Origin: Setoptus koraiensis
Taxonomy: Eukaryota > Animalia > Arthropoda
Direction of reading: 5' to 3'
NCBI GenBank assembly: GCA_048013815.1
Contig: CM106586.1
Location: 22,568,001 to 22,632,000 of the forward strand
DNA length: 64,000 nt
The notes beneath the pieces are model-generated. The model was not told where the DNA came from. It searched no databases and saw only the letters and a program-made list of their open reading frames with translations. Positions 1-64,000 of the stretch are shown in pieces (position 1 is the first letter of the stretch; each line of letters starts with the position of its first letter). The translations under genes were made by a program, and so were the position numbers.

Positions 1-463
1 TCCCGTTATACAACCTAAACATGAGCGAAATCAATTTGAAGCATTGAGGCATCGACGTGAAGGCTGCGTCATCATAGAGCATATCTCTAATGAAATGTTT
101 TCTGTCTAGAGCGCCTCTTAGAAAACATTCTCTATAATCGAACTCTTCTTTGCTGTTGAAAATGAAATTGAGTCCTCGTTCCTTGAGTAGTTGCCTCTTT
201 AGGCGGCCCACTTTGACTAACAAATTTGAGGTGCGTCGACCTAGGATAGCATGATAAAGGAATTGTTTCTTGTTTTGGACGGACGCCTGTTTGTGAAGCA
301 CAGAATTGTCACCATGACTCGGCGATTCCTCATAGATTTCGATCAGATCCAACAGAAATTTGTCGTCCAATTTATCGTCAGGTGCATCGAGCAGGTACTG
401 GTACAACTGCCTCTGATTGGTAGTGTTGTCCGGCCTAATCGGACTTGGAGCCAGTATATTCAT
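1..463 (-). CDS. Partial ORF of unknown function running off the window start
   Basis: Manual translation from ATG at 463: MNILAPSPIRPDNTTNQRQLYQYLLDAPDDKLDDKFLLDLIEIY...KLISLMFRLYNG. There is no stop before position 1, so the ORF track omits it. The frame is also open upstream to 565, directly after a TAG that could be a splice acceptor. No motif recognised. Confidence 0.45.
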   Translation of the reverse strand, partial: MNILAPSPIRPDNTTNQRQLYQYLLDAPDDKLDDKFLLDLIEIYEESPSHGDNSVLHKQASVQNKKQFLYHAILGRRTSNLLVKVGRLKRQLLKERGLNFIFNSKEEFDYRECFLRGALDRKHFIRDMLYDDAAFTSMPQCFKLISLMFRLYNG

Positions 464-1316
464 CGCCGATATAATCTCCTGGTTTGTTTCTCCTGTTGAA
501 GGTGGTGGCGAAACGAACTCATGATAGACAATTGCAGAAATGATAGACGGTTCAGCAAAATATTTCTATAATCCGAATTCAACGCACTAAATGTACACAC
601 GCACGCACACAAACAAACACACACACGCACGCACGCACACACACACACACACACTAACACAATGCTGAAAATTTTTCGTCCAAACTCTTCTGTGTGTGCG
701 AGCGCTGCCTTATCGGTTCAATTTTAGAACTATCCGCGACCACCATTGCAACGACCGCAGCCTTGGGTATATTCTCGCTCACGCCAATGCCCGAGTTATA
801 AAATTCACTGTGCTGCACGAAAGCACAGAAAGTGCAACAATTGCATTTGTGCGCGCGGAAACACATGCTGGGCAGTGACGGCCAGCCGACCATGCAAAAT
901 GCTGCGAGCCGGGCGTTAGTCTGGATCATGTGCTCCAACAGATTTTGGTGTGCATCTCTGCTATGCATAGCGAAAATCGCCGCACCATTATTACTGCAAG
1001 TCGAATGTTTGGTAGTCTACACCCTGATGAATTTCTCTAGAATAAATGTGTGCGGTATTTGGACTAGCTAGCTCATTCATCAGTCGAATCTTCAACAGGA
1101 GTGACAATAGGTGGCGTTTAGACACATCTACATGTATTTACTATTCATCGATCAGTTTATTCATCCTACGTGTAATCTACACATCTTAACAACATTATCA
1201 CATTTATACACCATTGGAAACCACTACGCCATTACAGAATCGGCTACTATCCAATAACAACAATATCATCATAATTATTATTATTATCATATTAGTTTAA
1301 TTATACCGGAGAAAAA

Positions 1317-1967
1317 ATGAACATATTCCGTTTGTTTGGTGATCTATCCCATTTATTGGCCGTCATTATATTACTTCAAAAAATATGGAAGTCACGATCA
1401 TGTGCTGGAATCTCCGGCAAAAGTCAAGTGTTGTTCGCACTTGTATACACGTGTCGTTATCTGGATTTATTTACTGATTTCATTTCATTATATAACACAA
1501 TCATGAAGATTATATTTATAGCATCCTCTTATGCGACAATCTATCTAATTTATCATAAATTCAAAACAACATATGCAAAGGCCCAGGATACATTTCGCAT
1601 CGAATATATATTGGGCGCAGTTTTTCTCTTTGCATTGGTTATCCACGAGAGAGGTACTAATAGGTCAATTATCTTAGAAATTCTTTGGACACTATCTATT
1701 TATTTGGAGGCAGTCGCCATTCTTCCGCAATTATTTATGATTACGAAAACAGGAGAGGCCGAAACCATCACTTCTCATTATTTATTCTGCCTTGGAATTT
1801 ATAGGGGTCTATACATTTTGAATTGGATATACCGTTACTATTTCGAAGGCTTTCATGAGTGGATAGTAATTCTTGCTGGAGTACTACAAACTGTATTGTA
1901 TTGTGACTTTTTCTATTTATATATAACCAAGGTGGTGAGAGGAAATAGGCTGAGATTGCCAGCGTAA
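1317..1967 (+). CDS. KDELR: ER lumen protein-retaining (KDEL) receptor, intronless, 216 aa
   Basis: [15 protein letters not shown]...[24 protein letters not shown]...[14 protein letters not shown]...[20 protein letters not shown]...LYCDFFYLY are hallmark ERD2/KDELR motifs. Confidence 0.97.
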
Positions 1968-2007
1968 ATTATCGCACGTCCAGCATATTAATAAAGCAAG
2001 AATTCGA

Positions 2008-4136
2008 TTAATAAAGTGCAGTTTGTTCATTCTTGATGGCAGTTTGTTCATTCTTGATGGCAGTTTGTTCATACTTGATGGCAGTTTGTTCATACTTGAT
2101 GGCAGTTTGTTCATTCTTGATGGCAGTTTGTGCAACTTCCGATCCTCTGGAAGACGCGTTGCTACTTCCAGCAGAAGGTTGAGTTTTCAATCCTATCAGA
2201 TGCTTGGTACAATCGAGAGCATATTGGAGACGTCGGTAAAGATCAGACGTAGCACCATGTTCCATGAGGAGATCAAACCGATACGTGCGAAATTCATTGT
2301 TAGAATTTACTATAGTACATGCGCCTAGAAGTGGGCATAGGATCAGCTTGATGTGGTCAAAGAAGTGAACTTGCAACGTTCCGTTAGTCAGATAGAAGAC
2401 TAGACTTTGTTTAGTTCTGAACCACCTCATAACGTAAGGCAGTCTAGCCATGCCTTCCTCTTCTCTTGGTTTAGTTCCAGTGTTTGCGAGATATTTGCTC
2501 ATATAATTTCTAAAATATTTCAATAGATCCACCTTTTTACCCAAGTGTTTAGGAGGAGAAGTCATTTTAAAAAAGTGTTCGGCGCCTGTTGCGTCAACGT
2601 ATTGAAGTTGATTTTCATCTTCAGTTGCCAGCATGATAAGTCTTGTTTGATCATTGAAAAGGACGCAGTAACTGTTATCACACAATGCATAACCGAGGCC
2701 ATAGCGATCACTGAAATCAACCCATTTGCTGATCCAGTAGATAGGACTTGACATTGGATCTTCAGCTTCGTAGGATGAAATAGAGATGCGACGCAGTAGC
2801 TTCTTTTTCGAGACCACATTGGTCAGCTGATGCATGAGGTTCTTGAGATTTGCATCTTCTGAGCAATTTTCAGGATGAGGACGCTTCCTGTAAGGAGAAT
2901 TGGAAATTGGTATCTTGGAATGGGCTCTAGGTGACCCAACAAATTTGGAACTCTTAGTATCACCGTCAGTGTTTGTGACAGCATTGAGAGGTTGCCGTTT
3001 CGGTGACCCAGGGGGAGAAGTTTTAATGTTGGAGATAGCATTTGAGAATGTATTTCCAAAATCTCTCGGTAGCATAGAAAGACGTCCGGTTTGACTGCGA
3101 GGGGCAGTTGTCAAGCATGAGGTGGGTAATGTCCTCGGGATGTAATTATTAATTAAATATGGATTGTTGAGTATTGAAGTCATAGTTGGTCGCTCTGTGG
3201 GCTCTGCTCTCAACATGGATTCGATGAATTCACTCAAGGGGCGACTAAGTGTGGATGGTATGTGATATTGATTCTCTTTGATTCTTTTGTATGTGTCCTG
3301 TAGATCTGTAGTCTCAAAAGGGGGCTTGCCCACTGCTAGAGTAAATACGATGCACCCTAGCGACCAAACATCAACTTGATAGCTGTGTCCTATCTTGAGT
3401 AGAATCTCAGGCGCTAGATAGTTTGGTGTTCCGCACAATGTATACTTTCGATCATTTTCACTGTCTATTCTGGTAGCTAGACCAAAGTCGCCCAATTTAA
3501 TATCCATGGAGTCATTGATGAATATGTTACCTAGTTTAAGATCGCGATGTATAATTTTATAGTTGTGTAAATGTAGACAGGCCTCGGCTATTTGACGCAC
3601 ATAGTACCTAATTTCCGGTTCCGAAAGAGTCTTTCTACGACGGTGTAGCTCCATCATTGATTTTTTGTTGCATAGCTCCAAAATGATGTAGATATTTTCT
3701 TTGTCTTCAAAGAAGGAATAAAACTTGACAACGTGCTTGTGATTGATATTCCTGTGAATCTCTATCTCTTGCATCATCTTTTGCTTTTGGCCAGATTTTG
3801 TCAGTTGTGATTTAGATATAACTTTTCCGGCAAACTTGACATTGGTCTCTTGGTCGAGGAGTTCATAACAACGCGCAAATCCACCCTATAGTATGAATGT
3901 CATTGAGATGTGCGAGTTCCGACGACAAGATTTTAGCGTAATGATGAGGATAAAACAAAATTAGTATAGTAGTGAAGAGTTGAGGGAACTTGTTGATTGT
4001 GTAGCCATGTTAAACTAACCTTGCCAAGAAACTCTCCCTTCTTATAGGTGCGCCCATTCCTATTGTCTATAACAATGTCGGGTACTTTGATCTCGATTTT
4101 GGCCGAAGTAGACACGGCTTTCTTTCGTCCATTCAT
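2008..4136 (-). CDS. polo: Polo-like kinase 1, two exons (4136-4020, 3885-2008), ~664 aa
   Basis: Exon 1 ends ...KGEFLGK|GTTAGT and exon 2 starts TATAG|GGFARCYE (134-bp GT-AG intron, 4019-3886). Kinase motifs HRDLKLGN, DFGLA and TLCGTPNYLAPE. Polo boxes WISKWVDFSDRYGLGY and WFRTKQSLVFYLTNGTLQVHFFDHIKLILCP. Confidence 0.96.
2018..2131. repeat. 21-bp tandem repeat (GCAGTTTGTTCAT[T/A]CTTGATG) x5.4 inside the PLK1 3' end
   Basis: Units start at 2018, 2039, 2060, 2081 and 2102, with a partial unit at 2123. They encode TAIK(N/Y)EQ repeats on the minus strand. Confidence 0.95.
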
Positions 4137-4448
4137 ATTGATAATGATTATGATTGTTTAAGAATTGATGATGAGGATGATGATGATGATGATGGTGATG
4201 TAATAGTGATGTGAGTGTGAGCTGGACGGAGATTGAGATCAATTAAAGTAGATTACACTTATTTATCCATTTGATGAAAACGTCTCCTGTCTGACCCGAA
4301 ACTAACTCTCACACTGACAAATCAAACGCTTTTTCTGGTTTGTGCGTGTGTGTGTGTGCGTGTTGTTTGTGTGTTTTGGGGCTGCTTTGTTACTGTTGGC
4401 CCACGAAACTAAAAGTTCCAACCGAAAGAGCGCACTTTTTTACGAGTT

Positions 4449-4505
4449 GTACGCATGCGCCCCAAGCCACAGGCGCTAATTTTTAAAATGACGAACGTTT
4501 TCGAA
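4449..4505. promoter_or_regulatory. Candidate elements in the polo/E(Pc) divergent promoter
   Basis: TACGCATGCGC at ~4450-4460 resembles the NRF1/Ewg site. TTCGAA at 4500-4505 resembles a CHR variant. Motif resemblance only. Confidence 0.25.
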
Positions 4506-5039
4506 AGCAGCGCCACCCATGTTTCACTCATGCGCAGAATATACCGAAAAATGCGCCCTTTCAGTTATACGGTTTCGAGATCGAACAGCAACAAAGACAT
4601 ACCAACAGACGCATGGACACACAAGCACAGAGAGCGAGAGCGAGAAAAACACACAAGCGTTTCATTCGGTCAATGCGAGGGAGACAGAGGGAGACGTCAA
4701 ACCCATGCCCAGATTTGCACACTATTATACTAGTACACAGTCGCACAACCAAACGCACACAAAACATATCAATACTTACATTTGCACTCACATGTTAGCT
4801 TCTATAAGGACACACACGCACATACACACAGGCACACAAAAACAGCCACACAAAATACTAAAATGAAGAAATAGGATAATTACATAGATTGTGGAGGATA
4901 AGGACTCAAACCAAAGACCACCTTATATATATATATATATTATTATATATACATATATTTATATATGTATAAATATATATAGATATTTAGATAGATATTT
5001 CTTTTTATACAATATTTGATATCTACCCCTTGAATCAAG

Positions 5040-6362
5040 ATGACAAGCAAATTGTCATTTAGGTCTAGGGCCTTGGACGCCTCCAAGCCAATGCCCATTT
5101 ACCGGGCCGAGGAAGTGCCCGATTTACCTGACTTCGCAGCTATTAATCGTGGGGTACCACCGCTGCCGTCGGGCATGGAAAAAGAAGAGGAGTGCGAACA
5201 CCACCTCCAGAGGGCCATGTCAGCGCAACAAGCCTTTGGTCACACAGGTGAATTAGTTATCCCTACACCAGATGTTTCCACAGCCCCCAATAAAGACTAT
5301 AGCGACCTCTACCCATCCGACTATGTACTACCAAGGCAGCCGATCCACATGCAATTATTTGCCATCGAGCAAAACTACCCAGATTATGATATGGATTCAG
5401 AAGATGAAGAATATCTTAATAAGACGGCCACCCTTTACCCTGATCTCAATGCCTTAAAATTTGAAACTTTAATGGATAAATTCGAAAAGAATAGTAGTCA
5501 GAATGTCATTCAATTACCTGAGGCTAAATCACTCTCATTAGATGAGGATGAGCAGCGACTTGTTACTGAGATTTATGATTATTGGCTAACCAAAAGGTTG
5601 GGAAACAAGGCCCCTCTAATACCCACTGTTAAAATAGAGAAGCGAGAGGGTGTCGCTTCAAACAATCCATATGTGGCTTTCAGAAGACGGACGGAAAAGA
5701 TGCAAACGAGAAAGAATAGAAAGAATGATGAGACATCATACGAGAAAATGCTCAAACTCAGACGAGATCTCAACCGCGCTGTTAGTTTACTAGATATGGT
5801 TAGAGGAAGAGAGAGGATAAAACGTGAACAGCTAAAGTTAACATTAGACATATTCAAACAAAGATATGAACTAGGTGATTATTCTGGTCAGATAATTGCA
5901 GAAGTTTCTGCACGCCCCTCAACTAAGAACAATGGTCACGGACCTGGACGCAAGAAGCGCGAGTACCGCAAACGAAACAGATCAAAAGTCAACGAAGAAT
6001 TTGGATCTGGTAGTTCCGACAATGAGGCTACATCTGATCAGGAACAAGATGCCCCCGATGGAGCTTATACTTTCAGGCGTAAGAGGGGATGTTATTACCA
6101 TGCTCCCCGTGATGACATCGGGAATTGGCCCTGGTGCTCGCCTTATCAAGGCGGACTTGGTCAAGAAAAATATCGTTATCGTGTTACTTATGTTGATGTA
6201 AAATGTGTAGGTTACGCTAGGAGGAGGTTCGGGCGCGGCGGTCGTATAATAATTGATCGGGCGCACTCCCCTGATGAACGCATAGATATTGACGTCTTCA
6301 GCGCAGATGAGGCTGATTTGGATTATGAAGCGGAAGACTGTACACATGACTTCCGATCCTGA
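5040..6362 (+). CDS. E(Pc): Enhancer of polycomb (NuA4/Tip60 subunit), short form, 440 aa
   Basis: MTSKLSFRSRALDASKPMPIY, GMEKEEECEHHLQRA, YDMDSEDE, NNPYVAFRRRTEKMQTRKNRKNDETSYEKMLKLRRDL and GRGGRIIIDRAH match EPC1/E(Pc). Confidence 0.96.
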   Translation: MTSKLSFRSRALDASKPMPIYRAEEVPDLPDFAAINRGVPPLPSGMEKEEECEHHLQRAMSAQQAFGHTGELVIPTPDVSTAPNKDYSDLYPSDYVLPRQPIHMQLFAIEQNYPDYDMDSEDEEYLNKTATLYPDLNALKFETLMDKFEKNSSQNVIQLPEAKSLSLDEDEQRLVTEIYDYWLTKRLGNKAPLIPTVKIEKREGVASNNPYVAFRRRTEKMQTRKNRKNDETSYEKMLKLRRDLNRAVSLLDMVRGRERIKREQLKLTLDIFKQRYELGDYSGQIIAEVSARPSTKNNGHGPGRKKREYRKRNRSKVNEEFGSGSSDNEATSDQEQDAPDGAYTFRRKRGCYYHAPRDDIGNWPWCSPYQGGLGQEKYRYRVTYVDVKCVGYARRRFGRGGRIIIDRAHSPDERIDIDVFSADEADLDYEAEDCTHDFRS

Positions 6363-7203
6363 TCTGGATTGATTTAACCCTAACAATGCATACAGTGTCA
6401 CTGTTGCACACGCCCCCATATAAATAGTTTTTTAGTACATTATTCTCCTTAATTAACTTTCGCAGTATCTCCTGATCGTGTATTTGACTCGATCCTTCTG
6501 ACTTCTCTTCGCATGCTACGGCACAGTACAATAGACTACAGTGAGGTCGGGTATCTTGAAAATCATCTTCTTGGGTCATTCTGGATGCGAAACGTTCTAT
6601 CACAGGTTTGATTGTATCACGAAGACGCTCGAATGAGTCGTTGGGACATTTTGCAGGTCTTGCTAAATTAAGGAAACACTTGGTGGATTCTTGATTGAGG
6701 AATAATTCAATATCACTTAAAACAATGTTAAACTGTTGTATATTGGCACACGTTTCTCTCAGTTGATCAATGAGAGGCCTTATTTCATGGTAGCGCACAA
6801 CCCTATGTCCGCGTATAACAGAAATGTGAGGTTCGGGTATTTTGTGCCAGCATGTTTTAGGCTTGATGAAGGCATGGCATTTGTCGCCACAAGTTGCTGA
6901 TGTCTGACAAAGCGTTTCATTGGGCTTGTCCAAATGAGACTCACTAATTCGACTATCGCCGGGCTCACACAATTTTTGAGAGTTGATCACTTCTTCGACA
7001 ACGTCTTCAAGTAATTCAATACTGTCATCATCATCTATTGTAATCCTACAATGGCAAATAAATTGACCATGCTCTTGATCAAACGCCAACCTACCTCTAT
7101 CCATAGCTAAGGAGCTGTGCTGTTGATTTGAATCATGTAAACGATCTCCAACGGTCTCTTCTGTTTTACATTCACTGTTGCTTTGGTCTTGATAAAAGTG
7201 CAT
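6298..7203 (-). CDS. USB1: U6 snRNA phosphodiesterase (2H phosphoesterase), 301 aa
   Basis: Two HxS catalytic motifs (PHISV, PHCSL). N-terminal GRLAFDQEHGQFICH and C-terminal IQIRIGSHVYSLPL resemble USB1/Mpn1. Confidence 0.8.
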   Translation of the reverse strand: MHFYQDQSNSECKTEETVGDRLHDSNQQHSSLAMDRGRLAFDQEHGQFICHCRITIDDDDSIELLEDVVEEVINSQKLCEPGDSRISESHLDKPNETLCQTSATCGDKCHAFIKPKTCWHKIPEPHISVIRGHRVVRYHEIRPLIDQLRETCANIQQFNIVLSDIELFLNQESTKCFLNLARPAKCPNDSFERLRDTIKPVIERFASRMTQEDDFQDTRPHCSLLYCAVACEEKSEGSSQIHDQEILRKLIKENNVLKNYLYGGVCNSDTVCIVRVKSIQIRIGSHVYSLPLHNPNQPHLR

Positions 7204-8249
7204 TACTACTATTTGGATAATTTAATATGGATTATATCACATGCATGTGGAGAGGGATCCATTACTAACATGAGTGCGACGGTTGACTACACACACGCAC
7301 GACGAGTAAGTCGTTGAGGCAACAAAGTTGCAATCCACTATGGACTTGTTAGCCTGAGTTGTTTGCCGTTGATATAGGGTGTCTCAATCAAGTGACCGAA
7401 TTGATTGGATCTGTGCTATGCCATACTCACACACAGTGTGAGCCTTGTACGGGGCATTTTGAAAAAATGATCACTGTCTGCTACGCAAGCACAGATTGTT
7501 CTCTGAACTCTGAACTGCATCAGACACACTCAACGAACTGCTAGTGGCACAAGACACAACTTTTTTGGCGTTTTGTAATTTTGCGCAGCGCACACAACAC
7601 TGTTGCATAACTTGCCCTTTCGATCTATACCATTGGAATGCCATCGAGCTAACGAATGTCCACTGCTATGGAACACACTGTGCCGCTCAACAGCACAGGA
7701 CGTTCGAATGCCACCTGTGATGTGCTGCTTGTGCTAGATATTTGTTGTGTGTGTGTGTGTGCTGTGTCACCATACTTGTGTGTTTGTGTCTACCACCAAT
7801 TCGGTAAGTGTACCGTGTGATGGCTTTCCCAAGTTCGTAGCGTCGATGCGAAAAATTTCCTCAAGGGCGGCGCTGCTATGCTTTCTTTAAATGGCACGAG
7901 AGAAGTGAGCCCATTCCAAGAATAACCACACATTTAACAGGAGTATGAGAACGCCTACGCTACTCTATGCAATGAATAATACAATAAAGGAAAGAAACAT
8001 ATTAACAAAACACTCCAGCGTTCATGGTGCATCTCGATACGTCTCAAGCACGCCTAGCGGACTTCTTTCGCGCTCATGTTTTTTACATTAGATGGCCGTC
8101 ACACACAAAACATTCAGATCTATTGTGTGTGTGGATTGAAAAAGGAATTATCCACTCATATAGACAACTGTATTGCAGTCAATATTGTTCATTATTATCA
8201 CTATTATTATTTAAAGTATTTAAAAGATTTGATTATCACAATCAACATT

Positions 8250-9674
8250 ATGGATGTAGATGAGGAAGAGCGGAATGCAATGATTAAAAAGTTCGAATCA
8301 TGGCCGAGTAGGGATCAGGTGATTTTTGTACAACAATTATTAGCCCAAATGACTCATAATCAACATAGTTTAATTGATGATGCTCTTAAGCCGATGCTTC
8401 AGAGAGACTTTATAACATTACTACCCCAAAAAGGCTTGGATCATTTAGCCGAAAGAATATTGTCCTATTTGGATGCCCGCACACTCTCTATGTCGTCAGG
8501 TGTTTGTCGTGAATGGCGTCGAGTCATCCAAGACGGTTTTTTATGGCGAAAACTAATTGAACGCAAGGTACGCATTGACCCATTGTGGGCCGGCCTAGCC
8601 AAACATAGAGGCTGGGCGAGATATTTATTTAAACCACCACCTCCATGTCCCTACACAGTACACCAGCGCCTATTCCCGCTTATATTGAAAGATATTGAAT
8701 CCTTGGAACAGCGATGGAAAAGTGGCGAATATAATTTATCAAAAATCAATTGCCGTAGCGAGGGCAGCAAAGGTGTTTATTGTCTACAATATGATGATGA
8801 AAAAATCGTCAGCGGTCTCAGGGATAATACCATAAAAGTTTGGGATAGAACATCATTAAAATGTACCAGGACTTTACAGGGTCACACGGGCTCAGTATTA
8901 TGTTTACAATATGACGATAAGGTGATTGTAAGCGGCTCAAGTGACGCCACCGTTAGAGTTTGGGACGCCAACAATGGATCGCAACCACTAAACACTGTTA
9001 TTCAACATAGTGAGGCAGTTTTACATTTAAGATTCAATGATGGTATGATGGTCACATGCTCAAAGGATCGTTCCATTGTCGTCTGGGACATGGTGTCACC
9101 AAATCATATCAAAGTTCGGCAAATTTTAGTCGGACATAGGGCCGCTGTTAATGTTGTTGATTTTGATGAAAAATATATTGTATCCGCCTCTGGTGATCGC
9201 AGTATTAAAGTGTGGAATACCAGCAATTGCGAATATGTCAAAACATTAAATGGCCATCGACGTGGTATAGCATGTTTACAGTACAGAGACAGATTAGTGG
9301 TCAGTGGTAGCTCGGACAATACAATCAGGTTGTGGGACATCGAATCTGGCCAATGCATTAGAGTATTAGAGGGTCATGATGAATTAGTGAGATGTATAAG
9401 ATTTGATAATCGACGCATAGTGAGTGGGGCCTATGATGGCAAAATCAAAGTATGGGACCTTAAAGCCGCTTTGGATGAAGAAGTGCCAGCATCAGCATTA
9501 TGTATAAAGACCTTGATCAGACACACTGGACGTGTTTTTAGATTACAGTTTGATGAATTCCAAATAGTCAGTAGCTCCCATGATGATACCATACTTATTT
9601 GGGATTTCTTAGAGGAAAAACCTCACACCGTTGAACCTCCATCAGCCATCAATACTACTACATGTACTCCATGA
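8250..9674 (+). CDS. slmb: beta-TrCP/Slimb F-box WD40 protein, intronless, ~474 aa from the in-frame ATG at 8250
   Basis: [28 protein letters not shown]-box, seven WD40 repeats ([25 protein letters not shown] ... [30 protein letters not shown]). The ORF is also open from ATG 8076, but that part looks non-conserved. Confidence 0.97.
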
Positions 9675-10155
9675 CAACAGACAAAATTTATCGCACACAT
9701 TATATAACACTTAACTGTCTTAAAACACTTTACAATTAAATGAATGGACAAGAAATGAACAACAAGTTTTTCATTGAGATGATTTTCGATTCTTTTATTA
9801 ACTTATAACTAGATTTATTTACTTCCTCTCTCAAAATAATTATTGTAATGATAATTACGTCATTTGTCTTCTTACAATATGATAATATCATGTTAATAAA
9901 TTTGTTTCTAGGATATAGACTGAACAGATCTCACTTGTTAAAGATCTCATCATGACTTCATTTTTGACCATCCTAATTATATACATCATTCTTGAAGAAT
10001 TCCTACCAGTGATACGTATGAAGTTTCGTGAAGGTGATATATTGATCGAATCGCTTGCGAAATTGTTTCCATGGTATATGAGGAACGTGTGTTCATGGCC
10101 AGACATTTTTGTTCCACTTCATACATATATAATAGTTTAGGTGTATAGTAATTAA

Positions 10156-12242
10156 TCAATCAGTCTTTTTCTCCCTCTTGGATTTTGTAGTTTTGACTGA
10201 TTCTGATGGCTCTATCATTCTCGGTGAGGCAGAGTCAAGTCTGCTTTGCTCGACTGCCGCCAAATCTTCTCCACTTATGCCAAATTCGTTTACACGCTTC
10301 GGGTCAACACGGTAGATCCATTTTTGATATAAAAATATTATGAACACAATATCATCTCGGAAACACCCCAATCTATACATCATGGGCATCTTGATGACAA
10401 ATGCGAATATATCATCTATGAATGTGTTCAAAAATTTATAGGTCAGCATGCGCCAGGGAAGATGAGCTACAGACTTCATTTTGTAGTTTATGAATAGCTG
10501 TGGAGTCATCATAATGAACCCAAATGCTAAAAGGAAACCATATATCATATTCAAAACAAATGAATACCATCCTTTGTGCTCTTGGTATAGTAATGAGTAG
10601 ACCGCGTATGCGGCGAACAGCGGAAATATTAACCACGATAAATACTTGTAAGCCATCTAAATGTTCGAAACGAAATGCAAAAAAGTATTGGGATAATTAA
10701 TTATGTTGATAGTAGAATATTCAACGAAGTTTTAGAGCTAGGATTTTCACATACCTGATCATAGATCTTGGTAGAAGATTCTACGTAGGAGCCTTTGTTT
10801 GAAATGGAAACTCTAGGAAAAATGCCTAGAATTTTAGAGCTTCTATCTACATGTATGTTGACTACTTTGGGGATTTTCCAACATTCGATTAATAGACCAA
10901 CCCCAACCGATATTTTGATGAGAGTGTTTGTATCGTTGTCTAGAACATACAAAAATACAATCACGGATTGGAATACATTGAAGAAGACAGAACGCACAGA
11001 GAGACCCTCCAATGACTTGCGATCTTTCCAAAATTGAATATCATTCTTGAAAGCTAGAAACTCAAATATCGAATGAGTTATGGACACTACTATGGTTAGT
11101 CCCAACAAAATGGGTGATGTTTCAAGGAGAGCCTCCTTGATATAATCTTGTTCCTCTTCATTCTCTAGGGCCTCCGTTCCAAGCATCTTGGACCATTTGT
11201 TTCTCATGCCCTGGGCAGCATACATGTTCCACTTGATCGTGGACAAGGGTTGGTATGTCAAACTCAAACTAATGCTATCCACAGTGTCATTGATAGGCTG
11301 ATAATCTCTGAGCAGATTCCAGTAATCATTGACATAGACGATAGGATAGTATTTACCTGTATTTGGTTCAAATTCGATATACTCATCGTATGGCTGTGGC
11401 ACCTGGCCTTGTATCCATGTTGTCGCCGAATCGTAAACTACATTGACAGTGAGATTTGGATGCCAATGAGATATAATTTCTTCGTTGATTTTCAATTTGA
11501 TCTTTTCTTGCTCTTCAATACTCTTATCCGTCTTGCCAGTCAAAAGATTGTGGGTATCCTTATATCTACGCTTCTTGTAACGATTCAATTGTTTTGACTT
11601 GTGTAGCGTATATATGGAATTGTAAGGTGCTTTCCTAGTGACAGAGACTTTTGATATTTCATATGGCAAATAACCTGATCTAACTAGATATGTGTGCAAC
11701 CAGATGGAGCCATTATTTTTGACTCTCTGTGATAGTTTAATATCAAAAGTAGAGGTAAATATTGAATCATGATTTGGCCCCTGAGTCCAATCATCATAGT
11801 GTATATTGCGCTTAACCCATTTGAGTTCGCTAGCATCATCGAAATTTGGCTCAAATTTGTTCTCCGATACATAGGCATAAAAGTCAAGTGACATGCCATG
11901 AGTAAAAATATTGGTCGACGGAGTTGCTTTGGATGCAGTGGCAGATTTCGGATCACCGACTGAATTTGTTGGTGCTTTTGGAGGCATAAAAAATCTGATA
12001 CCACTAGTGAATGCCCAAACGATCAGCATTCGCATAATCACACTTCTGATCATGACCACAAAACTAAATGGCTGCTGCTGGGCCGGTGGGGCTCTGGTTT
12101 CACTTACGGCCTGGCCTGCGGCCGACTGATCATTGGTTTGTGCTTCATTGTTTCCGGCTGGAACGAGAGCTTGGCTCTCATCGGATGACTGGCCAGCTTC
12201 AGGCCGGGACTCCGAGGACGCTTTAGCTTTTCTTCTGTCCAT
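10156..12242 (-). CDS. CLPTM1: CLPTM1 family membrane protein, two exons (12242-10755, 10656-10156), ~662 aa
   Basis: NGSIWLH, EIISHWHPNLT, FEFLAFKNDIQFWKDRKSLEGLSVRS and STKIYDQ|MAYKYLSW across a 98-bp GT-AG intron (10754-10657). Also TPQLFINYKMKSVAHLPWRMLTYKFLNTFIDD and YQKWIYRVDPKRVNEFG. Confidence 0.95.
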
Positions 12243-14410
12243 TTCGAGGCCCACGGATGGTAGTTAGCGGGTTTGGGGGCAAGGTTAATATACTATTGTT
12301 AGTAAGTTAATTTCGTGTAATGAGTTGTCGCTCAGCTCCCTCGAATAAAATGAGAACTTTTAAATCTGTTTCGATAGGGACACAAATGTTGTAGTCGGGC
12401 AACTTCGCCGGGCTGGTCACTTTAGACGACCGGTGAATTGATCTATGAAATTGGCCGATAAACAGAAAATCATGACGGTTATTTAGTGTACATTTGCCCT
12501 TGTTTGAGGGCTGGATAGTGTAGAAATAATGATTTATTTTTGTTAATTATGTGATAACAATACCAATGAGTCGCTGATATTAATGGCAAGCGTGAATCAT
12601 CAGACTCAACAAAAATGAATCACATCTGTTCGCATCGAGCATTGTGAACACACACAAATTGTCATTTGCACATTATGTTCTTCGTGTAGCCTAGAGCGAG
12701 CGAGCATTCCAGCGAGAGTGAACACGCACGCACCCAGCTGAAAGGTGTACAATTTGAACAAACAAACCGACATGAGCACGTTTCGCGCAATATTGTTCGA
12801 GAGAAAGTTGCGCATGGTTTTGTTATCGTGCGCAAAATGACCAAAATATACGACGACGAATCATGCAAAAGAATGTGATGTAATCCCACTGTGATGAATC
12901 AGCAATCAATGATAGAACGTAGACAAATGTTAGGAATCAGCTCGGATGGGCTCCATTCTTTCATTCCAAGATTGTACAACTAGATGGCAAAATTGAATTA
13001 ATTGCACAAAATGCACTGCGAAATAACACGTCCAGGTTGATATTTGCTATTTCCTGTTCGACTATCGATAATATGAGTGCCTAAAGGCAGTCCTATATTG
13101 GGTAGCTCATTATGGTGAACGGCTGTCTAGAGGTTTTTTTCTGGGGACTTTAAGGAGCGTATCAGCAGTGGAATCATCAGAACTTGATGGCAACCTTCAA
13201 CTTTTTTCACTTTTCAAAAAAGTGTCTTTACACTTTAGTGCCAACTCCGGCGGGAGCAAGCAGCATTATTAAAAACGGTTCTCTCGGATTATCCCAATAG
13301 AATATTCGATCAATAGATTGAAGGCGACTAGCTCGCACTACTTATGTGTATGCCATGCAGAACGATTATTATTACAAAGATAAAGTTCTTTGAAAACTCT
13401 TTATCCCGTGAAGCAAGAGCATTAATAATTCATAGTGTTGCCATGCAAATAAATCGTCTCATAGTCATCGATTGTCAAACTCGAGATCGCATCCCGCTCA
13501 ACCGCTAGCGTGGTCTAGACGATCTAACGTAGTCACTTTTGTACATTATGTGTGTATGTCGTTGTTTACTCTAACTAACTAACGCTTCTTTTCAAGTTGG
13601 GAGCCTCAATAGATAGGCAACAATGCATGCTATGTTTTGCAACAGTATTGCTGGCAGAAGAAAGACCTTGCTCCAAAGCCCATTTATTTATTCATTTTTT
13701 CCTCGAACTATTTCTATGTCAAGTTCTTGAGTAACAAATGAAAGATTGAGATCATTGTGGCATCAATGTCTGTCGACTCATGTGTGTGCCACAAAGAAGA
13801 CAGCGCAACTCAGAATTAATGAACTAGTTTGTTTCATTAGTAAATTAGTCACAGTGTGATGACATGATATACACACAAGAAAGATAGCTTCTAGGCATTA
13901 GGTTGGAAATTGTTGCACCTTATGCATGAGAGATATACCAAAAGACTTCTAATTATCACTATAATCAACAACAACGACGCGATAAATCGCTCTGTCTATA
14001 TACTTAATCTCAATCTTCCTCTAGCCAGATAGTTGGGCATGGTAAATAACATCTATCGCAATGTCGATGATTGTTAAATGTTCAGGCGCCTATGAGCACT
14101 CGACTACTGATCAACTATCAACAATAAAAATCATTATCTGTTTGATCATAGCCCACCGCCATTAAACTAAACATTGGATCATCAGCAGGATTAGCTGCAA
14201 TAGTTGCAAAATATTTTCACAAATCAATGAGTTCTGTCACAGCCCAAAACGTTAAACAAATATATCCGATTTGCACCAGACGATTATGTCGAGAAGTCAG
14301 CTCAATTTAAATATTAAAACCACACCACAGCGAAGAAGTTATAGAACTTACACAAATCACATCGAGATACTCTCACTTATTTGTTAATCTAATAGTACAC
14401 AATTAACACT

Positions 14411-15483
14411 ATGGATTCTCAATCCATCATCACCCAAATTACTCGGGACAATTTACACCCTACAATAACAAATCATAGTCACCAGAACAATCGAAAGAAA
14501 CAACGCGATAATCGCTTCCTGAGTCAATTTCTGTGTTGTTTTCAACTGCCACAGCCATTCAACTTCTATCAAAATACGTCATTAATAAGGCAGAATGGTT
14601 ATCTATGCAAAGAGAAGCACCAACAAAAATATTTACTGTCTGCCAGTGGAAAAAGAAATGACAAAATGTGCCTGGTTATTGATCTAGATGAAACATTAGT
14701 ACATAGCTCCTTCAAGCCAATAAATAATGCTGATTTCATAGTACCTGTTGAAATAGATGGTTCCGTTCACAAAGTTTATGTACTTAAAAGGCCCTATGTC
14801 GATGAATTCCTCGAACGTATGGGTAAAATTTATGAATGTATTTTATTTACAGCAAGCTTGTCGAAGTATGCTGATCCAGTGACAGATCTCCTAGATAAAA
14901 AGAACATTTTCAAAGCGAGACTATTTCGTGATTCTTGCTCGTATTATAGAGGCAATTATGTCAAGGTGAGTTGTTTTATTTTCAAGTTTGTCGAATATTT
15001 CGAGACCATCGATATCTTATATAAATAATTTGGTCTCCTTATAATGATTTTGATTGTAATTACAAGTCAATTGAATGTGTATGACAATTCTTTTATGTAT
15101 TATTCTGTCAGGATCTAAGTCGACTTGGACGTGACCTACATCGCGTCCTGATAATTGACAACTCGCCAGCATCCTATATATTTCATCCCGACAATGCTGT
15201 GAGTAGCACAAATATTCCAAATCGAAATTTACACATGATTCATATGAGCATCAATTATAACTTTTAAAATTACCCAATTCATCAATAGGTACCGATAACC
15301 TCATGGTTTGATGACATGTCAGATACTGAATTAAGAGATATGATACCTTTCTTTGAAAGGTTGGGAAAATTAGACTCTATACATTCAGGTTTCGGAGGAA
15401 CCAAGGAGAATAGGCCAGTTTTACAGGAAAGGAAACAATCTAAACAATTGCAACCAATTCTTTACGCACATTTGCCCCATTAG
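14411..15483 (+). CDS. CTDSP: CTD small phosphatase (SCP/CTDSP family), three exons (14411-14965, 15112-15198, 15289-15483), ~278 aa
   Basis: [11 protein letters not shown] catalytic motif. YRGNYVK|[29 protein letters not shown]|[17 protein letters not shown] joined by canonical GT-AG introns, all phase 0. Stop TAG at 15481-15483. Confidence 0.95.
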
Positions 15484-16095
15484 TTCGAGTGCCCGTTTCT
15501 TGTGCAAGAATGCATTTGTGCCTCGATATGGTGCCCACCAGCACCCGAGGTGAATTCTCTGGTAGATGATTGATACCCGCAAGATAAATTTTCTGAAATC
15601 CTTGAATTTCTTATCGATGCATGTTGCAAAGTTATCTTCTACGACTTTCATAAGGGTGTCGACATTCAATTTAAGGCAAAAAGGCGGGCAAACAACTGGG
15701 CTAGGTTTCGACCCATTTTGCTCAACTTCTCGAGCTGAGTTAACCTAGACCTAGAAGGTTGGTTTCCCTCTGAGACAAACGAGTTCAAATGTGGAGTCAT
15801 TGTACCTCGTATAAGAATAACACCAATGCTTCCACCAATAAATTTCGAAAAAATTCAATTTGAGAGAACCTCAGAAGTCATGATAAGTCGTATTATTGTT
15901 ACAATTATTATTGCAAATATTTCTAAATGAACAAATAAAAATCCTAGCTGTAATGTGGAAATTGAAAAATATCTTTTCCCAACCATAGCATAATACTTTA
16001 GTTTTAGTGTCTACGAAGATAATTCGTCACAACTTTGTGGTTTGTTTTATTGCTTGTTTATAAGCGTTTGAGATGATTTTATCACATTCAAGATT

Positions 16096-17945
16096 TCAAC
16101 TGATCGCACCTTCCAAGAGGTCTTTTTCGCTCTGAGTCAATGAAGTACATCGCTTATTGGTGTATCCAGATAGTTTTAAACAATTAGCTGATTGATCGTC
16201 ATTAGTTTCTAGATGTGATTCCACTAATTTGGATGTGACCCACGCGCGATCGTCAAGACTGTCGGACGCACTGAGAGCATCAGATTTCACGCTACCTGAT
16301 CTTGTATTACTGTTATATCTCGTTGAGGAAGCGGCGCTACTACTATCGGTTCCGGTATTTTGAGAGCCTATGTCATCTGTAAGATCATTAGAAGTATAAT
16401 TTATTTTATTCCTGATGTTTGCATTCAAGCGAATATTTTTCTTATTCACTGATCGCTGCTGATTATCATCTGACGATGAGATCCGAGAGCCGTTGCTCAG
16501 ACTGCCACTTGTTTCACTGCTACTTGTCTCGGTACTACTACAATTCCGTTGTCGGTTGGATGATGACGATGACGACGACGAAGATATTGAAGCTGCTAAA
16601 ATCCTCGTTGATTGTCCATTCTGGATAAGACAGCCAATGTTTCTTGAGCCTTGATTGATAGGCTGACTCTTGATTGGAGTTGCATTGACAGCTTCTGACG
16701 CAAAGAATCTGTCTGTAGAGGTACCTGGATGTTTCTGCTGAGGCAAGTATCTGGTAGGTGTCGAAACATGATTATTGGCGCTGGCCAATGATTTTGTCAG
16801 ACGAGTTGAGACCAAAAATGTTTTGTTGCGCGCATCATTACTGTCATTGACATTATGAGAAGCACCTGAGTGTATATTTTGATTTCGCATCATTGTGTTG
16901 TCAATCAAATCTGTCCTGAGGCCATTGGGTGTCACCAGTAATGAAGCAGCGAGATTTGGATCCAATTTGACACCTGGTGCACCAACGAGATTTATCGATG
17001 GTGATATACTGACGTGATCAGAGGCTTGCGTGCTTCGTGTTACAAGAGGCGATTGTTGATAATTTGAATTCCTTCTACCAACCAGAGGCGAAATAATACC
17101 AGGCGACAGAGAGCGCGAAGTGGAAGGCTTGTAAATTTGGTGATCGAGACTACTCATAATAGGTGCGTTATTTGATGGTATCTGATAATCATTGTGGTGC
17201 TGATAATGAGATTTAGGTGAGTTTGGAGTTACTATGGCAGATGGCTTAATCATGTTGGCAGTTATATTGCTTTGACTGTTCCGGTGCAGATTAGCCTCGT
17301 GAATAGACGCCGATGATTGTCTGGAACCTGGAAGGTTAACCGAACCAGGCAAATAGTGACTTGTTCTTCTATAAGGATCACTATCCATGTTGTGCATATG
17401 AATTGAATTAAAATTATTATTGCTGATATTGTTATTATTGTTGTTGTTACTAGTGGCTGCCATAAACAAATGACTTGGCATAGAATCACTAACTTTTGAT
17501 GATATGTACAAGGAGGCTTGATTGTCGTAGAGAAAATTGTCTGGCGGCTTCATGAGACCTGGATGGTTGTCGTAGATATTGTTCAATGTTGGCGATTGGT
17601 GAAATGGCGATACTACCGCACAATTTGTCGGATCAATCTGAGATGAGCGCCTAATATGATCCAGATGATTGCTACTTCCATGATCATAATGGCCATGATT
17701 ACTAATCTTGATGTTATTGCTAGAGTTTGCCTGCTTGATTGGCGATTTGATCGGTGATGTTGGTGAGGCAACATTCTCTGCTACCTCTCGTGTTGTTCCC
17801 AACGATGGCATCATCATAACCAAATTACCTGTTCCGTCTCTAACCTGATGCAGACTGTTGCGATGGTTACCAAAGAATGGCCGATCCATCAAAGGCCCAG
17901 GCTGCGACACTAATGAAGGCTGGCCATAGATACTACTTGGTCTCG
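16096..17945 (-). CDS. Large S/N/H-rich low-complexity coding exon, 5' part lost in the gap
   Basis: A 604-aa ORF whose track start at 17910 is a GTG. The frame stays open to the edge of the N-run at 17946. No domain recognised. Confidence 0.6.
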
Positions 17946-18445
17946 NNNNNNNNNNNNNNNNNNNNNNNNNNNNNNNNNNNNNNNNNNNNNNNNNNNNNNN
18001 NNNNNNNNNNNNNNNNNNNNNNNNNNNNNNNNNNNNNNNNNNNNNNNNNNNNNNNNNNNNNNNNNNNNNNNNNNNNNNNNNNNNNNNNNNNNNNNNNNNN
18101 NNNNNNNNNNNNNNNNNNNNNNNNNNNNNNNNNNNNNNNNNNNNNNNNNNNNNNNNNNNNNNNNNNNNNNNNNNNNNNNNNNNNNNNNNNNNNNNNNNNN
18201 NNNNNNNNNNNNNNNNNNNNNNNNNNNNNNNNNNNNNNNNNNNNNNNNNNNNNNNNNNNNNNNNNNNNNNNNNNNNNNNNNNNNNNNNNNNNNNNNNNNN
18301 NNNNNNNNNNNNNNNNNNNNNNNNNNNNNNNNNNNNNNNNNNNNNNNNNNNNNNNNNNNNNNNNNNNNNNNNNNNNNNNNNNNNNNNNNNNNNNNNNNNN
18401 NNNNNNNNNNNNNNNNNNNNNNNNNNNNNNNNNNNNNNNNNNNNN
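17946..18445. other. Scaffold gap, 500 N
   Basis: Run of exactly 500 N; the true size is unknown. Confidence 0.99.
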
Positions 18446-20462
18446 AACAGGACAACAATTATAGTAGACTAGATAATATCTATCATTGGTGATCGCTCAT
18501 GAGGTTGATTCGCTAGTTGTCGTTATTTGGTGTTAATAATCGTCTTTCAATTGTAGAATGAGCTCTATCTGTCTTTCTGGTATCTCCATGAACACACGGG
18601 TATTCATATGTATGAAGAGAATGCGAGGTGTGCCAAAGAGAAGTAGCAACGCAAGATAGTCAAGTTATGGCAATGTGTCAGTGACGGTGATGATAGCCAT
18701 ACTCAAAAGGAACCATTAGCTTTAGGCTAGGTACCGTTAATAATGAACGAAATTAATCGTATCGTCAAACTAGACTGAAGTGTACTGCGAGCACACTATA
18801 GACCATATTAGACTAACAGCATGCAGCTGGCTTATGAGTAGGCACGTCAATATGATTTGACCGAGTAGTCGCTAATGAGACGAGTTCGATTGGTCAATAT
18901 TGGCATGGAGACCAACATGATGAGCGAGTGCTCATCATGTTGGGAGCTCTCTCTCTCTCTCTCTCTCCTCTAGTCAGCTCTGGCGGGTCCGAATCGAGGT
19001 CCAGAATTGATGATATGGTCATAAATGTATGGCGTGATGCAATCAATTTATAAATCATCCAGGGGATAGCGATGATGATGAATGACCAAGGGCCAGTCAG
19101 AGGGTTCGGCAGGAAGCGCCCAACTAGAAGCTAGTTTTCGCTCCCCTATACGGAGGCCCACAGACGCCCTCAGAACGTGCGTCCAAATCGGACGTGAGAT
19201 AGTTTACTCCATCTAGAAGAGGTGGCTTATGTGATGGATACACGATACAGGGTTGTGAGAGCAAGCGTGAGGGTTCTCCGTCTTGCTGAAGTGCGCAAGG
19301 TGGCTTACAAGCACCTTGGATCATTATTGATTTATGCTCGACCGGATCTATTCGCCGGCTGGCTGACAGACCGGGCTAACGGATATTCGTAGTTATTGTT
19401 CAAGTCGACAAGTCGGCCCTGGTTATTGTCACGGCGTAACCAGGCTTGCACAATGTATTTTTGTTCGTGCATCTTTTGAAGATAATTCAAAGGAATTGGC
19501 ACTTTGCTCGGTTTTTATGGTGCACGCTTCTAAAAAAAAAAAAAAAAATACAAATAGATTGCTTCTAATAAAAAGATAGAAAATGCATTTGTGTATCATT
19601 CTCAAATTCCAAATCCTAAATACCATGACTCGTAACTAGCTGCCGCTCCTGCTTGAGGGCGTTAAACTCGCAATTTAGTTAGACTGTGTAATGTTCTTTT
19701 CACTCTCGAATCAAATGATGGAATGCACTAAGGATACATTCTTACAAATTTTTGTTGTTGTCTTGTAGGCATATACACAAGTGTACACATGATGATATAC
19801 AAGAAAGGAGAGCAACTTTCTTTAACATCAGTGCGAATAGAGTGAAATATGTAATTGTGTCGCTGATCTAAAATTTAGAGCTTAGGCGAGGGTAAGAGAG
19901 GGAGACAGAGAGACGGGGCACAGTAAAAGAACCCCTGTTCAATGATGCAGGCAAATGGCCTGGCCAGTAAGCAGTCAGATCCCCAGGAACGTTTTAGGCC
20001 TTGGATATTTGGAAAGCCTCAGTGATGTTTGCATAATAAATTATGCAATGGTGCCTTGGAGTCTCATTGCCTAGCAAACGCGCTTAGGAACTGGGTGTTT
20101 TTCAATGTTTTCTGTTCGCCTCGCATCAGCATATCTAGAGTGCACATAAATAGATGAACTAAATGTGTGTGTGTCGGTTACCGCATCCCGTAACCAGTGC
20201 TCGAAGTTACGTAATATTAGAGCAAAAACAAAATGAAACACATGCACAAAATAGTGGCGCCAGCAAAACAGGGATATGTGTGTGAGTGTTCACAGAGAGA
20301 TATGTTAGCTTTAATAGATGAATGTTTGTGAGCCGGGCAAAGATAACGAAAAAAAGATAATGCACGCTAGCTAGCCATGCAGTGGATGGTATATATCAGA
20401 GGCAGTTTAGTGTGCAATAATAGAGACAGTGGACTACTAAATTAAGTGATCGTTGATCAATA

Positions 20463-20463
<1 letters not shown>

Positions 20464-20508
<45 letters not shown>
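20464..20508. repeat. (CA)n microsatellite, ~22 units
   Basis: Direct reading. Confidence 0.95.
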
Positions 20509-20510
<2 letters not shown>

Positions 20511-23500
20511 GAGTTGGCGGGGCCACAAGGGCGGGGACCGGGCACGACCTCTCACGAGTGTCTACTGACTGTCATTCATACGCCGCTAGCGCCGTTTCCC
20601 CTCTATCATGCCAGGTCATATAAGCGAGAGAGAGAGAAAGAGATAGAGAGCCCGAATATTTCACTGCCTTAGTGTAGCGCCGGCCTGCTATGTGGCCCTG
20701 AGGAATCGCACGCACTTTGTGAAACTTCCATGGTGATATAATGGATAAGTTTATTGCACTGCACGTGCAGCTCGTCACGCTTTGCTTAGGCTATATTTGT
20801 TTGTATATGTGATGATGAAGATACCCTCTGGCTTGAATGATCAACTGTGAGTCCAGACGATTTCAACGTGTGACAACTATTTGAAAACACATTTTCAACG
20901 CAGAATACATTTGTCGTTCTGCCAGCTGGTAGGAGCTGAATAGGTAGGTTCTTGTAATTTTATTCATCATGTTGCGACCCATTGATGATCGACCCACGAC
21001 CTGATACGCGAGTAATATGGTCTTTTACTGTGGTGAGTTTCGCAATATTTCTAGCAACTATGTAGACTCGCAAAGCCTCAAGTAATAAGAAGGGAGAGGT
21101 TGGCTGCTTCTATAACCAAGACGAAGTGTGCGCACCTGAGCACTGAATATTTCTCAGGGCTAAAAGGCTACTATGTCGCAAAATATGCGAGAACATCGTG
21201 TCTAGTGAAACTACCTAATTGTCGCTGTAGAGTAAGGCTGACAATAGCTGAAGGCTATAGACATGATGTAGACCATCGGATGGGAACAACATTTAGTGCG
21301 CAACTACGCGAAGCTCAGTTCTCTGATTAGTGCTGTATAGGGTCAGCCTATACATTCAGAGATAAAGCTTGACCTCAAGATGCCCCACACAAGAACTATA
21401 CACGACGAAGTAGCCTTCGCAAGGATGATTCTGAGGATCCGATAGGCAAGGCTAGACACCAGGGCCAAGCAAGTCAGCCTATTGATTGTTAATGCAGAGA
21501 AGTCAATACTGAAACCTCTGCGTGTTTTAGTGTGCTGTTTGTCATTATATTACGTGCCATCTAATCTAGAAAGCAAAGAATTTCTATAATATTGTTTCCC
21601 GACGTAATCATCAGCATGAACTCCAACGAATGTGTGAATGTTCACCATTGCATAACGGCACTTTCCCTAGATACCAGCCAAAAAAGCCATCGAAGTAAGA
21701 GAATATTAATGGCTCATTATGCTGGCAAACAGTTCACCTAATGATTAGCGAGATAAGTGTGCGTTCAACATTGCCGAGTGTTACCAGCATATTGTTACGT
21801 CCATTAAAAAGACAGACGAGTGGTGGTGCGAGGCATTGATTGATCCGAACCAGCTTCCAGTTTCAGGTTAGCAGATATATTGTAATTACTGTTTCATATC
21901 CTATTAATTTCCTGTTCGATGTTTATATTTGGGAATCATATACGCCAACCATTAGATAAATCAATACCAGCAGAACGATTGACAATCAAAACAGTCTAAC
22001 ATATGGGCCTGAGGGTTCATTCACTCTCATTTATAAACTACTCTGAGTAATCTACTCGTTGCTGGATGTTTGTGTTTTGGACAAGACAGAATATCTGTAC
22101 ATGATTGAATTCAAAGACTACTATAAATTAGCAATGATTCCATAAAACAAACGTTATAAGAGTCAGTATCGGAGCTCTTGAGCGACAATCTCTGTTTTGG
22201 CGAAAAGGTTCAAATCATGTGGAAAATTCTATCGGATAGAACGTTATGCTAGTTGCTTGATAACACACTTGCTCGATTGTGCACTATGGTTAGACCAAAC
22301 GATTTCTGACAGTGAGCCAGAAAAGGGCATTGTACCGTAGCCAGTGCTTCAACTGGTTCTAAGTGATAATACATGTATTGTGTGTGCGTCCTAGCTGGAA
22401 ATGAGTGCGAGAAAAGGAAGTATTAGCTAGAGGCCAGAACGTGGACGATTTCGCCAATAAAAACCGACAAAAACCATTGTTCACACGCGCGTGCCCAGGT
22501 TTTCAAGGGACTTGTGACTTATTCTTATACGTTAGAAATAGGCAATAGGAAATTGGATGATTCGTCCATTTAATTAACACGGTCGAGTCTGGGTGACATT
22601 TACCATCAGAATCGTTCATGTAGTTGTAGCATGAATGCCACTATTATTACACAAAGCTCTCTCATAGGGCAATCCCAAGCTTGTCTGACAGTAAATATTA
22701 GAAAAGAAATGGATGAGTATATTATCTCGAATTATGATCCAACTAGTAGGATTATAAGAGTTCAAGAAACTTTTTGATCACTCCAGCTGCCAGATCGTTT
22801 TCCTAGTGCCATTACTATGCCAGTAAAGTAGAATAGTAGCTTTATCGTGAATCTGTAACGGGCGATAACGCGTCAACCTCTATGAGGCTCGGACACAGAA
22901 AACGTACCACATTGCGTAAATGGCTTGAACGTGCAGTGATCAGAATTTTGTTTGATTGCCGAATGCTGGCTGATTTCAGAACATGGAGTCTAGTTGCAAT
23001 GATTGCAAATACTCTAAGCTGTCTGATATTTCAGAATGTATGTGGAAGTTTGGAAAGAAGATATCGAAAAACGAAGCAAATGGAACCATCATATCACGAA
23101 CATTTCACGGTTAGTATCAACAGAGGTTTTGGCCAAGGGTCACTGTGGAGTGTATAGTTAAAATTGAAACTATTTTTGTGGGATCTGGCTTCGGAAATCC
23201 TTGTCTTGAGCTTATGGATTGGTACCTAATGGTATTCTAGATTCGTGAAGATAACTTAGGACCATTAAATTGTACTCATCTGACAATTTATCGATCGTTT
23301 CTTGCAACTTTTGCTGCTAGAACGAGTTTTTGGAGGCAATGTGTACAGGAGTTTTTACAGAAAAGAACATTTTTAGTATGCTAGAGCAAGTTGATGATCT
23401 CAACTATACCCTGAGATCTTGGAAAATATATATGTATTTCTTTTGTCTTCATATATCAAGACATCATGACGAGATAGTTTGCTCGATGCATGCCACGGAC

Positions 23501-23850
23501 ATTCAGAAGATCAATACAAATATACAACACTTCATGGTTACTGAAGCTTTCCATCATGACTATCATTAACACATATCCAATTGAGTCAGATTCTTTGCCA
23601 TAAGTCTCTGTTTTCACCACTTCACATACCTCACATGCGCTGCACGAGTCAAAACAATTGAATCGTTACAGGAGGCGTCCATGAGGATGCCCACAATCTT
23701 TCGATTGGCAAGACGAATAAGAGTTTTGAAGAGTAAAAAAAGATCAGGTTGAAAATCAACGGAGATAACACCTCATTGGCATTCGAATTTTAACTAAACA
23801 ACGAAAAGTCCATCTTATAAATAAATAATTAATTGTTTCAAGCTACTCAC

Positions 23851-25314
23851 CTTGTATAAAAATCCTCCCATCTCGGAATGACCAACTTTGGTGGATTTCT
23901 TGAAACAGGCAAGATAATCGTTTGTCAATATGAAGTAACGCTCTTTCCATCGATTAAATATTCGCTCGTGGAATTTGTTGTGGTTTTGTTGTTGCCATAA
24001 TATGCCTTTTTTCAATGTGCAAGATATTCTTGAGAAGTCGGATATCTCCTCTGCGGATTGATGAATAGCATTGACTAAAGAATCTTTAGGGAGGCCGACA
24101 ATCGAATTGTTCTCAATATCTGCAGTGTTTACATGATGTCTAGATGGGCTCAGATGACTCATAGTTTCTTCCTGTTGAATTCTCTTAGTTTCATTAGATT
24201 TGCAGGTTCTACCTTCATTTTCAATTATCGCGTTTCTTTCTATGATGTCTGGGGTCTTATTTTCATTGTGACAGATTGCGTTTAAGTGTGAGGAATCAGA
24301 CACTTCTATGGTGTTGCAGTAAATTTGATCATCCGACGTTGGTTTGAGATCCGCTGGAACGATTCTAAGATCGTAAATGTCGTCAGCAGACGATTTGTCA
24401 TTGGCACTAGATTGTTTGGATATGGATTCAAGCACAGCTAAAACTGAATTAGGTTTTTTCGTTGACTTATCAGTCTTGCTAGATTGTTGTTTCTTCTCCG
24501 ATCTGCTCCGTCTTATATCAGGTCTCGTATTTTTATCTTTGTCGTTCATTTTTTTTGAACCATGGTTGTCGTTAGTAGTATCTATTTGACTGTTGTTGTT
24601 AGCACCTTCTATTCGCGTGCCGACATTTTGCTCATTATCCTGTACTTCTGATATGTGAGATTTGTTACCAAGACGCGTCAAGACTTCGTCTTGTTTACTT
24701 TTTCCAGTCGACGATTGCCTACAAGAAGATCGTGCTTGAGGGTGCGGACGATTGGTGTGCTTATTATTAACACTTGTCGTCGTTTGTTGTGAATCAGATC
24801 TAAGATGTCGTTGAATGATGTCATCATTATCATATATTGCATCGATGCTATCATCTAATACACCATTATTGCTGTTGGCGTTAATGAAAGTATTGTTTTT
24901 ATCATCATCTTGAACTTTGATATCTTCTTTATCATCTACATTGAATTGACCATCTGAGCTTCTCTTTATATTATCATAATTCAAATAAAGTGGCTCATCG
25001 TGACCCATATCATCATTCAGAGTGACCTCTTTATGCGTTGGATGGTCACTGTTGTCTTTGCTTAGTTTTTTACTTTCTTGCTTTGACGTTGACTTCTTAC
25101 GGTTCTTCTTCTTTTTTTCATCTTTGAGCGATATTTCGGCTGCTTTTTTGGATGCCTCGGATTGGGCTAGCTTAGAATTGTCGTTTTCCAGCACTATGTC
25201 ACAAACAGTTTCTTTTTTGCTAGACAGTTTTAGAGGTAGAGCTGCCTTGGCATCAGATTTTTTAGCTTTGGAAGAGATTTGGCTTGCGCCTTTCTTTCCA
25301 TTGTCACAACCCAT
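23851..25314 (-). CDS. First coding exon of a PH-domain protein with a K/S/D/N-rich N-terminus
   Basis: The ORF ends in the first strands of a PH fold (TLKKGILWQQ...FNRWKERYFILTNDYLACFKK...EMGGFLYK), followed immediately by a consensus donor AAG|GTGAGT at 23851/23850. Confidence 0.7.
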
Positions 25315-26606
25315 GACTGGGGTGTGCGGTTATCCGGGGCTTTATGCTACAAAGATGGGCGCTCTGTAGAGTACAATAATCTGATGGACGGTTTACTGGT
25401 CATCTATCATAAGCATACGTAAACTGTACTGATTATGATGTATCTCCATGTAATCTGTTTGGCTTAAATCTTTGCCACCTTAAAGGATTATCTTCGTTAT
25501 AACAACTATTGCGTAGATTTGAGTTCAGTTGTCATCCAATTTTTCAAGCACTGGACAGTAGTATTCTTAAGTGTACATTCGTACGGCTGAAAATTTGCAG
25601 GAAAAATATCACCAAGATGTTGCTTGTGAGAGATTGTTCCGTAGATCAATGAATTTTCACTTGATAGATGAGATGACAAGTTACAAGCTATACGATATAA
25701 AGAGACTATTTTTCAGATGCTAGATTGAGTGTTGTGAATTGTTTGCAAAGTTCTCCACACATATAAAACTAATATATTGGTGAGCTGTTGTAAGACATCA
25801 CAATTTTGACTTGATTTTGTTTCGTTCTTTTGGAGAATAAATATGGTGTTCTTTTTATGACTACTAAAGGATGTTTGTCTTTGGTGCTAATCTATAGACA
25901 TAGAAGAATGCAGCACACACACACAAAAGTAATGGCAATTAAAATCACAAGCATATGAAGTTGATTAAACGCTTTTGCGCCTTGTTGCTGATTAGTAGGC
26001 TCGTTGCTGGTTATTGGATTGGTTGTTGCAGTTGACCAATGCATCTGTACATTATGAGGATGTCTAGTGGTGTTTGTTTTTAATTTGACTTGATGCTTAT
26101 GGGCGAATCTAGAACATCAATATGGTCTGGTTGTTTGGTTAGACTAAATATAGCACTTGTTCTTTGAGTATTCATGGTAATGATGAGTTTGTTTACGCTC
26201 TAGAAGCAACTGATTTGTGAGTTGTCGTCGTTATTTGCTCATCATCATCAGTATACGTTGTAACGAAAATGGTATTTTTCGGATGATTAGTGTTGAAAAA
26301 TAAAAGTGTCTCGCATCATATGTTGAGTCGATGTTCCTGTTGTTGCGAATGGCTGTTAGAATATACAATTACTACGCTGGCAGTTGCAAGACCGGTCTCT
26401 CTGGCTATTGGCTTTCTCTCAGTCTATGTTTTCATTTGTGTTTTGTGTGTTCCTGGCTCTCAACTGACGCGCGTGTGTCTAGCTAACACAAGCTGGATGT
26501 AAATAATTATTACTAATATTACTCCTCTGTAATGATGGCTAATTTTCGCTTTTGTTCGCTCATAAATGAACTTGTGGCCGCTGCAATTGTGCTCGTTGTT
26601 TCTCTT

Positions 26607-26611
<5 letters not shown>

Positions 26612-26640
<29 letters not shown>
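26612..26640. repeat. (TC)n microsatellite
   Basis: Direct reading. Confidence 0.9.
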
Positions 26641-26645
<5 letters not shown>

Positions 26646-29056
26646 TATTTTGATGATGATCTGTGTAGTATTGTCCTAGTAAATGTGCGAATGAGTAGAT
26701 CAAGCTAGATGGACAGTCAAAATGGATATAAAATTGTATAGTCGGTGGCACGGGCAGATATACTGCTAATGTGAATGTATCATGTGTTATTGTGTCGTTT
26801 TCAGTTAGGGATTCCTGTTTTGAATTTTGTTATGTGATTGCCGAAGAGGAGAGATGTCTGTTGTTCTTTGAGCCTTCTATTCGGATACTCTGTCATCTAC
26901 AGCGAAGACCTTTTTAGCTGGCTTCTTCCTGCTAATGTTTTCCTCAGCTACTCTGGCTGCGTTCGTTTTCTTTCCCTTTTCCTTTCCTTCTTCTCCTTGT
27001 TCTCCGTTCGCTGATGCCGAGTTTTGCTGTATGTTGTAACTAACTAACTTGCTGGAATAAAGTGATAGTGAGCTAAAGATGTGTTACACTTCACTTTGTC
27101 ATTGCATGATGATGATTGACTCAAATTCTCGACTATCAGCAACTTTGTTGAGCTTGAGATTGCATTAAGCCTGTGCGGTGACTCACGGAGCGTGTCTGAC
27201 GAGAGTTAAAATATATTTGTGTGCTTTGGTGTGCATCGGTGCAGCGATGGAATATCTTTGATTAATAATGTATTTCCACGATTCTTGATTGTAGTCGATG
27301 ATGATGATGATGTGGAGCAAACAAATAAATAAATGTGTCGTTGTTGTTTGTGTAATTAATTGCGTACATACGTGTATTGCTGTTGCGTCGATATCAATTA
27401 TATTATTATTATTATTATTATATAAATATATCAAATATACGTTATTTCCAATGTACAAAAATTAGTGTGGAGTAGCTGAATAGTGGTGGTCGCCGCAGCT
27501 CAACTTTTAAATGTCGAATGTTCGACGAGTTCGCATTATCGCGCTAGCGACGAATTGTTGTCATGTGTAGCAGCAATGCAGTTGCAACGAAAAGCACGCT
27601 CTCTTTCTCAAACATTCGACATTTCCACTGGCTCCTTACTTCACAACTTTGTGTCCCCTCGTAATTGCACTCGCTCTCTCTGTGTCTGTGTGCGTGTGTG
27701 TGCTGTGGCAAAATAGTTCGATTTGTCGGGTCTGTTTCTCTCTAGGGACACTCAACTCTCACTCGCAACGAGTTACAGTTCGCCCCCCTCGCTCTCTCTG
27801 TCTCATATAGTTCGATTGTTATGCGCTGTGTCTGCCTACCGTACATCTGTTGTAAAGCACACTGTTATACCATACATAGAGTTTGAGAGCCGCTGTGTCT
27901 GTGTGTGCGCTCATGACGAAATGGTGCAAGTTCTATTCCAGTACCACCGTTCTATAAATACACACTATTTTTCTCATTCAGCTGCTCAGCTTCTCCAGAT
28001 TGGGCTCCAATGAAATCGAATTACGCACAGACACGCGCGCGCGCGTTGGTTCGTTAAGTTGGCTGGTCGTTCGTCCGTTAGTTCGTTGCTGCTGTTCGCT
28101 ATTATAGTGGCATAACTCGACCACCATGAGGCTCTCTCATTCTACTCTGCACATCTCACTCGCTTTCTCGCTTCTGATTCTCTGTTTACTTCTATCATAT
28201 AAGTTCTATGGCGGTTATTGCATCACACACCTCGTGTAGCCATTGCATGCGCTAACACATCAACTATGCGTATAAATAGTCATCGGTCCTCCCATAGCCC
28301 TCGCTGCCCACCAGGCCACACCGTTCCGTTCCGTCCCCCCCTCCCTCTCTGTCTCTCTCGCTCACCAAATTAGTGGAGCGTACTCAACTGGATGCGCGGC
28401 GGACGCGCCGCCTACATATGGAACTAATCTTGTTCTTGCCCTCTCTCTCCCCTTCAGCAGTGGGCTTGTTATATTAGGCAATAAAAGCTGTTGTTGCCGT
28501 TCGATGAAAATCGAATGGAAACAAAGAGTCGACCGCCTATCACAACTTGTGATTCACAACTTGCGATTCACAAGGGCTGCCTTACATGCAACTTGCTGCA
28601 GCCACCGTGTATATTTGAGAGTGTGAGCTGGGCAGTATCTGATATCCGGTAGTTATCGAATGCCGACACCCCGAAAGCTGTCTATCCCACCACTTCCAAC
28701 CCGTCAGTCAGAAAAATTAAGCGTGGGTTTCATTAAGATGAGTGCATCTTTACACCTAGTCGCGGGCCATGGAATGAGGTGGGTGATTCAATAAAGTAAT
28801 TAACAAGAATCATGTTCGTTCGTTTAACATCTCGAAGTTGAGAAGCGACCAAATAGCGCTCATCTCGTTGGCTGGCCAACAGTGAACCGTAGTAACAATA
28901 GATGGCGCACTCCGAAACAGTCACATGTCAGATGTTTGTCTCACAAGTCACTATGAGCCATGTGCGGTTTCTCATTGTTGTTTGTACCATTGGACTATAT
29001 TATTGTTGTCTAGACGGATAAATATTTGTAAATTTATTATTATTGCACATCTTATT

Positions 29057-30760
29057 ATGTTGGCTCGTAATTTTGTCGGGTGCCTGGTGCGAAAGTGTCA
29101 CCCACTTCTCAGGCATGAGATACGCTCATCCAAACACTCGATTTGGCCAGAACCGGTCACTCTGCCAACGATAACTGAATTTCTTGACGAGATTAATTAC
29201 TATGAGGAGCCAAGGAAATTCATCGACATAGGAGCCAAAAGGTCTACCTTAGATGGAGAGAAGACTGCTCAACCAACTGGAACATCTTATGTAACCGCAA
29301 AGAATGATGCCAACGAAACAACCGATTTGGATACAGTGATGCAACTGCTGGACAAAGAATACAAAACAGAAGCCCTAGATTTTGACTATGTCAATTCAGA
29401 ATGGCTATGTTCACCAGAGGGTCAGGATCAATTAGCCAGACTGGCAACACACTTTGGAATTTATCGCGATCTTTTCAGTCAATACGAAGGTCCAAAAAAG
29501 GGCCCAATAACATTCACCAAGAACCTTGCTGAAAAACTCAACCGATTTATCCCCTTCCACTGGATAACTGATTTACCATTCTCTATGGTACCTTTAACAC
29601 AGCCAGAGGAACCTTCAATGTATTACTTCACACCAATCGTTCCTCTGGTAGCTAAATTCATCCCCGACAAAGACTCAAATATTGAAGGTGAAGATATTTC
29701 GAGTCATGTAGTTTATCAAGGCAACTATATATCAGCTTGCGATGCCAACCGCAAACCATCTATAGCGCTAGACGGTCGTGTATTAACAAATGAAAAATCT
29801 ACTACCAACTGTTACCAATCATCTTGGACCAGTGGAGAAGTGCAATTGAATAACTTTTCATCCTCCTACAAAAACTATTTAAGCTTAGTCTTGCTCAATC
29901 TCGACACAATCTACGGAAATGATAGTATGTTACATTGGATGATTACGAATCTTCGTCCTGGAAGCGCTAATTACGATGAGATTTGTGAGTTTCTACCAGT
30001 TTACGGTATCAACGGCTTTGGTCATTCACGATATGTTTTCGTATTGTTTGAACATGGCGAAAAGCTAGATAAAGCAAAAATCAAAGACTTTTCTGCACAA
30101 AATAGACAGTTCAATACAATGAAGTTCATGGAGGAAAACAAGGGCGTAAATCTTAAACCGGTCGGTCTAAGCTGGTTTCAAACTAAATGGGATCTCTCAT
30201 CAAATGCCGTATTTCAAGATTATTTAAAAATGCGAGTGCCTCAATATGAACACGTTATTACGAAGAAAGATGTTACTCCAGACAGGGCCTATCCCGGACG
30301 TGTGCCTTTCAATATATATCTAGACTACCACAGAGATAAAAAAGACATAAATAAACAAGTACTGTTGGAGAGGCTTAAAAATGTGGATCCATTCAATTAC
30401 AAAGATCAGTACCTGCCACCCAAGATCCCAGCCGATATTCACAGAGAAAATGTGCCTGACTGGATGAAGATGACAGTTTGGAAGAAGAACAATAAGTTGG
30501 GATATTGGCGAGGTTTGAGGCCAGCGTCCGCCCTTCTGCCTCTGAACAACAATGCCGATCTCGATCAACCATGTCGCCCCTTGCCTCCGCCCAGTCGAGT
30601 ACCATTTTTGAGGCCCAACCCCTACCCCGGAGGACCTAAAATAAAAGCATCGAAGAACTTGCCTCACAATCAACCAGGCGCCCGCGAACAATCCTCTGTA
30701 TATATAGTGCGAGGTCACGAAAATCATTTGTCGGAAACCGAGAGAAAAGAGTTAGAATAA
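29057..30760 (+). CDS. mRpL38: Mitochondrial ribosomal protein L38 (PEBP fold), ~567 aa from ATG 29057
   Basis: Presequence-like start MLARNFVGCLVRK. LATHFGIYRDLF, PEBP core LHWMITNL...FGHSRYVFVLFEH...GLSWFQTKWD, and YPGRVPFNIYLDYHRD. Confidence 0.85.
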   Translation: MLARNFVGCLVRKCHPLLRHEIRSSKHSIWPEPVTLPTITEFLDEINYYEEPRKFIDIGAKRSTLDGEKTAQPTGTSYVTAKNDANETTDLDTVMQLLDKEYKTEALDFDYVNSEWLCSPEGQDQLARLATHFGIYRDLFSQYEGPKKGPITFTKNLAEKLNRFIPFHWITDLPFSMVPLTQPEEPSMYYFTPIVPLVAKFIPDKDSNIEGEDISSHVVYQGNYISACDANRKPSIALDGRVLTNEKSTTNCYQSSWTSGEVQLNNFSSSYKNYLSLVLLNLDTIYGNDSMLHWMITNLRPGSANYDEICEFLPVYGINGFGHSRYVFVLFEHGEKLDKAKIKDFSAQNRQFNTMKFMEENKGVNLKPVGLSWFQTKWDLSSNAVFQDYLKMRVPQYEHVITKKDVTPDRAYPGRVPFNIYLDYHRDKKDINKQVLLERLKNVDPFNYKDQYLPPKIPADIHRENVPDWMKMTVWKKNNKLGYWRGLRPASALLPLNNNADLDQPCRPLPPPSRVPFLRPNPYPGGPKIKASKNLPHNQPGAREQSSVYIVRGHENHLSETERKELE

Positions 30761-30832
30761 AGAAGTAATTACAGTAGAGATAAACTGTTGCAACAAATTA
30801 TAACAAAACAACTTGTACTTTATTGCAGTCAG

Positions 30833-31540
30833 TCATTGCTTACGACCACGTTGTCTGACCTCTTGTAACTTATTGACGATTCGTTGAGGGCCTGGGGGCG
30901 GTCCGCATGTAGATGGGTCAATCATGGACATATATTGTTCGAATATAATATCGAACACCGTAGAATCTGGATAGTGAGTTGTGACAAGAGCCCTTTCTAG
31001 GACATACAAGTCGACAGCGCGATCTTCGGCGTTGACAGAAAAACTGGTCAATCCAAAATCAATGGGAACCACGTGATTGGGCAGATCAGAGGTACCTTCA
31101 AGTATAAGCAGATTGGACGTGGTGAGATCTCCGTGAACTATCCCTACATTGTGCAAATGTGCAACGCATTCACCGATGAGCTTGATGAGATTTTTCACTT
31201 GTGGCGATGTCTCTTGGTACGAGTTACATTCTATATAATCGTGTACAGTTTGATATCCAGTTAGCTGAGTCATGATGATGGTGTTTTCGTTTGAAGAAAC
31301 AATGGTAGGCATGTACTTTGCCAAGGGATTGTTCACTTTCAGCAATTTTTCGTACACTCGTAACTCTTTTTTCGTTCTTTCCTTGGTGATTCGTTTATCC
31401 AAAACCGGGTTGCGATACGTTTTGGTGAATCTGTGCTTGGCCACACAGTCTAAATCGTTGAGTTTGCCGAAGAAGAGCCGCGACTCAGCCCCCTGATACT
31501 TGAGGTCCCATTCGTGGATGAACTTCAAATCAGGCTTCAT
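30833..31540 (-). CDS. TP53RK: KEOPS kinase Bud32/PRPK, ~235 aa from ATG 31540
   Basis: QGAESRLF, KHRFTKTYRNPVLD, IVHGDLTTSN, IDFGL, EDRAVDLYVLERAL and C-terminal RQRGRK. Confidence 0.93.
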   Translation of the reverse strand: MKPDLKFIHEWDLKYQGAESRLFFGKLNDLDCVAKHRFTKTYRNPVLDKRITKERTKKELRVYEKLLKVNNPLAKYMPTIVSSNENTIIMTQLTGYQTVHDYIECNSYQETSPQVKNLIKLIGECVAHLHNVGIVHGDLTTSNLLILEGTSDLPNHVVPIDFGLTSFSVNAEDRAVDLYVLERALVTTHYPDSTVFDIIFEQYMSMIDPSTCGPPPGPQRIVNKLQEVRQRGRKQ

Positions 31541-33504
31541 GGTGACAATAACTATGTGTGTGTGATGGAGGGAGAAAATATGAAAATAGCCCGATGTTGT
31601 CAAATTTATCGGAGTGGTTGATGGTCACATGAGAAAACAATATGGTACCCGCATGATACACAACGCGCGCAGATGTGCATCACGGTACTTACTGGACTGG
31701 CATAAACAAGAGGACGCAGGGCACACTGGCGCACAATCACGGGAAGCGCAAATGAAACGGTGTGCGCAATTCGCAAGGTGTGGGTCGGTGTTGTTATGCC
31801 GGGACCACGCTCTTCACGGGAGTGTCGCAATGCCTTGCGCCGGGTATCAAGCAATTTGGTAGCAAGAGGCAATGCAAAGTGGACAGTGTGGCTATACTGT
31901 AAGCTGAGGCAAGGATTGACTCGGCCGACTGTCTTACGAATATCTATTCTATTGCTTCAGGGCGACGGTATTTGATGAGGTGATGCCGTGGTCGTTGGAA
32001 TTGTCCGAATAGTCTTGGTTTGGTTAGATTGATCGTTAGATCGGCGATCCGAAAAAGTAAATGAGCGTTTTGTCCAACGCATGCTAAGGCAACGCATTAG
32101 CCATCCGCAGAATGTTAGCGTCCACCCAACATTTTACATACAGAGAATAACAACAACAACAACAACAACAATATCTAGCCGGTGTATCGAACAAGATGCG
32201 GTATGCTGAGCGCGCAAACTGTGCAACTTGGTGCAAGCAGTGTGCCAGTGGTGCGTGTGTGTGCAACAACATGTCATCATTCTTTTTGTCTTTTTCATGT
32301 GTGCCACTCCATGTCAGCGTGCCATCAGCATTGTAAACTGTGTGACAGCCCTTCAATGTTTCCAGTATCTGTGCGCAAAAAATCCGCTAGGCGCGCTGGA
32401 GGTGCGCGAAAAATGCGCAACGAAGCAAGGAATGTTTCGTTAAATGTTTCGTTTTTTTCGATTGCATTCCAAAGCAAGCACTAACCACGAATATGAACCG
32501 CACGCCCTGCGTGGCTCATTGCTTGCGTGGCTATCCTTCAGACAATCACTTCACCGGCATCGATTTCACTTTTTTCGCGCCGCCTCGAGAAAGCGCCAGA
32601 GCGCCGCCCTGGCGGAAACATTCCGCACAAATTCGATGTTACGAAAATGCCGCAAATGCGCGATCACACAGCGCTACACACAGGATCGAGCACACACAAT
32701 CTGTGTTTGATCTAAATCTCTCTCATGTTGTTGTTGTTGTTGTTGTTGTTGTTGCAATTGATGTTGTTTGTGTTTAGAGTGTTCGACGGTGGAAAACGTG
32801 CAGCGCAGAAGTCAATCACTCCAATGATTCGTGCAATGTTTGCCTGATCAAACGTTCACCCTTGTGGCACATACGGCATACTAAACACAGCACTAGTGCT
32901 GCCAGCAATGAACAGTGCCACCGCTTGTACCAATGCCGGGGTGTACCGCCGCCGCTCGGTGCCGCTGCCGCCGCTGCCGGAGTGTAATGGCACTGGCAAT
33001 GCCGCCCGGCCGCAGCCGCGGCTCGTCGCCGTGTGGCACTAGTGTGCGGCTATAAACGGCAACGTGACAAGTCAGCCAGCACCAAATTCAAGCGAGTGTG
33101 CTGGGCACCGCCGCCGCCGCCGCCGCCAATGCTCGCGAGCGGGTTATGCGGCGGCTGTTGCGGGTATGCGCACGGCATGACAGTGACTTTCTTGTGTGTG
33201 TGTGTTGTTGTTGCTGCTCACTTCACTAGTGCAGCATTAGCACCAGTGCTATAGACAGCAGTCCATAGTCTTCAGCGCTGCTGCTGCTGCAGCGGCAGCC
33301 GCCGCCGCTGCAGCACTGGTGCAGACTGTAGTATGGTTGGCGCGACCAATGCATGATGTTGCACAGTTTGTGTACTCGCAGTGTGCGCACAAGGTGCTTG
33401 ATGTGCCTGACTAATATCACTCACAATATTTGGATTCTCGTAAATATCATCCTTCATTCGAACTTTTATCGACAAAACTGAGGATACGCCTGTTCATTCA
33501 ATAA

Positions 33505-34080
33505 CAATGGTTGACCACTACTATTGGACTTACCACTACTACTCTAACTATTACTTCGACTATTATTACCATCTTCATTATTATCATCTTCATCATCATA
33601 ATCGCCAACAACAACAACAACAACTGCAACAGCAGCAGCAACAACAACAACATCATCGACGACGACGACGACAACAACAACAACAGCAACAGCATCGTAA
33701 CAAGCCGCAGCAGCAGCATCACAAGCATCATCTATTAACATCATCGTCATCATCATCATTATTATTATTATTATTATAATCAATCAATATATATACAATT
33801 ATTATCACTACTACCACCAACACAACCACTATTACTATTATTACTATTATTATTATGATTACAAGACACCTGATATACTCGCTTACTACCGTGTATCAGA
33901 GTTGGTATTAACCGTTGGGAGAACAACAAAAACAACAACAACAACACAATTGCATGATCATTATTATTATATTATCATCATATCATTATCACTTGAACAA
34001 CAACATCATCATCATCACCATCGTCATCATCATTATTATTATTACCACTATTATTACTAATATTATTATCGCAACAATAT
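33505..34080. repeat. Mosaic trinucleotide microsatellite tract (CTA/TAT/CAT/CAA/CAG/GAC) upstream of InR
   Basis: Consecutive imperfect triplet runs. These explain the many homopolymeric ORFs called here. Confidence 0.9.
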
Positions 34081-34123
34081 CACAACACAGTTTAAACCTT
34101 CTCAAATGTGAAATTAAGCCACC

Positions 34124-37100
34124 ATGGCTAAATTATATCTAGCCGCACCGTTATTGGCCATCATAACGGCACTATTATCACTATCATCACAATTGTCTTC
34201 TATACAAACAGGACCACCAATTTGTGGACCATTGCACATAAGAAATGATATATCAGCATTAGCTAAATTGACCGATTGCGAAATCATCAATGGTCCACTA
34301 ACTATAGCATTGATGTCTAATCCAAGTCGTCCATATGAGCAGGCTGATTATGATAATATTACATTTCCTAAATTGCGCGAAATTACTGATTTTCTACTAT
34401 TATTTCGCGTTGAAGGATTGACCACATTGAGCAAATTATTTCCTAATCTCGCAGTTATCGGAGGCAGAGAGCTTGTGTCAAATTATGCGCTTATATTCTA
34501 TGCTAACATACATCTGCAAGAAATCAATTTACCCAATTTACATGATATATTGCGCGGTAGCGTAAGGATAGAACTTAATCCAAATCTTTGCTTCTATTCT
34601 ACTATTGACTGGGATAGAATATGCAAAAAGAAATATGTTCCACATTTTTTTAAAGACAACAAGAACACTTGCTCGGAATATTGCTCAGAATCATGCGAGA
34701 CACACCATATGGCCACCCCTAATTGGGATGATGTATCGCCTATTGAGGGTGATGTCAAACGATTAGGCTCAAATAATGATAGATTCTGTTGGAGCAGAAA
34801 CACTTGTCAGAGGATTTGTAAGACGTGCACTAATTCGCCGTGCATGTTTGATGGACAAAAAGAAGAATGCTGCTCGCCCGAATGCGCCGGCGGTTGTTAC
34901 AAATCAAACGACAATCAAAAGTGTATATCGTGCAGATCAGTATTAGAAAAAGGCATGTGTAAAGACAAATGCAGTAAACATTTATTTGAGCATAATGGCC
35001 ACTGTCTCACGCGACAAGAATGCTACGATCTTAAAGAAACTCCAAAAGAAATAGGTTGCTCAAAAACAGCATCATCAAAACCATTTCTTACCTTTAAAGC
35101 CATAACAGGTGAAATCCACGGCAAGTGTCAAGCTACGTGTCCAGCAAATTATCAAGAAGATGAATTACACAAAAATGAATGCAAACCTTGTGATAATGGA
35201 AAATGTAGAAAAGTTTGTGCCTTAAATGATCCATACGTCGCGACTAATATCCCTTCTCTTAAGGAACTCAGTGGATGTGTCGTCATCAATGGGAGTCTTG
35301 AGTTATCTTTGAAAGGAGGAAAAAACGTTATTAATGAGCTGGAAATTGCTTTAAAAGATCTCGAAGAAATAACTGGCTTCCTCAAAATAACTCGCTCATC
35401 TCCTTTAGTGACTCTTGGTTTCTTAGAGAATCTCCATACAATTGGCGGCGAAAAATTAGATCGTGAGGAATACTCTTTCATCGTTGTTGACAATCCAAAC
35501 CTGCAAGAGTTATTTCTAAGAAATGACAACTCTAGCAAGAAAATAGAATTGAAGAAAGGCAAGGTATTCCTACATCTAAATCCAAAATTATGTCCTTCTA
35601 CTATTGACAAAATGAAATTGTACACTAACATCAAAGAGTGGAACAATGAAGACGTTTCACGTCACAGCAACGGAGACAAGGAAGTTTGCGTCAAAGATAA
35701 ACTGGATGTACGCTATGTCAGGAGTACCTCAAAAAATGCATTGATTAGCTTTTATAATTATGTTAACACTATGAACGACTCGAGAAAATTACTTTACTAT
35801 CTCATCAACTACCGTGAAGTCCCAGAAGGCAATGTCACGTTCTTTGATGGTCGCGATGGTTGTTTCAGTCAAAATGATCGTTGGATAACGCAGGAGGAAT
35901 CTCCAACTAAATCACCCGAAGCATATCGCACGGCCATTATTCAAATAAAGCCGGCGACCCGCTATGCCCTGTATGTAAAGACCTTCACATTAGATGCCGA
36001 ATCAAGAGGAGCAATGAGTGACATCATTTATTTTATAACATCTCCTGACACACCAGGTAGGCCAAGAAATCTGATAGTAAGATCAAGAAGTCCAAATGAT
36101 ATACACATTTACTGGTCACCACCAATCAAACCAAATGGACGCATAGATGAGTACACAATAAAAGTGACTAAAAATCCAGAACTGGAAGATCTTCAAAACG
36201 TGGATATCTGTAAATCTGTTGACGGTCGTGATAAAATTGCTAAAAGTATCACCGAGGAGGAGTCGGTTGTAAACTCTGAATATTACACTCCTCATGCAAA
36301 CGCAACAAGTGTCACTCCTCATGGCACCAATGGACAGAATTCCACTTGTACATGTGAAAACACAGTTGATAAGAATGATGCTGAAATACAACAGGAAGTG
36401 CTGACATTCCAAGATTTTGTGATCGATCTTGTTTACTGCAAAAACTTAGATCTAACAAAACCATTAAATTCATCATCCAATGAACAACGTCATCATCGAA
36501 GTGTCAGGTCGTCCCCTGTGAAAGCTTCGATTTCAATGAGCGATATAGCCGATGCTAGAGGCAACACCGACTCCTCATCTCAGTCGACTGTCACTCAAAT
36601 GGGCCACAACAACAATATTACCTCAACGATCTCTAACACGGACAATAGCGATTTGAAAGAAGACTCTGATAGTGCATCCTCATTCACAACTACCAAATTT
36701 GAGCAATCAAACGACTCTTTAACAATCGTTGTGAAGATGGACCAATATGCTTCGCTTGTAAAAGGGAAGGACTACCAGCTATATCATTCGATCACAGGTT
36801 TGCACCACTCTACTTCTTACAGCATCGAAATTAGAGCCTGTCATGCCATGTTGAAAAATCAGACAAACATCAGCAGCGCTAAAGATTCAAGTTCATATGA
36901 AAGGTGTAGTGTTCAAGAATTGACTTTAGTGCGAACTCAACCGAAACAGGGGGCCGACTCAATCAATAAGACCAGTATACTTATACAGCCCAAAAATGAG
37001 ACTTCTCCATATATTGTTCATTGGACCGAACCTACAGATCCTAATGGTTTAATTCTAGCATATTTAGTGCGGTTTCGACATACAGATTCACCCGATGACA

Positions 37101-38455
37101 TTTGGACTGAGGGTTGTATTAACAGAACGAATTACAAAGAATTGAAAGGATTCAGTCTACAAAATCTCCCACCTGGTTTACACAAACTACAAATCAAAGC
37201 TATTTCTATGGCAACTAGCCAAGGAGAATGGTCCGAAGTAGTTGAATTCAATGTTAAGGATAATTCACAAATATCCACAATGTTGATAATGGTTCTATTC
37301 ATCATGATTTGCACGATTGCCTCATCCGGATGCGTCGGAATTTACATCTATAAGAAGAGACTTGCCAATACAAACGATCTGTTGGCTTATGCCTCTGTTA
37401 ACCCGGACTACATGCAATATGAGCCTGATGGTTGGGAAGTTGATAAAAACAACCTTACTGTATGCTCTGAATATATAGGTAAAGGTTCTTTCGGTATGGT
37501 ATACAAAGGAATTTTGCACACAGAAAAGGGTGATATAGAATGTGCTGTCAAGACGGTTCCACGTAACGCAACCGCTTCGCAAAGGATAGAATTTCTCAAC
37601 GAAGCGTCGAGAATGAAAAAATTTGATACTTATCATGTAATCAAATTACTCGGGGTGGTGTCAGCATCGACTCCTGTGTACGTTATTATGGAATATATGG
37701 AAAAAGGAGATCTCAAAAACTATCTTAGGACATTACGACCACATTATGAACAAAAAGGACAACTTATTTTCGAGGGTATATGTCCAATGGCTTCTCAAAT
37801 AGCAGACGGTATGGCTTACCTTTCCACACAAAAATACGTTCATAGGGATCTAGCTGCTAGAAATTGTTTTGTCTCAAAGGATTGCACTGTTAAAATCGGC
37901 GATTTTGGAATGACAAGAGAAGTTTATGAAAGTGACTACTATAGGAGGGGTACTTCAGCCAGGTTACCAGTTAGATGGATGGCCCCTGAGGCGTTGAAAG
38001 ACAACGTGTATACTACATCATCTGATGTTTGGTCTTTCGGTATTGTTGTCTGGGAGATGGCCACCTTTAGCGCTTCCCCATATAGAGGGCAATCCAACGA
38101 TGAAGTGATAACCAAAGTTGTTGCAGGCCAAACTCTTCCTACGCCCCCCGGCTGCCCAGATAGATTGGCCAATTTGATGGAGAGCTGCTGGAAGTATTCT
38201 CCTGCAGATCGACCAACTTTTATGGAAATAGTAGAATATCTCTTGCCTGAAACAAAAAATGATCTATCACCCCAGAGTTTCTACTTCAAAGCAAAATCTG
38301 ATGAAACTTTAAAGCAACAATCTGTATCTGATCAAGAGTGCACAAATACAGGAGGAACCGAATCTTATCCACTGTTGTCTTGGCCGTCAATAAGGACCAA
38401 TGGCCTCTCTAATGGAGTGACACATATTAATAATGACAATGCCAAAATAACGTGA
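34124..38455 (+). CDS. InR: Insulin/IGF receptor tyrosine kinase, intronless, 1443 aa
   Basis: Signal peptide, L1 (FPKLREITDFLLLFRV, LFPNLAVIGG), Cys-rich furin-like region, L2, FnIII repeats, TM segment and NPDY juxtamembrane motif. Kinase motifs GKGSFGMVY, HRDLAARN and DFGMTREVYESDYYR...LPVRWMAPE. Confidence 0.97.
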   Translation: MAKLYLAAPLLAIITALLSLSSQLSSIQTGPPICGPLHIRNDISALAKLTDCEIINGPLTIALMSNPSRPYEQADYDNITFPKLREITDFLLLFRVEGLTTLSKLFPNLAVIGGRELVSNYALIFYANIHLQEINLPNLHDILRGSVRIELNPNLCFYSTIDWDRICKKKYVPHFFKDNKNTCSEYCSESCETHHMATPNWDDVSPIEGDVKRLGSNNDRFCWSRNTCQRICKTCTNSPCMFDGQKEECCSPECAGGCYKSNDNQKCISCRSVLEKGMCKDKCSKHLFEHNGHCLTRQECYDLKETPKEIGCSKTASSKPFLTFKAITGEIHGKCQATCPANYQEDELHKNECKPCDNGKCRKVCALNDPYVATNIPSLKELSGCVVINGSLELSLKGGKNVINELEIALKDLEEITGFLKITRSSPLVTLGFLENLHTIGGEKLDREEYSFIVVDNPNLQELFLRNDNSSKKIELKKGKVFLHLNPKLCPSTIDKMKLYTNIKEWNNEDVSRHSNGDKEVCVKDKLDVRYVRSTSKNALISFYNYVNTMNDSRKLLYYLINYREVPEGNVTFFDGRDGCFSQNDRWITQEESPTKSPEAYRTAIIQIKPATRYALYVKTFTLDAESRGAMSDIIYFITSPDTPGRPRNLIVRSRSPNDIHIYWSPPIKPNGRIDEYTIKVTKNPELEDLQNVDICKSVDGRDKIAKSITEEESVVNSEYYTPHANATSVTPHGTNGQNSTCTCENTVDKNDAEIQQEVLTFQDFVIDLVYCKNLDLTKPLNSSSNEQRHHRSVRSSPVKASISMSDIADARGNTDSSSQSTVTQMGHNNNITSTISNTDNSDLKEDSDSASSFTTTKFEQSNDSLTIVVKMDQYASLVKGKDYQLYHSITGLHHSTSYSIEIRACHAMLKNQTNISSAKDSSSYERCSVQELTLVRTQPKQGADSINKTSILIQPKNETSPYIVHWTEPTDPNGLILAYLVRFRHTDSPDDIWTEGCINRTNYKELKGFSLQNLPPGLHKLQIKAISMATSQGEWSEVVEFNVKDNSQISTMLIMVLFIMICTIASSGCVGIYIYKKRLANTNDLLAYASVNPDYMQYEPDGWEVDKNNLTVCSEYIGKGSFGMVYKGILHTEKGDIECAVKTVPRNATASQRIEFLNEASRMKKFDTYHVIKLLGVVSASTPVYVIMEYMEKGDLKNYLRTLRPHYEQKGQLIFEGICPMASQIADGMAYLSTQKYVHRDLAARNCFVSKDCTVKIGDFGMTREVYESDYYRRGTSARLPVRWMAPEALKDNVYTTSSDVWSFGIVVWEMATFSASPYRGQSNDEVITKVVAGQTLPTPPGCPDRLANLMESCWKYSPADRPTFMEIVEYLLPETKNDLSPQSFYFKAKSDETLKQQSVSDQECTNTGGTESYPLLSWPSIRTNGLSNGVTHINNDNAKIT

Positions 38456-39416
38456 ACAAAGCAACCTACATTCGGATTCAATTGCCGATGGATTAGTAGT
38501 TAACATACTTCAATACACTTGTTGTTTTTCTTCGAGTATCAAACATATACGATAGTTTGAAGAAAAAAGAGAGAGAAGAGAATAGTAACTCGATAATAGA
38601 TATATGATGTTAATAATTTATATATTTACTATATGATACCACTCAAGTTTACCTCGGTAGCGATGGACTTTTCATCACATCACGCCCCTCCCCCCACCCA
38701 GAAAGCAGAGACGAGACTTTTTGTGACTATGGGACTAGTTATGGTATTTAACCACCACCACCACCTCAACCACCACTATCACCACTACTACCACCATCAT
38801 TTGAATATAATCATAGACCCGATGTGTTGGACTCGGTTGATTGCGCCCTGAACTTGAAACAAAACAACAAATTACCTAGAACACCATCGCCAGCCTTAAC
38901 TCAACTAACTGTGCGATAGAAAACTCAAATGATTGATGAAAATAAAGCAAAAGATTTATTACTTATTTATGTAAAATACACACTACACAGCAACATCACA
39001 ATCGCTAGATTGAAATGTAATCATCATTCGTCACCGGCCCCACTTAGAACGCCAGCATCGAGAACAATTTAGAGTCACTATTTTGTTTAATCTATTTGTC
39101 TAGTCATTGTCTATAAATGAATTAATTCTAAAACGAAAAAGGAATTCATGTTAGAAGCACATCCGGACTATTTAAGGACGCGAGCTGAAGTAAAGTTAAG
39201 ACGAAGGAAAGAATAGGAGAAATAGGACCGAAAAATAGTCTTGGAATTTATGCAGTGACGAGAGACATGAATGGTTGAGTGTCAGGTATAAGATGGAATA
39301 ATTTTAGAGAAATTAGCAGCAACTGTGTCGGATAGTGATTGCATCATCAGCTCTAGTTTGTCAACTAACTATATCAATAATAATTGTATCAAATGATGAA
39401 CACAATAAAAACAATT

Positions 39417-39425
<9 letters not shown>

Positions 39426-39459
<34 letters not shown>
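39426..39459. repeat. (TA)n microsatellite
   Basis: Direct reading. Confidence 0.9.
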
Positions 39460-39462
<3 letters not shown>

Positions 39463-39991
39463 CACATAAACATTTATATTCTTCTATCAATAAAAACTAC
39501 TGAGGAGCACGTATTTCCCCTCGAAGTTGAACAATATAATCCCCCCGCTTCTGTCACCACACCACAAAGGGGACCTTTTTCTTCTTTATTCTCTCCCCAG
39601 AATAGGTACAGGTTAAAGAGTATAGATTTTGATTTTGTGCTTACTAGTCTACCCTTATATAACGACTATATACAGTGTTGATCAGCGAAGTAGTGACATA
39701 GCTTTGTTTCACCTAGCGCTGGGGTCCCGACGTGCGAGTTTGCGCGTGTCGCTACAAGCCTCTATGCGATGACTGTCTGCCTCTTTGAGGTTAGCAGTGG
39801 CCACTTGCGTATCGAACACGGCTTCTTAGTGATCAGCTTGAGATGTTTAGCTGTGAAAATGCTCTTTTCCAATGGAGCAACAGCTCTAGATAGCCTCCGA
39901 GCCGATAGAAGCATTTCTATGCATTTATTACCAAATACTGAGAATGGCGAACATTTTGTATAAATAATTGATGTAGTTACACAAAATCAAC

Positions 39992-42900
39992 ATGACTCAC
40001 TCGTCTTGTCATGTAGAATTCATTGCCATTATGAAACAACCGTCCAACACTATAGCTGGCCATTCAATGGGTGGCCTCAGATGGCCGAGCAAAGGAGTCA
40101 AGTTATCGGTAATTATATTTATCGTATCATTGCTGATTTGTTTTCACGAACACTCCAAATCGAGTGAGGCCCGCGAACATTCTCAAGCATATCAGACTCA
40201 TCAACAGCAGCGGCAAAATTATTATTATCAACATTATCGATATCACCACCCATTTGTAAACGATTATCGTGCTACAGGAGGCCGTTTACACTCGGATGAT
40301 AAATATGACAGTTACACGATGCCAGACAAAACGTTGTTGCCATCATCGGATGATGATAATGGTCTTAGCTCTCCGAAATTCGACCATCTAATGATGACCA
40401 GCTTTGAGGTTGACGAAAACCATCCGCATCTCGAACAACTAGTGGCTGGAGAACCTGCTTCGGTGGTATCAGAAATAATAAGCGGCGTTGAGGATCGCCA
40501 AGAACGAAGAAACAAAACTCCTGGCGATGAAGAGAATGCAAATACGAACAATAGACTGCCAAGAATTGAAGCCTCACACGTTGTACCCCAACTCACAAGC
40601 ATGACTGAAAATGACTATTTCGATGCCATAAACACAATTGGTCTCAATAGTCTTTCACCAGTGATACAGCCAACAGCAACAACAAACATTCTAATATCAA
40701 CAGCAAGCGATTTAGATCGAGATGAGGGTAGCGGCTACGGTCAGTTGCCAAGTAATTTCAAATTTGACACAAACCAGTTACCGAACAGATTGTCGCCCGT
40801 AGAAAGTTCAATGTTGGATAGGATAGAGCCAACAAAAGTGCTACAAACCAATATAATTAATACAACACCAACAATTGCACCACCAATTCAAAATGGCGAG
40901 GAGATTTTCTCGTTTGAACCGACATCAGTGACACCTCTCATGACCACCACTACCATCAATTATCCAAATGTTCTGCCACTACCCACAGATCAGACAAACG
41001 ATGCCTATTCTGTCAACGGCAACAACAATCTGACCGGCAACGTTGATCCATCTTTGTCGCAATCGCACTACCATCCAATTCTTGATATGTCGGTAGCCAA
41101 CCATGCTCCAATATTGAACAAACGTATTCCGAAATTGATGGCCATTGCTGGCCGCTTCTGGAAATACTCTATACCGGCCGATACTTTTATTGATGAGGAT
41201 GGCAATTTGAGAAATTTGAAATCTACCTTGAGTAATCTCAATCAAGACAATGGCAATCATAGGCCATCATCGTCATCTTATGACTCAGTGAGAACTAGTA
41301 ACAACAATTTAAACAACAAAGGTGCGCATCAAAACAATCAAGAAGCGGTTGAATTGACGGCGTACAATTCGTGGATTCAGTATGATCCAGAGGCTCAGTT
41401 ACTTTATGCCTTTCCGTCTGAGCGCGACCTCGGCAGACACGAATACGCTCTGGTGGTTGGCGATCGCATGGGTGCCCTATCAAGCGAACTACTAGAGCTA
41501 CAGGTCAGACAGCATCCTTCTTATCGTGCTTTCACGCATCAGTTTCAATTGAATCGTTTAGAATGGAACAAATACCTATTTCCGTCGCTGATTGACGCTC
41601 TCAGTAATCTGGCCCGACGTTTAACAGTTAACCTGTTTAGAGATGCGCGATATCGCAACTTCCTGTTTCAGTATTTCAAACCGGAGCAACGCCAACAATG
41701 GACAAACAACAACAATGGTGGTCTGAGGCAACAGTCAGCTAGGCAACAACACAACCATCATAGTGACTACCAGAACTCTATAGATCAGTTTGTTTACACA
41801 CTTAGCTGGTCCAATGATTCGTTGCCAGTTCATCCTTGTCCCAAAGATCAGATAGAGTCGTTATTTAGGCGTCTTATCGACGCCTCCAGCTATCCACAAT
41901 GGAGTCTGATTAGTGGCAACAAGCATCACCAGCTGAGGCCATCAGCTGCCCTCATTGAGGCACTACAACCTGAATTCAGATTATCTAGCGTCAGTCTCAA
42001 TCTCATGGCAGCTTGCAGTACGTTTGCCACTGGTCCACTAGAAAAGGATTCCAATTATGTAATAGACGATCCAAGTTCTATGCCAATATTGTTAAACAAA
42101 TTGGGCAAACTAACATGGCGCATAGGCGAACCCATTAAATACGTGATACCAGAGGATACGTTTCAGCCAGCAACTCTAGCCGATTCGAGCAAACAAACAG
42201 ACTCGCGTCCTAACAATATGCGCCAACTTAATTTAGCCCTACTGACCATCGACGGTACACCACTGGATAGACACTCTAAAGTATCATTTGTTAGTTTCGA
42301 CGAGCAGGAACAATGTATCTATGGTTTGGCCACTTCGGCGAGTCAACATGTTGGCATATGGGAGTTTATATTGGTTGCGCGCGATCCCGCCACCAATCAA
42401 AAGAGCCAGGATGTCTTTTTAATCGAAATCAAAGAGTCAAAATTATCGATTGAGCCCAGCTTGCAAACGTTCACCTCAGTGTTCTATTTAGTACCAAGAA
42501 TGGGCACACTCACATTGAGAGATCAAATTGATTTTAGTCAGAGACTTCAAAATTCATTGGCAGCGATTGATGCAACTACAACTGTATCTGCATCATCACA
42601 AGATTCCGTTGCCACTGAGTCACCTGGCAGCGATTTTTATCTGTCTCACATTCACGTGATGGACGTGCAAAAATTTGCTACATTTGCCACGGACAAAAAC
42701 AACAACGGTCTAGCCGGCAATCCAGCTATGCAGCAGTTCAGATCAACAAGATGGTCGACCAATTCAGGTTTTAAGTATCTTCAAGAGGGCGACACTATCC
42801 GTATTGAGGAGAACCCAGCCAACGCGGGGCAGCTCGCACATAGGCAACAACAACAACAACAACAAATAGAATCAAACTATTTTTATAAATTTATCTGGAC

Positions 42901-44185
42901 CAATATAAGCCTGTTATCCGAGTCAGGCCAGACGGGAACTTGCCCCGAGGCGGTCCTAAAAACAGAGCTATTCAATAAACTAATTGCTCTAGGTCTAGTG
43001 AAAGACAGCGCGCAAACACAACAGGATGTATCAGGTGATTTGGCGACAAACAACCAAATGGAGCTGAGTCTCGCCAATCTCAGCCACTATTTCGAGCCTG
43101 AGTTCGAATTGTTGCACGTCTATGTGGAGTTCATCAATCAATGCCAAAATCGGCTACCAAATCTGCACTTTGGTCCAAAAGTGTGGTTACCCGAATTGAC
43201 AGCAATGGGCGCAACGCAAATCTTCGATAACATGTCCACTTTTGGTCCTCAGAATGATTTCGACGGTTTCAATCGCATGGGAGCTTCACCATATTATCAA
43301 GATCACACAAATAACAATAACCAGCACTCACAAATAGGAACACAAACAAAGTTACAAACAACCCACAACAATAGAGTGGCACCAGCGGCAACAACGTCAA
43401 CAAGTAACGAGGAGCTGTCGATGGGTGTCATAATACTATTTGTCATTTTGTTGTTTGTCCTGGTTGTTGTCATTCTGATTCTATTATCTGCATATCAGCG
43501 CCAAGATCTCTTGAAGCGCCATCAAACACAATTCTATGCTGTGAACGGCCAGACAATGGAAGGCATAGGTCAAAGTAAATCGCAATATGCTATTGGTCAA
43601 CAACAATTCGCCAGCAATGGCCAAATGACTGGTGCTGGTTATTCACAGCATATGATTTTGTGCCCAAATACATCGTCGTCACCTGTCGCCAACAAGACAA
43701 TGTATGTTATACAAAATAATCCAAGCCACACAACAACAACTAAACAACAACTCACAACAACAACAATGCCCAGATCTATGACAGGGCTACGACTGCCGGC
43801 CAACACAACTTGTGGCACCGGTCTCACAATTGATCAACAACATGGTCCTAAGTATCGCTTAGCCATGGCACATCATCCGTCAATGATATTTGCCTCACAT
43901 CAGCACCCATATCAACAAACTGATTCACCAGATGGATCTAATAGATTGTATTATAGGACACTTGGCAGATTGAATACTAACAATCCGCGACCCTTTCAGC
44001 CACAGTTACACAACAACAACGGTAATGCGAAAAATGACCAACAGCATCCGTTTATCACGAATTACAATGGGCTTCCGGTGATGCTACATAATGGAACAAT
44101 GAGTAATACTTACAAGCCATCGCCAGGGTCAACGGATGATCGTACATCAACGATTGGTTCACGTCAACAATCTCTCAACTATTAA
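39992..44185 (+). CDS. Dg: Dystroglycan-like single-pass membrane protein, intronless, 1397 aa
   Basis: Hydrophobic signal segment, T/P-rich mucin-like region and two CADG domains (YSIPADTFIDED...SWIQYDPEAQLLYAFP; YVIPEDTF...VSFDEQEQCIYGL). SWSNDSLPVHPCPKDQIESLFRRL matches the DAG1 WTNNTL..PCPKEQI motif. TM segment MGVIILFVILLFVLVVVILILL. Confidence 0.8.
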   Translation: MTHSSCHVEFIAIMKQPSNTIAGHSMGGLRWPSKGVKLSVIIFIVSLLICFHEHSKSSEAREHSQAYQTHQQQRQNYYYQHYRYHHPFVNDYRATGGRLHSDDKYDSYTMPDKTLLPSSDDDNGLSSPKFDHLMMTSFEVDENHPHLEQLVAGEPASVVSEIISGVEDRQERRNKTPGDEENANTNNRLPRIEASHVVPQLTSMTENDYFDAINTIGLNSLSPVIQPTATTNILISTASDLDRDEGSGYGQLPSNFKFDTNQLPNRLSPVESSMLDRIEPTKVLQTNIINTTPTIAPPIQNGEEIFSFEPTSVTPLMTTTTINYPNVLPLPTDQTNDAYSVNGNNNLTGNVDPSLSQSHYHPILDMSVANHAPILNKRIPKLMAIAGRFWKYSIPADTFIDEDGNLRNLKSTLSNLNQDNGNHRPSSSSYDSVRTSNNNLNNKGAHQNNQEAVELTAYNSWIQYDPEAQLLYAFPSERDLGRHEYALVVGDRMGALSSELLELQVRQHPSYRAFTHQFQLNRLEWNKYLFPSLIDALSNLARRLTVNLFRDARYRNFLFQYFKPEQRQQWTNNNNGGLRQQSARQQHNHHSDYQNSIDQFVYTLSWSNDSLPVHPCPKDQIESLFRRLIDASSYPQWSLISGNKHHQLRPSAALIEALQPEFRLSSVSLNLMAACSTFATGPLEKDSNYVIDDPSSMPILLNKLGKLTWRIGEPIKYVIPEDTFQPATLADSSKQTDSRPNNMRQLNLALLTIDGTPLDRHSKVSFVSFDEQEQCIYGLATSASQHVGIWEFILVARDPATNQKSQDVFLIEIKESKLSIEPSLQTFTSVFYLVPRMGTLTLRDQIDFSQRLQNSLAAIDATTTVSASSQDSVATESPGSDFYLSHIHVMDVQKFATFATDKNNNGLAGNPAMQQFRSTRWSTNSGFKYLQEGDTIRIEENPANAGQLAHRQQQQQQQIESNYFYKFIWTNISLLSESGQTGTCPEAVLKTELFNKLIALGLVKDSAQTQQDVSGDLATNNQMELSLANLSHYFEPEFELLHVYVEFINQCQNRLPNLHFGPKVWLPELTAMGATQIFDNMSTFGPQNDFDGFNRMGASPYYQDHTNNNNQHSQIGTQTKLQTTHNNRVAPAATTSTSNEELSMGVIILFVILLFVLVVVILILLSAYQRQDLLKRHQTQFYAVNGQTMEGIGQSKSQYAIGQQQFASNGQMTGAGYSQHMILCPNTSSSPVANKTMYVIQNNPSHTTTTKQQLTTTTMPRSMTGLRLPANTTCGTGLTIDQQHGPKYRLAMAHHPSMIFASHQHPYQQTDSPDGSNRLYYRTLGRLNTNNPRPFQPQLHNNNGNAKNDQQHPFITNYNGLPVMLHNGTMSNTYKPSPGSTDDRTSTIGSRQQSLNY

Positions 44186-45232
44186 TCGTGTATCTTAAAC
44201 TGGTCGCAATGTATCCACATTCACAAGATTGATTATTTTTTACCTTTGACCCAGACTGCAGGCTATGTTGGCCATGTGCCCATAGTGTGAACTTTCTCAA
44301 GTGATATATGTAAATAGGTTATTCTACACACAACATAACCGTCGAACTAGGTCATGGTAGTTTCGAGTGGATGTTGTGAATGCGCTAGTTAGATGATAAT
44401 TAACAAATTTTGGTCGTTTTTCCGGGCGACTCTCGTGCAACATATCGTGTGAAATATTAAGTTGAATAATCTCTGAAACAAAATAACAATAAAGATTTTT
44501 TGCTTTTTTTAACTTGTTGGCTCATGTCAACTTATGACTATAAAACAAATCGTCCGCATTTATGTTGCTGTTGTCCGATCTAGCACCGGTTACCGGTAGT
44601 GTCGCGAATTACGGAATGTCATGATATAATAATCCGTATCGTCTCGCCTTGCAATCTCTCATAAAGATAATAATAGAGTAGGATGTATCAGGATGTCCGT
44701 TTTAGGTTTTTATTTTTTCATAAAAATCTAGCCAGATCAATTAATCGATATGGTGGAATCAATAAGTGTAGCAACAACATCGATGGTCGAATAAGAGTGA
44801 ACGACATTTAGGAAACATGTGTCTTTTTGCCCACCACATTCCGCGTACCTCGGGCAAAAAAGAGTCGGCCCGCGGTTGAGCAAGCACTGGTTGTTGCCAC
44901 AACAAAAAAGGGCACCAAACGAGGGCGTGTTTGTTTCGTCGACGGGGGAGTGTCCGCGGCGAACTAAATAGGATGCGAAAATCTGTTGATCGCTCATTGA
45001 ACAATCTCTCTGTCGAATCAAATATCATCTCAATTATTATTGTTGTCGTCTATTTATTGCTTATCTAAATCTGGCCCAAACAACAAACAACCAAATCAAT
45101 CAGATCTACTAATACCGATGAATTTGTCAATTTAACAAACAACAATTCACTACCTAGAAATAGATAATACATACATGCACCAGTGTTAGCAGTAATTGAC
45201 ACAAATAATATTAGACGATTATTTTGGTGATC

Positions 45233-47407
45233 ATGAAGGCGGAAAAGCGTCAAATAAAGGTGAAAAATTTCCAGGCTCCCAAGCCGCCTTCAAATTTCAC
45301 ACAGGACATATGGAATCAATTGAAGGATGCCGTCCATGCTATTCAGTCATCTGAGAGAGTCAACGACGACTCCCAGTATCTCTATGACAAGGTTGTGTCA
45401 CTTTGTGAATCCGGCTGGGAGGCAGAGATCTATGAGCGCCTAGAGAGTCTAGTTGATCAGCACATTAGAAAGATATTGTCAGAATTCTCTGAATACGACC
45501 GCGAAAGTTTACATTTCTTAAAATCACTCAATGTTTGTTGGCAAACAAATTGTCGTCAAATGCAGGCAATCAGATCTATATTCTATTATCTCGACAGAAC
45601 CTATGTACTAACCGTGCCAACATTATCATCTATATGGGATATGGGATTGGCCAAATTTAGTGATTATTTTAATACAAATTCAAGGTTACTCTCTAGAGCA
45701 ATAGATGAATTATTACAACTTATCAAAAAGGAGCGCAGTGGCGAGCGAGTAGACAGGGGTCTGATAAAGGATTTACTCACCATGCTCTCAAATCTATCCA
45801 TTTATTCCAAAGTGTTTGAGCCACGCTTTCTCAAGGATACCGAACGCTTATATCAATCCGAGGCACAAGAGATGGCTCATACAATGGAGGTACCAGAATA
45901 TTTAGCACATGTGGATAAAAGACTCAAAGAAGAACAAGAACGTATTGCTCATTATTTGGATATCACTACCAAAGATAGGCTTATAAATACAGTAGAGAAG
46001 GAACTATTAGAGAATCATCTAGAGGGAATATTAAACAGGGGCCTGGAAGTGATGTTAGACAAAATGAAATTACAAGATTTGATACTCTTGCATGAACTAG
46101 CATCGAGAGTTAGACAGGGACCATCTCAATTATGTTCAACATTTAACAAGTATATAAAGCAAAGAGGCAAGGTATTTGTCATGAATCCGGAAAAAGACAA
46201 ATCTATGGTGCAAGATCTTTTACTATTCAAGGAACAAATGGACTGCGTTGTATCCGTGTGTTTCCAGAAGCAAGATAAATTTGTCAATTCACTCAAAGAG
46301 GCTTTCGAACATTTTATAAACCAAAGAGCTAATAAGCCGGCCGAACTCATAGCTAAATACATTGACGTTAAGCTAAGGATGGGCAACAAAGAAGCCACGG
46401 ATGAAGAACTAGAGAGGAAATTGGATCAGATAATGGTCATATTCAGATTTATTCATGGTAAAGATGTCTTTGAGGCTTTCTACAAGAAAGATCTGGCTAA
46501 ACGTTTGCTTGTTGGCAGGTCTGCCTCGATCGATGCAGAGAAGTCCATGTTATCTAAACTCAAACATGAATGTGGTGCGTCGTTCACAGGTAAATTAGAG
46601 GGTATGTTCAAAGATATGGACTTAAGCAAGGATATTTTGGTTGCGTTCAAAAACTACGTCACAAATTCCGGTTCCAAATTGGAGTTCGATTTGATTGTTC
46701 ATGTATTAACGATGGGCTATTGGCCCACGTATCAACCGATGACCGTTGTTATGCCCAGAGATATGTTGAGACACCAAAAGATATTCCAGCAATTTTACAT
46801 GCAGAAACATAATGGACGTAAATTGCAGTGGCAAGCCAACCTTGGTAGCTGCCTATTAAACGCCTGGTACAAAGACAATACAAAAAAGGAGCTTCACGTG
46901 TCTGAGTTTCAAGCCTTAGTACTACTATTATTTTGTGATGCTGATGAAAAGTCATTCAAGGAGATAGCCAAGGAGACAAACATTGAAACGGTGGAGCTAA
47001 AAAGGACTCTACAATCAATGGCTTGTGGTAAAATACGAGTCCTACATAAAGAGCCCAAAGGAAAAGACGTTAATGAAGATGACAACTTTGTGTATGCCGC
47101 TAATTTTACACATAAATTGTATAGGATAAAAATAAATCAAATCCAATTCAAGGAGACTCAAGAGGAACAATCTACCACTCAAGAGAAAGTTTACCAAGAT
47201 AGACATTATCAGATAGATGCTGCCATTGTGCGTATAATGAAAACAAGAAAGTCCTTAAATCACAATCAATTAGTCGCCGAAATATTTGAACAGATAAGAT
47301 TTCCAGTTAAGCCTCATGATATCAAGAAGAGGATTGAAAGTTTAATAGAGAGAGAATTTTTAATCCGTGAAAAGGATAACGCCCAACAGTATAATTATGT
47401 AGCCTGA
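45233..47407 (+). CDS. Cul4: Cullin-4, intronless, ~724 aa from ATG 45233
   Basis: IRSIFYYLDRTYVL, FEHFINQRANKPAELIAKYID, FRFIHGKDVFEAFYKKDLAKRLLVGRSAS, ECGASFTGKLEGMFKDM, neddylation motif YQIDAAIVRIMKTRK, and end YNYVA. Confidence 0.97.
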   Translation: MKAEKRQIKVKNFQAPKPPSNFTQDIWNQLKDAVHAIQSSERVNDDSQYLYDKVVSLCESGWEAEIYERLESLVDQHIRKILSEFSEYDRESLHFLKSLNVCWQTNCRQMQAIRSIFYYLDRTYVLTVPTLSSIWDMGLAKFSDYFNTNSRLLSRAIDELLQLIKKERSGERVDRGLIKDLLTMLSNLSIYSKVFEPRFLKDTERLYQSEAQEMAHTMEVPEYLAHVDKRLKEEQERIAHYLDITTKDRLINTVEKELLENHLEGILNRGLEVMLDKMKLQDLILLHELASRVRQGPSQLCSTFNKYIKQRGKVFVMNPEKDKSMVQDLLLFKEQMDCVVSVCFQKQDKFVNSLKEAFEHFINQRANKPAELIAKYIDVKLRMGNKEATDEELERKLDQIMVIFRFIHGKDVFEAFYKKDLAKRLLVGRSASIDAEKSMLSKLKHECGASFTGKLEGMFKDMDLSKDILVAFKNYVTNSGSKLEFDLIVHVLTMGYWPTYQPMTVVMPRDMLRHQKIFQQFYMQKHNGRKLQWQANLGSCLLNAWYKDNTKKELHVSEFQALVLLLFCDADEKSFKEIAKETNIETVELKRTLQSMACGKIRVLHKEPKGKDVNEDDNFVYAANFTHKLYRIKINQIQFKETQEEQSTTQEKVYQDRHYQIDAAIVRIMKTRKSLNHNQLVAEIFEQIRFPVKPHDIKKRIESLIEREFLIREKDNAQQYNYVA

Positions 47408-47644
47408 GTAATACTATTTCAAAATATTTATTTCATAGATAATGATTGGAGGACACATAAATCCTGAGTGTAACAGGCAGTGTTCAATAATAAATTTTCG
47501 GAGCTGTTCTTTCAATTCAACAATTATGATATATATAGTTGATATGGGCCCATGATTGTTGGGAATTAAAATTAATAATCGCTTCGCTTGTTCAATTTGT
47601 TTTAATTATTGCTCTTCACTGTCTCTTGATTAATTGTCATCCTA

Positions 47645-50600
47645 TTAGCTTTTTGTGTAAGCTGGCGATGACATATCAGAGCTAGCGCTTCCGTAAGATT
47701 GGCTGTCCATTTTCATTTGTTGTTGAGCCATCATTGACTTTCTGTTGTTGTTGAGCATTTTAATCATAGACAGGGCCATTTTGTTGTTTCCTGCAGCACC
47801 GTAAGCACCTGCAGCATTTGGTGACATCATCATCATACTGTTACCTCCGTATTGTTGACCGCTAGTCTTGCCAGCACCTGCCATCATACCAGAGTCCATT
47901 GGGCTTTGTCCGTAGGCGGACGACGAGTCACTTCCGGCCATCATTTTTTGATGAACTGGTATCTGTTGGTATTGGCGTAATTTAGCCATTGATCGCTGGG
48001 CACCAGCCATGCCGTTCATGCCGTTGGCAGCACCGTATTTGGCAGCGGCCGTCATTCCCATGTTAGCACCAGCCTGAGAGGCTCCGTATTTGTTGTTGTT
48101 GTTGTTCATTTCAGCTGATTGTCCGTAGTTTGACTGTCCGGCGGATTTTGTTGCTGAGGCGCCAGCCATCGAGTAGCCACCGTTAGCAGCAGCCATCATG
48201 TTGTTGGAACCGTATGAGTTCGATGCCGAGCCACCATATCCGGCAGCCTTACCAGACTGTAATGGGGTCTCAAATCCTGACATCATAAATTGTTGTGGCA
48301 TTTGTTCACCATAGGCACCGGCACCTGTCATGGCGCTGTCACTTTCGGCGCCGTAACCGGATGCTCTGTTTGCATCGGCTGATCCAGAAGCTGAACCGTA
48401 ACCTTGATCCATGGCTGCCATCATGTTGGCGGCCGAGTTGTCGTCGTAAGATGAGGCACCAGAGTCTTGTTGTTGCTGTTGTTGGTCCATTTGCGAGTTG
48501 TATGTTGGCGCATCGCTGTCTGTGTCCATCAAGGCAGCAGTGGCACCGTAGCTTCCCATTGAGCTCATCATTTTGTTGTTGTTTTGCATCTCGTAACCAG
48601 CCTGTGATTGTTGTTGTTGTGCACGTTGAGCACCACCATAGTTAAGTGCTGCCTTCTTTTGCGAATTGACCATCATGTTCACCAACGCTTGACCGCTCAT
48701 TTTAGCAGCGGCCGAGCCACCGTAGGCACCCGAACCAGAGGCACCGGCACCGTTCATTGCTGATTTCATCATCATGGCGGCAGTTGCACCGTAGTTACCT
48801 GCCGAGGAGCCTGCTCCTCCCATGCTGCCGGCACCGTACGATGATTTCATTTGACTAGCTGCACCCATTGAGCTGGCACCGTTAGAACCGTATGAACCCG
48901 AGGATCGTCCGTTACCGTTGCCAGCGCCATTGTAAGCCGATTGCATCATTGCTGGTTGCTCAGATTGTCCGCTTCCGTACGAGGAAGAGGCGTCTGACGA
49001 TGATGATGAGTAAGATGATGATGACTTAGTTGCGTAAGATCCCTCAGGTGGTGTCTCAACAATGTATTGCACATCAGCTGGGTTCTCGGTGGAGCCAACA
49101 CCGGGCTCGTTGGTCTTGACAATGGCATTGAAACCCGAAGCGCCGGCCGTGTATTCGACCTGGCGTGTTGTGAGCGCGCGAATATTTCGTGGGATGGAAC
49201 GAATCGATAGATTAGTTGTGTAGTAGTTGTGTAGCGAACAGGTCGCTGTTGTCTAGCAATAACTCGTATAACTCAGGTCGCGTCAGCGCAACGAGTTATG
49301 AGAAACTGATTGTGAGCTTCCATCTATGTCCCGCATTGGGCAACTTTCTTCCTGATTTAGTCGCCGGCTTACCTGTCTGTAGATTCCCGCTGGGTCTTTG
49401 TAGCCGTAGCTGCCTTTCACTTCGCCGCGGGCATCGCCGACTTCATGGCGATCCTGGGTCGTTCCATAGCCGTCGTCGCTCTCGAAACCGAACATGTAAG
49501 GCATGGGCTTCTCCTATGCAAATGAGTTGGTTGAGTCGATAGTTATACCGGTTATTGTTGTTATGTTGAGCAACAACAGCAGCAGCAGCAGGTTGTTGGC
49601 GATGAGCAGAGTGATTTATGGTAAGACAACAATAGATTCAGATGGAGACATTAGATTTGATTAAGTTGTTGATTGTGCAAAGCGCTAATCGGAGCGCACC
49701 GTGACAAGCACAACTGATCCGATCATGACATAATCTTGTCGTCTTGTTAGCCCGCATGGCGAATCGATTGTCTGGCCCTCACAACCGGACAATCAACTGG
49801 CTTGTCCGTCACTGATCATCGGTCGCAATTCACGACCGATGACCGGTGGCCGATAACGAGCTACGTAACGATGAATATTCATCGCCTCCTACGCAATTCA
49901 ATTGCAACAGTGCGCGAATAACCGTCAATATTAGCCGCTTAGATCAGCCGTGAGCACTATCCGTTTGTGAATGATCCCATATTCATGAATGGGATATTCA
50001 TGGATATGAGATCATCCGGATCCGCATGAATCCATGAATGTCGGCTGGCCACGAAAGCGGCCGCGAATCTTCACGGCTCTATATTCATGAATATGTTCAT
50101 AAATATATCCATGAGTATATTCATGAGTATATTCATGAATATATTCATGGATACGCTGGTGGTTGCATAATGACGACAAACGCGAAATGCCGCGCCATGA
50201 CGAAAATCAGTGCCGCCGGGGTACCTACCTGTTCGCCGTAACCCTGTTTTCCGTAGCCGGACTTGGCAGCGGCACCGTAGGCGCCGTTGGCGGCCTGTTG
50301 CTTGGCGCCATATTGGTTGGCCATTTGGTTGTCGTTGCCCTGTTGGCCGTATTGTGATTGTGCACCGGCCATCATTTGTGGGGCGCTTGAGGAATCGTAG
50401 CCATTGGATTGTTGTTGGTTGTTGCCATAGTTACCCATCTGAGAGCCCATCGAGCTAGGCACTGGGGCCATCTTTTTCTGTGAATATGGCGACGACTGGT
50501 ATTGGGCCATGGCGAGGTGCGAGGCCAGGCACACGGCGGCCAAGCAGGTAGCGGCCTGTCATTTGGGCGAGTTGTTTGTGTTTGGGATTGATGAGCGAGC

Positions 50601-50754
50601 ATAGCGAGAATATACGATGAGGAACGGAGTTGAGAATTAGTGACTTGTCGATATATGATAATATGATAATAATACTATGACTAGACCGTTAGGTGTTGCG
50701 TTGCACACAGTTGCTGGCAACTATGGGGAAACTCACAATTGATATCACTTTCAT
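47645..50754 (-). CDS. Cuticular protein with chitin-binding Rebers-Riddiford domain and long G/A/S/M/Q/N/Y-rich tail, four exons (50754-50737, 50555-50229, 49513-49373, 49159-47645), ~666 aa
   Basis: Splicing at canonical phase-0 GT-AG sites gives the signal peptide MKVISI|AATCLAAVCLASHLAMA and the R&R core PYMFGFESDD...GEVKGSYGYKDPAGIYRQ|VEYTAGASGFNAIVKTNEPGVG, a form typical of chelicerate cuticle proteins. Confidence 0.92.
50081..50152. repeat. 12-bp self-complementary tandem array (ATATTCATGA[A/G]T) x6 in cuticle gene intron 2
   Basis: Units start at 50081, 50093 (degenerate), 50105, 50117, 50129 and 50141. Confidence 0.9.
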
Positions 50755-50947
50755 TGTGTGTGTGGTTTGTGGTGCTTGAATTCGCTACTAATGAGTGAGC
50801 AATTCTTCTATGCAATATTTCTACTGTGATGAGATTGAATGTTGCAGAAGATTTTTAAAAAATTTCTAAGACTGATTGATCTATCGTATTGATCTTGCGT
50901 GAGCGGGTGATTGAAACTCAGTTGAACTGTTGTGTTGCTTCTCACTC

Positions 50948-50984
50948 AATGATGACCAAACCAGCCAACTGGCCGCCTTATATA
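50948..50984 (-). promoter_or_regulatory. TATA box plus initiator core promoter of the cuticular protein gene
   Basis: Minus-strand TATATAAG at 50984-50977 and an Inr-like TCATT at 50952-50948, about 30 nt downstream and ~200 nt upstream of ATG 50754. Confidence 0.65.
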
Positions 50985-51510
50985 GCGACCCGCGAGCCTC
51001 AGCCGATACTTTAATATGTGTGCCGATAATGAGCACGGGCCGGCCCGTGGGGGACAGCAGCGGCAGCAGCAGCCAGTTGAGCGATTATAGCGCTACACAG
51101 ACAGAGCGGGGTTCATCTTTGTTTGCTAGCAAGGCGCTCAGCAAGGTCTCACCTTTGCTCTCCATTCACGGGGCTTCGCAGTCACAACACACACACACAC
51201 ACAGTCACAGTTGTGAGCTGAACAATATGCTCGTCTAACCGTTAATTTCAAGGTAGTTGGCAGCGAGGAGGCAACGACAGTCGCCGCTGTGACGCTCGCA
51301 CACAGCGGACGCGGGGCAAGCGAGCAAGCGGGCGACTTATCCAAGCGACACAACAGGTGAGTTTGACAGCTACGACAGAGCGTTATGCGCAAATCGGGGG
51401 GCTTGGCCACTGCGCACACGTGGATATTGGCGCTCGCCGCCGACTGACTGCGAATGATACACAAAAGAGCGATCGCTCGGCCGCTTGCGTCACTTGCACC
51501 TGTCGCACGT

Positions 51511-51606
51511 TACCTGAGTTACCTGTGCTGGCCGCGTTACCTGTGCTGGCCGCGTTACCTGTGCTAGCCGCGTTACCTGAGTTACCTGTGTTACCTGAGT
51601 TACCTG
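51511..51606. repeat. 9/18-bp array carrying eight TTACCTG (CAGGTAA) cores
   Basis: TACCTG at 51511, 51520, 51538, 51556, 51574, 51583, 51592 and 51601. Confidence 0.95.
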
Positions 51607-51948
51607 TGCGCGCTGGTTGTGCGCCGTTGTGCGCGGTTGTGCGCCGTTGTGGCCGGTGCAAGTGCGCGCGTTGCCCGCTGGGGGCTGGCCGTCTTGCCAG
51701 CGACAGTCAGCTGTCAGGCCGGTTGCTATCTGTGGCTCGCTATTGATTTAAAGCATGTCGGCGTGCGTGTGTGTGTGTGTGCCGACTAATTAAGCCCGAC
51801 GAACGAGCGGCTGAGCTGGATCATTTGTCAACAGTCGCGCACCACCGACACTGTTGCTGTCGAGCAAGCCGAGAGCCGGCCCAAAATTGACGGACTTTGT
51901 TCATTGTCACTTGCAGCCATAAACTCTTTATCGCCATCATCATTTGCC

Positions 51949-52008
51949 AAATCGTTTGCCAAATCGTTTGGCGAATCGTTTGGCGAATCGTTTGCCAAAT
52001 CGTTTGCC
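51949..52008. repeat. 12-bp tandem array ([A/G]AATCGTTTG[C/G]C) x5
   Basis: Direct reading. Confidence 0.95.
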
Positions 52009-52718
52009 AAATCGCTGGGCTCGAGACGCTTGCCCGTCTATTCATTGCAGTGTTGGTTGCAGTTCGCTAATGAATTATGCCAAAACGCAACAGTAACGGC
52101 AATCAACAAATAAACAACAGGTAAATCGGCGGCTCGCTAATGCCCGCTCGCTCGGATGTTGCAAGCGACGTATGCGATCGCGGGGATCGCAAGCTGTGCC
52201 CGGCTCGCCGTGCCGCATTCATGCCCATGTTCTTTGGTATGTTCGTTGGTATGTTCGTTGGTATATTCATCGGTACATTCGTTCGCGCACTTGTTCGTAC
52301 GAACAACCAGTGTTCGCGTATTCACGAATTCACGAATGAATATGCTTCAATTAACTGCTGCGATGGCTGCCGCAACTGGTGGTCGCAAGCCGGCAACCGG
52401 CGACCGATGCCGGCCGAGCCACCCGAGCAGCCCAGTCCCGAGAGCGACCCGAGCGGGGCAATCGCGACAGCAACAAGCGCAGCGCAATCCCGAGAGCGAG
52501 ACAGTAAACTAGACAAATCAAAAAATTGATTGCCAGTGCCCCCGAACGGCGCTAATTGTGCGCGGTTGTTGCGCGGGCCGCATCCCGGGAACCGCTGCCA
52601 CACTCTGGCAGCCAGAGACACGCTGCACTGTTAGCGACGACTCTGCAGTAATTAGCGGCCGCCGACTTGTTCTGCCGACGCTCTATTTATCGTTGCGATT
52701 TACCGTTGATCTGTCTTA

Positions 52719-52758
52719 GCGTCTCGGCGTCTCGGCGTCTCGGCGTCTCGGCGTCTCG
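52719..52758. repeat. 8-bp tandem array (GCGTCTCG) x5
   Basis: Direct reading. Confidence 0.95.
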
Positions 52759-53270
52759 GCGTTTTACCGTTTCGGCGTTGTGCCGCTACCTCACCAAACG
52801 AGCTGCGAGTGACTTACCGGCAGCGAGCTGCCACGAACCCGCACCGATCGGCAGCCGCTCGCCCTTCCCATGGCTTCTCCGAGACGAGCCAGCAGCGCGA
52901 ACAGGGGAGCGCCTTGCCGGAGAGCGTTGCCAGAGTGTGACGCGGTGCCAGCGGCGGGCCGGCCAGCCCGAACTGACCGCCGCCGGCCGGCTCGCCCGTG
53001 CAACCGCCCGACAAGCCTCACTCAGCTTCAGCTGATCGGGCCGGCCGGCCGTTCATGAAATGATTTGCAATGAGGCCCGGCGAGCGGTGTGCGTGTGTGT
53101 GTGTGTAGCCTAGTAGTAGTGTGTCTAGCCGTAGTAGTGGTGGCACGGACTGACGGCGCGACGCTGTGATAAATAATTGGTCGCAATGATAAACGCGGCG
53201 CTTGTGTGAGTGACACTGTCAGCGCGGGCTGTCGTCGCTGTCATTAGCGCGAATTGTTGTTGTTGTTGTT

Positions 53271-53308
53271 GTTGTTGGTATTGTGCAAATTTGCACAATA
53301 CCAACAAC
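53271..53308. repeat. Perfect 38-bp palindrome with no spacer
   Basis: GTTGTTGGTATTGTGCAAA|TTTGCACAATACCAACAAC. Confidence 0.97.
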
Positions 53309-55490
53309 CGACAGCGACAACAACAACGACAACGACAGATATTATTGATGGCAACTGTCAAACATTCAGACTTACAAGTCAGACATTTAGTCAGAGTTGC
53401 GCTGAACTGGCTCAAGTCGCGCGTTTGTCCAGCGCGCAACCAGTGGGCACGGCTGTGGGCAAGGTCGCGCTCTGGATGATTATTATTATTGATTAAATCA
53501 ATAACTTGATGGCCGTCAGCGTGCGCTCGATTATCAACGGCCGGCCAACAGGAGGCTGACGCAATGATTGCCGGCCGCTCTCTTACCAGCAACTAAGAGT
53601 AATTAAGGCTGCCTAATATCCAATGCCCAATCGCACTGGCGCTCTCTCGCTCTCTCGCTCGCCAGTTCACCTGTTACCAGCGGCGGCGGCGGCTCACCTG
53701 TTGCCGACAACAGGTGAGCCGCTGGAAAATTGTCAGCTGATCTGGCCGTTGTCGCATTGCATGTCTGGCCTGTCTTGGCATGTCTTGGCGTGTCGCTATC
53801 GCTCGGCGCGAACAGAATCGGTAACTGGAGCGGCGCGTACCCGAGCCAGCGCGACGCCCGCAACGGGATGAGACGGGCCGAGATGAACTCTGGTGGGCAA
53901 GCGGCGCAATACGTCGCGCGTAACATATGAGTTGTATGGGGACGCCAAGCGGCGCTCGTGTCAAGGTTTCGGGTGTGATCAATGAGCTGTCGGTGGTCGC
54001 GTAGCCGTAGTTGCCGCTGTCGTTGTCGTTGTTGTTGCTGTCGTTGTTGTTGTTGCTGCTGCAGTTGTCGCTGTTGCTGTTGTCGCTGTTGCTGTTGTTG
54101 CGCTATTATCAATTTCGTTGTTTAGTTATAGTGAGTCGGTTGTTCAGTTGCGCTCGCTCGGTGTGGCCTGTTGGCCGCGGCCTGAGCCCCCGCAACAATC
54201 CAGCCAGCGCTGTCCACACGCAGCTCACATCTACAACCGCCAGGTGAGCCGCAACAGCCGACAGGTGAGCCGACCAGGTGAGCCGGCTGAGCCGTGCTAG
54301 GCCTGGCGAGCCGACTGGTGAGTCAAACCGATGAATGACGGCCATAAGTAACATTAATGACAACTGCATATGCTAAATGAGTGATCGATGGAACGGCAAA
54401 CGCAACGGCGGCGCCAGCCTGGCCAACGTTGCAGATAAATAGAGAGAAGGATAAGGAGAAATGACGAGAAATAAAGAGAAATAACGAGAAATAACGACTT
54501 GTGGAAAGTGGAAAATGGAAAATGAATTCGCAATGAATAAAAGGCCAGCCGGCCAGCCTTCGCCGCGCTCTTCGCCGGCCCGACCACTCGTCCGCTCGTG
54601 TCGCTTGAGTGTGCGGGCCGGCGCTCAGTCGCCCGTCTGTCGAACATGCCAACCAGACACAACCAGACACAACAACTGCGTACAACAACCAGATGCAATA
54701 GGCAAGGTGGCGGGCTGTCTCGGGAATCCGGCGCGGGGCTGGCCTCTGATTCGTGGCCAGCCAGACAGCCTCGAATGGGCGCACAGCCGGCCCCTTGCCG
54801 GCTTGCGGCGGCCCGAGGAGAGTCGCGCCCGCTTTTTGGTAGACCGCAGCGGCCGCAGCGCCCGACTAAATAGCGGGCGCCGGGAGGGCCGGGCCGTGCG
54901 GCCGGGCGGCGAAAATTGAAATTGGCTTGCTGGCCAACTGTCATTGTTGGCGTGTGTGTGCGCGCAAGATTGTTATTATTTCAAATATGCAAAGTAGTTG
55001 CGTCGAAGCGACCAATCTAATATCTCGTCACTGGCCGGCCGCCAGTGTCTGGACAGCGCCGACTGGATCGGATTGCGGCGACAGTCGGTCGGCGGCCATT
55101 TGTTGGCAACGACAATTATTGGCCACAAGCGAACAAGCGATTGCCCGGCCAGCGATTGCTTGGTCGCCGGGCCGGCGCAGTCTCTCATCACTTGTTATGT
55201 AAGCGATTGAATATTTGCTCGCTCGTCAAGCTGTCGTCGTGTTACGTCATTATCGCGCTCGCCATAATGACGCTCGATAAACATTCCAATTTGGGCCGCG
55301 CGCTTGAATTTACATTTAGATTCAATGTTATCATCGGCCGTCGGTCGGCCGCTGTCCGACCGGCACACTCGGCCGACAACAGCGCCGACCAGCAGCGCCG
55401 GTTGTCGGCACGCTGACGCACCAAACAAATATCGCACTTGATTGCGCAACAATGCCAAACAAATGTCTTGCCAGCGAACGAAAATCTGAG

Positions 55491-55535
55491 AAATTTGCCA
55501 AATCTGCCAAATTTGCCAAATTGGCCAAATTTGCC
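55491..55535. repeat. 9-bp tandem array (AAAT[T/C][T/G]GCC) x5
   Basis: Direct reading. Confidence 0.93.
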
Positions 55536-56446
55536 CTGTGCTGACCACTGCGCGGGCCGTGCAGTGGGTGCCGTCGAGCGCCGCGTTGTTTGCATTGCGT
55601 TCTCGTCTTGGCGGCACAACGATCGCGATTGGCGCCAGTTTGCGCAGGTGAACGCGATCGCATAAACGGAGCCCTAAACGGACGAGATACGAAATGCAAA
55701 GTGCAAAAAACGATCATCGAGCCGCCGATCAAACCGATCGATCGCTCGCCTGCCTAATCGTCGACAGCGGCGACGGGCGCCCGAGCGGATCGTCCCGTCG
55801 ATTGAGCGCTGCACAAAATTGGATCGTCCGGCCGACGCGGCGCGCAAACGAACCCGAGCCACATGCGAGCGGGACGCGCCCAGCCGTCGCGACTCGCGAT
55901 GACCTGAATCACCTGTATTATACAGGCCGCATAATTATTGTTGTTGCTGTTGTCGCTGTTGTTGGGTAATCCGAGCCGCGGCTCACCTGTGCGCACGTGA
56001 GGTCACACGCGGCCAACAGTCGCGCCGCCGTGCGCAATCGACAGCGGGCGCCCTCGCTCTCGGGCACTCTATTGCTGGCGCCTGGCGAGTAATTAAACAA
56101 ACAACTCGATCGACCGATCATTCAATTTCAAGGCAGCACCCAAACGGCGCCGGCTTCGGGTTGCAGTCGGGCGAGCGCGCGCAATTGCGCGCTAATCACA
56201 ATTAAATCGCAGCGACTTTATGCTCTAGACATTTTATCACTTTATCATCTCATAATTTTATATCTCGCTCTTATTTTATCTGCGTAATCGGCTCGCCTGG
56301 CGGCGCTGTGCCGCACTGCAAACGAAACGGCCATAATAATGAAAATCGGGCGCCCATTGCGACCCGTCAGCCGGCGACGGCTCGCCCGCCAGACCCGTCG
56401 GGCTCGCTCGAAACGCCCAGCGCGAAATGCAAGAATGCGAACATAC

Positions 56447-56558
56447 GAAAATCCGAAAATACGAAAATCCGAAAATACGAAAATGCGAAAATGCGAAAAT
56501 ACGAAAATGCAAAAATACGAAAATGCGAAAATACGAAAATCCGAAAATGCAAAAATGC
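56447..56558. repeat. 8-bp tandem array ([G/A]AAAAT[A/C/G]C) x14
   Basis: Fourteen in-register units from 56447. Confidence 0.95.
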
Positions 56559-59500
56559 GAACGAGAGAGCGGCGCCAATTAGACAGTCCCTGCTGGCAAC
56601 TCCAAACAACTGGGCAGCGCAAACGCCGGCGATTGTCAGCTTAATTACGGGCAGAGGTGCTCAAATTGACGATAATGACCAGCGCCGGCCCGCGCCTACC
56701 GGGCAGCGTCTGACGGCCCGCGTCTGCGGGCCGGCGTCCGCGGGCCGGCGTCTAAATCGGGCCGTGCTCACGGCCGGCCAATTTGCAGTTATTTCGGTTA
56801 TATTTGTTTATGCAGATTCAATTATGATGTGCGCGCTGGCTGGGCGAAGCCGCCCGCCTGTCTCGTCCAATAACGTGCGGTTGCGTTAAGCGGCTTGATT
56901 GATGCCCATCATGTCGACGCTAATGAGTTGCAGCTCGAACGAGGCGCGACTTGACAGCGACAAAAAGACAACAAGGCAACAAGACGACACGACAAGCCGA
57001 TAGCGAGACATTGATGGCAAGACGCGCGCGCCAGCGAGGATGCGCTCGCTGCCGTGACGGCCATATAGAGGAGCCCGCAATTAGTATGCAATGCTAATTA
57101 ATTAGCGGCCAACGAGCGCACCATCCCGAGCCGAGCCGAGCCGAGCCGAGCTAGCAGCCGTTGTTTGGCCGTGCTAACAAGTGTAAGTAAGAGCGAAATA
57201 ATGGTGCGTATTAACAGGGATATGAATAGTGTTTTGAGCCAATGGGCCAGCCATATTGAGCCAGGCGAGCGGGTGGCCCAAACAAAGCCGGCTCGTTGTA
57301 CAATATTCTCGCTCGTTGTGTCTCGCCGAATATTGTTAGCCATTCGAGCCGGCTAACAATATGGTAAAAAGAGCGAGAAATTCTGTAAATTTTGAATTTG
57401 AATTGCTCAAAAGTGATCCAGTGATCATAATACAAATTAAATTCGCAAACACACATTCAATTCGAGCCAGCCGCCGACAGGCTCACCTGTCTCGCCGACA
57501 CACACACACACACACAAAACAATAATTCTCATGGTCAAGCACACGCAATCATCCCTTTAAATCAACAGCAACAGCACCAACAACAACAGCAACAGCAACG
57601 ACGACAGCGACAACAACAGCCGAGACCGCAACAACCACGACGCTACAGCACGTACAACAGATCGCCTGTTGCTGTTGTTGGTGCTGTTGTTGTTGTTGTT
57701 GCTGTTGTTGTTGCTGTTGTTGTTGCTGTTGTTGTTGTTGTTGTTGTTGGTGGCGCTGTCGTTGGTGGTGCTGTCGTTGTTGGCGCTGTCGTTGTTGGTG
57801 TCGCTGTTGTGCAATCGGTGCGCGTCAATGGGACTCACTGCTGAGAGATGCAAGATCAACACGGCCATTACCAGATACTCAAACGGTTTGATCGCGCACT
57901 CGCATTGCTGCAAGTGAAGCTAAATTTGATTTATTATGATTATGACTGCTCGTGTGGCTGATGTTGTTGCCGCCAAACGCCAACGAGCCAACAACCGCCA
58001 GCAACCACCAGCGAGCCAACAACCACCAACAACCACCGCCACCAACAACAACAACCCACAACCAGCAACAACCAGCAACAACCAACAACAACCACCGACA
58101 ACAACAGCCAGCGGCTTATCGACAAAGCCGCTGCCACAACAAAGGGTAAAAGGTAACTGGCGCCGATGGAAAACAAATAGCGCGCTCATTAGATATTCTG
58201 GCGCCTAGATGGAAATGGACCGATTGAGTAGCAGCTTGCCAGCCAACAAATGACCTCGGCGGCCAATGATAACAAATCGAAGCGGGCCAATTGGACAACA
58301 ATCAACGGCAACACTAATCAGAGACTAATGACGCCCAGCTGATCTAGATCTTCTTCCTCTTGTTCAATAATTGTGAGAGATTATTGAAATGGCTATAATT
58401 ATACACTTACCTGAGCTTGCAGCTCTGCACTCGGGTGTGCTGTCGTGGTTAGTTGTTAGTGTTGCTCCTATTAGTGTGTTATTATCAAATTAGTAGTTGT
58501 GCCTAAATCAATAGCCACTCACAAGTTGTGAACCACCGACAGTCGGTGGGATCGGACAGGTAGGTGATAACTGTCTGGCGTTATTGTGATAGCACACGCT
58601 AAAAACTAACAAGACTAACAACACTAAAAAGAGCTCTCTAACAACACTAAAAAGTGTATTTATATACCGAGTGCCTTTTGCCTTTTGCAGTCGACTGGCG
58701 GACAGGTGAACGGCAGCCATTGTTTGCCGTTGAGCGAATAAATCAAATTGAATCGAATCGGATCGACTCGAGGCGAGGCGAGTCGCGTCCAATCGGGCGA
58801 AATCAAATCAAATGCAGGAAAAATAAACAACAACAACGACGACCGTTCATATCTATACATAACCGAGCCCTAACAAGTTGAGACACTCGACTGGCTGCAA
58901 TGGCCGCCTATGGCATGCATGATATATACTCGATATAGCTGGCTGGCAGGTTGGTGGCCAGCACAGGTGATTGATTTTTGTTAACCCGTTGCCATAACCA
59001 GCAACCAACATGTAAACGCACTCATGTGAATAATGAAGATGGCCAAAAACAATAGGCGAAAAGCCAATGACAGATGATAATGACCATAACTACTCGTCAG
59101 ACGATCATCTTTCTGTCGGTCGTTGTCGCTGTTGTCGCTGTCGCTGTTGTCGCTGTTGTTGTTGTCTCTGTAGCTGTTGTTGTTGCTGCTGTTGCCGTTG
59201 ATAGCCATCTAGACAATTGTAGACAATTATCCCGGCTTGTTACGGGCAGCAACAGTTATTTGCGCCGGCTGCCGACCGCAATTTGCCAGCCAGCTAGCCA
59301 GCCAGCCAGCCAGCCAAACTGGAAACTGCACACTGCACACTGGTGGTCATTTCGGGAATCGCCTTGGTGGCCACCGAGCGACACAAACACAAAGTCACAA
59401 GCTTGCCGACGAACGCATCGCACAAACTGCAACAGATAAATAGTAACAGATATAAATAAATACAGGCGTATAAATGACAGCAGGTATAACACGTTGCTGG

Positions 59501-59570
59501 TCGATGATCGTCAATGATCGGCGATGATTGTCGATGATCGGCGATGATTGTCGATGATCGGCGATGATCG
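59501..59570. repeat. 10-bp tandem array ([T/G]CGATGAT[C/T]G) x7
   Basis: Direct reading; partly alternating 20-bp higher-order structure. Confidence 0.93.
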
Positions 59571-60626
59571 CCGACTCGACAAATCACACACGAGCTGTTG
59601 CGTAATGCATGCAAACTGCATCATCAACGGCTGGCTGTATCATCGCGTCGAGCCTGACAGTGGCCATCGATTTATTGCATCTGATCGTTTTAATCGTCAC
59701 AGTGTAGTCATTGGGTTATTGTGTGATCATCGCACCAAGCTGATGCAACAATTGTTAGTGCTGTCAATGTCGGCGACGTCATCTCTTTTATATTCATGTA
59801 ATGCATGCCAATTATTTGTCGTGTCGCCATCACTTTTGGCTATATCTATTCGCAGTTGGCTACTAACTTATTTATAAGGCTTTATAAGTATGTGGTTTCC
59901 CATGATTGTTGACAGACAGCGCGAAAAGATTGCATCGGCCCACAACAGCCAACAACAGGTAACAACAGGTAACAACAACGGGTGACGCAACTAGTCACAA
60001 GTTTGTGTGCGTGTATATGTATTAATTATTCAATTAGTTGCCGGTAAACAGGTGAAATATGGTGCTAGGGCCAGCAGCGGCAGTGATGATGGCACGTATA
60101 TCAAAGTTGCAGTTTGTTGGCGATTGTCGCGCAATCGGTCTAATTATTCCGACAAATGCTTCATAGTCATATTGGCATAACACAATAGATGGATCTATAT
60201 CTCTGAACTCTTATTTATTGACGCCGCTCCTCGGTTGTTATCGACACTCGACAATGGCCCATTTCAGAAGTCAGATCAGCATCTAATAACAGCAGCAGCA
60301 GCAGTTGAAGTAGTGTTTTAGTGGGACATAAATAAATAAATTACCATTGTCATTATCGCCGATCTGCTGCCGGTACCAATATTTAATGTATATCAAACTG
60401 AGCTGGTAGCCTAGTCAACTGACCATATATCACCGCCCGGTATATCGTTGTGAATAATCACAGATTGATACTCGATTGATCTGTCCAAAACGAAAAAAGT
60501 GTCCTAAAAGTGTCACAGCTCTCACTACAAATAACCACATTCGCATATACAGCAATCTATTGGTCTCAGCGACAGTTCCGGCGGTTTGTCTTAGCAACTT
60601 GTTGAGAAACTTGAACAGCAACTTAA

Positions 60627-62324
60627 ATGAACGCAAACATGATGATGATGATTAAAACCTCCAAACTACTGGCATGCCTCATACTAATGGCACTGAGCGT
60701 GTCGGTGCTGTCGTCGGTCCACTGTCAACAGACACCCGCGCCCAATGCCGACACCCAGATACCGAGCCCGCTGGGTGTTTGGGATAGGGCCCTCAACGGT
60801 TTCGGCCGGCTCACCAGTTTCGGTCAATCGGCCAGAGGACAGGTGGATCGAGTTGTGCAGGAGGCCTTCAAGATATTTGCCAGACTGTACCACAAGAACT
60901 ATACAGAGGAGGAGATACCAAAAAGAATGAAACTGTTCAGCGAAAACAAAAAACTCGTCGACGAATCGCTGCTCGACTACAAGCAAGGCAAATCGTCCTA
61001 CGCCTTGCGCGTCAATCAATTCACCGACTGGGTAAGCCTCGTGGATTATCCAACAATAACCATTATCTTTATTCCATCTAAATGGAATGAACCGGACCCG
61101 TTATTCAATTTTGTCTCAATCATGTCTGTCTTGTTGTATAATATGCATATATTGTGATGATTAATATGTGATAATTAGGACGACCAAGAGTTGCATAGTC
61201 TCACGGGCACAGACCCCACTGGAGAGGTGGATCTGGCACAAATGGTGAGAGGCGCTGGCGATAGTGACTCATCGAGCTATTTGGGGGCCAGACAATCTGA
61301 GAGCATTCCCGTCTCAAAGGATTGGAGAAAAAGCGGTTGCGTAAGTGCACCAATTAACCAGAAAGATTGCGGGGCCTGTTACGCAATAGCCACCATGAGC
61401 GTTGTTGAATCTATGCGATGCATTCAGGGCAACTCGTCGCCCATATTGAGTCCACAACATATAGTGGATTGTGCTAGCTCGCGACAAGGTGAGTTGAACA
61501 GCTAATTTGTTTGTCATTTTTTATTTAATTGCGCAATCATTGTCACCGTTTATTGTTACCATTGTGTTTACTCAATCACGACGCAGGCTATCAAAATTAT
61601 GGTTGTAACGGTGGCTGGCCCACCAGAGTGCTCAAGTATCTCCAGGACTACAACATAGCCGTCAGAGATACGTGCTATCCGTTTGTTCACAAGGTAAATA
61701 TTTGATTGATGATGGCGGTGATTGCAACCGAGCCAATCACTCTTTTTTGATAAATTAAGACAAATTAGACACACACACACTGACATCTTGCGTCTTTGCC
61801 CACCCATAATTAGCAAGGAATGTGCAAAGTCCAACAAATGAAACAACAGTCCGGCTGTGTAGTGAAAGCCAGCCCTACGGATAGGCGTCAGTTGACCTAC
61901 AGGATACTGAACAACGAAAGAGACATTTTGTATCATGTGGCCAAAACGGGGCCAGTGGTCACCGTCATGAAAGCGACTAGAAAATTCACCATGTACTGGT
62001 AAGTGATTTTCACACAATGCTCACTCTAATAATAAATAATATTATTGTATATTATTAACAATGTATATTCCAATCACAATGATCGATGTAATGTATCGGG
62101 CGCATAGGACGGGCATATTTGATGATTCATCTTGCTCAAATAGACGCAGTGACGTAGATCATGCCATCGTCATTGTTGGCTACGGAAAAGAAAACGGAGT
62201 CGACTATTGGCTCATCAAAAACTCTTGGGGAACCACCGATTGGGGCGAAGGTGGCTACGCTAAATACAGGCGAGGCAAGTATGCCTGCTCTATCGGCCAC
62301 TGGGGTTGGGTAGTCACAAGCTAA
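60627..62324 (+). CDS. Secreted papain-family (C1A, cathepsin L-like) cysteine protease with I29 prodomain, five exons (60627-61031, 61179-61488, 61587-61693, 61814-61998, 62108-62324), ~407 aa
   Basis: Signal peptide, ERFNIN-like prodomain (EIPKRMKLFSEN) and NQFTDW. Catalytic NQKDCGACY, GCNGGWP, VDHAIVIVGYG and YWLIKNSWG. The four GT-AG introns have phases 0, 1, 0 and 2 and sum to an intact frame (1224 nt). Confidence 0.93.
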
Positions 62325-62475
62325 GCCTGATGAATGATGTTTGGTTCGAGCTCCCCCTACTATTATTAGATATTTATCACTAACATTTTAGCGCATTTCA
62401 ATATGTTCTTTTATTTCATTTGTTAATCCAAATAAAATCCAAATAATAACAACTATGTATCGTACATTTCATCAT

Positions 62476-63129
62476 CTAACCTACGAGTAATGTGTCTTCT
62501 GACAAAAATTCATATGGTGGCACCTCCAAATTTCTGGGAGCGGGACCCTTTCTTGCTCTTCCTGAGGCGTCGTAATGTGATCCGTGACATGGGCAATAGT
62601 ATCCGTTGAAATCGCCTTTGTTTGCTATGGGTACACAACCCAAATGCGTGCACACACCGATAATAACAAGCCATTCGGGCTTTTGAGTTCGGCTTGAATC
62701 AGTTTCGGGATCTCTTAATAGTGATAGATCAGTGTTGGAACATTCGCTAATTTCAGCTGGTGTCCGATGACGAACAAACAATGGCTTTCCTCTCCATTTA
62801 ATGATGGCGTTTTTGCCAGGGGGTATATCGGCCAATTTAACTTCGACCTTTGATAGAGCTAACACGTCCTTAGAAGGTGACATTGAAGCTATTAATTTAG
62901 TGACAGCTGACTTGGCAAACACTGCCATTCCAGCGCCCGTGGTGGCGGTCATGAGATAACTGAAAACTCTACGGCCATCCTCGGAGGTTCCTTGACTCTT
63001 TAGAACGTTCTTGGTTGAAGGTCGTCTGTATTTGGTGTAATCGGGCATCTCAATATCCGTGTGGGCAAGTCGGACCAACATAATGCGACTTGGCGCTCCG
63101 GCGACCTTCAACAAATTTGACGACATCAT
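62476..63129 (-). CDS. UQCRFS1: Rieske iron-sulfur subunit of complex III, intronless, ~217 aa from ATG 63129
   Basis: [40 protein letters not shown], and Rieske boxes [10 protein letters not shown] and [15 protein letters not shown], then [14 protein letters not shown]. Confidence 0.97.
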
Positions 63130-63842
63130 TTTGATTCCGACGACAAGTAACAGTGTCAAATATATTAATTTTAATTAGTTGCAATTAGTTGATTATCTAT
63201 TTCCTAATTTGATTGACAATTGCTAGATTACTATGCCAAATATTCTTTTTTCGAGCACTTCACTTTGATAAGACAGTGATTGCAGTGTTTAATTCAAGGC
63301 TGCAAAGGGATTCTACGCTGTCCTCATGCGCAGACATTCGGAGCGCCAGTTTTGAACTGGCTCAAAATGGAATTTCTGATATTTTCTCGTGCGATCAAAA
63401 GATTTTCCTTGATTTCTTCCTAGGATTTCTCTCACAATTGTCAGAATGCTCCATAGCTGAATTCGAATCGAGGATGTCCCATGCGAAGAGGGAAAGAACG
63501 CGGTCAACGGAATAATTTAATCTCACAAAGTCAGAATTCCTAGAAGCTGGGGAGATAGTAGTGAATGGTGCCCAGCTCTTCGTTTCGCAGGCTATTTCAT
63601 AGGCCACCATAAATTGCCATCATTTGTTTTGACGCACTAACCCAAGCGATGACTGAGCGCAAGTGACGCACAAGCACACATACGAAGAAGCAGTTTATCG
63701 TGTCGACTTCGGCGTAAACTGCACACATGTGACAATGTTTGCAGCCACGATCTAGGCACGCCACAATTGAATATATCTTTATTTATCAGAGTTTTGTTTT
63801 TATTATTAGTTTCCTCAAAACAATAATATCTAGACCACCAAA

Positions 63843-64000
63843 ATGCTGGCGTCACTATCGAGAGCTGTCACGCCAAGCCGTCCCAAAGCCGCCTGTTCCT
63901 ACATAAAAAGATACAGGGACTACAAGAGCCTGATCGATGACGCAAAACACCGTGCAAGGAATACCATCTTGATCCAGCATGACTCCAACCAACACTATGT
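63843..64000 (+). CDS. 5' end of a probable mitochondrially targeted protein, possibly mitochondrial poly(A) polymerase-like
   Basis: ATG at 63843 gives MLASLSRAVTPSRPKAACSYIKRYRDYKSLIDDAKHRARNTILIQHDSNQHY, open to the window end. The R/S/A-rich acid-free start resembles a presequence. ARNTILIQ recalls the A.RTVLI. motif near the MTPAP N-terminus (recalled similarity only). Confidence 0.45.
   Translation, partial: MLASLSRAVTPSRPKAACSYIKRYRDYKSLIDDAKHRARNTILIQHDSNQHY

Follow-up and report, generated by a model that had tools for sequence, protein, structure and literature searches.

In a very compact mite-like genome, a cuticle-protein gene and a cathepsin L gene are separated by a GC-rich stretch of 9.5 kb that has no genes and truly holds an excess of CAGGTGA, an E-box-like word recurring on both strands as a homotypic set. 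The locus is a dense instance of a word that is favoured genome-wide. The stretch may be a homotypic cluster of candidate E2-box sites in a regulatory domain, a reading to which we give about even credence. All coordinates refer to the window, the 64,000-nt stretch of DNA that was analysed; in donor sequences a slash marks the exon-intron boundary.

A gene-free domain between divergent genes

The domain and its neighbours are as follows.

50950..60600, no strand: GC-rich (0.47-0.57), CpG-rich non-coding domain with many short tandem arrays (composition, TRF)
47645..50984, minus strand: flanking RR-type cuticle protein gene, TATA at 50984-50977
ATG 50754, minus strand: cuticle gene exon 1, encoding MKVISI, with donor ATT/GTGAGT at 50736 and acceptor at 50556
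50229 and 49373, minus strand: ends of later cuticle gene exons, followed by a long Gly/Ala/Ser-rich last exon to 47645
60627..62324, plus strand: flanking cathepsin L gene (I29 propeptide and papain domain, five exons), ATG 60627
60108..60262, plus strand: proximal cathepsin promoter blocks kept in the relative L027 (alignment), TTGCA.TTTGTTG, AACTCTTATTTATTG and GACAATGGC

The evidence supports a non-coding domain placed between two divergently transcribed genes. The ten longest ORFs of the intergenic stretch gave no Pfam match, the coding-potential scan found no 300-nt window with a coding score, and the Rfam scan returned no family at its threshold; the statement in the initial annotation that no recognisable gene lies here therefore holds. 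TRF reported 43 rows of short tandem arrays in the domain, and the CpG observed/expected ratio is 1.25, as compared with 0.83 in the genes. Orthologous DNA was compared over the 807 nt upstream of the cathepsin gene in one relative, L027, where the alignment lacks the sites at 59956-60049, the three CAGGTRA nearest to that gene.

CAGGTGA in the domain and across the genome

The individual sites and arrays are listed below.

51351..51364, plus strand: E-box site CAACAGGTGAGTTT, which also fits CAG/GTGAGTTT, a real donor type of this genome; on the strand opposite to the cuticle gene, about 400 nt upstream of its start
51509..51608, minus strand: tandem array (TRF) with a 9/18-nt unit GTTACCTG(N) and eight CAGGTAA sites, all CAGGTAAC, poor donors
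53667..53720, no strand: three sites within 54 nt, TCACCTG at 53667 and a hairpin-type palindrome
53691-53720: the palindrome, GGCTCACCTGTTG-CCGA-CAACAGGTGAGCC, with 13-nt arms
54241..54284, plus strand: three CAGGTGAGCC copies in a micro-tandem array, spaced by 21 and 13 nt
55645..55651, plus strand: CAGGTGA (GCGCAGGTGAACG)
55909..55989, minus strand: TCACCTG at 55909 and GCGGCTCACCTGT at 55978-55990 (minus strand ACAGGTGAGCCGC)
57480..57490, minus strand: GGCTCACCTGT (minus strand ACAGGTGAGCC)
58407..58413, minus strand: TTACCTG, which reads GCTCAG/GTAAGTG on the minus strand
58703..60055, plus strand: three weaker CAGGTGA(A/T) sites at 58703, 58964 and 60049; the entry also takes in CAGGTAG at 58557 and a 10-nt duplication, CAGGTAACAA twice, at 59956/59966

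A recount reproduced the figures and positions of the initial annotation exactly: 15 copies of CAGGTG/CACCTG, 14 of which are CAGGTGA; 14 of CAGGTA/TACCTG, including 12 CAGGTAA; 26 CAGGTRA in all (12 plus, 14 minus); seven copies of the 10-mer CAGGTGAGCC; and CAACAGGTG at 51351, 53695 (minus strand) and 53708. The expectation of about two CAGGTRA was correct for uniform base frequencies, which are, however, the wrong background. Against a proper one the CAGGTGA part of the claimed excess stands: the 9.1 kb hold 14 copies, where a third-order Markov model of this region predicts 1.5 and GC-matched DNA from the genome about four (4.2). The density is 15.4 per 10 kb here, as compared with 4.6 per 10 kb in the GC-rich tiles of a 200-kb sample taken without bias from the genome (Poisson P=1e-4); the excess persists at P=1e-3 to 4e-3 if the three tandem copies count as one event and the two palindromic copies as another. 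The 10-mer CAGGTGAGCC is a stronger outlier than the heptamer: its seven copies compare with 0.12 per 9.1 kb on average over the genome, and no 9.1-kb span within the first 7.2 Mb of contig 1 holds more than three. Of the complex 10-13-mers in the stretch, ACAGGTGAGCC(GC) alone occurs at four scattered positions, each time with unrelated flanking sequence.

The CAGGTAA sites are outside this signal, their copies lying within tandem repeats. Eight of the 12 belong to the array at 51509-51608 and two to the duplication at 59956/59966; once these are collapsed, about four independent events are left, with about one expected. The CAGGTA form is not enriched elsewhere, either as CAGGTAA (7 copies in a 61-kb GC-rich sample) or as CAGGTAAGCC (82 copies genome-wide, 60 for its control). 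About half of the reported CAGGTRA count stems from tandem repeats, and treating CAGGTG and CAGGTA together as a ZEB-specific argument is not supported.

Genome-wide, CAGGTGAGCC occurs 664 times and its reversed control 49 times, while AAGGTGAGCC has 126 copies and the reversed controls of the tested 10-mers have 43-60. The large surplus of CAGGTGAGCC over both AAGGTGAGCC and CAGGTAAGCC indicates that the full CAGGTG core is required. In the 61 kb of unbiased GC-rich sequence CAGGTGA has 28 copies and each one-base variant 1-15 (AAGGTGA 5; CAGGTGC, CAGGTGG and CAGGTGT 8, 3 and 3), which amounts to a strong preference for C over A at the first position and G over A at the sixth, with A preferred at the seventh. 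CAGGTGA ranks as the second most over-represented non-microsatellite heptamer of the GC-rich compartment in the unbiased 200-kb sample, and with the 10-mer also in excess genome-wide, the word cannot be called unique to this locus, which holds about three times the compartment average. Other over-represented words of the compartment also resemble transcription factor sites (TTACGTAA, TTATGTAA, CCGGAAGT), and they are unevenly distributed: bZIP words mark L001 and L014, eight ETS words L007, and CAGGTGA both L009 and the present region (between-domain chi-square 100, P=1e-14). Since other GC-rich domains carry other words of this kind, such as TTACGTAA and CCGGAAGT, each domain bears its own signature. 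L009, one of about six GC-rich loci sampled, has an almost equal CAGGTGA density, and its ten sites include two real splice donors.

Alternative sources of the repeated word

Because the word is favoured genome-wide and often sits inside tandem arrays or palindromes, its cause may be mutational or structural. Micro-tandem duplication, inverted duplication and short-patch copying would then multiply words as a neutral by-product of GC-rich domain evolution, with CAGGTGA(GCC) favoured by mutation or DNA structure and read by no protein. The domain is indeed full of unrelated short tandem arrays; of the 10-mer copies, three stand in a single array and two make up a palindrome, which is one of only 9 inverted 10-mer pairs of such kind in the genome, just as the copies at 54241..54284 belong to its 30 direct close pairs. 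Control words form none of either, and the spacer differs in each pair; inverted 7-mer pairs number 132 and 89, as compared with 7 and 17 for controls. However, about 47 of 51 copies in the unbiased sample lie outside arrays with unrelated flanks, and close pairs account for about 8% of the 10-mer copies, no more than the fraction of these domains that arrays occupy. Neither does slippage explain the sharp single-position preference in the heptamer, and the co-enriched words are recognisable transcription factor sites with a domain-specific distribution. We regard a neutral origin as possible though rather unlikely. A further, very unlikely reading is that the word would be bound by a zinc-finger protein with an architectural, insulator or recombination-directing role, a mark of GC-rich domains in general instead of a gene-specific repressor. 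Its genome-wide excess (664 copies against 49), its presence in 17 of 20 random 10-kb samples, its recognisable length of 11-13 nt and its association with GC-rich, CpG-rich domains agree with such a role, whereas the density varies strongly among GC-rich domains (almost none in L007, L013 and L014) and boundary-like positioning was not seen. The word is also not known to resemble arthropod insulator motifs, which counts against this role.

It is improbable that unannotated transcripts use some or many of the sites as 5' splice sites or for U1 binding, as might, for example, a divergent transcript beside the cuticle promoter whose first exon would end at 51356 (CAG/GTGAGTTTG); much of the domain would in that case be a long 5' intron or belong to a non-coding RNA locus. 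CAG/GTRAG is the donor consensus, so that CAG/GTGAG would make a good donor, and the genome's real donors include CAG/GTGAGTTTG (two in L009), ATT/GTGAGTTTCC (cuticle gene) and GTAAGCC (twice in the window). Near-perfect donors lie at 51354 (plus strand) and 58407 (minus strand), the latter matching the consensus perfectly and, alone among the CAGGTAA sites, having G at +5. Genome-wide the donor-type 10-mer CAGGTGAGTT has 512 copies, a 4-fold enrichment. Neighbouring copies of CAGGTGAGCC up to 10 kb apart lie on one strand in 22 of 30 cases, although without pairs <1 kb apart the share is 16/23 (P=0.09). Long 5' introns are reported to be kept in eriophyoid genomes (PMC7738191). On the other hand, sites of both strands are interleaved over 9 kb with no exon-like coding signal between them, G at +5 is missing from 17 of the 26, and the form that is repeated here ends with GAGCC rather than GAGTTT. 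The enriched word requires C at -3 and G at +3, whereas the seven real donors of the window have C, A or T at -3 and five of them A at +3; real donors of this genome are mostly GTA (those of cathepsin L are GTAAGC, GTGAGT, GTAAAT and GTAAGT), unlike the CAGGTG word. The occurrence on both strands and the base preferences at positions 1, 6 and 7 support, as the initial annotation had proposed, a DNA-binding site as the better fit to the sequence than a splice donor.

A candidate E2-box cluster and its possible reader

ZEB/Zfh1 proteins are two-handed zinc-finger/homeodomain repressors that also accept the CAGGTA form. Two-handed factors of the ZEB type can reportedly use paired sites, and several sites here stand in close pairs usable by such factors. 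The core CAGGTG/CACCTG is that of the E2-box targets of ZEB/Zfh1, and the 3' extension CAGGTGAG equals the listed Zeb1 consensus (PMC11211573), although the CAGGTA form is not enriched and the local word is longer (…GAGCCGC). One study (PMC551538) found CAGGTGA among conserved upstream words and compared it to the Snail site, and CACCTGC to that of ZEB/Zfh-1. An A 5' of the core (ACAGGTG), as in Snail/Escargot/Scratch sites, occurs at 12 of the 15 sites, and the three CAACAGGTG copies have a Scratch-like form. In contrast, the Snail consensus [AG][AT][AG]ACAGGTG[CT]AC has C or T after CAGGTG (PMC551538), whereas 14 of the 15 sites have A, only one has the Drosophila-Snail-type 3' flank, and CAGGTGC and CAGGTGT are not enriched genome-wide. 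From the flanks, the ZEB/Zfh1 half of the earlier ZEB/Zfh1-or-Snail proposal would fit better than the Snail half. Zelda TAGteam sites (CAGGTAG) share CAGGTA with the words found here, but the stretch has a single CAGGTAG copy (58557), and position 6 of the enriched word is G, not A.

One word in many copies and both orientations, in non-coding DNA beside promoters, resembles arthropod homotypic enhancer clusters, which arise partly from short tandem repeats, as some copies here visibly arose from micro-duplication; other domains of this genome with other words add to the likeness. The present domain differs in being unusually GC- and CpG-rich, with an extreme content of repeats and palindromes. 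As a candidate E2-box cluster, the stretch would serve both flanking genes, which are transcribed away from each other, as their common upstream cis-regulatory domain; the genome itself is streamlined, mite-like and poor in introns. The homotypic cluster, in which the E2-box-type word with the consensus (A)CAGGTGA(G/A)(CC) occurs in both orientations, occupies the centre of the stretch (53.6-57.5 kb), and some of its copies were multiplied through local micro-duplication and inverted duplication. We infer that the likeliest function is the repeated docking of one CAGGTG-reading transcription factor, possibly a ZEB/Zfh1-type zinc finger or, alternatively, a Snail/Scratch or E-protein bHLH factor. 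Its most plausible effect would be to repress the cuticle gene and/or cathepsin L or to restrict their expression.

Gene-free DNA upstream of two divergent genes

The genome comprises 48.76 Mb in two contigs, and the first 47 kb of the window consist of tightly packed, mostly single-exon animal genes, among them those for a KDEL receptor, polo kinase, a beta-TrCP-like WD40 protein, CLPTM1, an insulin-receptor-type kinase, a dystroglycan-like protein and a cullin. This organisation is like that of eriophyoid mites, in which intergenic spacers have a median length of about 0.5 kb and over 80% of genes are intronless; genomes of this type are among the smallest in arthropods (PMC7738191). The stretch at about 51-60 kb of the window (hereafter, the region) lies between the following features.

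Cuticle-protein gene, RR-type: left of the region, to 47645, minus strand; TATA box at 50984-50977
Cuticle gene, exon 1: minus strand, ATG at 50754, donor ATT/GTGAGTTTCC at 50736, encoding MKVISI
Cuticle gene, first intron: minus strand, 181 nt, acceptor at 50556
Cuticle gene, later exons: minus strand, ends at 50229 and 49373, then a long Gly/Ala/Ser-rich exon to 47645
Cathepsin-L gene: right of the region, plus strand, ATG at 60627, five exons

MKVISI, the short first coding exon of the cuticle gene, completes a signal peptide. A TTG-started ORF at 50543 was rejected as the true start of this gene, the real ATG being in exon 1. As the cuticle gene is read from the minus strand and the cathepsin-L gene from the plus strand, the 9.5 kb between them are upstream of both. 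That around 10 kb without a gene have outlasted genome streamlining makes this stretch a strong candidate for functional regulatory DNA.

The initial annotation recognised no gene here, and our searches agree with it. The ten longest ORFs of the region gave no Pfam match. In a codon-usage scan, for which thirteen of the window's genes served as training set, the cullin and cuticle exons scored as genic (0.09-0.23) and none of the 300-nt windows of 50.6-60.6 kb did so; a CAACAA-repeat window at 57950 just reaches the genic range (0.096) but has a stop codon. Rfam yielded sub-threshold microRNA-family matches only, all on CAACAA/GTTGTT hairpins. Long imperfect inverted repeats at 57563-57810 and 53254-53332 consist of CAACAA/CAGCAA runs facing GTTGTT/GCTGTT, and they too reach Rfam microRNA families only below threshold. 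The region is thus DNA of no detected coding potential, Pfam or Rfam family, placed beside the promoters of two divergent genes.

The G+C content of the region is 0.47-0.57, against about 0.40 in the rest of the window, and the non-coding DNA of this domain exceeds coding DNA in G+C. The CpG observed/expected ratio is 1.25 in 50600-60600 and 0.83 in the window's genes. Short tandem arrays that are mutually unrelated crowd the region, for example:

56434-56561: AATACGAA, 16 units
51939-52014: ATCGTTTGCCAA, 6 units
59500-59574: GTCGATGATC, 7.5 units

Comparison with relatives covered only part of this DNA. The contigs of Rieske-gene homologues, the closest of which (85% identity) is on a 2.6-kb contig, have only Rieske and the neighbouring MTPAP-like gene in common; they carry no cathepsin or cuticle gene and are not syntenic. 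One relative, found through cathepsin exon 1 (69% amino-acid identity), provides 807 nt of upstream DNA (L027). Three blocks, TTGCA.TTTGTTG, AACTCTTATTTATTG and GACAATGGC, are kept between window 60108-60262 and L027:410-570, and they are probably proximal promoter elements of cathepsin L. The CAGGTRA (CAGGTGA or CAGGTAA) sites at 59956-60049 are absent from these 807 nt, which speaks weakly against conservation of these three most proximal and weakest sites, the central cluster lying outside the comparison. A search for sequencing runs turned up none of RNA. Among the read sets compared with the region, X2 and X5 are near-identical DNA; X7 and X8 match CAA/CAG microsatellites only. Over 6 kb, X2 and X5 show 4 indels and 6 SNPs, the latter too few for a test of constraint, and no site is affected. 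An 8-nt array unit differs between DNA samples, with an insertion at 56964 in X2.

CAGGTGA as the enriched word

A recount reproduced exactly the numbers of the initial annotation: 15 copies of CAGGTG/CACCTG in the region, 14 of which extend to CAGGTGA; 14 of CAGGTA/TACCTG, 12 of which are CAGGTAA; 26 CAGGTRA in all (12 plus, 14 minus); and seven of the 10-mer CAGGTGAGCC. The remaining 55 kb of the window hold 13 CAGGTRA. The two heptamers behave differently and were therefore analysed apart. A third-order Markov model built on the region predicts 1.5 copies of CAGGTGA, and 14 are observed (9x); with microsatellites and single-array copies excluded, CAGGTGA and its overlapping relatives are the top word of the region under this model.

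The genomic background was taken from twenty 10-kb pieces spaced 1.2 Mb apart on contig 1 (200 kb, unbiased), of which the tiles with a G+C of at least 0.47 form a GC-rich sample of 61 kb; beyond the 200 kb, some 3-kb loci were gathered through pattern searches. CAGGTGA reaches 15.4 per 10 kb in the region and 4.6 per 10 kb (28 copies) in the GC-rich sample (Poisson P=1e-4), or P=1e-3 to 4e-3 when 54241/54262/54275 (a tandem triple) and 53694/53711 (a palindromic pair) count as one event each. The 10-mer is a stronger outlier than CAGGTGA: its seven copies compare with 0.12 expected per 9.1 kb from the 664 genome-wide, and over the 7.2 Mb from the start of contig 1 its maximum is three per 9.1-kb span. 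The long form ACAGGTGAGCC(GC) is found at four scattered places (53691, 54241-54275, 55980 and 57480) and is the sole complex 10-13-mer of the region to recur in this way, the other recurring ones being CAA/CAG/CGA-type quasi-microsatellites or pure G+C words.

The count of CAGGTAA, by contrast, is an artefact of repeats. The array at 51509-51608 supplies eight of the 12 copies, two more form a 10-nt duplication (59956/59966), and there is no enrichment elsewhere, the GC-rich sample holding seven copies. The saturation described initially is thus real for CAGGTGA/ACAGGTGAGCC, with 3.3 times the GC-matched genomic density, and inflated for CAGGTAA. A single-base scan of CAGGTGA in the unbiased GC-rich sample, together with whole-genome counts of 10-mers, indicates that the enriched word requires the complete CAGGTG core plus A.

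Copies of single-base variants of CAGGTGA (28 copies) in the GC-rich sample, and of 10-mers in the whole genome (forward plus reverse; control, the reversed word)
Position 1 varied: AAGGTGA 5, GAGGTGA 5, TAGGTGA 4
Position 6 varied: CAGGTAA 7, CAGGTCA 2, CAGGTTA 4
Position 7 varied: CAGGTGC 8, CAGGTGG 3, CAGGTGT 3
CAGGTGAGCC: 664, control 49
AAGGTGAGCC: 126, control 43
CAGGTAAGCC: 82, control 60
CAGGTGAGTT: 512, control 124

The word is itself subject to the duplication and palindrome regime of these domains. Genome-wide, 30 close direct pairs of the 10-mer (1-30 nt apart) are present against none for the control, and every pair has its own spacer, which points to independent local duplications. 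Inverted pairs of the arrangement GGCTCACCTG…CAGGTGAGCC number nine genome-wide and the opposite arrangement none; all six inspected (five loci and 53691-53720) are extended hairpin-type palindromes. With the 7-mer, the two arrangements occur 132 and 89 times, against 7 and 17 for controls, and as the 9 versus 0 of the 10-mer shrinks in this way, no orientation rule is claimed. The genome has nine copies of the perfect 16-nt palindrome CAGGTGAGCTCACCTG, where about 0.01 would be expected, e.g., at C1:10433298 and C2:15940087 (contigs 1 and 2). Transposon ends were rejected as an origin of the 10-mer because the flanks of its copies are unrelated beyond about 13 nt.

Candidate readers and competing explanations

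Factors of the ZEB/Zfh1 type accept CAGGTA as well as CAGGTG, and an A 5' of the core is typical of the Snail superfamily. The initial annotation had taken co-enrichment of CAGGTA with CAGGTG as its specific argument for ZEB/Zfh1, and this argument falls: 10 of the 12 CAGGTAA are repeat copies, CAGGTAAGCC is not enriched genome-wide (82 against 60 for its control), and the GC-rich sample holds 7 CAGGTAA against 28 CAGGTGA. The region does carry 15 CAGGTG/CACCTG cores, well above background, and eight of the 14 CAGGTGA sites read CAGGTGAG, seven of these being CAGGTGAGCC; the 3' extension is thus the same as that of the Zeb1 consensus CAGGTGAG listed in PMC11211573. The proposed Snail/Scratch-type ACAGGTG held in part. 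An A directly precedes CAGGTG at 12 of the 15 sites, as at 22 of 42 in other GC-rich DNA, and CAACAGGTG is read at three sites. However, the Drosophila Snail consensus, in the form quoted in PMC551538, has C/T right after CAGGTG, whereas the sites of the region have A, with C/T at only 1 of 15. This Snail flank is not favoured in the GC-rich sample either (CAGGTGC 8 and CAGGTGT 3 versus CAGGTGA 28). With A rather than C/T after CAGGTG and an extension equal to the Zeb1 consensus, ZEB/Zfh1 appears from the site sequences to be the best-fitting named candidate; an E-protein bHLH dimer or another zinc-finger factor is possible. The Zelda TAGteam (CAGGTAG) was rejected, with a single copy at 58557.

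The most likely reading, to which we give about even chances, is that the region is a homotypic cluster of predicted E2-box-type sites in an upstream regulatory domain that the two genes share. That the cluster is a neutral product of the duplication regime seems rather doubtful: the pairs and palindromes show this regime acting on the word, but alone it leaves unexplained why a word with such sharp single-base preferences is favoured at mostly non-repeated places. It is highly unlikely that the sites belong to an architectural-type factor.

The word could also mark donor or U1 sites of unannotated transcripts, which we consider quite unlikely. A donor-type class, CAG/GTGAGTT, exists genome-wide, and two of the ten CAGGTGA sites of L009, a piece of the contig-1 sample, are real donors (CAG/GTGAGTTTG) of a biogenic-amine-receptor-like gene. 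The sole member of this class in the region is site 51354 on the plus strand (ACAACAG/GTGAGTTTG, window 51351-51364), and 58407 on the minus strand reads CAG/GTAAGT. Against donors, as initially argued from their balanced orientation, the 12 plus and 14 minus sites are interleaved, unlike one transcription unit. G at +5 is found in 9 of the 26 sites and absent from 17, including all eight array copies reading CAGGTAAC, and the locally repeated form ends GAGCC. The enriched word demands C at -3 and G at +3, unlike the seven definable donors of the window (GTAAGC, GTGAGT, GTAAAT, GTAAGT, GTAGGT, GTAAGC and GTGAGT), in which +3 is A in five of seven and -3 is C, A or T.

51351-51364, plus strand: candidate donor, about 400 nt from the cuticle gene start and on the opposite strand, which may serve a divergent transcript or a distal 5' exon
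L009:5413-7782, minus strand: multi-exon biogenic-amine-receptor-like GPCR gene within a GC-rich domain, holding both donor-used CAGGTGA sites

Domain-specific words across the genome

The top over-represented non-microsatellite words of the GC-rich sample are TTACGTA(A), CAGGTGA, TTATGTAA/TTACATAA, CCGGAAGT and GGGGCCCC, the first three groups of which are known as PAR-bZIP-, E-box- and ETS-type sites. These words are distributed domain by domain, with marked heterogeneity (chi-square 100, 15 degrees of freedom, P=1e-14).

Words of individual domains (L001-L014, 10-kb pieces of the contig-1 sample)
L001, L014: many bZIP-type words, TTACGTAA/TTATGTAA, plus GGGGCCCC
L007: eight ETS-type words (CCGGAAGT)
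L009: ten CAGGTGA
The region: fourteen CAGGTGA; no TTACGTAA, CCGGAAGT or GGGGCCCC

Arrays of other short words are also present in the sample: ATGTTCAT x12 in L006, TCCCGAAA x11 in L004 and TTACGTAA x3 in L001. A broader, speculative and unlikely reading is that the regulatory DNA of this genome is organised in GC-rich micro-duplicated domains, each with its own transcription-factor word (CAGGTGA here; TTACGTAA and CCGGAAGT elsewhere), and that ACAGGTGAGCC(GC), frequent in hairpin-type palindromes, would serve a zinc-finger factor specific to the lineage as its site, the factor marking or shaping a whole class of such domains.

The cluster itself adds one more case to a known kind of element, and what is chiefly of interest is the way in which words saturate particular domains genome-wide. 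Should the duplication and palindrome regime have produced the word, a mutational process with an unusual sequence bias would be indicated. Should the CAGGTGA cluster be a real binding array, it would open to direct testing the question of how such an animal restricts a cuticle gene or a digestive protease, and domain-wise word signatures would allow a cheap genome-wide prediction of regulators. Should the domain-wise word code be true, the regulatory code of a minute arthropod would be legible directly from its sequence.
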